From: Octopus sinensis
Lineage: Eukaryota
Reading direction: 5' to 3'
NCBI RefSeq assembly: GCF_006345805.1
Contig: NC_043012.1
Span: 16,802,001-16,866,000, forward strand
Length of the DNA stretch: 64,000 bases
Shown here piece after piece: positions 1 through 64,000 of the stretch (its first letter is position 1; each line of letters begins with the position of its first letter). The translations under genes were made by a program, and so were the position numbers. The notes beneath the pieces are model-generated. The model had not been told where the DNA came from, made no database searches, and saw only the letters and a list, made by a program, of their open reading frames with translations.

Positions 1-566
1 ATACATGTATATAAACGTATACAAATTATATACATGTATATAAACGTATACAAATTATATACATGTATATAAACGTATACAAATTATATACATGTATATA
101 AACGTATACAAATTATATACATGTATATAAACGTATACAAATTATATACATGTATATAAACGTATACAAATTATATACATGTATATAAACGTATACAAAT
201 TATATACATGTATATAAACGTATACAAATTATATACATGTATATAAACGTATACAAATTATATACATGTATATAAACGTATACAAATTATATACATGTAT
301 ATAAACGTATACAAATTATATATATGTATATAAACGTATACAAATTATATATATGTATATAAACGTATACAAATTATATATATGTATATAAATGTATACA
401 AATTATATATATGTATATAAATGTATACAAATTATATATATGTATATAAATGTATACAAATTATATATATTAATATGTATATAAATGTATACAAATTATA
501 TATATATTTATATTATATATATAACATATTATATATATATATAAATGTATACAAATTATATATATT

Positions 567-600
<34 letters not shown>
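1..600. repeat. 29-bp AT-rich minisatellite decaying into (TA)n
   Basis: Unit ATACATGTATATAAACGTATACAAATTAT repeated from base 1; later units accumulate substitutions, then pure TA. Confidence 0.95.
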
Positions 601-619
<19 letters not shown>

Positions 620-1486
620 TGTATACAATGTATACACTGTCCAAGCCTTGCTAGCACGGAAAACGGGCTTTAAAAACGATGATGATGATTCTCCGTATTT
701 TTCTCTCTCCTTTCTCTCTCACTTTCCCACTCTCTTAGTTTTCTTATCTCTCGGACTCTTCCTTGCTTTCTCTTACTCTCTATTTTATCTATATCTCTCT
801 CCATTTATTTAAACAACAGAAGATCTTGAGTAAGTTGAAAAATAAATATTTAGAAAGATCAATCTGAAATATGAGGCAGTGATAATGGAAAAGTCTGCTT
901 CAAGGCAGACAGCAAAATGCTAACATTTAAAAGGGACAGACGGACTTGCGAGCTGAAGAAAAATAATAAAATATTGGAAACCAAAGTTTGAAGGGATAGA
1001 ATCTGAGGATAGTAGAGTCACCATGGCTGGCACTTCTTAACGACGGACAGCAACGTAGTGACAGTTTAACGACTGGCGTAAAATTTTCAACTTGATGTAA
1101 AAGAAAATTCGTAAACACCAAGTTTTGAAGTGATTCTTTCTCACGACAGTAGACTCACCATGGACTCTTTATCATGGACGGCAACACATTGACGATTAAA
1201 AGGCTGGCGCAAATTTTTTAGCTTGATGTAACAGAGAATTCCTAAACACCCGCTCCTTTAAATTTTAATCCCATTCCAGCCCCATTTAGACCACTTTTCA
1301 CATTTTGGTTAACATAACCCGATTTCATTCGGGTCTACTGGGGCCACATTTTATAAGATGAGGAATTTTGTCCTAGAGGTGACGCCTTTCATTTGAGGGA
1401 AAAAATAGTTGTCATGCAAACTTGCCAGCACTTTTAACATAGGTATGCATATTTTCAGCTGAATCGACCGACTACGTAATGCACAC

Positions 1487-1555
<69 letters not shown>

Positions 1556-1898
1556 ACGCATTATATATACAAATGTATACAAATGAGATATAGATCTGTA
1601 TAAATTAAATTAGAGATAAAACCACTAATAGGCAAATCAAACAGTGAAAAACCAAACACAAAAACATTAAAAAAATATAATATAGAAAATATATAAAATA
1701 TAAAATTGAAAAATTGAAATTATTTAAATTGAAAATAAAAATTATTAAATTATATTTATAATAATTTGTTTAAAATATATATAACTATGAAAAAGTATGA
1801 AAAAGTTTAACATACATAAATAAAAGATATACACTTTGTATATATACATTATATATACATATTTATATATAGAACACACACATACATATATATACATA

Positions 1899-2745
1899 TC
1901 TATATATATAAAACTGTATGTGTGTGAGTGTCTGTCTCCTACGATTTAGATTCCTAACTACTCCCACATTTTGCGATGCAGTTTAACCAAAACCGGGTAT
2001 CTTATAGTCGTGATTCATATCGAGCCCTTCTGGGTATTAGCGCGCGTCTATGATGTGTCTACGATTTTAAAAATAATTTACCATCATTTTTTTCCATTTT
2101 AATGCATATTTTTTTTAATAAAGGGAAGTAACACTCAAACTTCACACCAATATGCGTGCTCATATGCGACGTAATATCACATCAGCAGCATTTCCTCACA
2201 CCCTCCTTGCACTTGGCGAAGGCAAAATACCAGGGTATGAAAATGGTAATATTGCCATCGATTCCATTTGTACCATTGTTAAGACGCCTCCTGATCTCAG
2301 AGATGCAGTGTTCCCAGATCTACAAGCTAATTATCAGAATATGGATTGGATTGGCAAAAAGGCTATACTGGCCCCGAGGAATAAAACTGTTCACCATATT
2401 AATGATGAAATGCTAAAACTCATTCCTGGGGAAGTCTATGTATATCAGTCTATCGATACAACTCCTGACCCAGAGGACGTCATCAACTATCCAATAGAGG
2501 TACTCAATTCCTTTGAGCACCCCGGACTACCACCACACTTTCTCAAACTTAAAGTTGGTGCCCCTATAATGCTCATCAGAAATTTGGTTCCCCCAAAACA
2601 ATGCAATGGCACACGTTTGATCGTTAAGTCCTTATCTCCCACCGTAAACTTATATCAATATTTGCCTGGATAATCATCATAATTCAGTGCAATCATTAAT
2701 ACTTCAAGCAATTCAGCCCCGAGCAACGCCGGGCAATTCTGCTAG
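1899..2745 (+). mobile_element. Non-autonomous Helitron carrying a helicase fragment
   Basis: 5' TC at 1899 after A; 3' hairpin CCCGAGCAACGCCGGG then CTAG (2742-2745) followed by T; 5' ~210 bp shared with 49609-50081. Confidence 0.88.
2152..2673 (+). pseudogene. PIF1-family (Helitron RepHel) helicase fragment
   Basis: ORF contains KAILAPRN, YPIEVLNS..HPGLPPH.LKLKVGAPIMLIRNL and CNGTRL, typical of Helitron PIF1 helicases; truncated at both ends. Confidence 0.9.
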
Positions 2746-2772
2746 TACATATATATATATATTATATATATA

Positions 2773-2794
<22 letters not shown>

Positions 2795-2805
<11 letters not shown>

Positions 2806-3170
2806 AGCTGAAGTTGTCTGGATATATGTATGTATGTATGTGTGTGTGTATACGTATGTATGTGTAGAGACCTCTTTTGGCTCCACCTGAGTTTTGAAAC
2901 TGAATGGGTAAATTTCCCCCTAACTATAGAGCCTTATTGTTCTGTTGAGGAACAATGTTGTTTTATTCAACCGATGGCCTTCCCAACATTTGATTGATGT
3001 ATTTTCCTCTTGACCCATAACCCTTCTAGTTTGTAAAGGGTTTAAATAAATAATATAAGGGATCTTACCCTTTCAACGGCAGATCGAGAAATATATTTTT
3101 TGTAACTAAACACTTTCAACCTTCGGACACTAACCCTAACCCTAATGTGTCCTATAAAACATTTTTACTT
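2795..3170 (+). mobile_element. Probable Helitron 5' fragment
   Basis: Begins ATATAAGCTGAAGTTGTCTG, like the 5' end of the Helitron at 10020-10419; no 3' end seen. Confidence 0.4.
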
Positions 3171-3810
3171 TTAATGTTACTCTTGACCGCGGCATGCTGG
3201 AGCATCGCCTTTAATCGAGCAATTCGACCCCGGGACTTATTCTTTTTGTAAGCCCAGTACTTATTCTATCCTTAGCCAATCATATTGTCTGTTTTCATTT
3301 GAAATTATTAGCTGCATAGTGTTAATGTGACGTAGATAGCTATTTTGTGAGTGGGTAAGCAGTAAGCAAACAGCTGTGGTAGATGTGGTTATCATGGCAG
3401 TGGTGGTAGTGGTGACAGTGGATGTGTATAATGGCAGCAATTATAGTGTTGGTGTTTTTGTAGAGGTGGTGGTGGTGGCGGCAGTGGATGATGATGATAA
3501 TGATGATGATAGTAGTAGTAGTAGCATTGATTATGTTAGGATGTCTCATGGATGGTAGTGTTGGTGTGTGTGTGTGTGTGTGTATGTATGGATCAAAACA
3601 GTTTGATTCAAATTCTGTGGTTCTTATATATTCATACATATATACATGTAGATGTATATAACATATATATATTGTATGTAAACATCTTTTATATATATAT
3701 ATATATATATAATGTATGCATCTATAATACACACACATTATAAATATATACACATATATGCATATGCATTAGAATATGTGTATAGGTGTATATATATATA
3801 TATATACAGT

Positions 3811-4264
3811 AAAACTACAGTAGCATCCACCCTTAGGGGTTAGCCATATTGAAATGGCAAAAATACGTCACGATGTGTTACCGCTACTGTATATAACTCA
3901 CTTTGATATTTATCATTGTTTGATTTCACTTTTTCAATATCAGCGACAGTGGACGCTGGAAAAAGTATAAGTATTTGTGAAGGAAATCTAATTCTCGGCG
4001 ACAACTATGATTGTCACACGCTGACGAGAGGTCAATACCTCGAAACTCGAGTCCGTGTGTATCATAAGTTGAAGACGGGAAGGATGACTTCCTTTTGCAA
4101 ATACTGACAGGACACAGATAGTGTGTCTATGGCCAGCTGAGAGTGTGTCCTCCTGGGGCTAAAAACTACAGTAGCATCCACCCTTGGGGTTAGCCATATT
4201 GAAATGGCAAAAATACGTCACGATGTGTTACCGCTACTGTATATAACTCACTTTGATATTTATC

Positions 4265-4267
<3 letters not shown>
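3811..4267 (+). mobile_element. Retrozyme-like element: 351-bp unit plus 106-bp repeat of its start, flanked by (TA)n
   Basis: Direct repeats 3811-3917 and 4162-4267 differ by a 1-nt indel; canonical HHR in the single-copy part; many hairpins. Confidence 0.8.
4006..4066 (+). ncRNA. Type I hammerhead ribozyme with canonical core; predicted cleavage after C4053 (GUC)
   Basis: TATGAT-TGT-CACACG CTGACGA GAGGT-CAAT-ACCTC GAA ACTCGAGT C CGTGTG-T-ATCATA: stem I 6+6 bp with internal loop, 5-bp stem II, palindromic stem III. Confidence 0.93.
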
Positions 4268-4317
<50 letters not shown>

Positions 4318-4604
4318 TGCATATGTTTTATACATGTGTGTGTAGCTATTTAGGATCTACACAAATTTATATATACTCCACGAAGTTTATGATAAGCGGA
4401 GATGTCTACATTTTAGTTAGCTATTACATGTTTACGTTAACTACGTCACAAAATAGCTGTTTACGTCACAGTAACAATATTTTGAGAGGCAGTAAATAAT
4501 ATGAGGCTGAAAGAAAGAATATCATTGGTTAAAATTCGAATTATTAAACAACGTTAAACTTAGAAATTACAATTCCGTTTTCATTTTGGTTTACAATGAA
4601 AAGA

Positions 4605-4745
4605 TCCACCAAGGATCTACTCACAAGGCTTTGGTCGGTCCGAGGCTATTGTAGAAGACACTTGCCCAAGGTGTCACGCAGTGGGACTGAACCCGGAACC
4701 ATGTGGTTCGTAAGCAAGCTACTTACCACACGGCTACTCCAGCTC
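4605..4745 (-). mobile_element. SINE family A, 5' half
   Basis: Reverse complement of the head/core seen at 14654. Confidence 0.8.
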
Positions 4746-5519
4746 ATGTTTAGTGAGGGAAACAAATTTAGCGCTCATGGTTTGTGTATTCTGTCGAGAA
4801 GAAAACAATTTTATGCTATTGTTAATCCTTCTTCATTCGAACAAAGAAAATAGATTCGACCACCCCGTGAAAAGACAAAATATCATCTATACTGTTTCAT
4901 CCAATAGAAGAAAATCTTGTAGAAAATAGAGGAATAATTAAAATAGAGCTCCAAGTTCTATGCTAATGGTTTAGGAAAATGTTTCGGAGGAACATGAATG
5001 GTGAGATATTCTCCACAGAATTCTTCACTGCGTAAATTTTTTAGCAACTCAAAAAATCTTGCACTGCATGTTCAAAAGGAATCCCATAGCCATAAAGGAG
5101 AAAGCAACTGCTGAGAAATTCTTTCAGATGCGGTGTTATTAAAATAATCAGGAAACTTTGATCCGCTAAAAAAACAAAAACAAAAAAAAAAAAAAAACAA
5201 TCACTGCAATGTAGCAAAGAACTGAAGACGAATATCCATATTTATGTCAGTTAGTGTAGAATTATTGTATTGAGCTGCTGAAGGCTTCAACTGTTCACCA
5301 GATATTACTACTTAATATTCATAAGGTCAAATATTTTGACCCTTTGTTTGATTCAACTGCAAATAAAGCACATCAATAGAAATAGCATAAACAGTTGTTA
5401 TGTTGGTATTGATTTTAAGAAAACAATTTTATAAAAGAGTCTTTTCTTGGGTTTATCCAATGAAAACGAAAGGATGCTGGAAATATGGTGAAAGTAAGAT
5501 TGGAACTACTTGCAGCAGC

Positions 5520-5660
5520 GGCGGCGGCGGCGAAATGGCAGAATCGTTAGAGCGTAAAGCAGCAAAATGTTTTGCTTTACTTATACCGCATTTGAAGTTC
5601 AAATTACACTGGGGTCAACTTTGATTTTCATCTTTTCAGGGTCGATAAAATAAAGTACAA
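5520..5660 (+). mobile_element. Diverged SINE family B
   Basis: GGCGGCGAAATGGCAGAATCGTTAG head and TTTCATCTTTTCAGGGTCGATAAA core. Confidence 0.65.
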
Positions 5661-6509
5661 ATTAACGACGATGTGGTGGTGGAACTGTTAGAATGCCAGA
5701 CGAGATGCCTTGTGGTATTTGCTTTGACTCTTTGGGGAGTTCTGAACTCACGTATGAACCGACTTAAATCGGCGCTCGTTTTAGTACCACCACTTGGTTC
5801 TGTATGCTTTTATAGGAGTACTTTCTGTGGCCAGCTTTGAGGTTGGATTTCCGGTTCGAGGATAACTTCATTCTTTCCTTCTATCAGTCATGAAAGAAAG
5901 AAAAGTAGAAAGAAATTCCAGGTCATGAGCGTTGCACCTCCATTCCTGACTGAACTGTGAAAAAAAAAAAAAACCCTTAATAGACGGAACCCTTTTAGAA
6001 GCGGTCGATCTAATTTTTATTCCAATGACGAAGTATTGCCTGGTTATTAAAATGGTGTTCAATAGAAAATTAATGAAAAAAGAAACAAAAACAAAACAAA
6101 GGTATTTTCGCAAGCATCGATAATTATTCTTTCAATTTCCTTGGCATTTGTGTTGCTAACCACAATGTATCGATAATAACTTATTTCGGTGTAGTTCATA
6201 GAGGAATAACTAAACTGTGTGCAACCTCAGGTAGCCCTTGAGCTTGTCACTCCCCCGGGTCCTCAGCCCTGCACAAGCAGACCCAGATATACTGCTTTCA
6301 TAAAAGCGTCACTCGAACCAATGTGTCGCCCGGAGTGGACCCTCTCCTGTCCCCACCATCAGCCATACAACCGGCATTTCAATTGCTTTATTCATCTGGG
6401 TTTTTTTCCGGTCTAACTCTTCATTAACAAATGCCGAATGATGTAGATTATCCATAGATTATCAGAACAGAAAGTGTGAAATCAGTTCATGGATATTTTA
6501 ATATTTTTG

Positions 6510-7205
6510 TTTATCAGCTTTACTTCTTTGGAATACCGCCTTGAACCGATTTAGTCAAAGAAATCGACCCCGGTACTTATTCTCTACAGTCTGGTACATA
6601 TTCCATCGGTCACTGTACTAAACCGCTAAGTTATAGAGTCGTAAACAAGTCAATACCGGTTATCAACCGGTGGTCACACACACAAAAAGGATTAAAAAAT
6701 TTATTTGAGTAAAAAAAAATTATAAAATCTTTTATCAGGAGGTTACTAACAATTTGGAAGAAGTTTTTAGTCTAGTATGTGCAAACGCTTTCGATTAATC
6801 TTTTCAAGCACACGTTTCTTTCAGTTTCCGTCTACCAAATCTACTCACAAGGCTTTAGTTGACGGAAACCGCAGTAGAAGACTATACCTATTTCTTTACT
6901 ACTCACAAGGGGCTAAACACAGAGGGGACAAACAAGGACAGACACACGGATTAAGTCGATTACATCGACTCCAGTGCGTAACTGGTACTTATTTAATCGA
7001 CCCCGAAAGGATGAAAGGCAAAGTCGACCTCGGCGGAATTTGAACTCAGAACATAAAGACAGACGAAATACCGCTTAGCATTTCGCCCGGCGTGCTAACG
7101 TTTCTGCCAGCTCGCCGCCTTCCGTAGTAGAAGACTATACCACGCAGTGGGACTAACCCCGAGACCTTGTTTTGGGGCAGTAAACTTCTTACCCACATAG
7201 CCACT
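6510..7205 (-). mobile_element. Diverged SINE A interrupted by SINE B
   Basis: A-family 3' part 6510-6680; 5' parts 6815-6888 and 7126-7205. Confidence 0.7.
6889..7125 (-). mobile_element. SINE family B (B1 tail), full length with TSD
   Basis: 16-bp TSD AGTAGAAGACTATACC at 6873-6888 and 7126-7141; tRNA-like head AAGGCGGCGAGCTGGCAG; core resembles a Deu/Nin-type domain. Confidence 0.9.
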
Positions 7206-7894
7206 CACGAATATCTTGATATCATAGCGAAGTTTTGTGCAAAGCATGCATGGTTGACGATTAAAATCAAACCAACGATACAAAAGATAATGCAAAGCAG
7301 TCGCTGAATTTAATCACGACTTTAATCTCTGTGTGTTGCTTGGATGTTAAAATATAATTCCTGTTTGATGGCCTGGGCTTAAAAACGATTACATGATAAT
7401 ACAAAGAGCTTGTATTTAAAACCCTTTAAAGACTTTTTTTAAGCAGCCGAAAATGATTGATCTATGATTCTCTTGAAGCTGGGCTGAAGGTGTTCGATTA
7501 ATGGGATGTTCAAACGGAAAAACATCGAAGGAAGAAGTTACAAAGAAGGAATGAAAATGCTAAGGGATGGGGGACTGACGGGCAGGTGCCCGCCCACCTC
7601 AAGGAAAGAAGTGTACCCGTCTAAATAATGTTATATTATTCCGTGTTGTGCACATGAATGAGGAAAGGCTCCCAAAACCACTGATTTTCTCCTGGAATTG
7701 TATTCCCTTCTGATCTTGTGCCCTCCCTTTGAAAAATTCCTGGGACCAGCCCTGTTATACAAATGGAGAAATAATGGAAGAAACTATTTCGTTGTTGTAT
7801 TTGGCTTGCAAGATTCGAATGTGAACTGTATGTATGTATGTATGTATGTATGTATGTATGTATGTATGTATGTATGTATGCATGCATGCATGCA

Positions 7895-8165
7895 TGCATA
7901 CATGCTTCAACACTTTTACCAAAAATGTTTAAGAAGAATCCTAAACTTCAAATAGCAACAGAAAATACCTGACACACAAATCCTTTTTGATGTTGGCTGC
8001 ACGAACATTGAATCTACCATCATTTCCTCTCAAATGCGTCGGGTAGGCCGTGTTGTGCACATGAATGACGAAAGGCTCCCAAAACAACTGATTTACAGTC
8101 AATTGCACACTGGGAAACGCTCTCAGCACAAACCAAGGAAAAGATATAAAGATTGCATAAAAAAC
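7895..8165 (+). mobile_element. RTE-clade LINE fragment (post-RT region)
   Basis: Translates to QKCLRRILNFK...MRRVGRVVHMNDERLPKQLIYSQLHTGKRSQHKPRKRYKDCIK; short duplicate near 7640-7690. Confidence 0.85.
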
Positions 8166-8779
8166 AAACAACAACAACCTTGTTACACATTCATATCTAT
8201 GTGTTTGCGTATGCCAAACTACATCCCCACTCTTGGCACTATTTTGTTAGTGAACAGTACAAACTGTGTGTAAAATATATAATGTATTACTACACTGAAT
8301 ATCGTCGTCCGTGTATCATGAATAGAAAATAAACACGTAACAATAAGAATGGTTTTCATTTGGTTGTCTATCCCATTAGAACCCAGAACTACGCGTAACA
8401 AACCTTAAAGATTTTCATTTTGAAGATCAGAACTGGGAAGTGCTTCCTTTAAAGAAGGGTAAATGTGAAGGAAAGCTGCAGAATATTTGAAGAGAGATGT
8501 CTTGGTCATGAAAAACTTAAACGCCAGCTTCGAAAAATCCACAGTATGAATATCACTAAGAACATCTTGAACTGGATTTGTGAGGTGTGTGGGTCATTTA
8601 CTGCTCTCTAAATCTGGGTACCCCACTCACTTAAAATCACATAAAAAAACCAACTGTGTGCAGCCCTGTCCCTCCAATGCTAGGTGAGACAACATGTGTG
8701 GTGTGCAAAAAGATCTGCAAATCAATACCTGGTCTTAAAAGGCATATGAGGGTGCATAAGGATGACATCCCACAAGTTT

Positions 8780-9670
8780 AACCAATAAATCCAATAGAGG
8801 GCACATCTTTTGTCCTTCACGTTTGTTGCTGCAGACCCACTGTTGATTCTTTCGGCCTCCATCCACTGTCATACCTATGTCTTTATTACCCACAAGAGGC
8901 TAAACATAGAGGGGACAAACAAGGACAGACATAGGTATTTAGTCGATTACATCGACCCCAGTGCGTAACTGGTACTTAATTTATCGACCCCGAAAGGATG
9001 AAAGGCAAAGTCGGCCTCGGCGGAATTTGAACTCACAACGTAACGACAGACGAAATACCGCTCAGCATTTCGCCTGGCGTGCTAACGTTTCTGCCAGCTC
9101 GCCGCCTTCTATCCACTGTCATACCGTTATGGTTCTGACTGCCTTCCACGCCATACCGTCCTTTTTCCCTTCCCAACTCGAGCCAGCGGGGCCAGACCGA
9201 AGGACCGGTGAAAAGCTTGACGGTATGACAGTTTTCCCGTTTCATGGTGGAAGGTCTCTCTTCTGGGACGTCACATTTTGTGACATCTTAACCAACTAAA
9301 ACTTGTTCAGCTACCAGCCCAGGCTCTGATACTCGCCAGGCACTAGCGTAGCTAGAGTGTGTGCCGCCCAGGGTGACCTTTTCGTTTGCCGCCCTCGAAC
9401 CTCACAAAAAAACGCATATTGCTTACAGCAGACCCAAAAGTGCCGCCCGTGGAGGACCGCGCACCCGCTGCTACACTATGTCGCCAGGCTGAGAAAAACC
9501 AAAGTGTCAAAGTATCAGTCGCTCTCTGAGCGGTCCATAGTTGAGTCTGTGACAGTGGGGACCTACAAAATTCTTGGCTCCTGGACCATATCCCTGCTCA
9601 CCGCTATCGGGGCGGAGATAGCTGTCCGCAAGTGCGAGCCCTGTGAGTCAGAATAACTGTTCCAGCACAT
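8780..9670 (+). mobile_element. CRE-like non-LTR retrotransposon 3' remnant (Zn knuckle plus restriction-like endonuclease), interrupted by SINE B
   Basis: CRPTVDSFGLHPLSY...PRH, then PSQLEPAG..RRTGEKLDGMTVFPFHGGRSLFWDVT, and a later K..KY-like segment; frameshifted. Confidence 0.7.
8876..9110 (-). mobile_element. SINE family B (B1 tail), full length with TSD
   Basis: 15-bp TSD ATCCACTGTCATACC at 8861-8875 and 9111-9125. Confidence 0.9.
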
Positions 9671-10019
9671 CTCCCTTGCACGCACACACACACACACTGT
9701 AATTTTTTAAAGAATGATATAAATTATAATGTCTCAAATTTATGTACAACGTATTTAATTTGTGGGTGTATGTCTTTTATCGTTTACTTGTTTCAGTCAC
9801 TAGACTGCGGCCATGCTGGGGCACCGCCGTGAAGAATTTTAGTTGAATAAATCGACCCCAGTACATTTTCTAAAGCCTGCTACTTATTCTGTCAGCCTCC
9901 TTGCTGAACCAGTTGGATATAAAGATAGCCTTTTGATATTAATACTGCTTCCGTCGGTTATATTATACACACACACACACACACACACAGATATATATAT
10001 ATATATATATATATATACA

Positions 10020-10416
10020 CTAGCAGTATAGCCCGGCGTTGCCCGGGTTTGGTTTCTTTTCGACCCTTTAGAATTGGAATTTTTGAAAAGTAAAAATTTT
10101 GCATAATGTAGCTTGTTATATTCTTTAAGTGAACATTTTTCTGGTTGAAATACACTGAAAAATGGCGACACAGCAGTCAAAAAATCGTAAAAAATAGGGA
10201 TTTTCATAGAAAAAAAGGCACCTTTTTTATGTGAATAATTTTTAGTCTTAACATGGTCCGATTTGAATTTCTTCTTCTACGGAATGAAGAGCAAGCCTTC
10301 TTCTATCATACTCTCAATTTTGGTCAACTTACGCCGCAGGGTCTCGGAGAAGATAGTGTTAGTTGAAGGCTACCAAACTTGCCACACACAGACAACTTCA
10401 GCTTTATATATAAAGA

Positions 10417-10419
<3 letters not shown>
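10020..10419 (-). mobile_element. Non-autonomous Helitron (second family)
   Basis: On the minus strand: 5' TC, 3' hairpin CCCGGGCAACGCCGGG then CTAG; inserted between A and T. Confidence 0.85.
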
Positions 10420-10456
<37 letters not shown>

Positions 10457-13250
10457 TATATATGCATATATATATGCCATTCCATCGAAGATGGTATCAA
10501 ATGCGTCAAAATGAAATTAACACACATCATATATAACTTCTCATTCGTTTGAAGAAGGATGAAAAGCAAAGCTGACGCCTCATCCCCCATTGGATTAGAA
10601 CTTAGATCTTAAGAACCTTGTAACTAAAGACTACGGCATTTCGTCGGCTCATTTAGCGTTTTCGTCGTAGAAATATATACCGATCCAGTTCTTAAGACGG
10701 CAAAGTCGATCTGGACGGGATTTGAACTCAGAACGTAAGAAGGTGCAAGTAAATACTGCAAGGTATTTAGTTTGACACTAAGGAACCTGTTAATTCATCG
10801 CCCTGAAGGACTTGCGTGCATTTTATTCTGTCGAAAGACTGCTGTTGTTATCGCAAAGCTTTCCCGCGATGTGCTGAGCTAGCACATTATCACATGATCA
10901 AGTGACGTCACAGCTAGTTGATCTTGGGACAACGACGACGCAAACGTCAGGAGGTGCATTCCGATTCATTGCTTTGCACTATTATTGTACCGTTGTTTGG
11001 CTCCAGGGTTAACTCGATTCGTGCAGACTTATGATCAAAGGCTTTGCTGGCTATGGCCTTCTAAATCTGCTATGGTAGAACTACGTTATCTAATGAGTGT
11101 TTTTAATTAAGGCAGGAGTGTGTGACTTGGAGGCTGCTATTTCTAGCGTAGAAGTTTCAGCGTTGGCACGTGAACTGTACTGTAGAAATTTTGCGCTTAA
11201 TCCTCATGTGAATGCGCTTGATCCGCTGTGAATGAAAAAAAAAACACCAAAAACTTCGACTAACTAAAATTATCCAAGCAATTAGTTGACAAAATTTTCC
11301 TCTGGGGGTGTGTTTCAAATCTAAACAACGAAGAAGGGAGATAAATCCAACAAGATCAGCGGATCGAAATATTCAACACTACATAATGCAGGTTGTTCAG
11401 ATCCTCGGTTCGTCTCTCGTTTTCTTAGCGTTGCTGATCCATTCATGCTGCAGTTGCTGATGCAACACCGACGTCTTTTCTGCTGCAGTGTATAAGCTTT
11501 GCTGTTTGCATCATAAAAATGCAAGTGCATCACTTAGTCGTCACGAGATTGGTTTGGCGCTCCAATTTAACTCAAGGCAATTTATTTTCTTTTACTCAAT
11601 AAATAATAATAATAATAATAATGAATAAATAAATAAATAATCGTTAGTGAAAGTAATGAGAGCGACCCCAATATCAAAACACCATACCACTACTGACACG
11701 ACCTCATTCATAGAATAAAACAACTGCAACAGAGTAGCAGTAACATGAGAAAATAAATAGACCGGTATAAGAATAGGAGAAGACGTGAAAGAGGAACCAT
11801 AACAACAACAATACCATCGTTATCACCACCAACAGCATTATTAGTACTGACGAAGACAATAACTTCTCAGTCCCAGCCTGAATTGTAAAGTTTCATGTAT
11901 ATGTGACGAAGCGCGTAAATATGTGATACAAACGAGTATAATAAGCAGAACGAAAGATCAGACTAAACACAACAGTGAAAGAAGAAGAAGACTGCCGACA
12001 ACTGCAATGAAGAGAACAAACGATATAAAAATCAATATCAATATCAGTATCGGCAACTGATATAATAAATAAATATAAATATCATCTGCACAGAATATAG
12101 AACAACGGAACGGTATTCTACGTAACAACGGAACATCTTTCTACGGAACAGTGGAACATACCCCGGGAAAGTGAACAAGCTTAAAGTATTGCAATGGCTT
12201 GAGAAATATCTGTAGATTCCCTTTAATATTATTATCTTTTACACCTCCCTTTTATCGATATCCTCCACTTACATTCCCTGTTTTTTCATATCTTGGAATT
12301 AAACAACGTAGAAAATAAACAACACACACAGCAACATCGATAGGACCATTCGATAAACACAAGTCATGTTTGTATTACCAAGTCATTTGATTGTTAATTA
12401 AAATGGTAAGTAATGTTATCAGATAATTTCTTTTGACGTGACCAACTTTTTGTAGAGTATAATTAATTTTTTTGGGGGAAAAAAACCCCAACAAACACCT
12501 TAATTTTTTTATAACTTAACCTCATCCAAACCAAGGAGTACGCGCAAATTTGTATTTCTGAATGAATGATTGATTGATATATTTTCCTTTTTTGATTTGT
12601 AGCTAGTAATTTTATGGACATCATATCGATAGATGAAATATTAAGTTTGCTTTAATTAAGGTCTAAATTCGGAATTACAAACCTTAACAATTAATAGTAA
12701 CTACTCTAACCACTCGTTGTAGAGCGATGGTTTACACTGCAAGTTCGGGTTGATTTCCTTAAACACTTAAGTAACATTAATTAATTTCTTTGGACTTGAA
12801 TGCGCTATAAAGAACGATGTCGCAATTATAATGTACTCCTAATTATTCTATGGATTCTTGAAATACTTAAAAGGCATGAACCGGGAAATATAGAGGGACA
12901 TATCTTTTTTTTTTCTTTTCTTATTGTTTCCGTACAGAGATGGCGATATAGTCGATCGAATTTTATCAAAGTATCTTACTGTATTTTGGGTTATAATTGA
13001 TTGTTTTGCCATCAAAATGAAAGAAACAAATACACATACACACACACATTCACATATCTGTCTATAGATTCAGATATTTCAGGGACCACACCTCTTTAAA
13101 TATTATTGAATATTAAATAATTACAAACCTTACACATTTTAAATATTAAAATCTTTATTTTCGTTGTGAAAATCATTTTTTTTTTTACAACCATTACGTT
13201 ACGCGATTGCTTTCTATTTTCTGAATTCGGAGTGCGCGTGTGTGCGTTTG

Positions 13251-13320
<70 letters not shown>

Positions 13321-13384
13321 CCTCTTTTGCCTGCGTTGTTTGCCTTTTAAGTGCTGTGGTTTTACTGGGATCTCCCTTTTAAGT

Positions 13385-13683
13385 AGAAAGAATAGCCATA
13401 ACTCTTTGACTGCTATTTCTAAATTCGGTGTGTGGTGAGGCAAATCGTTGCTAAACCCTTAATTACTTAGTATATATATATATGCACACATGGGTCTCAA
13501 AATGCGTAGATAACTATGAACAATTGAAATTTTCACCTACACTCTGACGCACTGCGTTTATTAATTATTATTTATTTTCTAATGAACATGCACACATCTC
13601 TCTGTCTCTCACCCCGTATCTCTCTTTTTTTTTCTCTCTATCATCTCGCTCTATGTGTGTGTATGTGATTGTCTGTCTGTCTG

Positions 13684-13739
<56 letters not shown>

Positions 13740-13826
13740 AGAAAGAATAGCCAAAACTCTTTGACTGCTATTTCTAATTCGGTGTGTGGTGAGGCAAATC
13801 GTTGCTAAACCCTTAATTACTTAGTA
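13385..13826. repeat. Local ~88-bp direct duplication, 355 bp apart
   Basis: AGAAAGAATAGCCA...TTACTTAGTAT at about 13385-13473 and 13740-13826. Confidence 0.85.
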
Positions 13827-13914
13827 TTACTTAAACCTTCCTTGAATGGGGCTTTTACATGCCGAACTCTACTTGGTGAAATTAATGATTATTCCAAATT
13901 AATTAATTTCACCC

Positions 13915-13989
<75 letters not shown>

Positions 13990-13991
<2 letters not shown>

Positions 13992-14008
13992 TTATGTGTT
14001 TACTCCGG

Positions 14009-14039
<31 letters not shown>

Positions 14040-14088
14040 TTACTCCGGTATATATATATATATATATATATTTATGTGTTTACTCTCC

Positions 14089-14120
<32 letters not shown>
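13990..14120. repeat. Minisatellite of TATGTGTTTACTCCGG plus (TA)n, three units
   Basis: Direct reading. Confidence 0.8.
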
Positions 14121-14127
<7 letters not shown>

Positions 14128-14519
14128 TCATACATATAGGTGGGTGTGTGCATGAAAAACGTAATATGTACATTGTGTTCTGTTTTTCATCTCGGTAATA
14201 GCGACGTATTGATTCTATAAAATGCTCCGGTTCGTCTGTCGAATGTTGATAACTAGATGCTTGCTCTATCACATACTATATTTATTCCATCCACAGAGAA
14301 TGCGACCTGATGTTTCTATAGCTATTGCAAAGATTGATGCTGCTGGTTTCACCATGTTTTACTTCTCATTGATCATTTGTGTATTTTTATTATTATTTAT
14401 TCTCCACCGCCCACTTTCGATTTTCAAAATCATTCCATTCCGTATTTGCATAAGACGACGAATGCACTTCGACTTCGATCTGTGTGTGCATATACCTATA
14501 CTTACATAATACACACACG

Positions 14520-14556
<37 letters not shown>

Positions 14557-14653
14557 ATGTGTGTATAAGTGTGCAATGCACACTGCTGTCACCTTTACTC
14601 CCGTTTAAGCAATCACGATCACCGCTAACTCCAGCACCACCATTAATAACATA

Positions 14654-14755
14654 GGCGCAGGAGTGGCTGTGTGGTAAGTAGCTTGCTAACCAACCGGGCC
14701 GACCAATGCCTTGTGAGTGGATTTGGTAGACGGAAACTGAAAGAAGCTTGTCGTA

Positions 14756-14804
<49 letters not shown>

Positions 14805-15002
14805 TTGTGTTTGTTCCCCTAGCATTGCTTGACAAACGATGCTGGTGTGTTTACGTCCCCGTCACTTAGCGGTTCGGCAAAAAGGGACCGATAGAATAAG
14901 TACTGGACTTACAAAAAAAGAATAAGTCCCGGGGTCGAGTTGCTCGACTAAAGGCGGTGCTCCATCATGGCCGCAGTCAAATGACTGAAACAAGTAAAGA
15001 GA
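14654..15002 (+). mobile_element. SINE family A, full length (tRNA-like head, internal TA/TG microsatellite)
   Basis: GGCGCAGGAGTGGCTGTGTGGTAAG head with A-box; CCTTGGGCAAG core in other copies; tail GAAACAAGTAAAAGAG; more than 20 copies or fragments in the window. Confidence 0.88.
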
Positions 15003-15418
15003 ATACCCAGCAACTATAATCACTACCACTTCTCTATAATCTGTGCCACAAACAACGACTACAGCTAGCATTACTACCACCACTACTACTACTATAAGTG
15101 TCACAATCTAGACGGTTTACAATCTCCAGCACCACCACTATTAATACTACTACTGATAATAATAATAATAATAATAATGATAATCATTACTGCACCGCCG
15201 GCGCTGCTGCTACCACCCAACATCTCAATGATTTTCCTTTCACATTCGGCGCTCGTGTATATATTAGTGTGTGTATACGTACGTGCATACATACGCACGC
15301 ACAAGTATACAATAGCGTCGGCAAAAGTTAAACCGAGTGTCGCATTATTTTTGTGAAATATATATATATATATATATAAGCAATCTTCCAGTATTAGTAG
15401 ATGTGCGCGCGCGCGCGC

Positions 15419-15456
<38 letters not shown>

Positions 15457-15512
15457 GTAAGCAATCTTGTATTAGTAGATTGTGTGTATATGTGGTATGT
15501 ATATGTACATAT

Positions 15513-15551
<39 letters not shown>

Positions 15552-16479
15552 AGCAATCCTCCGATATTAGTAGGTGTGTGTATATATATATATATATATG
15601 AAGTATGTATATACATTTGAAGCGGAGGTGTCAATGCGCACAAAAAAAAAATCCCGAAAAGGGGTGGGGTGCCTATTGTACATCTCTGCCGAATATTATG
15701 CATTATGGTATATATATTATATAGATATATAGTGTATGTGTGTGAGCGCGCACACAAATCTGAGGAACAAATTCTCAAGGCATAGCATAGAGTAAATAAT
15801 ACCAATTAAGATATTGAGATTTTACGCAATATTTACTTCGGGTATTGCGTTATTGCTTTTCGCCACGTTGAAAACTGAATGAAGTAAGTGTTTTTAAACG
15901 CAACTTTTTTGTCTTGGAATTGCTCTTGAGTATTGTCACCCATCATTACCATATTTAGGGAGCCAGTAAAGACCAAAAAATTTGGGAAAAGGTTTAGAGG
16001 GTGAATTTATGTGAATGTTAAGCAAGTCTCTGCCAACGACTCTGAACATTTTTAATAAGAAGTTTAACTTTGTATAACATCTCTGGCACATACTATACTT
16101 TGAACAAAACATTGTAGAATCTTCCCGCCTTTCTTGTTCGCTCTTCTAACCAGATCAGACAGTTTGCCTCATCAAAAGAACCCTTTGCAATGAAACGATT
16201 ATTATTGCTTCTGGTTGGTGTACTTTGGTTGAAGGCTGGTAGCTAATCTGTTGTTGATGGCTCACTACGTAAAGATGCTAAACTTCATTAAATTCTAGGC
16301 TTGATTAGTTATACATTAAATAGGTGACTCTTTTCATGGGACTTATACAGATCCTACTTAATCCTACGTTTTGCAAATGATAAATTGTTACTGCTTATCT
16401 CCGTCTTCATATTTGATTTCCTACGTTAAATTCTATTAAGAAACGGGATCCGAAAGCAGCATCCAGATTCCACTGCTCG

Positions 16480-17065
16480 ATGATAAAACATATAATATAT
16501 TTGAGGATGATAGATGCTTAATCCAATTTTCCTTTGATGTGACAGAAACCATAAGTGCTCTTCAAAGCGTGATCAATGGAACAATTACCGACAGGAATTC
16601 ATGCTTATCCCAATAATGTTATTTTAGTTGGAAAAACTGTTGACGAATAACGATGGCGATTTGGCTCAATTTACTTTGTTAATTAAGAGTTTTGACATTA
16701 CAGTCAACAATGGCAAATAGCTTCTCTGCCAAACATCCATTTGTTTCCTAGGATACAAAATAGAAAATAATTTGCTGCAAATAATTCTTTGCAATTAGAC
16801 TTGGAATAATAAACCCTCTTGTTGATTGCCCAGCACACCTAACAATGCTGAACAACGACGGTTACTAGTTTTCTTTAGTTACTACTTCAAAAATACGTCT
16901 CATTTCTTGAAATTAATTCGACATCTATTAAATTCTTCTTTTCCATTGCAAAGAAGATACCCAAGAGGTGCTTAAAACTTTGATAGTAATACCTCTCTTT
17001 CAACTATTTTACATAAAAATTCCACTACATGTTGAAACAAATGTCTCTGGTTCTATATAAAACTG
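16480..17065 (+). mobile_element. Highly decayed Gypsy-type LTR retrotransposon RT/RNaseH remnant
   Basis: Degenerate PFDVTETISALQSVI, AYPNNVILVGKTVDE (YxDD region), ICFLGYKI, PLHVETNVS; many stops. Confidence 0.6.
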
Positions 17066-17419
17066 ATGCTTTCTTCTCCCAAACTTTTTTTTCATGTTCC
17101 CAACGAAATCTTTCCTTAATTGAAAAGAAAGCTGTGACTGTCCAAGAAAGTGTTAGGAAGTGAAATTGTTTACTTAGAAGCTATTTCATATCACACATCG
17201 TTATTTCAACGTTCGTTTTTCCATGTTTGCATGGATCAGGTGAAATTGGTTGAGGCAGATTTTCTATGGCCATGTTTTTCATGGAACATTGGAAATGATG
17301 GACCCTGCTGCATGATGGTAACTCTTGTTTTGCAAATATGTAATCTCAAGACAAGGAAGTCACCAAATTACACACGCATGCGCGCACGCACACACACACA
17401 CACACACGTTCATATATAT

Positions 17420-18080
17420 CAAATCAGATATCAGAAAGCAGAACACCAACTCAAATCAGATATCAGAAAGCAGAACCAAAATCGAAGTCGATCAACATCA
17501 ATGGAAATTGCAGCTGTGATACCAGTGCCAGTGACAAGTAAGCAAACCATCCGATTGTGGCCGTTGCTAGCGCTGCCCCGACTGGGCCCCGTGCTGGTGG
17601 CACGTGAAAAGCACCATCCGTTCGTGGCCATTGCCAGCCTCACCTGGCCCCCGTGCCGGTGGCACGTAGCACCATCCGTTCGTGGCCGTTGCCAGCCTCG
17701 CCTGGCCCCCGTGCTGGTGGCACGTAAAAGCACCTTCCGTTCGTAGCCGTTGCCAGCGTTGCCTGGCCCCCGTGCCGGTGGCACGTAAAAAGCACCATCC
17801 GATCGTGGCCGTTGCCAGCCTCGCCTGGACCCCGTGCCAGTTGCACGTAAAAAGCACCATCCATCCGTGGCCGTTTGCCAGCTCTGTCTGGCACCTGTGC
17901 GGGTAGCACGTAAAAAGCACCCACTACACTCATGGAGTGGTTGGCGTTAGGAAGGGCATCCAGCCGTAGAAACACTGCCAGATCAGACTGGGCCTGGTGC
18001 AGCCTTCTGGCTTCACAGACCCCAGTTGAACCGTCCAACCCATGCTAGCATGGAAAGCGGATGCTAAATGATGATGATGA
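17420..18080 (+). mobile_element. SINE family C with internal ~61-bp tandem array and RTE-like (ATG)n tail
   Basis: Six units starting at 17591, 17653, 17711, 17772, 17834 and 17897; tail GGTTGGCGTTAGGAAGGGCATCC...CCATGCTAGCATGG...(ATG)n. Confidence 0.85.
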
Positions 18081-18478
18081 TATATATATATATATATACA
18101 CGACAGGCTTCTTTCAGTTTCTGTCTACCAAATCCATTCGCTAGGTCTATAGCAGAAGATACTTACCCAAGGTACCTCATAGTGGGACTGAACCAGTAAC
18201 CATGTGGTTGGTAAGCAAACTTATCAACTACACAACCACACCTGTTCAATGAAGCAATCTCATGATGTACATAGTCATTCGCAAAAGTAAAGTGAAAATG
18301 AAGAATGATAAAATTAAAACTGTGCAATTATTAGACATTCTTGGAGTGGTTGATGTTAGGAAGAGCATCCACCCATAAAAACCAGGCCAAAACAGACACT
18401 GGAACCTGGTGTAGTTCCCTGGCTTGCCAGCTCCTGTCACACTGTCTAACCCTTACTAGCATGGTAAACAAACATTAA

Positions 18479-18700
18479 CCCTTTTGTTACCATATTTCTC
18501 TTGAGATGCTCTGTATTTCTTTCAATTAATTTTAAATATAACAAAGAATTTAGTAAAATAACTTAGTTATCATTAAGCTAGTGTTAGGAACATAAATTGT
18601 GGCTAAGTTTTGGTGGGAGATTTTAATTCTGAACTTTTGAAAATAAGACATTTGTACTGCAGAGCCAGAGGCAGTTTCAGGCAGGTTGGTATCGAAAGGG
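18479..18700. mobile_element. piggyBac-like MITE
   Basis: TTAA|CCCTTT ... AAAGGG|TTAA; a second copy starts at 18721 and is split by SINE A. Confidence 0.75.
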
Positions 18701-18802
18701 TTAAATTAATTATTTGTTAACCCTTTTCTTACCATATTTCTGTTGAGATGCTCTGTGTTTCTTTCAATTAATTTTAAATATAACAAAGAATTTAGTAAAA
18801 TA

Positions 18803-19190
18803 GGTGCAGGAGTGGCTGTGTGGTAAGTAGCTTGCTTAACAACCGCATGGTTTTGGGTTCAGTCCCACTGCGTGGCACCTTGGGCAAGTATCTTCTACTA
18901 TATAGCCTCAGGCCGACCAAATCCTTGTGAGTGGATTTGGTAAACAGAAACTGAAAGAAGCCCGTCATATATATATATGTATGTGTGTATATGTTTGTGT
19001 CTGTGTTTGTCCCCCCACCATTGCTTGACAACTGATGTTGGTGTGTTTATGTCCCTGTAACTTAGTGGTTTGTAAAAGAGACTGAGAATAAGTACTAGAC
19101 TTAGAAAAATAAATCCTGGAGTCAATTTGTTCGATTAAAGGTGGTGCTCCAGCATGGGCGCAGTCAAATGACAGAAACAAATAAAAGAAT
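18803..19190 (+). mobile_element. SINE family A inserted in the second MITE copy
   Basis: MITE sequence resumes at about 19192. Confidence 0.85.
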
Positions 19191-19795
19191 AAAAATAACT
19201 TAGTTATCATTAAGTTAGTGTTAGGAACATAAACTGTGACTAAGGTTTGGTGTAAGATTTTAATTCAAAACTTTTGAAGACAAGACATTTGTACTACAGA
19301 GCCCGAGTATTTACCTAGATTGCTCTCTGTAAACAAAACAAAACAAGACAACAAAAAAAAAACCAACAAAAATTTTATTGCTGGTTTAATCCAAACAACA
19401 AACAGTAACCAAAGATGAATCATGTTAAACTGATTAAAACTTTGTGTCCCTTATCTGTTTGTATCAAAAACCCAGATGATTGTCAAAGTTTGATTGATTT
19501 CTTGAAGAGTTGGAAGCACCAACCCTCGGTCAAATACCAAACTCTGGTTTGATTGTGGCAACCACTAAATGGGAAAAAAAAAATCACTGATTGCTGCAAT
19601 CACCACTGTTAACTTTTTTAAGAATCTTGTCCAAACTAGGATCACTGATGGATCTTCCATTTACAAAGGCTCAGTAAGAGAAGCTCAGTAAGATGAGCCA
19701 AGCTCAGTAAGATGAGCATGGGAAGAGTTCAGTATTGATTTGGTTCTTGAAGAGGTAATTATCTCTCCACCATTAGAATTTCCTGAATTCAATTC

Positions 19796-20030
19796 CTGAA
19801 TAATTATAGTAATAATGATAATAATAATAATAATAATGATGATAACAACAACATCGAAAAATACCTTAGGAATGAGAACCCAGGTTCGAAATTTCCCCAA
19901 GACACCTGATGAAGGCTGGAGAGTATATCAGCTGAAACATTGTGTTAACAAAGAAGATGAGGACAAATATCCGTCAAATGTAAATAATGTAAATAATTCC
20001 TCATCTCTTAGATATAGAACTGTGCTACTA
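19796..20030 (+). mobile_element. HHR-tailed SINE-like family H, headless copy
   Basis: (TAA)n spacer, AACATCGAAAAATACCTTAGGAATGAGAACCC, HHR motif 19901-19946, AT-rich tail. Confidence 0.8.
19901..19946 (+). ncRNA. Minimal type I hammerhead motif (Penelope type), two substitutions
   Basis: GACAC CTGATGA A GGCTG..CAGCT GAA ACAT T GTGTT. Confidence 0.65.
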
Positions 20031-20645
20031 AATTGTTATTGCTACTTTTGATCCAGGTGCATTCTGATGTACTTTAGCTGAAGTCTGACAATCAACCATT
20101 TGATATATCTAGGCATGCATTTACTCGAATGCTTCCAACACTGAATTTAAACATTTTATCCAGATAATATGATTTACTAACTATTTCTCATTCCAACATA
20201 CCCTCTTCTTCTCATTAATGAGAATTGTGCCTTTATTGAAAGCAATATCAGATGTTGAAATGCATGTATGTAGGCTGTGATATACAAACCCTGAGTGGGT
20301 ATTTCGTTTGTTTGTTGGTCAATACACTTAAGTCTACGCCTTCCTGTCAGAAATAAGTTTTATCTGGGAATAGTGTAGCTGGGATAATTTCCCTTCCTGC
20401 CTATAGGAAGATATGTCCCTTATCTGTTTTAAAAACTATAAAAAGCAAAGCTAAGACCTTACCTATGACTGCTAAAGACCCTTTACATTATTGTGGGCTT
20501 GATTACTTATTCTAGGGGAAATCTAATAATGTGGGCAATTTGGCCCTGGGTCTATACTCAAAAAAGTGGGCAGGATGGTGGTAGCTTAAGTAGTATTGTT
20601 TTGTCAAGGTTGACTTGGGTTCAAACACCAATAACATTTGCAAAC

Positions 20646-20689
<44 letters not shown>

Positions 20690-20691
20690 CT

Positions 20692-21112
20692 CTCTTTACT
20701 CTCTTGTTTCAGTCATTTGACTGTGGCCATGCTAGAGCACCACCTTTAGTCGAGCAAATCGATCCCAGGACTTGTTCTTTGTAAGCCTAGTACTTGTTCT
20801 ATCGGTCACTTTTGCCAAACCGCTAAGTTATGGGGACGTAAACACACCAGCATCAGTTGTCAAGCGATGTTGGGTGGGTGGGGGGTGGGGGGGCAAACAC
20901 AGACACACAAACATATACACACACACATATATATACATATATACGACAGGCTTCTTTCAGTTTCTGTCTACCAAATCCACTCTCAAGGCTTTGGTTGGCC
21001 CGAGGCTATAGTAGAAGACACTTGCAAACATAGTAGGTGCCACGCAGTGGGACTGAACCTGGAACCATGTGGTTGGTAAGTAAGCTACTTACCACACAGC
21101 CACTCCTACACC
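20692..21112 (-). mobile_element. SINE family A, full length
   Basis: Reverse complement of the family A sequence. Confidence 0.85.
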
Positions 21113-21816
21113 TGAGGAAGTGGTAAGAAGTTCCTGGCTCAGTGCAAAAGAAAATACAGGAGGATCAGTCAATTATGAGTTTATTCAACATCTTCCCCTC
21201 TCGGATTCACACACTTATGCCAGCAGTCCTTCAGTTTTTCCAAACTTGGCAGAGCCCTAGTCATTCCAACCAGTTTTGTTCAGAGGGAGAAAGAGAGAGA
21301 GAGTGAGAGAGAAGAATTGATCAGTGATGGTTTTATTTATTACTGACCTCAGAAGGATGTAAGACAAAGTTGACTATGCGAGGATTTGAAACCACGTTAT
21401 GTAGAGTCAGAGTATAGCAAGACATTCTATTCAATGCATTGACAGTTCATTGCTTTAGCAATTATATTTTCATAATGAAGGTAATTAGATTTATTTTTTG
21501 TATCTATTTATATTTAATAATTATCAACTTATGTGGCCCTATTGTGTTACTTTGTTGAAGGACTTTACTCTGAAATGTGATATTTTTCTATTCCACACGG
21601 CAACGAAACACATAACAGGTGCAGGCATGGTTGTGTGGTTGAGAAGCTCACTTTTGCTACCATGTGATTTCAGGTTCACTCCCACTGGATGGCGCCTCGG
21701 GCAAGCGTCTTCTACTATTATAGTCCTGGACTGATAAATGCCTTGTGAGTGAAATTTGGTAGAGAGAGAGAGAGAGGGACACACACACACACACACACAC
21801 ATTATTAGATTATAAA

Positions 21817-21856
<40 letters not shown>

Positions 21857-21925
21857 GGAGTAAACACATAAATGTGAAACAAGGTGGAAAAAAGAGTACT
21901 CAAATACCAGTGGTAGAGTAATATG

Positions 21926-22083
21926 CTTTATTTTAAGCAGCAGAAAATTCAACAAAATCTGTTACTCTGAGTTTCTCGTTGCCGTTCATCAGACAGTTTT
22001 TGCTAGAAAAAACTGTCTGATGAACGGCAACGAGAAACTCAGAGTAACAGATTTTGTTGAATTTTCTGCTGCTTAAAATAAAG
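21926..22083. repeat. 158-bp near-perfect palindrome within a Penelope-like element
   Basis: 79-bp arms centred on CTAG (22003-22006) with a single mismatch (22002/22007). Confidence 0.95.
22013..22050 (+). ncRNA. Minimal type I hammerhead motif (mirror copy at 21959-21996, minus strand)
   Basis: CTGT CTGATGA ACG-GCAA-CGA GAA ACTC-A-GAGT A ACAG; GUA site; A-A mismatch at 10.1-11.1. Confidence 0.72.
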
Positions 22084-22107
22084 TATATGTATATATATAT
22101 ATATTTC

Positions 22108-22310
22108 ACTCTTTTACTTGTTTCAGTCATTTGACTGTGGCCATGCTGGAGTACTGCCTTTAGTCGAGCAAATCGACCCCAGGACTTATTCTTTGTAAGC
22201 CTAGCACTTCTTCTGTTGGTCTCTTTTGCCGAACTGCTAAGTTACGGGGACGTAACACACCAGTATTGGTTGTCAAGCGATGTTGGGGGGACAAACACAG
22301 ACACACAGAT

Positions 22311-22346
<36 letters not shown>

Positions 22347-22514
22347 TCACATATATACGACGGGCTTCTTTCAGTCTACCAAATCCACTCACAAGGCTTT
22401 GGTCGGCCTGAGGCAATAGTAGAAGACACTTGCCCAAGGTGCCACGCAGTGGGACTGAACCCAGAACCATGTGGTTGGTAAGCAAGTTACATACCACACA
22501 GCCACTCCTACGCC
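22108..22514 (-). mobile_element. SINE family A, full length
   Basis: Reverse complement of the family A sequence. Confidence 0.87.
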
Positions 22515-22879
22515 TTTGTATGTATATATATATTATAATGGGGGAGGCTGGTTTATGAGGTTACCCTGGGTTTCTTGCTCATAAGGTGTATCTTCAGACT
22601 CCCAAACACTGCTGGCCTAAGACCTCTTCAAAATATGGAGAGGGAAATGCCTCACTTATAAGGGTAAACACTAGGTGATTATCTACATTTGCCATTGGCC
22701 ATTGAGCTTCGGCTGCACCACCATCTTAACAGAGCTAAGTGATGATGTAAATCTTCAATGTTGTAAAACAAAAAATTGTCAGGATAAAACATTAGAGTTA
22801 CCGACTGTCAAACTTGGTGCACAAGAAAATTGGACATTTCATTCTAAATGACCTGCTATATATATATATATATATATGT

Positions 22880-23275
22880 CTTTTACTCTTTTACTTGTTT
22901 CACTCATTTGACTGCGGCCATGCTGGAGCACCGCCTTTAATCGAACAACTCGACCCCGGGACTTATTCTTTTGTAAGCCCAGTACTTATTCTATCGGTCT
23001 CTTTTGCCGAACTGCTAAGTAACGGGGACATAAACACACCAGCATCGGTTGTCAAGCAATGCTAGGGGGAGAAACACAAACACACAAACACATAAATATA
23101 TATACATATATACGACGGGCTTCTTTCAGTTTCCGTCTACCAAATCCACTCACAAGGCTTTGGTCGGCTCGAGGCTATAGTAGAAGACACCTGCCCAAGG
23201 TGCCACGCAGTGGGACTGAACCCGGAACCATGTGGTTGGTAAACAAGCTACTTACCACACAGCCACTCCTGCGCC
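22880..23275 (-). mobile_element. SINE family A, full length
   Basis: Reverse complement of the family A sequence. Confidence 0.88.
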
Positions 23276-23559
23276 TATATATATATATTGTCGACATCAT
23301 AAGAATTTATGAACTTTTGAGAAAATGCGAAATAATTCCTTTTTAGGACAGTGGACCTTGAAGCACATAAAGCTATAAATATTGGGTTACAAATCCCTTT
23401 GGACAGAAAAAGTTGAAGCTGCCCAGCATTTCATTTTTTTCTAGTGAAAGGTTTTTCTTAACCCCAAATTTACACGTTGCATTTGAGTCTCACGGAGAGG
23501 ACTGAGACTGCTGGTGATGTGCTGTGCTTGAGAAGACATGTTAAGCTGAGTGAAATTGT

Positions 23560-23795
23560 GGTCGTGGCCAGTGCAGGTGACAGATAGGTAAAGGGCACCT
23601 GTGCCAGTGACACATAAAAGACACCCAGTGCAGTCAGTAAAGTGGTTGGTGTTAGGAAGAGCATCCAGCCGTAGAAACCAAGCCAAATCAGACAGTTGGA
23701 GTCTGGTGCAGCTCTCTGGCTTACCAGCGCCTGTCAAACTGTCCAACACATGCTAGCATGGACAATGCACATTAAATGATGTTGACGATGATGAT
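23560..23795 (+). mobile_element. SINE family C, 3' part
   Basis: AGGAAGAGCATCCAGCCGTAGAAAC...(ATG)n tail. Confidence 0.75.
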
Positions 23796-24132
23796 GAAAA
23801 TATATAAACATTTAAAGAACAGAATGTTTTGAAGGAATGGCTATAAGTGATTATCCAAATCAAAACTTTAATTGAAGGTAGTTTGTGTCTAAATTAACGA
23901 ACAACTCCATGTCATACAATGCAGAGTAGATATACGAAAATCTTTTAAACAGTTAAATCAAAGGATGTTATAGTGAAGACTGAAGAAACTGCACCGGTAT
24001 TAAAGTAAAGTTGCAATTGCATCAGTTACTAATCGATGCAGTAAAAACACATGCAGGTCTATTTGAATCTGTGTGTATACAAAAAAGAATTAAAGCTAAT
24101 GCTAATGTTACTTTGTAATAATAATAATAATA

Positions 24133-24167
<35 letters not shown>

Positions 24168-24330
24168 GGCGCAGGAGTGGCTGTGTGGTAAGTAGCTTGC
24201 TAACCAACCACATGGTTCCGGGTTCAGTCCCACTACGTGGCATCTTGGGCAAATGTCTTCTGCTATAGCCCCGGGCTGACCAATGCCTTGTGAGTGGATT
24301 TGGTGGACGGAAACTGAAAGAAGCCTGTCG

Positions 24331-24369
<39 letters not shown>

Positions 24370-24576
24370 TTGTGTGTCTGTGTTTGTTCCCCTAGCATTG
24401 CTTGACAACCGATGCTAGTGTGTTTATGTCCCCGTAACTTAGCGGTTCGGCAAAAGAGACCGATAAATAAGTACTGGGCTTACAAAGAATAAGTCCCAGG
24501 GTTGATTTGCTCGACTAAAGGCGGTGCTCCAGCATGGCCGCAGTCAAATGACTGAAACAAGTAAAAGAGTAAAGAG
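24168..24576 (+). mobile_element. SINE family A inserted in (TAA)n
   Basis: Full length; TAA repeats on both sides. Confidence 0.88.
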
Positions 24577-24623
24577 TGATAATAATAATAATAATAATTA
24601 TTGTTATTATTACTATTATTATT

Positions 24624-25100
24624 AAGGTGGCGAGTTGGCAGAATCGTTAGCATGCTGGGCAAAATGCTTAGTGGTATTTCGTCTGCTGCTATGTTCTGAG
24701 TTCAAATTCTGCCAAGGTCATCTTTGCCTTCCATCCTTTTGGGGTCGAAGAAATAAGTACCAATTGTGTACTGGGGTCGATCATAATTGACTAGCCCCCC
24801 TCCCCCCAAATTTCAGGCCTTGTGCCAATAATAGAAAGGATTATTATCATCATCATCATCATTATTATTATTATGATTATTAAGGTGGCGAGCTGGCGGA
24901 ATCGATAGCACGCCGGGAGAAATGCTTAGCAGTGTTTCGTCTGCCGCTACTTTTTGAGTTCAAATTCCACCAAGGTTGACTTTGCCTTTCATCCTTTCGG
25001 GGAGTTGAAGAAATAAGTACAGGTCAAGTGCTAGGATTGATGTAATTGACTGCCCCCTCCCCTCCACGAAATTTCAGGCCTTGTACCATTGGTAGAAAGG

Positions 25101-25150
<50 letters not shown>
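24624..25150 (+). mobile_element. Two tandem SINE B copies with the alternative (ATT)n tail (B2)
   Basis: Heads at about 24624 and 24881; tails CCCCCTCCCC..AAATTTCAGGCCTTGT..GAAAGGATTATT. Confidence 0.8.
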
Positions 25151-25169
<19 letters not shown>

Positions 25170-25399
25170 GATATTAAATACTCCAAGAAACCTATATGGT
25201 TAAGGTAATATATTTAGAATTATCTCTAAATTCTTATCTTACGAGAATTATTATTGGACTTATATATGAACTGTTGAATAATCTATTATGAATACCTAAC
25301 TGTGCGCAAACCGGTGAATGTTTGGAGAAATCCCCTAAAGGTAATGCTAATGTTATTTTGTAATAATCCTTATTATATATATATAAAGCATATTACTCT

Positions 25400-25665
25400 A
25401 CCCCTGGTGGCACGTAAAAAGCACCATCCGTCCGTAGCCATTTGCCAGCTCCGTCTGGCACCTGTGCGGGTGGCATGTAAAAAGCACCCACTACACTCAC
25501 GGAGTGGTTGGCGTTAGGAAGGGCATCCAGCCATAGAAACACTGCCAGATCAGACTGGGCCTGATGCAGCCTTCTGGCTTCACAGACCCCAGTTGAACCG
25601 TCCAACCCATGCTAGCATGGAAAGCGGATGCTAAATGATGATGATGATGATGATGATGATGATAT
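25400..25665 (+). mobile_element. SINE family C
   Basis: Partial 61-bp units plus the standard tail. Confidence 0.82.
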
Positions 25666-25671
25666 CTATAT

Positions 25672-25835
25672 ATATACCAGAGTAAGCATGTAAATGCAAA
25701 CCAAGGTGGAAAAAAATAGTACTTGAATACCAGAGGTAGAGTAATATGCCTTATTAATAAAGCTGCAAGGACATCACAAAACCTGTTACTCAGAGTTTCA
25801 TGTTCCCGTTTATCGGACAGTTTTTGTTTAGAATG
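25672..25835 (-). mobile_element. Penelope-like remnant, same family as 21855-22083, with a degenerate HHR (25783-25820)
   Basis: Shares ATACCAGAG..AAGGTGGAAAAA..GGTAGAGTAATATGC; minus strand reads CTGT CCGATAA ACG-GGAA-CAT GAA ACTC-T-GAGT A ACAG. Confidence 0.65.
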
Positions 25836-26101
25836 GAACAAAATAAGGTTATATGCATAAATGTACAATTACTTTGATAGATACACATTTGAAAATCGTT
25901 TTTCTTTGGAATAGAAAAAAAAATCTATCTTTATTTCTTCTTTTGCTGGTGTCTCAAATTTAGGTTAAATCAGTGATTCTCAAAGGCAAGGCCTATGGGA
26001 CGGTCAGACAAGTTGTTTTGAGAAATTTGGTTTAAATGTTTGACAACTTAGCACCGTCCATTGGACTGGGGGGAAGGAGGCGTTTTGCTCGTATACATAT
26101 A

Positions 26102-26135
<34 letters not shown>

Positions 26136-26270
26136 CTTTATTTTAAATAAAGCATATTACTCTACCCCAATATAGGTCATGTATTAGCATGCATATTTAT
26201 AAAAATTAACAGAATGAGATAAAAATATCCAAGGTGGTGTATAGTTTTCAGAACATTTATGAAGGGAAGG

Positions 26271-26316
26271 TCTTACTGCTGTTTCCGGGATATTTTATAT
26301 ATCCCTTCATCAGAGA
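26271..26316 (-). ncRNA. Minimal type I hammerhead-like motif (separate family)
   Basis: TCT CTGATGA A GGGATAT-ATAAA-ATATCCC G GAA ACAGCAGT A AGA; 7-bp stem II, near-palindromic stem III, only 3-bp stem I. Confidence 0.6.
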
Positions 26317-26369
26317 TGGTTAGAGAAAATGTTTAAGTAATAGTTATTATAGAGAAGATATGAAATACA

Positions 26370-26790
26370 GATTGAAGTGGAGGAATGAAAACAGACATAA
26401 TCAGAATCGAAATCGATCAATGGAAATTGCAGATGTGTTACCAGTGCCGGTGGCATGTAAGAGAACTTTCCGTTTCGCGACCGTTGCCAGCACCGCCCTG
26501 TTTCGTGTCCGTTGCCAGCCTCGCCTGGCCCTCGTGCCGGTGGCACATAAAAAGCACCATCCGTTCGTGGCCGTTTGCCAGCTCTGTCTGGCACCAGTGC
26601 GGGTGGCACGTAAAAAAGCACCCACTACACTCACGGAGTGGTTGGCGTTAGGAAGGCATCCAGCCGTAGAAACACTGCCAGATTTGACTGGGCCTGATGA
26701 AGCCTTCTGGCTTCACAGACCCCAGTAGAACCGTCCAACCCATGCTAGCATGGAAAACGGACGCTAAACGATGATGATGATGATGATGAT
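26370..26790 (+). mobile_element. SINE family C
   Basis: 5' ATCGATCAATGGAAATTGCAG segment, three to four internal units, (ATG)n tail. Confidence 0.85.
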
Positions 26791-27246
26791 ATATATATGT
26801 ATGTATCTCAATGAATAGGGTACTAGCCTGTCACTTGGTTAACTGTCTAGCAAATACTGGAATTCATTTACAGCTGGGTGGACATGAAAAATGTGAAATG
26901 AAGGGCTTTACTCAAGAATACAATGAACTGTTCAGTCTGGGTATTTAACTATATTTATATATATATATCTTCATCATCATCCAGTGTTTTAAATCCGGGT
27001 TTTGTCCCTGTTAACAGGGGTGGCCAGATCTACCTCAATGCCATAGCAACTGAAGTAGGCAGGTGCAGCCTACCCCAACCTTTGGGTTGGCTGGTGCCCA
27101 TTCTCCTTTGTTATCAAGAGGCTTTGTTGGAGTTGGATTTTCTATAGAGAGCATGTTCTTGCTTATTCCCAACCTCAGTTTCTAGACATGATTGGTCCCG
27201 AGATCAAGGCTGCTTCTGTTTCATATTTGAGTGTGTTTGTGTTTGT

Positions 27247-27657
27247 GTGCAGGAGTGGCTGTGTGGTAAGTAGCTTGCTTACCAACCACATGGCTCCGGG
27301 TTCATTCCCACTGCGTGGTACCTTGGGCAAGTGTCTTCTACTATATCCTCAGGCCGACCAAAGCCTTGTGAGTGGGTTTGGTAGATGGAAACTGAAAGAA
27401 GCCCATCGTATATATGTATATATATATGTTTGTGTGTCTGTTTGTCCCCCCAACATTACTTGACAACCGATGGTGGTGTGTTTACTTTCCCGTAACTTAG
27501 TGGTTCGGCAAAAGAGGCTGATAGAATAAGTACTAGGCTTACAAAGAATAAGTTCTGGTGTCAATTTGCTCGACTAAAGGCGGTGCTCCCGATTTGCTCG
27601 ATTAAAGGCGGTGCTCCAGCATGGCTGCAGTCAAATGACTGAAACAAGTAAAAGAGT
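27247..27657 (+). mobile_element. SINE family A with a 28-bp internal duplication
   Basis: ATTTGCTCGA(C/T)TAAAGGCGGTGCTCC occurs twice near 27563-27618. Confidence 0.85.
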
Positions 27658-28390
27658 ATATACATACATATATATACAAATACACACACACACACATAAC
27701 CTAAATGTACACACACACACACACATATACCTAAATGTACACACACACACACACACGTATATGTGCATGTATATGTGCACATATATGTATATGTAAAGAA
27801 TATGGTGGGGTTTAGTTCACTGATGTAAACGAATAGTTACGCTGTGTAAGTGCTATAATTGGTCGTCCGTTAGGTTCCAAGTTCACAGCTGAGGCTGGAG
27901 CTAGACATCCGCAGTAGCTTCCAAGTCAGCAGGTATATACTTTATATGTGTGTACATATATTTACACACACACACACACACACATACACACACAAACCCA
28001 TGTATGTTCACTCCTCACCTGACTGATTTGGTTTTAGCGGAGAGAAAATTGTTTATCCATTAGAATAAACATTCCATATTATCATCTCCAGATGGATTTT
28101 GCTGGAACAAACGTTTTTTAGTATTGATTAACCTAGCTCGTGTTATTGTCGTTGGCTTCGTTTAGCCTCAGATCAGTCTTTTACCAAACATGTCTAGGAA
28201 TGACGGCATTCTAACCATTACTATCCCTTCGAGTATAGTGTTACTCTGACTACATTGCCCTCAGTAAATGACTGGTTTTTCTTTTACTGACCTGGCTGGG
28301 ATGAGAGCGGATGAGGATGATAACGATGTTTAACACCCAAGTCACGCATGATGGAGCAGATCAATGATCAAAAGCATTCATACCTTAGTC

Positions 28391-28677
28391 CAGTGGTTCC
28401 CAGACTTTTTCAGGCTGCCACCCCCTCAGCACCCGAGCCACATTCCTACCCCCTCCTCCACTTACCACCCTTAACAGAGACTACTATCTACAGTAAATTC
28501 AACACAACTGTATTTCACAAATAAAACCTAACCTAATTAATTCATTGTCTGGGATTTTTTTGCATACATTTCCCCACCTTTTGGTTGTTCCACTATCACC
28601 CAACTTTTCTTCAATGCCCACCCTGGATCTTTCCACTGTCTGCAAGGGAACAGTACCGCCCACTTTGGGAACCACTG
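28391..28677. mobile_element. hAT (Charlie-like) MITE
   Basis: TIRs CAGTGGTTCCCA / TGGGAACCACTG; degenerate 8-bp TSD CCTTAGTC / CCCTAGAC. Confidence 0.75.
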
Positions 28678-29020
28678 CCCTAGACTGTAATGTTGTTTGA
28701 GAGGTATTTGGCTGTTATTTCTAGCAAGTTTAGCAACCGCATAGTAGGTCCCTCATTGCTTCTTTGTAAATGTAATTGTCTGTGGGTTAGCTGTGATTGG
28801 GCAGACCTTCCCTTAAATGCATTCCAACTGTGACCATCCTGTCTTTTTCCTGTGTGTATGTAACCCAGGACCCTGTTATCAAATGTGTTCTCTTTTTAGC
28901 TGTATGTTGTTGTTCGAGGTGAGATTTAGCTGCTATTTGTAGCAGGTTGAATGACCTTATAAAAGCACCTTCATTGGCTCTTGCCAGATGTGTATGTGAT
29001 AGGCATTTAGACATCTTCAT

Positions 29021-29239
29021 CCTTTAGCAGTCAGGTTTCTCTATTAAATGCGATGCTTATTTATTCACATAGATTTAAATTAATCCTGATGTATTGCGTT
29101 GCTTTGAGATTTCAATGATGTGATTGTTTATTTTTAGAATAATATTGTAGGGTAAGTGTGAGAAGCCAGATCTGGCTGTTTAAAAAATAAAACAGGCGGA
29201 ATACTTTGACTGGATATGGCTTGTTTAAATTCTAAAGGG
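29021..29239. mobile_element. piggyBac-like MITE, family 2 (inverted relative to 51370-51590)
   Basis: CCTTTAGCA ... CTAAAGGG|TTAA; internal similarity to the 51370 copy. Confidence 0.65.
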
Positions 29240-29266
29240 TTAAATCCAAGCAATGAATTATGTACA

Positions 29267-29571
29267 ATTATTATTATTATTCAGGTCACTGTCTGGAATC
29301 GAACTCGGAATCTTGGGTTTAGTAGCCCGCTCTCTTAACCCCAAGATTCTAAGTTTTGATTCCAGGCAGTGACCTGAATATTAATAATAATAATAATGAT
29401 AATAATAATAATTAATAATAATAATAATAGCAATGAAAAATACCTTAGGAATGAGAACCCAAGTTCGGAATTTCCCCAAGACACCTGATGAAGGCTTGAG
29501 GGTATATCAGCCGAAACGTTGTGTTAACAACAAACAAGATGAGGACAAATATCTGTCAAATGTAAATAATG
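29267..29571 (+). mobile_element. Family H element with an inverted head duplication and the best family-H HHR (29480-29525)
   Basis: Minus-strand head 29267-29340 joined to a plus-strand partial head; GACAC CTGATGA A GGCT..AGCC GAA ACGT T GTGTT. Confidence 0.8.
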
Positions 29572-30109
29572 AATTTTTTTATCTTGATTCAAACCATCAT
29601 GTGTTATTGGACAAACGTCTGCAAGAGATTTGATTGTTATTTCTAGCAGGACAAGTAACCAGTTAATGGCACTTTGTTGGCTTGGCATTGGGGGCTTAAA
29701 CTCATAACACATGGGATCAGCATTAAATATTAAAAACCAAGACATTATGATCTTACCCTTAGTTTATATGCATAAACAACCATTTGAAGAGAAGCATCTC
29801 TAGGTTATTGTTTTGATATCAATATATGACTGGTATTTTTTGTTCCTAATTCAAAATATAAATTTGAATTTGTAAATGTGAGGTGATAAATTAGATACTG
29901 TAAAATGGTTAGTCTCCTCTCTATCCTGCACTGCAGACGAGAGTAATAATTAGTGTGGCCAGGTACCAGACGATCTCTCTTGTGTTGGTACCATGTTAAA
30001 ATCTACCCATAGTAAATGAAAAATGCTCTGCAAAATGATTGGCATTAGGAACAGCATCTTGCCAGCAATGGAACCGTCAGTAAATGACTCTACTAGTTTG
30101 CTGCCTTAA

Positions 30110-30480
30110 TAATAATAATGGTGGAGTATCATAGCCATGTGTTGAAAGGATTTCTTTGAGGCTTGAACAATTCACCTCTGGGAACCTGGATGTTTCATTC
30201 ATCATCCTTAAACAACCCTTATTCAGGGACCTTTTGAGCAGGAAGAGCCACTTGATCTGAAGAAAATTCTAACTGGGCCCCACCTGCAAAATCATGTGCT
30301 GTTTATCATGGTATGAAATCGCCATGTTGCGCACATATTGTTGTGATGCATGTGCCTGGTGTACCCTTATCAGGCGGGTAGTCATGATGGATATACTGGG
30401 CTGTGTATATTTGTACCCCAGTGTCACTTTGATGGCATGCACTGTTCTCTCACTCAATAATAATAATAATAATAATAATC
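30110..30480 (+). mobile_element. Family D repeat ending in (AAT)n (probable LINE 3' end or SINE)
   Basis: Homologous to 37470-37980; ends GCATGCA..CTCTCACTCAATAATAAT. Confidence 0.7.
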
Positions 30481-30724
30481 CATTCCACTAAAAGCACAAG
30501 GACTGAAATTTGGTGGGAGGATTTAAGTTGATTACATCGACCACGGTATTTCAATGGTACTTAATTTATCAACTCCCCAAAAGATGAAGGGCGAAGTTGA
30601 CCTCAGTGGAATTTGAAATGCAGCTAAGCATTTTGCCTGGCATGCTAACAATTCTGTTTGCTTGCTTCCTAAATAATAATAATAGTCATAATAATAATAA
30701 TAGTAATAAAATAATAATAATAAT

Positions 30725-31170
30725 AATAAGAGAAATCAAGGCCAGTAGGCCAGATATAGTTGTCAGAGATTACCAAGAAAAAGTTGCTTTCTAATTTATG
30801 TATGAATACCAACAGATGACAATGTTTCTCTAAAAGAAATGGAGAAACTTTAAAATACAAAGATCTGGAAATGGAGGTAACTTGAATGTGGAGCCTAAAA
30901 ACACAACCAATTCCTATCATAGTAGGTGCATTAGGTATAGTAAAAATAATTCAGACAAATACATAACAAAAACACCAGGACTTACAAGTAGATATAGCAT
31001 ACAAAAAATAGCACTACTGGGCACTGCACACATCCTACATAAAACACTTTTAATACTCTAACCATCAGAGCATCACAGCAAACCACAGCACATACCCAAG
31101 TCACACAGAGCTGCACTCAGTAGTGCAGTGAAAGCACATGATAAAAATAAGACTACTGACTAATAATAAT
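30725..31170 (+). mobile_element. R4/Dong-like non-LTR 3' fragment, decayed
   Basis: Homologous to 36930-37442; flanked by (TAA)n. Confidence 0.78.
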
Positions 31171-31634
31171 AAGAATGGTTCTTAGAAAATCATTTACAAC
31201 AATAATAATGATTAATATTATAATAATTATAATAACGTAAAATATTATAATGTTACATTGCATTTCGAGATAAATTTAGTTTTTACTGTTTATTTTTAAT
31301 CCTCAATCAATAGTGTATTCTCTGTCATTGTTCATGACTTTTAGCCAGTGTTTCACTAACTTGTTAATGTCATGATGGTAGAAATTGCCAGGTCGTTTAC
31401 TTGAAAAGTTCATTGAGCCACATTTTCAGCTCCATGTCAGTGTTGAATGAAATGCTTTGCACACTGTTGGAGAGTGACCAAAAAAGGTGATAATCTGAAG
31501 GTGCTATATATCAGGAGGATATGGTAGGTGTGGTAGAACTTTCTAACCAAGCTCTTGAATGGCATGTTTGGGAAAATTAGTGACATGGGAGTGAGCATTG
31601 TTGTGTTGAAGAAGCTTGCCGTATCACTGGTCAG

Positions 31635-32140
31635 CTCCTTCCTCTACCAGGGTTCCACAGTCACCAACAATGGAGACCTGACCCCAGAGACCAACTATAG
31701 ATGTGGTCTGGCCACTGGGGTATTTACTCTCTATGGAAGCCCCTTTGGTACCACTGCTCTATCTCCTGGGAAGACAAAGCTCTGCATCTACAATGCATCA
31801 GCACTCTCCATTTTCCTCTGTGGAGCAGAAATGTGGCCCCTCTCAAAGACCATGGCAAAGAGGATTGACAGCTTCAATAGCAAAGCTCTGGGAACACTCA
31901 AGAACATCAGATGGTACCATCACGTTTCCAACCAAAAAAACTGTGTGCATGCACACAACAGCCTGCAGCCTCCCATCTCATAGCTACCCACCACATGTGC
32001 TGGTACAGACATATCCTCTCTCTCCTGGTGGATCACCCTACCAGTGTTTTATTCTCAATTGACACAGGAGCTGTAGGCTGAGAAATGGCCTCATAGTAGG
32101 CCCTGCACAAGATGGCAGGATGTGATTGGGGATCTCCAGA
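31635..32140 (+). mobile_element. RTE-clade LINE fragment
   Basis: FLYQGSTVTNNGDL...TKLCIYNASALSIFLCGAEMW...IRWYHHVSN. Confidence 0.82.
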
Positions 32141-33669
32141 GACCCAACATCACCTTGGAGGCTGGCACAGGACCACTAGCAATGGTAAACCTGGTGTCCC
32201 ACCCCACTGTCATGATGACATCTCTGGGATGACTAACCTGGGAAGACCCCCAGCTTCATGATGCAAGAAAACAAGCAAAGCTTGGAATTGACTGTATGAT
32301 TGCTTATAAGCAATTTGTCATGGATTATCCCTTTCTAATCCTACCAAACACAGATCATTATTTTTTGTGGATGCTGCTCTGGCTCGGCTCAGTGTGCTAC
32401 TTGCTTGTTGGGACCCAACCATTATTTCCTCTGCTTCATACTTAAATAAAGACACCATTTTTCATCACTGGTAAGGAAAGCCATTTGAGTCTATGAATAG
32501 CCTGGTGTCAAGTGAGCAAACTGGCAGTGATGGAAGAGTGCTGGAGTTACTCTTTGTTTGGAGTGTGTGGTTTTCATACATCAAGTTATAAGACCTTACC
32601 CATCGAGTGAAGGTGATGGGTGATGGTATAATGAGAGCATCCCATCTGGTTCAGTCAATCCTCATTGAACTGAACAGGTCAGCTGGATTGCCTGTGAGGT
32701 CAAAAATTTCCAATCCTTGAAATGTAAAAATCATTTCTGTGCACTTCTTTTATGGGTGTATCTCATTACATGCACACACACAAAAAACAAAAAAAAAACA
32801 AACAACAAAAAGATAACACAGTGAGGAGTGCTCAGGTCAAAAGGGTCCCCAGTTGTATGGTACTAGGTTCAGTCTCACTGCATGGCACTTTGGAAAGTTT
32901 TTCTACCATAGTTTCAGGCCAACCAAAACGTGATTGGATTTGGTTGATGGAAACTGAAAGAAGCTCATCATATGTGTGTGTGTGTGTGTGTTTGTGTCTG
33001 TGACTGGTGCTAGTGTGTTAACATCCCTGTAACTTAGCAGTTCAGCAAAGAAGACCAACAGAATAAGTCCCAGGCTTAAAAAAAAACAAAACAAAACAAA
33101 GAAACCAAGAAAATACTGGTGTCATTTAATTTGCCTACAAATTCTGCAAGGTGTTGCCCCAGCATGGCCACAGTTTAAATGGCTGAAACAATTAAATGGG
33201 AAAAAGATAAAAGACTAGTAATAAATTTATACCATGAAAGGTCACTGAAACCGGCTTCGGTCCCGATGGACAGATCAGGTCATTTTACAGAATCAATTAC
33301 AGAAGTGCCGAACATTTGTTCCTCCAAGTTCCTTTAGGGTTAACAGAGGGTTTGAACCCATAATAATGTTCTGGGAATTGTCAAGGAAGCACTGCATAGA
33401 TTTTCCGATAAAGAGGAAAAAAGAAAAATTTGGCTATTTTCCAAGAATACTTGACCTGGAAATGCCAGTTCATATTAAGCTGTATAGACATAGCAGTCTA
33501 CATTGATAAAATCAGAACAAAGCCACCATATTCCACACACTTGTCCACCATGCATGCATTAATGGTCTGTAGAATCATCTAGAACTGCTGGATATTGCAT
33601 TTCCTGTTCTCTTCTTTTAGCATATCCATTATTTAAAATTATTATGTAAATATAACTTGCAAATATATG

Positions 33670-33911
33670 AGTCTTTATCTATTGTGTGTGTATTTGTGTA
33701 GTGTATGTATGTTCGTATGTATATGTATATATATATGTATATATATATATACACACACACATAATTATTTATGTATATATGGATATAGTCATTATGCATG
33801 TGAGTGTGCATATATACATATATGTGGATATCTACATACACCCACGCAATCATTAGATATTGTTTATCCTATCTATCTGTCTGTCTGTCTATACTTCTGT
33901 TTATCTATCTG

Positions 33912-33942
<31 letters not shown>

Positions 33943-34006
33943 CTAATGTAATGTTCATTATTTGTGTGTGTATATATATGTATATATATATGTGTGTATA
34001 TATATG

Positions 34007-34039
<33 letters not shown>

Positions 34040-34048
34040 GTATATATA

Positions 34049-34101
<53 letters not shown>

Positions 34102-34120
34102 GTGTGTATGTATATATAAA
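33670..34120. repeat. Compound (TA)/(TG)/(TCTA) microsatellite
   Basis: Direct reading. Confidence 0.9.
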
Positions 34121-34983
34121 AGTAATAATTTATATTCGGGTAGACACCTTGTAGTATGCTGTTTAAAGCCTGTTCACAGTATTTGGCTACCTGATGTCAT
34201 CAACTGGATTCACATCAGGAATTCCTTTGTATCCATAGAGTTTATAAAATATGAAAGAAAGAAATTGAAAGTTTTTAAAGAGCCCTGTGAATTCCATTTT
34301 CTTTCACTCATGTATTATTATACTCTGTGGAGTGGTGGGTGTTAGAAAGGGCATCCAGCCGTAGAAACCCAGCCAAAACAGACTATGGAACCTGCTGTGG
34401 CTCTTGGCCTTGCCACTTCCTGTCAAGTTGTCCAACCCATGCCAGCATGGCAAATGAACATTGAATGTTGATGATGAGGAATGTATGTATATATCTGTTG
34501 ATGAGTGGGTGGAAAGGGCAGTGCCCATAGTTTTTTCAACACCTCCTACATCGGTGAGACTGATGCCATTTAATGTTCCTCATAAAGATTTGTACTTCAA
34601 CACCTGTTGGGAGTACATGAGCAGGGAAAGAATTCCAGAGAGATGGTATATTCTGGGAGAGAAAGACTGAGTATAGTGGTCTGTGCAGATCTTGGGCTGT
34701 TTGGTGCTGCAAGGGGGGATGAGAAGAGGACAGATGACTTGGATTAGAAAGCCCAAGTGGAGGTAGCATGAACCCAGATAGCTTTGAGTAGCAGAGACTA
34801 TATATAGCAGTGGCTGTGTGGTAAGAAGCTTGCTTCCCAACCACATGTTTCCGGGTTCAGTCCCACTGAATGGCACTTTGGGCAAGTGTCTTCTACTACA
34901 GTCTCAGGCTGACCAAAGCCTTGTGAGTGGATGTAGTAGATAGAAACTGAAAGAAGCCCATCGAATATATATATATATATATA

Positions 34984-35415
34984 TCATCATCATCATCATC
35001 ATCGTTTAGCGTCCGCTTTCCATGCTAGCATGGGTTGGACGGTTCAACTGGGGTCTGGGAAGCCAGAAGGCTGCACCAGGCCCAGTCTGATCTGGCAATG
35101 TTTCTACGGCTGGATGCCCTTCCTAACGCCAACCACTCCGTGAGTGTAGTGGGTGCTTATTACATGCCACCGGCACGGGGGCGAGGCAAGGCTGGCAACA
35201 GCCATGAACGGATGGTCCTTTTTACGTGCCACTGGCACGAGGCCAGTCGGGGCAGTGCTGGCAATGGCCACGTTCGGATGGTTCTCTTACGTGCCACCGG
35301 CACTAGTATCACAGCTGCAATTTTCATTGATGTTGACCAATTTCGATTCTCACTTGCCTCAACAGGTCTTCACAAGTAGAGTTTTGTGTCCCAAGAAGGA
35401 ACGGTATGCATAAGT
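34984..35415 (-). mobile_element. SINE family C with extended 5' sequence
   Basis: (CAT)n then the reverse-complement tail, internal units, and CACTTGCCTCAACAGGTCTTCACAAG 5' segment; abuts a SINE A 5' half (34810-34965). Confidence 0.85.
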
Positions 35416-35589
35416 GATATATATATATAAAACCTCAGAGCTCTTATGGTACCTGTCTGTAAAATTTATCCCTCTATACTCATTGTACATACATGCATGC
35501 GTACATATATACATACATACAAATATACACACATATATGGTGGTTGTCTACTCCTTATACAGAGTTTGACCACCTCCTGTACCTACACC

Positions 35590-36280
35590 TTAGCACCATC
35601 ATGGTGTCTGATGTGGCTTTTTAAACCCAGACAATATTCTGAAAAGACACCACATAGATTGCACCTCTGATTTGGACCACCAATACCTGTAGATAAGTTC
35701 TGCTCTTTGTGGATCTTAACATGTCTTTTGAGTCCTCCGTTGGATTTCCCAACCTTCTGGCATACACTGCATTCAAAAGTGTGCACAGACATATAGGCAG
35801 AATAGTTGGTGGAGGTTCATTTTTCATGCGTTCGCCCATGAGAATTGAGGCCAGCCAAAGACAGGCATAGTTTGTCACCGACTGTGCACACAAAAAGGTC
35901 ATTGTCAATCACCTTCTCAATCATTCCATTCTTCCTTAGATCTCTTTTGAGTCTTACTTACATTATCTTGGTCTCTCCAAATGCTTTTACTCCACTCCAC
36001 ACTTTTGTTCACCATCCAACTCGATCTGAAGCAAGGGTTTCTATATCTTCTGGGACCATTCCAAGTAACTTCATAGTAGTCCTTATGCCGTCCTTAAACC
36101 TTTTTTTAGATTTACGCTGATAGCTTTTTCCCTCTGCAAGCTCACCAAAAATAGCTGTTTCAGCATGCGTTCATCTGCTATTCGAACAATATGGCCACAC
36201 CATCTCAAATGATTCCTTAAAATCATAGCTTTAATTGAGGGGATGCCTGCAGATGCAAGGACATCTGTGTTTGGAGTAAA
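35590..36280 (-). mobile_element. RTE (BovB-like) LINE 3' fragment with C2H2-like zinc fingers
   Basis: AGIPSIKAMILRNHLRWCGHIVRIADERMLKQL, then FECSVCQKVGKSNGGLKRHVKIH and CNLC...LKSHIRHH. Confidence 0.82.
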
Positions 36281-36929
36281 AGGACATACATACATACATA
36301 GTAAAATCTCTCTGTTTCCGTCAACCAAACCCACTCACAAGGCTTTGGTTAGCCTTAGGTTATAGTAGAAGACACTTGCCCAAGTGTGTGCATGTGTGTG
36401 TGTAGTTGTGGTTGTATAGATACAGTTATGCGTTATTGATGTAACAAAACAAATCTGGGAAATTGGAAAAAATATTTATCAGTCATTTTCTGGGACCAAC
36501 ATTATGACACTCCTTTGTTTCATATGTGTAGCCTTGTACCCAACAAGAGAAATTATTATTTCTATCATTGGTGTGATGATGATGATGATGATCATTATAT
36601 CACTATCAATATGAACATCATCACTACTATTCTGTTACAGAATTGAAGCTTACGGATTTTGACAAAATCTACAGCGTTTATTGACAAACAGGATTTTACC
36701 CAGCAAAGAGAGAAACAAATGCTGTCCTTTATTTGCTTTGGTACAAACAGACTATGTCCTATTGTCTTAATGAGGTCCTGTTTGTTTGGTTTTATATAAA
36801 GCAGCATTTTGACAAGTTATTTCAATAGTTTTCTTTGATTCATGCTGTCATAAACTAGAGCATGTTTATATTTAAAAACTTTGTTCTTTGTGTAATTTTC
36901 ACATAATAATAATAATATAATAATAATAG

Positions 36930-37442
36930 GCACACACCAGAAAAGGTAACAGAAAACGAGAAAGCAACCATACTCTGGGATATGCCGATACACACAGATA
37001 GAGAAATTAAGGCCAACAGACCAGATATAGTTGTCAGAGATCATGAAGAAAAAAAATGCTTTCTAATTGATGTATCAATACCGGCAGATGACAACGTGTC
37101 TCTAAAAGAAATGGAGAAACTCTCAAAATACAAAGACCTGGAAATAGAGGTAACTAGAATGTGGAATCTGAAAACAGAAACAATTCCTATCATAGTAGGT
37201 GCATTAGGCATGATAAAAAAATATTCAGACAAATACATAACAAAAACACCAGGACTTACAAACATACAGGACTTACATAACATACAGAAAATTGCACTAC
37301 TAGGCACTGCACACATCCTACGCAGAACACTTTCCATACAATAACCATCAGAGCATCACAACAAATCACAGCACATACCCAAGGCACACAGAGCTGCGCT
37401 CGGTAGTGAAGTGAAAGCACGCTATAAAAATAAAACTACTGA
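36930..37442 (+). mobile_element. R4/Dong-like non-LTR retrotransposon 3' end (restriction-like endonuclease) in (TAA)n
   Basis: ORF 36982-37344 has RPDIVV..IDVSIP..EKLSKYKDL..GALG..QKIALLGTAHILRR; short 3' UTR; TAA repeats on both sides. Confidence 0.88.
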
Positions 37443-37469
37443 ATAATAATAATAATAATAATAATAATG

Positions 37470-37980
37470 ATAACTGTCTTGGTATAAAAGATGGGCTACA
37501 ACAAATATTCGGCTCAATACCACAGATTTGCTTGTCAGTTGTTTGACCATAACCAGTTGAGCATGTCCCTTAGTGGCTGAAGATATGTACATCCCTGATC
37601 ACAAGCAGAAGTAGAGGGGGAGCATCATAGCCATGTGTCGATAGGAATTCTTTGGGGTTTGAATAATTCACCTGTAGAAACATGAGTGTTTTGTTCATCA
37701 TCCTTAAACAACCCTTATTCAGGGACCTTTTGAGTGGAAAGGAGCACTTGACCGAAAGAAAATTCTAACTGGGTCTCACCTGCAAGATCATGTGCTGTTT
37801 ATTTTCATATGGGGTCACTATGTCATGCAAATATGGTTGTGATGCATGTGCCTGGTGTACCCTTATCATTCGGGTAGTCATCATGGGTATATTAGGCTTC
37901 GTATATTTGTGCCCCAGTGTCACTTTGATGGCATGCATTGCTCTCTCACTCAATAATAATAATAATAATAATAATAATAT
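37470..37980 (+). mobile_element. Family D repeat ending in (AAT)n
   Basis: Longer homologue of 30110-30480. Confidence 0.72.
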
Positions 37981-38144
37981 GATTTCACTTATTTGCCACC
38001 AAGGCAAAGGATGAGGGGAACAGTATAAAACAGACACAAAGTGTTGGGGTTTACATATAATGAAATGATAAAATATATAAACTAACAACAAAAAAGAATG
38101 AAAGGGAAGGAAAATATACATAGTATACAAAGATGAAAGAAATA

Positions 38145-38232
38145 AGTGGGGAATGATAGACAAGTGCGGAATGATAGAGATTGAGGAATGATAGAGAAGT
38201 GGGGAATGATAGACAAGTGGGGAATGATAGAG
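38145..38232. repeat. ~18-bp minisatellite (AAGTGGGGAATGATAGAC), about five units
   Basis: Direct reading. Confidence 0.8.
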
Positions 38233-38419
38233 ATTGCCTTCTCCAATTCCCTTTCTCTGACTCACAGATCTACACTTTGAGAGGTACCATCCACTCTTGC
38301 CATTTTCACAACTTTCACCCACCTTTCAATAAACTCACTCGAGGACAGCACTTCCCTCTCCACCCACAATTTCCTTTCCAAGTGAAACTTGAAGAATTCA
38401 ATTAAATTTTGGTACAAAG

Positions 38420-39370
38420 CCAGCAGTTTTAGAAGCAAAGAGTTAACTGATTTCATTGACCCCGGTACTCATGCTTTATTTTATCAACCTTAAAAGGATG
38501 AAAGGTAAAGTCGATCGTGACAGGATTTGAACTTGGAATGTAAGGACTTGGAACAAATACTTCAAGACAGTTTTTCTGACACTTAAATGATGCTACCAGT
38601 TTGAATAATAACAACAATAATTATCTTTTCTACAATAGGCACAAGGCCAGGAATTTTGAGGGAGGGGGCTAGTCGATTACATCAGCCCCTCAGTGTTCAA
38701 CTGGTAATTATTTCATTGACCCTAAAAGGATGAAAGGCAAAATCAACCCGGGTCGAGTTTGAACTCAGAATGTAAAAAATAGACAAAATGTTACCAAGCA
38801 TTCTGTCCAGCATTCTGTTCTGCCTGCTTGTCACCTTAAAAAAAAAAAAATCCTTTCTATTATAGGCACAAGGCCTGAAGTTCTGTGGGAGGGGACTAGT
38901 CAATTACATCAACCCCAAAATTTCACTGGTATTTAATTTATTGACCCCAGAAGGATGAAAGGCAAAGATCACCTCGGTGGAATTTGAACTCAGAATGTAG
39001 CAATGGTGAAATACTGCTAAGCATTTTGCCCCATGTGCTAACAACTCTGCCAGCTCGCTGCCTTAATAATAATAATTATAATAATAATAATAATAATAAT
39101 GGTTTCAGATTTTGGTACAAGGCCAGCAATTTGAAGGGGAAGGATTAAGTTGATTACATCGACCCTAAAGCTCAACTGGTACTTAATTTAACCACCCTGG
39201 AAGGATGAAAGGCAAAGTTGATCTCGGTGGAATTTGAACTCAGATGTCCTAACGATTCTGCCAGCTTGCCAAGAGAAATGCATTGGTCAGTATTATCTAC
39301 TCCAGTGCTTGACCTGTACTTTATTTTATTGAGTCCGAAAGGACGAAAGGCAAAGCTGAATCGGCATCAT
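38420..39370 (-). mobile_element. Cluster of four to five SINE B (mostly B2) copies in the same orientation
   Basis: Repeated AAAGGATGAAAGGCAAA..GAATTTGAACTCAGAA motifs separated by TAA runs. Confidence 0.75.
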
Positions 39371-39449
39371 TGTCATCAACTTCATTATCATCATCATTTT
39401 CCTCGTGACACATTTTTCTCAAGTTACATGTACATAGATAGGATATTTG

Positions 39450-39660
39450 CCTGAGGACGTGTCCAGTCCACTTCCGTCTTGGATTCTTTTGGTGCTTGTT
39501 GTTGTCTCAAGTGTCTTGTCTTTGGACTCTTTGCAGCCACTTGATGTCGAGTATTCTCCTTAAGTATGTGAATTGGAAGCCGTCCATGGTTTTTTGCTTC
39601 CATTTTTGTCACTTTCCAGTTTAGGGTGCCCTAAAACCACATGACGAAGGACCATTGACA
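39450..39660 (-). mobile_element. RTE LINE fragment
   Basis: Minus frame gives MDGFQFTYLRRILDIKW...RRKWTGHVLR. Confidence 0.65.
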
Positions 39661-39739
39661 AGGAAAGGAGTTGAGAAGGGCGGAGAAGCTGGAATGAAAT
39701 ACACAGTGATACATGGATTGAGTCACACATTTCCTAATG

Positions 39740-40560
39740 CTGCTGCTATGTAAAAAAATGCTCAGTCCACTGTGTAAGGTGGTTGGTGTTAGGAAGGGCA
39801 TCCAACCATAAAAACCATGTCAAAACAGACAAAGAAGCCTGGTGCAGTCTTCTGGCTTCCCAGACCCCGGTCGAACTGTCCAACCCATGCTAGCATGGAG
39901 AACGGATGTTAAACGATGATGATGATGATCATCATCATCGTTTAACGTCCGTTCTCCATGCTAGCATGGATTGGACGGTTCGACTGGAGATCTGGGAAGC
40001 TAGAAGGCTGCACCAGGCTCCAGTCTGATCTGGCCGTGTTTCTACAGCTGGATGCCCTTCCTAACGCCAACCACTCCGTGAGTGTAGTGGGTGCATTTTA
40101 CGTGCCAGGCGAGGCTGGCAATGGCCATGATCGGATTGGTGCTTTTTACGTGCCACCAGCATAGGTGCCCGGCGAAGCTGGCAATGGCCTCGATTGGATT
40201 GGTGCTTTTTACGTGCCACCAGCACGGAAGCCAGTCAAGGCGGTGCTGGCGTCGGCCACGTTCGGATGGTTCTTTTTACGTGCCACCAGCACAGAAGCCA
40301 GTCAAGGTGGTGCTGGCATCGGCCACGTTCAGATGGTGCTTTTTACATGCCACCAGCACAGGGATCACTACTGCAGTTTCCATTGATTTTTGATGTTGGT
40401 GTACTTGGCTCAATGGATCTCCTCAAGCACAGGGTCAAAACGGTGTTTCTTTACTTGCCACCTACACAGGAGTCAGTCTGGCGGCCCTGGCAACTGCCAG
40501 GTGCCAGCCATAGGGTTGGTTCAATTTCGATTCCGATTTCACTTGCCCCAACAGGTCTTT
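39740..40560. mobile_element. Two SINE C copies tail-to-tail forming an inverted repeat
   Basis: Plus copy ends in (GAT)n at 39930; minus copy begins immediately; centre GATC at 39927-39930. Confidence 0.85.
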
Positions 40561-41020
40561 ATGATGATAATCATTTTTACTTTAGGTATAAGGTCTGAAA
40601 TTTTTTAGGGGAGGTGACTAGTCGATTACATCGACCCCATAATTTGTCAACTCAGAAAGGATGAAAGGCAAAGTCCATCACGGTGGAATTTGAACTCAGA
40701 ACATAGCAACAGGCGAAGTACTGCTAAGCATTTCGTCCAGTGCACTAACGATTCTTTTAGCTCACCACCTTTGATGATGATGATAATGGTGACACATTAC
40801 ATATGTTTCAATTTGTTTTGAAAATAATCAAAAACTTAAAGAGATTTTAATTATTAATTTTTCTTTCATTAAAAATGATGTTTAGAATATAACAAAATTT
40901 TCTTATATAAAATTGAAGTTTAAGGCTTTCAAGTAAAATATGAAGGTTTTAAAACAGCAGATTCTGCTTGATAGAATAAGAGGCTGTCTTCAAGCAGATG
41001 AATATTAAAATAGATACTTT

Positions 41021-41412
41021 CTCTTTTACCCTTTTACTTGTTTCAGTCATTTGACTGCAGCCATGCTGGAGCACCGCCTTTAATCGAGCAACTCGACCCC
41101 GGGACTTATTCTTTTGTAAGCCCAGTACTTATTCTATCAGTCTCTTTTGCCGAACCGCTAAGTTACGGGGACATAAGCACACCAGCATTGGTTGTCAAGC
41201 AATGCTAGGGGGACAAACACACACACGCACATATATATATATATATACATATATACGACGGGCTTCTTTCAGTTTCCGTCTACCAAATCCACTCACAAGG
41301 TTTTGGTCGGCCCGAGGCTATAGTAGAAGACACTTGCCCAAGGTGTCACGCAGTGGGACTGAACCCGGAACCATGTGGTTTGTAAACAAGCTACTTACCA
41401 CACAGCCACTCC
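41021..41412 (-). mobile_element. SINE family A
   Basis: Reverse complement of the family A sequence. Confidence 0.87.
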
Positions 41413-41639
41413 TGGTTCAATTGCAAGAATGAAATTGTTATAAAGAAAAACATTACCTTCTTTGGTTAAATGCACAACTTTCACCTAGATTATATGTTCC
41501 AGGAAAAACTACATTAAATAATGTAGTCCTAGATACACTATGTGTGAATAAACAAGCCCAAAATAATACCAGATGTAGTGGCCATAGTTGGAATGGCTTT
41601 CATTATAGGTTCCACTTCCTCAGTCCTCCCGACAACCAT

Positions 41640-42300
41640 GATCGCAAACATACCACCCGGATTACAACTGGTACCAACACCATCCCTATGGTCATTGACA
41701 TGATCATTATCTTCACCATCACCATCATCATCATCATAACCATCGTCATCAATTCAACTGACTTCACCATCACCATAATCAATACAACTGTGACCATCAT
41801 CATCATCATCATCACCACCACAATTATAACGGTCTTCAAGTGCCTGTCTCACCATCATCATCATCATCATTGCGGCCATAGTCATCATCATCATAACTAT
41901 AAGCATCATTATAACTGGTACCACCACCACCACCATTGTAACTAGTGCCATCATCATCATCATGATCACAATCGCAACCATTAGTATTATTACAAATGGT
42001 ACCACCCTTACTATCACCACTACCACATTATCATCATCATCGTCATCACAACCACAACTGTCATTACAGCTGGTACCATCAGCATCATCTCCATCATTTG
42101 CTATAGTCATCATCATCATCATAATCATTTTCGACATCAGCACCAAAGACAACCACTACTACTACCACCACCACCACCACTGCTACCATTATGCACACAG
42201 ACACAGATGTTGCTTGCTACTGCTGCTGTCGCCACCACCACCACCACCACCACCACCACCACCACCACTAACACCATTGCAACCACTGCCAGTGATTCTC
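41640..42300. repeat. Degenerate (CAT)/(CAC) trinucleotide low-complexity tract
   Basis: Direct reading. Confidence 0.8.
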
Positions 42301-42444
42301 TAGTTTGATGTAAATGACTTCCTTGATATTCCAGTTCCATCTCAACTGATCGGATTATTACAGAGAACTGGGAACTGGGAATACTGCAGACGATGTTGCT
42401 ATTGTTTTTCAGGCTTTCCACCATAGCCACCACCATCAACTCTG

Positions 42445-42512
<68 letters not shown>

Positions 42513-42599
42513 TACTACTCAATCCCCGCCCTCGTACCGTGTCTCACAATCAAAGAAAACATTTAAGTGTTTTATTTTAAAAGAAATCCGGTAGATTCA

Positions 42600-42942
42600 A
42601 GTCATACACACCACACACACACACACACCACACACACATTTGTGCACATATACTATACACCACACACACATGCATGCGTATATGCATACACATTGCATTC
42701 ATAAATACATTTCATTATCTCATATTCATTCACTCCTTTGTACATATATTACATGCATAGAAATATACATGCATGCATTACATTATCTTATATGCATACT
42801 CATTTGTACACACATACATTACATATATGCATACATATATACATTATCGTATATATATATATATATACACTCATTACATACATGCATATATTACATGTAT
42901 ATTCATACATTCACACATATGTACATTACATACATACATTAT

Positions 42943-42977
<35 letters not shown>

Positions 42978-43495
42978 TAATTACATACATACATTACATA
43001 TATATTCATGCATTCATATATATACATACACACATTACATATATATACATAATTTTACATATATACATACATTACATACATATTCATACATTCACACATA
43101 TGTACACACACACACACACATACATAAATACGCACATATCCATACATACATACATACATACATACATTTTATATACATTCACACATACATACACATGCAT
43201 ATATACACACATACATGCACACATACATACATACACACATACATTATATACACATGCATACGTATACACACACACATACATACACACATACATACACACA
43301 TACATGCACATACATACTTAAACACACATGCATACATACACACACATGCATACATACATACATACACACATACATACACACACATGCATACACACATACA
43401 TACATACATACACACACATACATACTTAAACACACATACATACATACAGACACACATACATACACACATACATACACACACTATATACATTACAT
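42600..43495. repeat. Long compound (CATA)/(CA)/(TA) microsatellite
   Basis: Direct reading; a similar tract lies at 54420-54712. Confidence 0.9.
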
Positions 43496-43992
43496 ACAAC
43501 TGCCAACACAACCACTCTCTTCATTGCTAACAATACAGTTTAATCACCACCACCACCACCACTACCCCCTCCACCACGAGCACCTCCCACCACTCCTCTG
43601 CCTTACTTACTGACTCCCTCCCAATATACTTAAAACTCTACCACCAGAACTATTTGTTAAGAAACATCATCAATAATCTCAAGAATGGATCAATGCCACA
43701 ATCACTACAACAACAACAACAACAGCAAAGATAATGGTTTCCTTATCCTCTACTATACTACTCCTCTTTGCAACCCTCCTTGCAACCCTTTTCTCCTCCT
43801 GCTGCCCTCCCCTCCCTTTCCTACCACTACTCCCCTTCCTGCCACCCTTTTCCCTCCCCGCCCTGTCGCCCCTCCCCCTCCGCATCCCCCTTTCAACCAG
43901 TTTTCAATCATGAAATCTTGATTGTAATGACAAATCTTGCAAGATTTATTTATTTATTTATTTATTTATTCTGTCTGCTTGCCTCTATCTGC

Positions 43993-44025
<33 letters not shown>

Positions 44026-44035
44026 CGTGTGAATG

Positions 44036-44066
<31 letters not shown>

Positions 44067-44504
44067 GTGTGTGTGTGTATCTGCCTCTCTGCTGTTGCTT
44101 TGATCTTGATTTCTTTAGACTTTGTGCAAGACTAAATTTATTTATTTTCCCCTGTGAGGCTGTGTATAGTCAGCTTAATTGACCTTGGTTTATCACTGGT
44201 ATTTATTTAAAGGGGTCAGTTTTTTTTTTTTTTTACGTTTAGAGCAGTGTGGCATGATCTTTTTGCAGGGACCTTGAAAACTGGTCACCAGTTGGAAATA
44301 GGGGCAGTTAGCCTCAGATCGGGTACCTAGCTGGAATGTTTGTAACAAAGTGGATAGATTCTGTTTAATGGCATCTCGAAGTCTGGGTGGAAGTGGAGTT
44401 AAGGAAACCAGAGGTTGGAAGGTGAAGTTAGCCATGATGGGATATGAACCCAGCTCACTGAGAGAGAAGAAATGAAGGAGATAGAGAGAAAGGGAGAGAA
44501 GAGA

Positions 44505-45165
44505 GTGGCTGTGTGGTAAGGAGCTTGCTTCCTGACCACATGGTTCCAGGTTCAGTTCCGCTGCGTGGCACCTTGGGCAGGTGTCTTCTACTATAGCCTC
44601 GGGCTGACCAAAGCCTTGTGAGCAGATTTGGTACACAGAAACTGAAAGAAGCTTATCATATATATATATATATATATATAGCGAGATCGTTGCCAGTGCG
44701 GCTGGACTGGTTTCTGTGCAGGTGGCACATAAAAAGCGCCATTTGAGCGTGGCCATTGCCAGTACCACCTAACTGGCCCTCGTGCCAGTGACATGTAAAA
44801 GCACCCACTACACTCTCAGAGTGGTTGGCGTTAGGAAGGGCATCCAGCTGTAGAAACTCTGCCAGATCAGATTAGAGTCTGGTTTGCCAGACCTCAGTCA
44901 AATCGTCCAACCCATGCTAGCATGGAAAGCGGACGTTAAATGATGATGATGATGATGTATATATTTATGTGTGTCTCTGTCTGTCCTCGCATCATTGCTT
45001 GACAACTGATGTTCGTATGTTTATGTCCCCGTAACTTAGCAGTTCAGCAAAAGAGACTGATAGAATAAGTACTAGGCTTCCAAAGAATAAGTCCTGGGGT
45101 TGATTTGTTCGACTAAAGGTGGTGCTCCAGCTTGGTCACAGTGAAATGACTGAAACAAGTAAAAG
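44505..45165 (+). mobile_element. SINE A split by a SINE C insertion at its internal TA microsatellite
   Basis: A 5' half 44505-44660; C 44690-44957; A 3' half 44965-45165. Confidence 0.8.
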
Positions 45166-45506
45166 AGAAAAAGGGAGAGATCTAAATTATTGTTTCTAAC
45201 ATAGACACAAGATCTGAAATTTGAGAGGGAGGGAAGTTATTTGATTAAATAAAATTGCCCCTGGTATATGACTGGTATTTTATTTTATTGATCCTGGAGG
45301 CATGAAAGATAAAGGTGACCTTAGTGTGATTTGAACTCTCGGCATAGAGCTTAGACAAGTGTCCTCAGGTCATTTTGTCTGATGGTCTAACTTTTCTGCT
45401 AAACTTTCCCAACCATATGGTTCCAGGTTCAGTCAATGCCTTTTCCAGTCTCAGACTGACCAAAGCCTTGTGAATGGATTTGTTTGGCAGAAACTAAAAG
45501 AAGCCC

Positions 45507-45549
<43 letters not shown>

Positions 45550-46277
45550 ATATCTGTCTGTCTGACACAAAATCACCCCCTCTAATGCCCCCTCTCCTCT
45601 TGAAGGATCTTTGTCTTCCTCCTCCAAGTTATTTGGTGACCCTGCCAGTGTTGATGCCATGCAAAATGCATCCAGTCCACACTCCAAAGTGGTTGGCATT
45701 TGGAAGGGCATCCAGCTGTAAAAACCATAGCAAAACAGACCTTTGCCTGTGCTTGTGCCACGTAAAAAGCACTGAGTCCACTCTGCTGGGTGGTTGGTAT
45801 TAGGAAGGGCATCCAGCTGTAAAAACCATGCCAAAACAGACACAGAAGCATGGTGCGGGCTCCTGTCTAGCCAGCTCCTGTCAAACCGTCCAACCCATGC
45901 CAGCATGGAAGGCGGATGTTAAACAATGATGATGATGATATATAAGATAATATTTAACTCTCACTAAAAGTGGATGTTGTTAGAACATAGAATACTGTTT
46001 ATTTGCTATTTGGTATTAAGTCTGCTTCTGTCATTATCAATTATGTGTGCATGTATGTGGGTATCCCCCATAACAGCTTGACAACTGATGTTGGTTTGTA
46101 AGGGACTGATGGAATAAGTGTCAGGCTTAAAAGACAAATACTGGGGTTGATTTAACTAAAACCCTTCAAGGCAGTGCTCCAGCATGGTCACAGCCCATGA
46201 GCGAAACCAGTTGAAGTTAAAGAAAATATGAAATACATTGATAGAAGGCCATAAATTTTGAGGGAAGGGTACAATAT

Positions 46278-46448
46278 ACATTATTTACATTATTTATATT
46301 TGACGGATATTTGTCCTCATCTTGTTTGTTGTTAATGCAACATTTCAGCTGATATACCCTCCAGCCTTCATCATAGGTCACTGCCTGGAATCGAACTTGG
46401 AATCTTAGGGTTAGTAGCCCGCGCTCTTAACCACTATGCTATATGCCC
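46278..46448 (-). mobile_element. Family H element: intact tRNA-like head, internally deleted, truncated HHR
   Basis: Minus strand: GGGCATA TAGCATAGTGG TTAAGAGCGCGGG CTACTAA CCCTAAGATTCCA AGTTCGATTCC (A and B boxes) joined to TGATGAAGGCTGG..CAGCTGAAAT. Confidence 0.8.
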
Positions 46449-47329
46449 GTGGGTACAATAATATAACTCATACCCCAGTGTATCACTGGTACTCGATTTA
46501 CTACATCCCTTCCCCTTCTCATGGGATGAAAAGCAAAACAGACATGAGTGAGATTTCTGCTCAGCATCTAAAAGGAATTGGCATTAAATACTGCCAGGAA
46601 TCTAATCCTTCTCATAACTGTTCTTGTCACTCATCACCCTAAATACCATGAAGATATCTAGTTTGGTGCTTCGCTAATCCTGTTGACTCACAAACATCTT
46701 AGAACATCGATTGCTTTTTTTCATGTTTTTTCGTCTTCAGTTTTTTTGACTAGTCATTTTGGTAGCAGAGGAGCAGAGAGATGAGGAGGATGTGGGAAAA
46801 TTTCTTTAAGCTTTCTCCAATAAGATAAGTGTTGTAAAGCAAATGTATGGTTTCATTTGAGAATTAAAACTGGATTGGCTGATGTGGATTAGAGTAATCT
46901 CACTACATTTGCATTTACTCAAGTTGCTTCTAGAAATAACAACCAAAATCTCCCTCAAATCACGCTCTGCTGTCTTCCCCACTGCCCCTTTATTTGTCTG
47001 GTCTGAAGGAAGGAGCTATGTTCATAGCTTTTGCAGGCCCTTTAAGTCCAGCGAGATTAATTTAGTTAATGTTCTTTTTGAATGAAGAAGTGCCACAATG
47101 GTGTGGCTGATGGTTGCAACAATAGACAAAGGATGAAGACATGTGTTGCTGGTAGATATGAGTTGGAATCAGGCTGTGAATAATGAATGCACAACATCTG
47201 TGAACAAGTAACAGAATCTTATTTCATAATTTTCGTGTTGGTCATGAATTAGAAACTGCAGCAACAAAGTTTACACACTGGAAAGACTATTATAATATAT
47301 AACTCTTACACTATTATAATATATAACTC

Positions 47330-48085
47330 TGGCCCCCGTGCAGGTGACACGTAAAAGCACCATCCGTTCGTGGCCGTTTGCCAGCTCTGTCTGGCCCCGT
47401 GCCGGTGACACGTAAAAACACCATCCGTTCGTGGCCGTTCGCCAGCTCTGTCTGGCACCTGTGCAGGTGGCACGTAAAAAACACCCACTACACTCGCGGA
47501 GTGGTTGGCGTTAGGAAGGGCATCCAGCCGTAGAAACACTGCCAAATCTGACTGGGCCTGATGAAGCCTTCCGGCTTCACAGACCCCAGTTAAACCGTCC
47601 AACCCATGCTAGCATGGAAAACGGACGCTAAATGATGATGATGATGATGATGAAATAGTTGATTGAAAAAAGTTCTGTAAGTAATAAGTGCAGAAGTGGC
47701 TGTGTGGTAAGTAGTTTGCTTCTCAACCACATGGTTCTGGGTTCAGTCCCACTGTGTGGTTCTTTGGGCAAGTGTCTTCTACAATAGCCTCGGGCCGACC
47801 AAAGACTTGTGAGTGAATTTGGTAGATAGAAATTGAAAGGAGCCCATTGTATATATCATCATCATCATTGTTTAACGTCTGTTTTCCATGCTAGCATGGG
47901 TTGGACGGTTCGACCAGGGTCTGGGGAGCCAGAAGGCTACATCAGGCACCAGTCTGATCTGGCAGTGTTTCTACAGCTCAATGCCCTTCCTAACGCCAAC
48001 CACTCTGTGAGTGTAGTGAGTGCCTTTTACGTGCCACTGGCATGGAGGCCAGTTGAGGCAGCGCTGGCAACGGCTAACTTCAGAT
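47330..48085. mobile_element. SINE C (+, 47330-47652), SINE A half, SINE C (-, 47852-48085)
   Basis: Family motifs as above. Confidence 0.8.
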
Positions 48086-48107
48086 AGATCTTTTTATATA
48101 TATATAC

Positions 48108-48400
48108 CGTAAGGTTGTGAGTTCGAATCCCAGACCGGGCTGCGTGTTATGTTCTTGAGCAAGACACTTTATTTCACGTTGCTCCAGTTCACTCAGCTGT
48201 AGAAATGAGTTGCGATGTTACAGGTGCCAAGCTATATCGGCTTTTGCCTTTCCCTTGGATAACAGTGGTGGCCTGGAGAGGGGAGGCCTGTATGCATGGG
48301 TGACTGCTGGTCTTCCATAAACAACCTTGCCCGGACTTGTGCCTGGAAGGGTAACTTTCTAGGGGCAATCCCATGGTCAGTCATAACCGAAGGGGTCTCA
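48108..48400 (+). mobile_element. tRNA-derived SINE with a Meta/MESC-like core
   Basis: B-box GAGTTCGAATCCC followed by TTCTTGAGCAAGACACTTTATTTCACGTTGCTCCAG; diverged copy at 55080-55270. Confidence 0.6.
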
Positions 48401-48717
48401 ACATATATATATATATGTATATGTTTGTATCTGTGTTTGTCCCACCACCATCGCTTGACAACTGATGGTGTGTTTACGTCCTCGTAACTTAGTAGTTTGG
48501 CCAAAGAGACTGATAGAATAAGTACTAGGCTTACAGAGAATAAGTCCTAGGGTCGATTTGCTTGACTAAAGGTGGTGCTCCAGCACAGCCGCAGTCAAAT
48601 GACTGAAACAAGTAAAAGGGTAAAAGAGAAAGATGCCAGGTAAGGAGAAAATATACACTTTAAGTTCATGCTGTTGAACAATAGCGGCATATTGAGGTTG
48701 AGTAAGAGCTGTGATAA

Positions 48718-49607
48718 TCATCATCATCATCATCATCATCATCATTTTACGTCCGCTTTCCATGCTAGCATGGGTTGGACGGTTCAACTGGGGTCTGGGG
48801 AGCCCGAAAGCTGCACCAGTCCAGTCAGATCTGGCAGTGTTTCTACAGCTGGATGCCCTTCCTAATGCCAACCACTCCGAGAGTGTAGTGGGTGATTTTA
48901 TGTGCCAGGCGACACAGGTGCCAGACGAGGCTGGCAAACGGCCACGCTCGGATGGTGTTTTTTATGTGCCACCGACACAGGTGCCAGACGAGGCTGGCAG
49001 ACGGCCACGCTCGGATGGTGTTTTTATGTGCCACCGACACAGGTGCCAGATGAGGCTGGCAAACGGCCACGATCGGATGGTGTTTGTTACGTGCCCACAG
49101 CACGGAGGCCAGTCGATGCGGTACTGGCTACGGCCACGTTCGGATGGTTTTCTTGTGTGCCACGTGCCACCGGCACTGGTACCACAAGATACAATTCCAT
49201 TGATGTTCATCTATTTTGATTGTTTTGATTTGATTTGATTTTCACTTGCCTCAACAGGTCTTCACAAGTGTCACAAGAAGGAAGGTATGCACAGGTGGAC
49301 TGACTACGTCCCAGGTAGGGGCCACAGGTTATGGCCTGACTAGTCTTGCCGGGTCTTCGGATGGTGTTTTTATGTGCCACCGACACAGGTGCCAGATGAG
49401 GCTGGCGAACGGCCACGATCGGATGGTGTTTGTTACGTGCGGTACTGGCTACGGCCACGTTCGGATGGTTTTCTTGTGTGCCACCGGCACTGGTACCACA
49501 AGATACAATTCCATTAATGTTCATCTATTTTGATTTGTTTTGATTTGATTTGATTTGATTTGTTTTGATTTCATTTTGATTTTCACTTGCCTCAACAGGC
49601 CTTCACA
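48718..49607 (-). mobile_element. SINE C with 61-bp internal units and a partial self-duplication
   Basis: Near-identical units 48900-49080; block 49360-49607 repeats about 49010-49265. Confidence 0.82.
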
Positions 49608-49608
49608 A

Positions 49609-50081
49609 TCTATATATATAAAACTGTAGTTGTGTGAGTGTCTGTCCCCTTCGATTTAGATTCCTAACTACTCCCACATTTTGCGGTGCAGTTTAACCAA
49701 ATTCGGGTATCTTATAGTCGTGATTCATATCGAGCCCGTCTGGGTATTAGCGCGCATCTACGATGAGTCTACGATTTAAAAAATAATTTAACATCATTTT
49801 TTATTCCATTTTCATGCATATTTTTTCGTGTGTCGATGGCGGCGGAGTTGGCGTCCACGCTCACACCTGCACCTGTGGGGAAGGGAGTGTAAGGAAATCA
49901 ACGTCGTAAAGCGTTGTCAAGGAGACCAGCGTTCTTTTAGAACGACTTCATGGCTTGAAGACACCAAAACAGAAATGGCTAAGAAAGCCCCAATTGGCAT
50001 CTATAAGGGAAGTAACTCTCTAAAAATGCTTATATAGTTATTTCCCTTACAAACCCGAGCAACGCCGGGCGATACTGCTAG
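49609..50081 (+). mobile_element. Non-autonomous Helitron, same family as 1899-2745
   Basis: A|TC start; CCCGAGCAACGCCGGG hairpin; CTAG|T end; shared 5' 210 bp. Confidence 0.88.
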
Positions 50082-50306
50082 TTACTATTAAAAGCAGCAA
50101 AATGAGTATGTGGTTTGCTGTGGGTGGCCATAAACTAAAGATTGGCACTCGAAACATGACTCTTTGTAAGTCTTGTTAAGAGAATATTCTGGAGGGTTCT
50201 AAAATGATCTATCATGTAATGTCTCACTATTGGTTTGTCTATAACTCAGCTGATCACATGAAAAATCTGTTATTAAGCTGTGATTTTAACTTGACAATTC
50301 GTTGAT

Positions 50307-50409
50307 TCAGGTGTCCTGGGGAAATTTCGAACCTGGGTTCTCACTCCTAAGGTATTTTTCAATGTTATCATTATTATTATTATTCTTATTATCATCATTA
50401 TTATTATCG

Positions 50410-50442
<33 letters not shown>

Positions 50443-50502
50443 TCACTGCCTGGAATTAAACTTAGAATCTTGGGATTAGTAGCCCGTGCTCTTAACCACT
50501 AC
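50307..50502 (-). mobile_element. Family H element truncated inside the HHR core
   Basis: Minus strand: tRNA-like head, TAA spacer, then GGACAC CTGA, where similarity stops. Confidence 0.78.
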
Positions 50503-50770
50503 TCCAGTTTTGAATCTTGCTACAGTACAAAATGTCAAGGGAGAGGTATTCTGAGGAGGAAGTATGTAGAATGGCAATTGATACCGAGTCTGGCTTGAGT
50601 GAAGAGTACCAAATGATTAACAGTAGGAGGGATAAGTGTGTCAAGAATGCCTGAGTAGTGGCAGTATGAGATTAACCAGCTTCAAGGAACAGAAGGTTCT
50701 ACTGTTGTAGATATCCCCCCCAAAAAAAAAGCCAGGAATGGGATGAGAAAACATTAAAAAAATGTGAGGA

Positions 50771-51105
50771 TCATCATCATCATCATCATCGTTTAGCGTC
50801 CGCTTTCCATGCTGGTATGGGTTGGACGGTTCAACTGGGGTCTGTGAAGCCAGAAGGCTGCATCAGGCCCAGTCTGATCTGGCAGTGTTTCTGCGGCTGG
50901 ATGCCCTTCCTAATGCCAACCACTCCATGAGTGTAGTGGGTGCTTTTTACGTGCCACCCACACAGGTGCCAGATGGAGCTGGCAAATGGCCACGAACGGA
51001 TGGTGCTTTTACGTGCCACTGGCACGGGGCCAGGCGAGGCTGGCAACGGACACGAACGGATGGTGCTTTTACGTGCCACCGGCACGGGGGCCAGTCGGGG
51101 CATGT
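50771..51105 (-). mobile_element. SINE family C
   Basis: Family motifs as above. Confidence 0.85.
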
Positions 51106-51369
51106 TAATGTTGTTCTCGTTGAGAACAAAAGAGATGATGGTCATAGCTGGAATAGTGTACTGTCAGTTTTGGCTTGTTCAAACTGACCTTGGGCTGAAC
51201 AGCAACGGTGTCAGTTTGCTTGTTTTTGCTCTAAACCAGGCAAGGGCAGCCCTTTTTGAGAAGCAGCCTGCATGAGATGTAACTCATCGTCAGGTGGGCC
51301 ACTCTACTAAAAAAAATTTCTGCTATTTAGAAAGTTCTCTGGGTCTCAGTTTGCTGTTGACTGCCTTAA

Positions 51370-51590
51370 CCCTTTAGCATTCAAACCGGCCATATCCGGC
51401 CAAAATATTTAACCTGTTTTATATTGAAACTGACCAGATCTTGCCTCTCACCTCAGCCCTACCATGTCCATTCTAAAACTAAAAAATCACATCACTGAAA
51501 TCTCTAAACTACAAGATAATGCAGGATTAACTCAAACCATTTTAAATAAACAAACATCACATTTGACAGAATAATCTGAACACTAAAGGG
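51370..51590. mobile_element. piggyBac-like MITE, family 2
   Basis: TTAA|CCCTTTAG ... CTAAAGGG|TTAA. Confidence 0.8.
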
Positions 51591-52644
51591 TTAAACTGTC
51601 TTACTCTTAACCCTGACTAGTTTCAGGTTGAAAGCTGCGGTCATACTGGAGCACCACTGTTTAAAAAGCAAGAACAAATCCTGAAAGGCATGTTAAACTG
51701 ATGCTTTAATGGTTCTGCCATTTACTTTCTGTGTCTGGTATCCTTCAAATGACATCACAAGTCCTTCAGTGTTCATATAAGCTTTATGTTTGCTGTGATA
51801 AGAGAGTTTCTGCATTGCTACTTGACCTGCAGGAAATAGCTATTAAGTCTCCTTCAAATTCATATTTCAACAACTTAAAAAATGATAACATTAGAAAATG
51901 TATTCCAGAAGACAGGATGGTCATGGCTAGAACCCCTTCAATCATAACGCAGCTTGGTCAACATTGAACTATCGATTAAACAACAACATCTACTGGTCTG
52001 ATACAGCTAGCTTCTCTTTGCTCTTTCTTTCGTAGGACTCCTTTCTGCTCTAAAGTATTTTCCTAGTGAGAACCTCGATTGTGTGTATTTAATTGTGCCA
52101 CTGGTTTTAGGTTTTCTGTGACAGGACCAAAGAATCCCTTCTAAATTGGGTCAGCTCTTATTCTGAGTTACTACTCCATTGATAACACACACTTGCATGC
52201 ACACTCACACACACACTTGCATGCACACGCGCACACACATTGTAGTTGCCAGCTCACAGACAAGTGTGGCCTTTCCTGACAAAGTTTCTTGTCCTAAATG
52301 CTAAACACAATGGTTATCTGCAATGCAGTACTGAAAGTGAAAGTAAATGACACCTTAACACATAAACAACTCACTTAAGTTTGGATCACAAGAAAATCTT
52401 TTACAAATTGTTGAAGGAGCCTCAAATGGCACAAATAAATTTAATAGAGTTGGACTTTAATCGATATAAAGGTGACCACTACACAGCTCCAAGTTAAGAG
52501 CCAGTAGGCTTAATATAAGCCCCACAGAGTGAATAATAAAAGTAATAATTTAAATAAGGAAAGGAGAAGTCAAATTGACATTACAATTTGTTTCCCTAAA
52601 CACTATATTTTTATTCCATATCTCATACATGTTAAACATTTCAT

Positions 52645-52802
52645 AGGAGTGGCTGTGTGGTAAGTAGCTTGCTTACCAACCACATGGTTCTGGGTTCGAT
52701 CCCACTGCGTGGCACCTTGGGCAAGTGTCTTCTACTATAGCCTCGGGCCAACCAAAGCCTTGTGAGTGGATTTGATAGACGGAAACTGAAAGAAGCCCAT
52801 CG

Positions 52803-52834
<32 letters not shown>

Positions 52835-53056
52835 TGTGTGTGTTTGTGTGAGTGTGTTTGTCCCCCTAGCATTGCTTGACAACCGATGCTGGTGTGTTTA
52901 TGTCCCCGTTACTTAGCGGTTTGGCAAAAAGAGACCGATAGAATAAGTACTGGGTTTACAAAAGAATAAGTCCCGGGGTCGAGTTGCTCGATTAAAGGTG
53001 GTGCTCCAGCATGGCCGCAGTCAAATGACTGAAACAAGTAAAAGAGAGTAAAAGAG
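52645..53056 (+). mobile_element. SINE family A
   Basis: Near full length. Confidence 0.87.
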
Positions 53057-53316
53057 AATATATACTGTAATATATAGAAGTATGTAATAATAATCCTATA
53101 GTCCATTTGCTTCCTCAGATGTCATCATTTGAAGGTACAATTGACCAAACGAATATTTTGGGATGAGTTCATTTGGGCATGTTTACTATATGTAAATAGA
53201 ATAAACCCTGAAAGCTTTCAGTTGATATCTCCTGTAAGCTTTGAGGCAATTAATCTTAATAAAAAAGTATGAGATTACCATGAATTTGGAACAATAATAT
53301 TACGTGTACTCTCTCT

Positions 53317-53709
53317 CTCTTTTACTCTTTTACTTGTTTCAGTCATTTGACTGCGTCCATGCTGGAGCACCGCCTTTAGTCGAGCAAATCAACCCCGGGA
53401 CTTATTCTTTGTAAGCCTAGTACTTATTCTATCGGTCTCTTTTGCCGAACCGCTAAGTGACGGGGACGTAAACACACCAGCATCGGTTGTCAAGCAATGC
53501 TAGGGGGACAAACACAAACACACAAACACACACACACACACATATACGACAGGCTTCTTTCAGTTTCCGTCTACCAAATCCACTCACAAGGCATTGGTCG
53601 GCCCAGGGCTATAGCAGAAGGCACTTGCCCAAGATGCCATGCAGTGGGACTGAACCCAGAATCATGTGGTTGGTTAGCAAGCTACTTACCACACAGCCAC
53701 TCCTGCGCC
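53317..53709 (-). mobile_element. SINE family A, inverted relative to the 52645 copy
   Basis: Full length. Confidence 0.88.
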
Positions 53710-54110
53710 TGTACCATAATATTCCCTAACTTTAAACTGCCTTTTCCTCTAATCATGTAATTTCCTCTCAAACCTACTATTCCTTACCTCATGTATAGTT
53801 TAGTATATTGTTAGTTTAGTCTGAAAAATAACAAGATTAAACTATTTACTGGCATTGGTGTTAGGAAGGGCATCCAGAAACTCTGTAGAAACTCTGCCAG
53901 ATCAGATTGGAGCCTGGTGCAGCCATCTGGCTCGCCAGTCCTCACTCAAACGATGATGATGATGATGATGTTCTATAAACTTGCATAACACTGATAAGAT
54001 TCTCACCTCCAAAGCCAAGAAGTCCAGGAACAAATAAGAACAAGATCTTTGGTTTTGCAACGAGGTGCGGGTTATTTTGGCATTTCCTTCTCTGAGAGAT
54101 AAGTCTAAAC

Positions 54111-54400
54111 CAGGGGTCGCCAAACTTTTTTGACCATCGACCCCTTTTAGCCACTTCTCCTTCTGCATTGCTCCCCCCACCCTTTAGCCACTTCTCCTTC
54201 CACATTGACCACCCTCTTCATTTAAAATATCTTAATACCCTACCCTACCCTACCTATATCTTAAATGCGTACCGGGTATTGATGCTGGCAATTAAAATGT
54301 TAGGTAAAATATATACGTATGACAAATTAAGAAATTCTATTGAAGATGACACACTTTTTATATTTAAAACTATGAGTACGAGTATACAGTATTAGACTTT
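54111..54400 (+). mobile_element. hAT-like DNA transposon 5' fragment
   Basis: GTCTAAAC|CAGGGGTCGCCAAACTTTT terminus; no matching right end found. Confidence 0.45.
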
Positions 54401-55380
54401 TAATTTTTATGAAATTATTTTACACACATATATATATACATACACACACACACATATATACTCATACATACACATATACACACATGCATACACACATACA
54501 TAGATGCATATACATATGCACATACATTATATATACACATACATATACACTTACACATACATACATGCACATACACGCATACATATGCACATACATTATA
54601 CATACACATACATATACATTTACAAATACATACATACACAATACACACATACATACACACGTACACATACCATACACACACACATACACGCACACATACA
54701 TATACATACACATTGCGTAGCCGTTTAGTCTATTCAAATTAGTAACCAAATCTCCTTAAATTATTACTAATTATTACTAATTATTTGATTGTTTGTTGCT
54801 ATATGGAGGCCTCATTATTGGCTTGTGTCTTTACTGTTGGGTGTGGTTTTATTGCTATCCCTATTTAACCCCAGGCCAGCCCTGATTGGCAGAACTATGG
54901 TAAAAACACTCAAGTTATGAACATCCTGTCTTCCTAAAGATGTCCTTTCTCTTTTGATATGATAAAGCTTCATTTGAAGGAGATTTGGTTGCTATTTCTT
55001 GCCAGTTGAGCAATCATATAAAGGCTCCCTTGGCGGTTGTTGTTGATGTTGAATTTGTTGATTGTAACTATTGTTGAATGTGGCATAGTGGTTAAGGGTG
55101 TTGGATTCTTGATTGTAAGATTGTGGTTTCGGTTCCTGGACTGGGTGTCACATTATGTTCTTGAGCAAAACCTTTCATTTCATGTTGCTCCAGTCCACTC
55201 AGCTGGCAAAAAGGGAGTAATCCTCCGATGGACTATCTTCCCGTCCAGGTGGGGACTATCTCCGCCATTGAAATTGGGAAACTGGCCCTTATGAGCCTGG
55301 CACAGTTCAAGAAGAAAACATTACCTTTACCGTTATCTGTTGTTAATGCTGATGTTGTAGCTGTTGTCAGTGTGTTTGTT

Positions 55381-55955
55381 CAGTTCTATATTTAAGAGAT
55401 GAGGAATTATGTACATTATTTACATTTGACAGATATTTGTCCATAAGCATATGGCATAGTGGTGAAGAGCATGGGCTACTAACCCCAAGATTCCAAGTTC
55501 GATTTCAGGTAGTGACCTGAATAATGATAATAATTATAATAATAGTAATAATAATGATAACAACATCGAAAAATACCTTAGGAATGAGAACCCATGTTCG
55601 AAATTTCCCCAAGACAGCTGATGAAGGCTGGAGGGTATATCAGCCGAAAAAGGCGGCGAGCTGGCAGAACCGTTAGCACGCCGGGCGAAATGCGTAGCCG
55701 TATTTTGTCTGCTGTTACGTTCTGAGTTCAAATTCCGCCGAGGTCGACTTTGCCTTTCATCCTTTCGGGGTCGATAAATTAAGTACCAGTTATGCACTGG
55801 GGTCGATGTAATCGACTTAATACCTATGTCTGTCCTTGTTTGTCCCCTCTTTGTTTAGCCCCTTGTGGGTAATAAAGAAATAGGTATATCAGCCGAAACA
55901 TTGTGTTAACAACAAACACGATGAGGACAGATGTCCGTCAAATGTAAATAATGTA
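55381..55955 (+). mobile_element. Full-length family H element (inverted tail copy, tRNA head, TAA spacer, HHR) interrupted by SINE B
   Basis: Inverted tail 55381-55441; head 55447-55520; HHR 55613-55649 resuming at 55883-55906. Confidence 0.82.
55650..55882 (+). mobile_element. SINE family B (B1 tail) with TSD
   Basis: 16-bp TSD GGTATATCAGCCGAAA at 55634-55649 and 55883-55898. Confidence 0.92.
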
Positions 55956-56058
55956 ATGTGTTTGTTGTTGTTGATGTTTTCGCATTATAGACAGACAGAC
56001 AGACATTGTAATATCGATATTCTTTCTCTTATGTTTCAGTGGTAGCCACGCTGAAAAG

Positions 56059-56290
56059 ATGTCCAGCGAAGTGAATAACTCCGATACCCCCTGCGCCGGC
56101 CTGGATGAATGGCCTGGCCAGATGATACATCAGGCAGCCATCTACAACAACAGTGAGTTGATGCAGTGTCTACTGGAAGGAGACGAGTTGGCAAATGTTA
56201 ACCAATTAGATAGCAGTGGTCGGACAGCTGTCTATACTGCAGTGACAAATAATAGTGTTGATTGTCTCAAATGGCTCATACATTATGGAG
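56059..56290 (+). CDS. Coding exon of an ankyrin-repeat protein, probably the N-terminus of an LRRK-like kinase
   Basis: Acceptor TTTCAG at 56039, donor GTAAAT at 56291 (phase 1); DEWPGQMIHQAAIYNNSELMQCLLEG...DSSGRTAVYTAV is ankyrin-like and resembles, from memory, the insect Lrrk N-terminus. The frame is also open upstream of the ATG to the acceptor. Confidence 0.85.
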
Positions 56291-56532
56291 GTAAATAATG
56301 TCCAGCAAATTTGCTGCTTAGCTTTCCATTTTTTTATGGTTTTCATCTTTTTTTTTTCTTTTTATTACTTTTGTGTTTTGGTTTGCATGTTTTTCTTTTC
56401 TCAGTTTTGCTGCTACAGTCTGTGACCTGACAACTTGACTCATTAGATAATTAATTCTCTCATTATTGAAATTTAGTTTGTGCCTCTCTTTTATGCTCTC
56501 CCCATTGAATAGATATAGAACATAGTAAGTAT

Positions 56533-56564
<32 letters not shown>

Positions 56565-56575
56565 CTATATACAAC

Positions 56576-56611
<36 letters not shown>

Positions 56612-56685
56612 AATATTAGGGAATGAATCCAAAATTACAGGGAAAAATCAGATTTAGGGTTAAATCCAATTTTATAGTAAAATAT

Positions 56686-56886
56686 TATATAATATAATTC
56701 GAGACAAAACCACTATTTTAAAACCAAACTGATTAGAAGATCGAAAATCCACCTGAAGATTGTCGGAGCAGACATGAAACATTTGTAGTGGCGGTTTATT
56801 TAATTTATATTAAAATTTTATGTATTGATTAAGTCTTTCCTTGTTTGGTTTTAAAATAGTGGTTTTGTCTCGAATTATATTATATA
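56686..56886. mobile_element. Penelope-like remnant: 44-bp inverted repeats around an HHR-like motif (56749-56791)
   Basis: TATATAATATAATTCGAGACAAAACCACTATTTTAAAACCAAAC and its reverse complement at 56843-56886; CCAC CTGAAGA T TGTC-GGAGCA-GACA T GAA ACATTTGT A GTGG. Confidence 0.65.
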
Positions 56887-58074
56887 TATATATATATATA
56901 TATTGTACATATCATCATCAGTTAACGTCTGCCTTTCATGCTGGCATATATATATATATGTATGTATATATGTGTGTGTGTGTGTGTGTATGTATGTATA
57001 TATATATATGTTTGTGTATATATATATGTATATACATGTATATATAAATGTATATATTTATATATGTGTATATATGTATATATATATGTATATACATGTA
57101 TATATAAATGTATATACATGTATATATATAAATGTATATACATGTATATATATATCTGTATATACATGTATATATATATATATGTATGTATATACATGTA
57201 TAACGAAGTCACGTCTTGTCCTTACCACCGAAACGTGGAGTAGACGAAACATGGACAACTGAAGAAGGAGAGTATTCCTTGTGTTGTATGTCTTGTACTC
57301 TGTTTTTTCGTTGTTTGAAAAATAGTTCGTTTCCATGTTTTTGTTTTTATGTTTTCGTTTCTCATTGTGTTCTATGCTTTTTTGATGTCCTGTACCAATA
57401 TATGCATGTATATATACATATAGATGTAGGTATGTACATATATGTATGTATATATGCATATATTTATATATTATTTATATTAATATATATATATATATAT
57501 ATATATAATAAAATACACAGATAAACAAATGGAAGTAAATAACTATATACATTAACAAAAAAAAATTAATTTAACTAAATACAATAAAAAATAATAATAA
57601 GTAGGTGTAAACACATGAACAAAATAAAAAAAAACAAATTACACGAACATGTATAAACAGGAGATACAAATATTACAGGCACTTCCCCCCCTACACTAAA
57701 TAAACATAGACACACATGGGTGTATATGCATGCACAAATAAAGATACATACAATAGGAATACAAAATACAAAATCGCTGACCATTAGTAAGGAGAGACAC
57801 ACAAATAAGAAAGAAGAAAGCAAAGGACCACTGATGAGGTCACAGAAGTGTGTCAAAAGAACTCTGGCCGAAATAAGATTAAGATTAATGTAAAAAATAA
57901 ATAAAGCTGAAGCAAATTAACACCAAGTATATAGTGCATGTGTTTTTATTGGCTAAACTGGCAACATGACCATTCCTAAATACAGCAACATCTGTTTCAA
58001 CACACAATTTCACATCAAGAATCTTGCAAAACAAATATATAAACGTAATAATGTATATATATATATATATATAA

Positions 58075-58405
58075 ATGGAAATTGTAGTTGTGATCCCCAT
58101 GCCAGTGGCATGTAAAAAGCACCATCCAAACGTGGCCAATGCCAGTTCTGCTTTGACTGGTTTCTGTGCTGGTGGCATGTAAAAACCACCAACTGATCAT
58201 GGTCATTGCTAGCCTCCTCTGGCCCCTGTGCCGATGGCACGTAAAAAGCACCCACTACATTCTCGGAGTCATTGGCATTAGGAAGGGCATCCAGCTGTAG
58301 AAACATAGCCAGATCAGACTGGAGCTTGGTGCAAACTCCTGATTTCCCAGACGCCACTTGAACTGTTCAACCCATGCCAGCATGGAAAACGGATGTTAAA
58401 TGATA
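58075..58405 (+). mobile_element. SINE family C, diverged
   Basis: Family motifs as above. Confidence 0.78.
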
Positions 58406-58809
58406 ATATATATATATATATGTCTGTATATAAATTGTGGGTAATCCGATGCCAAGTGATGTAAGATAATAGATGTATACAATTAGATCTCAAGTAGAAT
58501 TCGTGTTTAAATTCTGACTTTAAATGCAACTTGAAGTGTGAGTATGTCATGGTTGCCTAAGTGAGAATTGGCTGTAAGCTGTGTATTGATCAAGTAGGTG
58601 CATGGTGGACTTTCACAGATTTCTATCCACCAAATCCCTCATAAGGCATCAGTCATCCTAGGGCTATAGTAGAAGATATTTGCCCCAGAGGATGTGAATT
58701 GGGACTGAACCTGAAACCGCATGTGTGCTAGAATAAGTACTAGGCTTACAAAGAATAAGTCCTGGGGTTGATTTACTCAACTAAAACTGGTGACTGAAAC
58801 AAATAAAAG

Positions 58810-58862
<53 letters not shown>

Positions 58863-59703
58863 TATATTAAATTAGAGATAAAACCACTATTAGGCAAATC
58901 ATACAATGAAAAACTTAAGCCAATACATAAGATTAATTAATTTATATTATTTTAAATATATATCAAAATTATTAAAAAAAGATATATATATATATATATA
59001 TATATCTGTTTGTTCGTCTCTCCACCATTGCTTGACAACCGATGTTGGTGTGTTTATATCCCCGTAACTTAGCGGTTTGGCAAAAGAGACCGATGGAATA
59101 AGTACTAGGCTTGCAAAGGATAAGTCCAGGGATCGATTTCTTTGATTAAAAGGTGGTGCTCCAGCATGGCCACAGTCAAAATGACTGAAACAAGTAAAAG
59201 GATAAAAGAATTCCACAAATTTTTTTTTGTTTTGTTTAGTATTGTTAAAAAAAAAATAAAAAATGGCTCTCGTCCACGTCTTCTTTTTTTTTTTGAGTTT
59301 TGAGTTGGTAGACCATTGAAAAATTAGAGACAACATTGATGGTGTGAAGTTTAAGAAGTTGTTTTATTGATTGGTTTTTGCGTTTCAGAAAGACAATGAA
59401 GTTTATATATAGATAGCAGATTCTGATAGACAGTCTAAAGTGTAATGGCGGAAGAGAGACACGGAGTGGATATTCTAATATCTCTTTGCGTGCTCACAGA
59501 CCATCGAAAGTCAAAGCAAACATTGATGGTGTGATGGAAAGAATCTTCGTTTACTGACTGATTTTTAAGTCTTGCAGAGAGAAGTCTGCACATTTATTTC
59601 TGTGTGCATATGTGTATATATGTGTGTGTGATAAATATATATATATGAATACACACACATGCATATATAAGTATTTATATATTTATTTAAGCACACATGT
59701 GCA

Positions 59704-59752
<49 letters not shown>

Positions 59753-59792
59753 ATATACACACTCACACGCAAATATTTACATATGTATGTGC

Positions 59793-59823
<31 letters not shown>

Positions 59824-60016
59824 GTGTAGATATAAACGTACATATGTTTGTACATATTTGCATGTGTATACATACATACACACACATATATATATGTATG
59901 TATACAAATGTACATATGTATGTACGTATTTGCATGTGTGTGTGTGTGTAATATATATATATATATAAGCCTGCATATTTTTACACACATGTATATACAT
60001 ATACACATTACATATA

Positions 60017-60088
<72 letters not shown>

Positions 60089-60767
60089 TTTCATGAGTGC
60101 ATGCGTGCGTGTGTATTCAGTATATATTCAGCAGATTTTGGCAGGGCCCATTAAATCAAAATAATGGTGGTAGAGTGGAGAAGCAGCGAGGAGGAAGATT
60201 AGATGTCATAAACATTTTTTTTCTTCCTACTCATAAACCATTGAAAATTAGAGACAACATCGATGATGCGATGAAGATAAACTTGTTATTGGTTGATTTT
60301 GTGTTTGGTCGGAAAGAAGAACATTAATTTATATCTACATATAGAACAGCCTAGGAAACAGAGCCCATCTGTCATGTAGATGGTAGAAGTGGAGTGGATA
60401 TTTATGTAAAGTGAGATGGACTGACCTGCTAAGAGTTAAATGTCTTGGCTATGGTTGTGTTCAACACTTAATGATGGAGATGCAAGCAGCTGACTCTGAG
60501 TTAACTTCGTGTTGTGTATATTCATCACCATTAACATTGTTTTAACATCCATTTTTTCATGCTGGTATGGGTCAGATGGAATTTATTGAGGTGGATTTTC
60601 TATGGCTGGATGCCCCTTTTTGTCACTAACCCATATCTATTTCCAGGGCCATTGCTAAGCCTCTGCAACCCCTGTGGTTACAAGGGGGCCCCCACGGTTG
60701 AAGGGTCCCATGTTAAGATCAGAGTATGTAGATGAGTTATCTTTTTACTTTGGTTAAATGTTAAACA

Positions 60768-60885
60768 AGGTTCCGGGTTCAGTCCCACTGCGTGGCATCT
60801 TGGGCAAGTGTCTTCTACTATAGCCCCGGGCTGACCAATGCCTTGTGAGTGGATTTGGTAGACGGAAACTGAAAGAAGCCTGTCG

Positions 60886-60917
<32 letters not shown>

Positions 60918-61140
60918 GTGTGTGTGTGTTTGTGTGTCTGTGTTTGTCCCCCTAGCATTGCTTGACAACCGATGCTAGTGTGTTTACGTCCCCGTCACTT
61001 AGCGGTTCGGCAAAAGAGACTGATAGAATAAGTACTGGGCTTACAAAGAATAAGTCCCGGGGTCGATTTGCTCGACTAAAGGCGGTGCTCCAGCATGGCC
61101 GCAGTCAAAATTACTGAAACAAGTAAAAGAGTAAAGAGTA
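60768..61140 (+). mobile_element. SINE family A, 5' truncated
   Basis: Begins at the B-box region GGTTCCGGGTTCAGTCCC. Confidence 0.85.
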
Positions 61141-61982
61141 AGAATTAAACTATGTTAACTGAAAATTTCAAGAAATAAAATGGTAATACATTGTACCTGC
61201 AAAAATTCTTGTAAAAAAATTCTTGTACCAGACTTTGTGGATTATATATAATATCAATTGAACATGAGCTTAACTCTCAGCTTGATTATTCTGATTAATG
61301 ATTTTGCAATGAGAAAAGTGTGCCATATTTGTCTTTGAAAGTTGTCTGAATTATAAAAGTGTTCTTTTATTCATATCTGGAAGTTTTACTTGAAATTTGT
61401 AGTACATACTTCCAAAAGTACATACTTCCAAATGTATGTCTAGTCTCTTATACAACCCTCCACCACAACTTTGTATTAATTACAATCTGTGTACATGAAT
61501 TAATTACTAGAATTTTTAATGTAAAGTGATATTAGAAATTATAAAAAAAACGGTATTAGCCTGAAGAGAGAAACAGACCAAAGTGATGGAGGAGGCAAGC
61601 TGTGTGTGTGTGTTCATGATTTTAGTGTTAACAAATTGGTGCCCCAAGCTCCAATGCTTGCTTTGGCATAGTTTCTGTGGCTGGAAGCCCTTCCTAATGC
61701 CAACCACTTTACAAAGAGTACTAAGTGCTTTTTATATGACACCAGCCTTAGTGAGGTCACCAAGTGACTGACAAGGTGAGTTTTGGGAGGGTGTGTGTGT
61801 GTATAAGGCGAGTTCATCATCATCATCATCATCATCATCATTTAGCGTTCGTTTTCCATGCTAGCATGGGTTGGACGGTTTAACTGGGGTCTGTGAAGCC
61901 GGAAGGCTTCATCAGGCCCAGTCAGATTTGGCAGTGTTTCTACGGCTGGATGCCCTTCCTAACGCCAACCACTCCGTGAGTG

Positions 61983-62019
<37 letters not shown>

Positions 62020-62174
62020 ATGTATGTGTTTGTGTGTGTGGATTCATTAAGGACTGATTAGTGCAGGGGAATAGTCATGAGTGATTTGTTTTTGGTGCCT
62101 CATTTTTGTTTAGACAAACGGGTCTTTTTGAGCACAGCAAACTGATAACCAACTCAGTTCTTTGTTATCTTCTC

Positions 62175-62345
62175 CATGAAGTTTATTATCTGGAGGTTAT
62201 TCTTTACCACTTCATTGCACATCTTGGGTCTTCTTTCACAGGTTCCATCCACATTTATCAGTTGGCTCTTCATTAATCAGCTGCCCTCATTCATACGCAT
62301 AGCATCTTCTCCCTTGCATGCTACTTCTGATACCTCTTATGCCCA
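62175..62345 (-). mobile_element. Decayed RTE LINE fragment
   Basis: Minus frame LGIRGIRSSMQGRR resembles the RTE post-RT region. Confidence 0.45.
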
Positions 62346-62999
62346 ACTATTCTCTCGACATGTTTACGAGGCCAATGCAAGGGAAAAAAAAACAATTAAA
62401 GAAGTTTATATGAGTTACTCCCCCCCCCCCCTTATCTGTTATTTAATAACCAAAGCAACGTTTTGAAGTCCTGTAGAATCTTGTGTAATCACATGTAGTC
62501 TCACCTAGCATGGAGGCTAAGTGGAATGCTTGAAACATTTTGAAAGTTTCTACATGAAACCGTTGGTTGTATTGTTAATCATCAAGAAAAGAATAAAGCA
62601 ACCAAATATGGTATTGAGTACTCTTTCTCACTGCCTATCACCACCACCACCACCATCATCATTGCTTAACGTCTGTTTTCCATGCTGGTATGGGTTGGAC
62701 AATTCAGTAGGAGATGGCAAACTGGGGAGCTGTCCAGACTCCAGTTGTCTGTTGTAGTATGATTTTCGCAACTGGATGACCTTCCTAACACCAACCACTT
62801 CACAGAGGGTGCTGAGTACTTTGTACGTGCCACCTGTAAAGACCAAGCCTTTATGTATGGATGACAGCAATTTTATACATAATGTACATACATATGCATA
62901 CATACATGAATGTATATGTGTATGAGAGAGAAAGAAAGAAAGAGAAAAAATGATTTATATTTTATATAATTAATTACAAAATATTTTAATTATTTTCAG

Positions 63000-63040
63000 C
63001 TAATCTGAACTTTCCGGGAGGCCCCAAATGTCACAACAAT
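63000..63040 (+). CDS. 41-nt next exon of the ankyrin/LRRK-like gene
   Basis: AT-rich acceptor TTTTCAG, perfect donor GTAAGT at 63041; continues phase 1 in frame: ...IHYG-A-NLNFPGGPKCHNN, completing the ankyrin GA.N motif. Confidence 0.75.
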
Positions 63041-64000
63041 GTAAGTAGTCTGTTTATATTTGTTGATTTTTGTTGTAGTTTAATAGCTGCTAGTAGAAAG
63101 TTCCATCCAAAATAATTGTTGTTTTTTCCCTACTTATCATTCTTCTGTTGCTGTTCACTGATTTATGCTTCTCGAGTAAAGACCTCTCTACTCTATGTTG
63201 TTTGCTGTTTGTTCATGCTCTGGCAAGACTAAAAAGAGTACTCTCTTCCCTGTATTGTCTCCAAGAGTGTGATAGAAGGAGGAAGTATTTGAGAGAGAGA
63301 GAGAGAGAGATTGAAAAAGAGTAATTGACAGCTACGTGATGGTTGTTGGTAAGGAGATTGAATGAAATCTTCATAACTGAGAGAAGTGATGGAAAAGAGA
63401 GGATAACAGAAGATTGAGTATTAGAAGGGATCCAGCATGATAAAAATGAAAGGGTTGGTGTAATAGGAAACAAATAGAAAGAGAGGGAGACAACTACATG
63501 ATGTTTTTGGTAAGGAAATTTGACAAAAACAGTATGATCAATGTAATGGGGGCAAGCGAGAGTGATAGAAGGGAGGCAGGGTGGTAGAATAAAGAATAAG
63601 GAACGTGTGAGAGGAAAAGAGGTAGATGTCTGCCATGTGCAGTAAAGGTGGAGGCCCTCTGCTCTATATGTGTGTGTGTGTGTGTATGTATGTGTGTATG
63701 AGGGAGGGAAAAAGTGAGAGTGATGGATGTCAATGCTGAATAAAAGGGAAGACATAATGAGGAGAGAGAGAGAGAGAGAGAGAGAGCACTAAAGAAGAGG
63801 GATAGTAAGAGGTGCATTAAATAAGGACAGATCCAGTACTTTGCCAGTCTGTGTTGTGGTATGATGGAAGAGAGACAGAGTGACAGTAGTGAACAACAGT
63901 GATAGAGAGTAACAGAGATGGTTGGTGGGAGCAAACTTACAAATTCAGTCTTTAATTATTATAATCCTAATTAACGAAACAATAGTATTGATTCTTTAAT

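What the first reader, a model, noticed from the sequence alone, without database searches (positions are those of the whole stretch)
3811..4267. Candidate cephalopod retrozyme: a canonical hammerhead ribozyme in a 351-nt unit copied 1.3 times
Seen: every HHR core nucleotide is present (CUGACGA, GAAA, GUC at 4051-4053). Stem I is 6+6 bp with an internal loop, stem II is 5 bp with a tetraloop, and stem III is the perfect palindrome ACUCGAGU. The motif lies in a non-coding 351-bp unit whose first 106-107 bp recur at the end, inserted in (TA)n. Known: metazoan non-LTR retrozymes are short tandem units with type I HHRs and palindromic stem III, and they produce circRNAs; a stem I loop contacting loop II gives fast cleavage. 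Inference: this copy was made by reverse transcription going 1.3 times round a ~351-nt circular RNA, probably using Penelope-like machinery. I do not know of a described octopus example but cannot check the literature.
Basis: partly seen in the sequence, partly recalled or inferred. Interest (0 to 1): 0.92.

Follow-up and report, generated by a model that had tools for sequence, protein, structure and literature searches.

The report
Solo hammerhead-ribozyme retroelement copy in octopus
A 458-bp non-coding insertion in what is very probably an octopus genome carries one complete, textbook self-cleaving hammerhead ribozyme in 1.3 copies of a ~350-nt unit; it looks like a stray single copy of the known "retrozyme" kind of mobile element, which is interesting but not a new kind of thing.

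Summary
Window 3810-4267 (+) is 1.3 head-to-tail copies of a ~350-nt non-coding unit set in (TA)n. It carries one complete type I hammerhead: Rfam RF00163 at 4015-4059, 32.2 bits against a gathering score of 34, E 4.6e-6. All 19 stem pairs are Watson-Crick and cleavage is predicted after C4053. The architecture is the canonical metazoan one, not the minimal Penelope type. As a circle the unit folds far better than shuffles (z -5.3). Two ribozyme copies are predicted to form a double hammerhead through the ACUCGAGU palindrome. Repeats shared with Octopus bimaculoides support an octopod origin.

Size, GC content, lack of coding and ribozyme type all fit a metazoan non-LTR retrozyme. A template longer than one unit, circular or multimeric, is the simplest origin. 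However, this locus has a single ribozyme, so it cannot release a unit-length RNA. I found no second copy, tandem array or Penelope gene in the window or in 82 kb of octopus DNA, and no tool here could search a cephalopod genome. Circular RNA and cleavage remain untested.

Hammerhead_1 hits are already counted in a squid genome. I class this as a new member of a known kind, of moderate interest.

The parts
3810..4267 (+). Whole insertion: 1.3 head-to-tail copies of a ~350-nt non-coding unit
   Evidence: The repeat period is 350/351. There is no other copy in the 64-kb window.
3810..4159 (+). Complete unit (copy 1), 41.9% GC; no reading frame over 66 codons even when circularised
   Evidence: Six-frame protein searches gave no real relatives.
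4160..4267 (+). Partial second copy (108 nt), repeating 3810-3917. It ends before the ribozyme.
   Evidence: The alignment shows two 1-nt indels (A-run TAAAAC versus TAAAAAC; CCCTTAGGGG versus CCCTTGGGG) and no substitutions.
4006..4066 (+). Type I hammerhead ribozyme including the extended helix I. The Rfam match covers 4015-4059.
   Evidence: RF00163, 32.2 bits, E 4.6e-6, model 1-45 of 45; all pairs Watson-Crick; not chance.
4021..4027 (+). Catalytic core box CUGACGA
4028..4041 (+). Helix II, 5 bp (GAGGU/ACCUC), with loop CAAU
4042..4053 (+). GAAA box, then helix III (A4045-U4052, C4046-G4051, palindromic loop UCGA), then GUC. Predicted cleavage is after C4053.
   Evidence: The ACUCGAGU duplex between two copies is -12.1 kcal/mol, whereas the hairpin alone is 0.
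3789..3806 (.). Upstream (TA)n at the insertion site, followed by CAG (3807-3809) of unclear origin
4268..4330 (.). Downstream (TA)n at the insertion site

Best explanation
This is a single, fairly young retro-inserted copy of a hammerhead-bearing, non-coding, non-autonomous element of the metazoan non-LTR retrozyme kind, in an octopod genome.

Shown:
- One intact canonical type I hammerhead lies in a ~350-nt, low-GC, non-coding unit.
- The unit is predicted to fold as a compact, highly paired circle, with helix I extending into the closing rod.
- The unit is present 1.3 times.
- It sits inside (TA)n.

Inferred:
- Elsewhere in the genome a master locus, probably a tandem of such units, is transcribed. 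The hammerheads pair through the palindromic helix III as a double hammerhead and cut out unit-length RNA, which a host ligase circularises.
- A reverse transcriptase primed at a nick in a (TA)n tract copied more than one unit. It started at unit position ~108 and ran 1.3 turns round a circle, or along an uncut multimer. The enzyme was most likely from a Penelope-like element, whose endonuclease prefers such microsatellites.
- The product was integrated.

Consequence at this locus: with only one ribozyme, it cannot release a unit-length RNA. At most, a read-through transcript would be cut once after C4053. The copy is probably inert.
For: - The hammerhead is real.
- Its architecture equals the published canonical metazoan type I definition in PMC4209133: helix I 6 bp, helix II 4-5 bp, helix III 2 bp with a 4-nt palindromic loop.
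- Unit size and GC match published retrozymes. Here they are 350 nt and 41.9% GC; published values are ~300 bp with GC under 45%, and mussel units are 350-390 bp (PMC7229834).
- The unit is non-coding.
- The circular fold is -108.3 kcal/mol against -80.4 +/- 5.3 for shuffles, z -5.3.
- Cofolding two ribozyme copies gives the double hammerhead as the minimum-energy structure: -47.1 against 2 x -21.2.
- The insertion ends (3810, 4267) and the unit junction (4159/4160) are all away from the cleavage site at 4053/4054. The template was therefore continuous across that site.
- Penelope-like elements are reported to prefer (TA)n and to form partial tandems (PMC8557442).
- Retrozymes are reported to be derivatives and partners of Penelope-like elements (bioRxiv 10.64898/2026.07.22.740005; PMC7761336).
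- The two overlapping 108-nt parts differ by only two indels, while the flanking SINE copies differ from one another by 8-27%. The insertion is therefore comparatively recent.
- Octopod origin.
Against: - Only one locus is known.
- There is no second copy or other hammerhead in the 64-kb window or in 82 kb of O. bimaculoides and O. sinensis DNA.
- Scans of viral, metagenome and prokaryote collections found nothing.
- No open reading frame from other copies appears in 5.8 billion predicted proteins.
- The defining tandem of ribozyme-bearing units is absent here.
- The window has no Penelope RT or GIY-YIG domain.
- No target-site duplication can be read in the microsatellite.
- Cleavage, expression and circles are all untested.
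- The Rfam score is 1.8 bits under the gathering cut-off.
Confidence: 0.6

Rival explanations
1. It is the terminal piece (pseudo-LTR region) of an autonomous Penelope-like element. On this reading it is a heavily 5'-truncated copy whose partial tandem was made by the element's own integration mechanism, not a separate non-autonomous family.
For: Penelope-like elements carry hammerheads in their pseudo-LTRs, insert as partial tandems, are often 5'-truncated and favour (TA)n (PMC8557442; PMC4209133). Xenopus retrozymes are sister to pseudo-LTRs.
Against: No RT or GIY-YIG domain occurs in any non-SINE reading frame of 75 codons or more in the window. The insertion is bounded directly by microsatellite, and the unit shows no trace of an ORF end. 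The ribozyme has the canonical architecture with helix III and a long helix I. Metazoan Penelope hammerheads are described as minimal variants with helix II of 7-8 bp, helix I of 4-5 bp and no helix III.
Confidence: 0.2
2. It is a remnant of a DNA-level tandem (satellite) array, or a local segmental duplication made by slippage or unequal crossing-over. No retrotransposition event of 1.3 units took place.
For: Hammerhead-bearing units were first described as satellite DNA. Arrays grow and shrink by unequal crossing-over (discussion of the 2026 preprint). Microsatellite flanks are recombination-prone.
Against: The block has clean edges against (TA)n on both sides. There are no degenerate further units nearby. 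The two overlapping parts are nearly identical. The block lies inside a SINE-rich region with no satellite context.
Confidence: 0.1
3. It is an endogenised DNA copy of an exogenous viroid-like, satellite-like or delta-like circular RNA with a hammerhead, captured by a host reverse transcriptase. It would not be a genome-resident retroelement family.
For: The size (~350 nt), the compact predicted circular fold and the more-than-unit-length copy are also what such agents would leave behind. Hammerhead-bearing delta-like circles exist in invertebrates (PMC7936874, listed).
Against: There is a ribozyme on one strand only, and no coding capacity for a delta-antigen-like protein. The ribozyme is of the genome-typical metazoan type I form.
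Confidence: 0.05
4. The hammerhead-like motif is a chance resemblance in a duplicated stretch of junk DNA.
For: The score is below Rfam's gathering cut-off. There is no covariation evidence, because no homologues were found.
Against: The core pattern is expected 0.01 times per window. The full descriptor gave 0 hits in 300 simulated windows. All 13 core positions and all 19 stem pairs are intact, and E is 4.6e-6.
Confidence: 0.02

Closest known systems
Metazoan non-LTR retrozymes (Cervera & de la Pena, NAR 2020, PMC7229834), especially the Mytilus galloprovincialis units of 350-390 bp
   Same: It shares the canonical type I hammerhead with a 2-bp helix III capped by a palindromic tetraloop. 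It also shares the ~350-nt non-coding unit, GC below 45%, a predicted highly self-paired circular RNA, a head-to-tail copy longer than one unit, and a mollusc host.
   Different: Only 1.3 units with a single ribozyme are present here, whereas the published elements are dimers to large multimers with a ribozyme in each unit. Copy number, expression and circularity are unknown. There is no detectable sequence similarity to anything I could retrieve.
Pseudo-LTR hammerheads of Penelope-like elements (Cervera & de la Pena 2014, PMC4209133; Craig et al. 2021, PMC8557442)
   Same: Both have a type I topology, probably act as dimers through a palindromic helix III region, form partial tandems and insert into (TA)n.
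   Different: No RT/GIY-YIG gene is attached or nearby. The ribozyme is canonical (helix I 6+6 bp, helix II 5 bp, helix III present) rather than the minimal variant.
Newt and salamander satellite 2 / axolotl retrozymes (~330-350 bp)
   Same: The unit length is similar, helix III is weak and palindromic, and double-hammerhead cleavage is predicted.
   Different: Those occur in huge tandem arrays of up to ~120,000 motifs in vertebrates. This is an isolated copy in a mollusc, with a 2-bp rather than 1-bp helix III.
Plant LTR retrozymes (PMC4918200)
   Same: Both are non-autonomous, make circular RNA intermediates through hammerheads, and have terminal direct repeats.
   Different: The plant elements have type III ribozymes, true LTRs, a primer-binding site and polypurine tract, GC above 55% and Ty3-Gypsy partners. 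None of these applies here.

Membership tests
Hammerhead ribozyme, type I (Rfam RF00163) | Conserved core: CUGANGA, GAAA, and a cleavage triplet NUH | tested here: met
   CUGACGA 4021-4027, GAAA 4042-4045, GUC 4051-4053
Hammerhead ribozyme, type I (Rfam RF00163) | Three helices around the core, with helix I open (5' and 3' ends in helix I) | tested here: met
   Full-length alignment to the model, with no non-canonical pair flagged; 19 Watson-Crick pairs
Hammerhead ribozyme, type I (Rfam RF00163) | Score at or above Rfam's gathering cut-off (34 bits) | tested here: not met
   32.2 bits, E 4.6e-6 in a 701-nt scan. Absent from the gathering scan and lost to the filters in the whole-window E-value scan.
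Hammerhead ribozyme, type I (Rfam RF00163) | Self-cleavage at the predicted site | not testable with these tools
   Needs in vitro transcription
Canonical metazoan type I hammerhead (definition in PMC4209133) | Helix I ~6 bp, helix II ~4 bp, helix III 1-2 bp capped by a 2-4 nt palindromic loop | tested here: met
   Helix I is 6 bp, then an internal loop, then 6 bp. Helix II is 5 bp. Helix III is 2 bp plus UCGA (definition read).
Canonical metazoan type I hammerhead (definition in PMC4209133) | Conserved loop 1 / loop 2 nucleotides for the tertiary contact | tested here: inconclusive
   An internal loop (UGU/U) sits 6 bp from the core and loop 2 reads (U)CAAU(A), aligned by Rfam to the consensus CAAAUA. 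I had no reference alignment to score the contact. Published mussel hammerheads lack most of these nucleotides.
Metazoan non-LTR retrozyme | Short tandem repeat with a type I hammerhead in each unit, at least two consecutive units | tested here: not met
   1.3 units with one ribozyme. The second copy ends at unit position 108, and the ribozyme starts near position 197.
Metazoan non-LTR retrozyme | Unit of ~170-400 bp, GC below 45-50%, no coding capacity | tested here: met
   350 nt, 41.9% GC. Longest frame is 66 codons. No true protein relatives.
Metazoan non-LTR retrozyme | Multiple dispersed or tandem copies in the genome | tested here: inconclusive
   None in the window, in 82 kb of octopus loci or in the collections available. 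No cephalopod genome could be searched.
Metazoan non-LTR retrozyme | RNA predicted to be highly self-paired and expressed as a circular RNA | tested here: inconclusive
   The predicted circular fold has z -5.3 and 62% of bases paired. Expression and circularity are not testable here.
Metazoan non-LTR retrozyme | Co-occurrence with Penelope-like elements in the same genome | not tested
   No Penelope domain in the window. The literature reports such elements in cephalopods (PMC8557442, PMC6962438).
Penelope-like element pseudo-LTR | Flanks an ORF encoding RT plus GIY-YIG endonuclease | tested here: not met
   No RVT or GIY-YIG Pfam hit in the window's non-SINE frames of 75 codons or more. Microsatellite and SINE fragments adjoin the insertion.
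Penelope-like element pseudo-LTR | Minimal hammerhead variant (long helix II, short helix I, no helix III) | tested here: not met
   Canonical architecture
Penelope-like element pseudo-LTR | Partial tandem structure and insertion in microsatellite such as (TA)n | tested here: met
   habit described in PMC8557442
tRNA-derived SINE | tRNA-like head with an internal Pol III promoter | tested here: not met
   ARAGORN finds nothing in 3100-4800. No tRNA or other small-RNA family appears in the Rfam scan of 3700-4400.
Plant LTR retrozyme | Type III hammerheads in true LTRs | tested here: not met
   The ribozyme is type I and occurs once, outside the 108-nt terminal redundancy

The most novel reading that the evidence does not exclude
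This copy is the footprint of a still-active octopod family of retrozymes. Such a family would produce abundant ~350-nt circular RNAs with a fast, canonical hammerhead in cephalopod tissues and would spread into (TA)n tracts by rolling-circle reverse transcription. It would be the first such family characterised in cephalopods. It could also contribute to the unusual non-coding RNA landscape of the octopus.
Probability: 0.3. Interest if true: 0.45.

Novelty: new member of a known kind. Interest (0 to 1): 0.33.

Why it matters
If the family exists in multiple copies and is expressed, it would extend ribozyme-driven circular-RNA retroelements to cephalopods. The 1.3-unit copy has both ends mapped, so it is a clean example of the more-than-unit-length cDNA that the rolling-circle model predicts. 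The published model rests mostly on tandem arrays, where the ends are hard to see. As a single inert copy it has no evident effect on the host. Practically, it also shows that a good hammerhead can fall just under Rfam's cut-off and be missed by whole-window scans.

Tried and rejected
1. Other copies by DNA pattern.
- Viral contigs gave 0 hits for both a hammerhead pattern and a non-ribozyme 34-mer.
- Metagenome contigs gave 3 hits. All are chance matches, without helix I or II and with no similarity to the unit.
- Genome contigs gave 0 hits twice.
- None of these collections is a cephalopod genome.

2. Other copies through called ORFs.
- Exact look-ups of the 63-aa and 54-aa frames found nothing.
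- All six stop-free frames of the circularised unit, concatenated as one query against 5.8 billion proteins, gave no hit.
- An exhaustive HMMER search with the 66-aa frame gave 10 weak hits, best E 1.4e-8. These are bacterial PKD/Ig-repeat surface proteins, and the score is summed over many weak repeat matches. The best single BLASTP alignment is 25.8 bits. I rejected them as spurious.

3. Sampling octopus DNA.
- Four loci around Pif1-like genes of O. bimaculoides and O. sinensis (82 kb) contain no copy of the unit and no hammerhead. The two pattern hits there have no stems.

4. Species identification from the ankyrin exon gave no protein hit. Exact look-ups of two window ORFs also found nothing. 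The Pif1 fragment and shared repeats gave the taxon instead.

5. A literature search for the SINE sequence string found nothing.

6. A second ribozyme on the minus strand: none found.

7. A possible miRNA (mir-980/745) at 21970 is only a long perfect palindrome that matches dozens of hairpin models on both strands.

8. The 35-nt inverted repeat 3316-3350/4446-4480 as ends of a DNA transposon carrying the element: the arms do not coincide with the SINE break points, and no other copy exists in the window. This is left unexplained.

Full report
**Observation.**
- Hammerhead core boxes: CUGACGA lies at 4021-4027, GAAA at 4042-4045 and GUC at 4051-4053.
- Helix I: the six bases before the first box (CACACG, 4015-4020) are the exact complement of the six after the cleavage triplet (CGUGUG, 4054-4059). 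A small internal loop follows (UGU 4012-4014 opposite U4060), then a further six pairs (4006-4011/4061-4066).
- Helix II is GAGGU/ACCUC with loop CAAU.
- Helix III is two pairs (A4045-U4052, C4046-G4051) closing the palindromic loop UCGA.
- A base-by-base check found 19 Watson-Crick pairs and no mismatch.

**Rfam result.** Rfam's type I hammerhead model aligns over its whole length (positions 1-45) to 4015-4059. The score is 32.2 bits with E 4.6e-6 for a 701-nt scan. This is 1.8 bits under the curated cut-off of 34, so the gathering-threshold scan of the window is empty. The whole-window E-value scan also loses it to the speed filters.

**Chance.** Chance can be excluded. The core pattern occurs once, against 0.01 expected from shuffles. 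A descriptor that also demands helices I and II occurs once in the window and never in 300 simulated 64-kb windows. No ribozyme of any Rfam family lies on the minus strand.

**Repeat structure.** The repeat structure is also real.
- The block runs from T3810 to T4267 (458 bp): one full unit (3810-4159) followed by the first 108 nt again (4160-4267).
- The two overlapping parts differ only by two single-base indels.
- (TA)n tracts abut both ends.
- Three bases (CAG, 3807-3809) at the left junction are of unclear origin.
- The block occurs once in the window.

**What the unit is like.**
- It is 41.9% GC.
- Even when circularised it has no open frame longer than 66 codons.
- Folded as a circle it reaches -108.3 kcal/mol, against -80.4 +/- 5.3 for dinucleotide-preserving shuffles (z -5.3, 0 of 120 shuffles as stable). 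In that fold 62% of bases are paired and helix I continues into the long closing stem.
- Helix III alone is not stable in the nearest-neighbour model (0 kcal/mol). The ACUCGAGU palindrome of two copies forms a -12.1 kcal/mol duplex.
- The minimum-energy cofold of two ribozyme copies is exactly the double hammerhead, with helices I and II intact and an 8-bp intermolecular helix III: -47.1 against 2 x -21.2 kcal/mol.

**Surroundings.**
- The window is a repeat-rich animal sequence. A ~380-bp SINE occurs some twenty times.
- Two collinear fragments of one SINE copy (3183-3270 and 4605-4740) bracket a 1335-bp stretch that replaces the SINE's middle. That stretch contains microsatellites, a 35-nt inverted repeat and the hammerhead block.
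- A Pif1-like (Helitron-type) helicase fragment lies at 2122-2670.
- Among non-SINE frames of 75 codons or more, Pfam finds only Pif1_2B, one C2H2 finger and an ankyrin exon. It finds no reverse transcriptase and no GIY-YIG nuclease.
- So no autonomous Penelope-like element is attached to the block or present in the window.

**Taxon.**
- The best named relatives of the Pif1 fragment are from Octopus sinensis, O. bimaculoides and the cuttlefish Acanthosepion pharaonis.
- A 20-kb locus of O. bimaculoides chromosome CM046604.1 shares the Helitron piece at 87% nucleotide identity and also the SINE family.
- An octopod origin is therefore well supported. The exact species is not settled.

**Search for relatives.** This is the weak point.
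- None of the DNA collections on hand contains cephalopod genomes.
- Pattern scans found nothing related.
- Protein-level tricks, using exact ORF look-ups and a concatenated six-frame query, found nothing.
- The exhaustive HMMER search returned only bacterial Ig/PKD-repeat proteins, whose scores are sums of many weak repeat matches. I reject these as spurious.
- The 82 kb of octopus DNA that I could pull in around Pif1-like genes holds no copy of the unit and no hammerhead.
- Copy number, tandem arrays, permuted junctions and covariation therefore remain untested.

**Mechanism.** The published definition of the canonical metazoan type I hammerhead is helix I of 6 bp, helix II of 4 bp and helix III of 1-2 bp capped by a 2-4-nt palindromic loop, often acting as a dimer in tandem repeats (PMC4209133). 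This motif fits it exactly. It does not fit the minimal variants of metazoan Penelope pseudo-LTRs, which have helix II of 7-8 bp, helix I of 4-5 bp and no helix III.

The unit matches metazoan non-LTR retrozymes in size, GC content, lack of coding and predicted self-pairing. Published units are ~300 bp with GC under 45%, and mussel units are 350-390 bp (PMC7229834).

Neither end of the block nor the unit junction coincides with the cleavage site. A linear monomer released by the ribozyme could give this product only through internal initiation, an end-to-end template jump and internal termination. A circle, or an uncut multimer, gives it in one pass. That is the published model: reverse transcription of a circular template yields cDNAs longer than one unit (PMC7761336).

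Insertion into (TA)n and partial tandems are documented habits of Penelope-like elements (PMC8557442). These elements are the proposed partners and ancestors of animal retrozymes.

I therefore read the block as a solo retro-copy of a retrozyme-type element, made from a template longer than one unit.
- Confidence that it is a retro-copy of this kind is about 0.6.
- Confidence that the template was specifically a circle is about 0.35-0.4.
- The locus itself has one ribozyme, so it cannot release unit-length RNA and is probably inert.

**Rivals.** In order of weight:
- A truncated Penelope terminus (0.2).
- A DNA-level array remnant or duplication (0.1).
- An endogenised exogenous viroid-like circle (0.05).
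- Chance (0.02).

**Novelty.** The held literature contains no description of a cephalopod retrozyme. However, the giant squid genome paper already counts 235 Hammerhead_1 hits and annotates Penelope elements (PMC6962438). Molluscan retrozymes are also characterised, in the mussel. This is therefore a new member of a known kind. I give 0.33, rising to about 0.45 if an active, expressed octopus family were shown.

Noticed in passing
window 21908-22091: A near-perfect ~180-nt palindrome. The central 91 nt folds at -75.8 kcal/mol (z -18). It matches dozens of unrelated miRNA models on both strands, including mir-980 at 44.9 bits against a cut-off of 47. It looks like a foldback or inverted-repeat element rather than a specific miRNA gene.
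   Followed up: partly
window 3183-3270 and 4605-4740: Two collinear fragments of one ~380-bp SINE family, which has about 20 copies in the window. They bracket a 1335-bp stretch that replaces the SINE's middle part, including its internal CA/TA microsatellite. The hammerhead block lies inside this stretch. It may therefore have entered a SINE-borne microsatellite, but the extra unique sequence (3271-3560, 4340-4604) is unexplained.
   Followed up: partly
window 3316-3350 and 4446-4480: A 35-nt inverted repeat, 89% complementary, with arms 1.1 kb apart around the microsatellites and the hammerhead block. There are no other copies in the window, and the arms do not coincide with the SINE break points. 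Its origin is unknown.
   Followed up: partly
window 2122-2670 (+): A Pif1-like helicase fragment (Pfam Pif1_2B, E 2.5e-15), presumably a Helitron remnant. It is 87% identical in DNA to a copy on O. bimaculoides chromosome CM046604.1. Its best protein relatives are from octopuses and a cuttlefish.
   Followed up: yes
window 55975-56295 (+): An open frame with ankyrin repeats (Pfam Ank_2, E 1.3e-8) that begins with a methionine, so it may be the first coding exon of a host gene. The word-indexed protein search found no relative at all, which is odd if octopus proteomes are in that database.
   Followed up: partly
window 7956-8270, 31537-31980, 35586-36334 (-), 36916-37341: Frames that by eye resemble decayed non-LTR (LINE-type) retrotransposon tails, plus one weak C2H2 finger hit. 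Pfam recognised no reverse transcriptase domain in them.
   Followed up: partly
whole window (for example 7830-7902, 43170-43240, 59600-60000): Dozens of sub-threshold Rfam hits to mir-297, mir-466, mir-3149 and mir-1277 fall on TA/TG microsatellites and appear on both strands. They are composition artefacts. In the same scan the real hammerhead was dropped by the filters.
   Followed up: no
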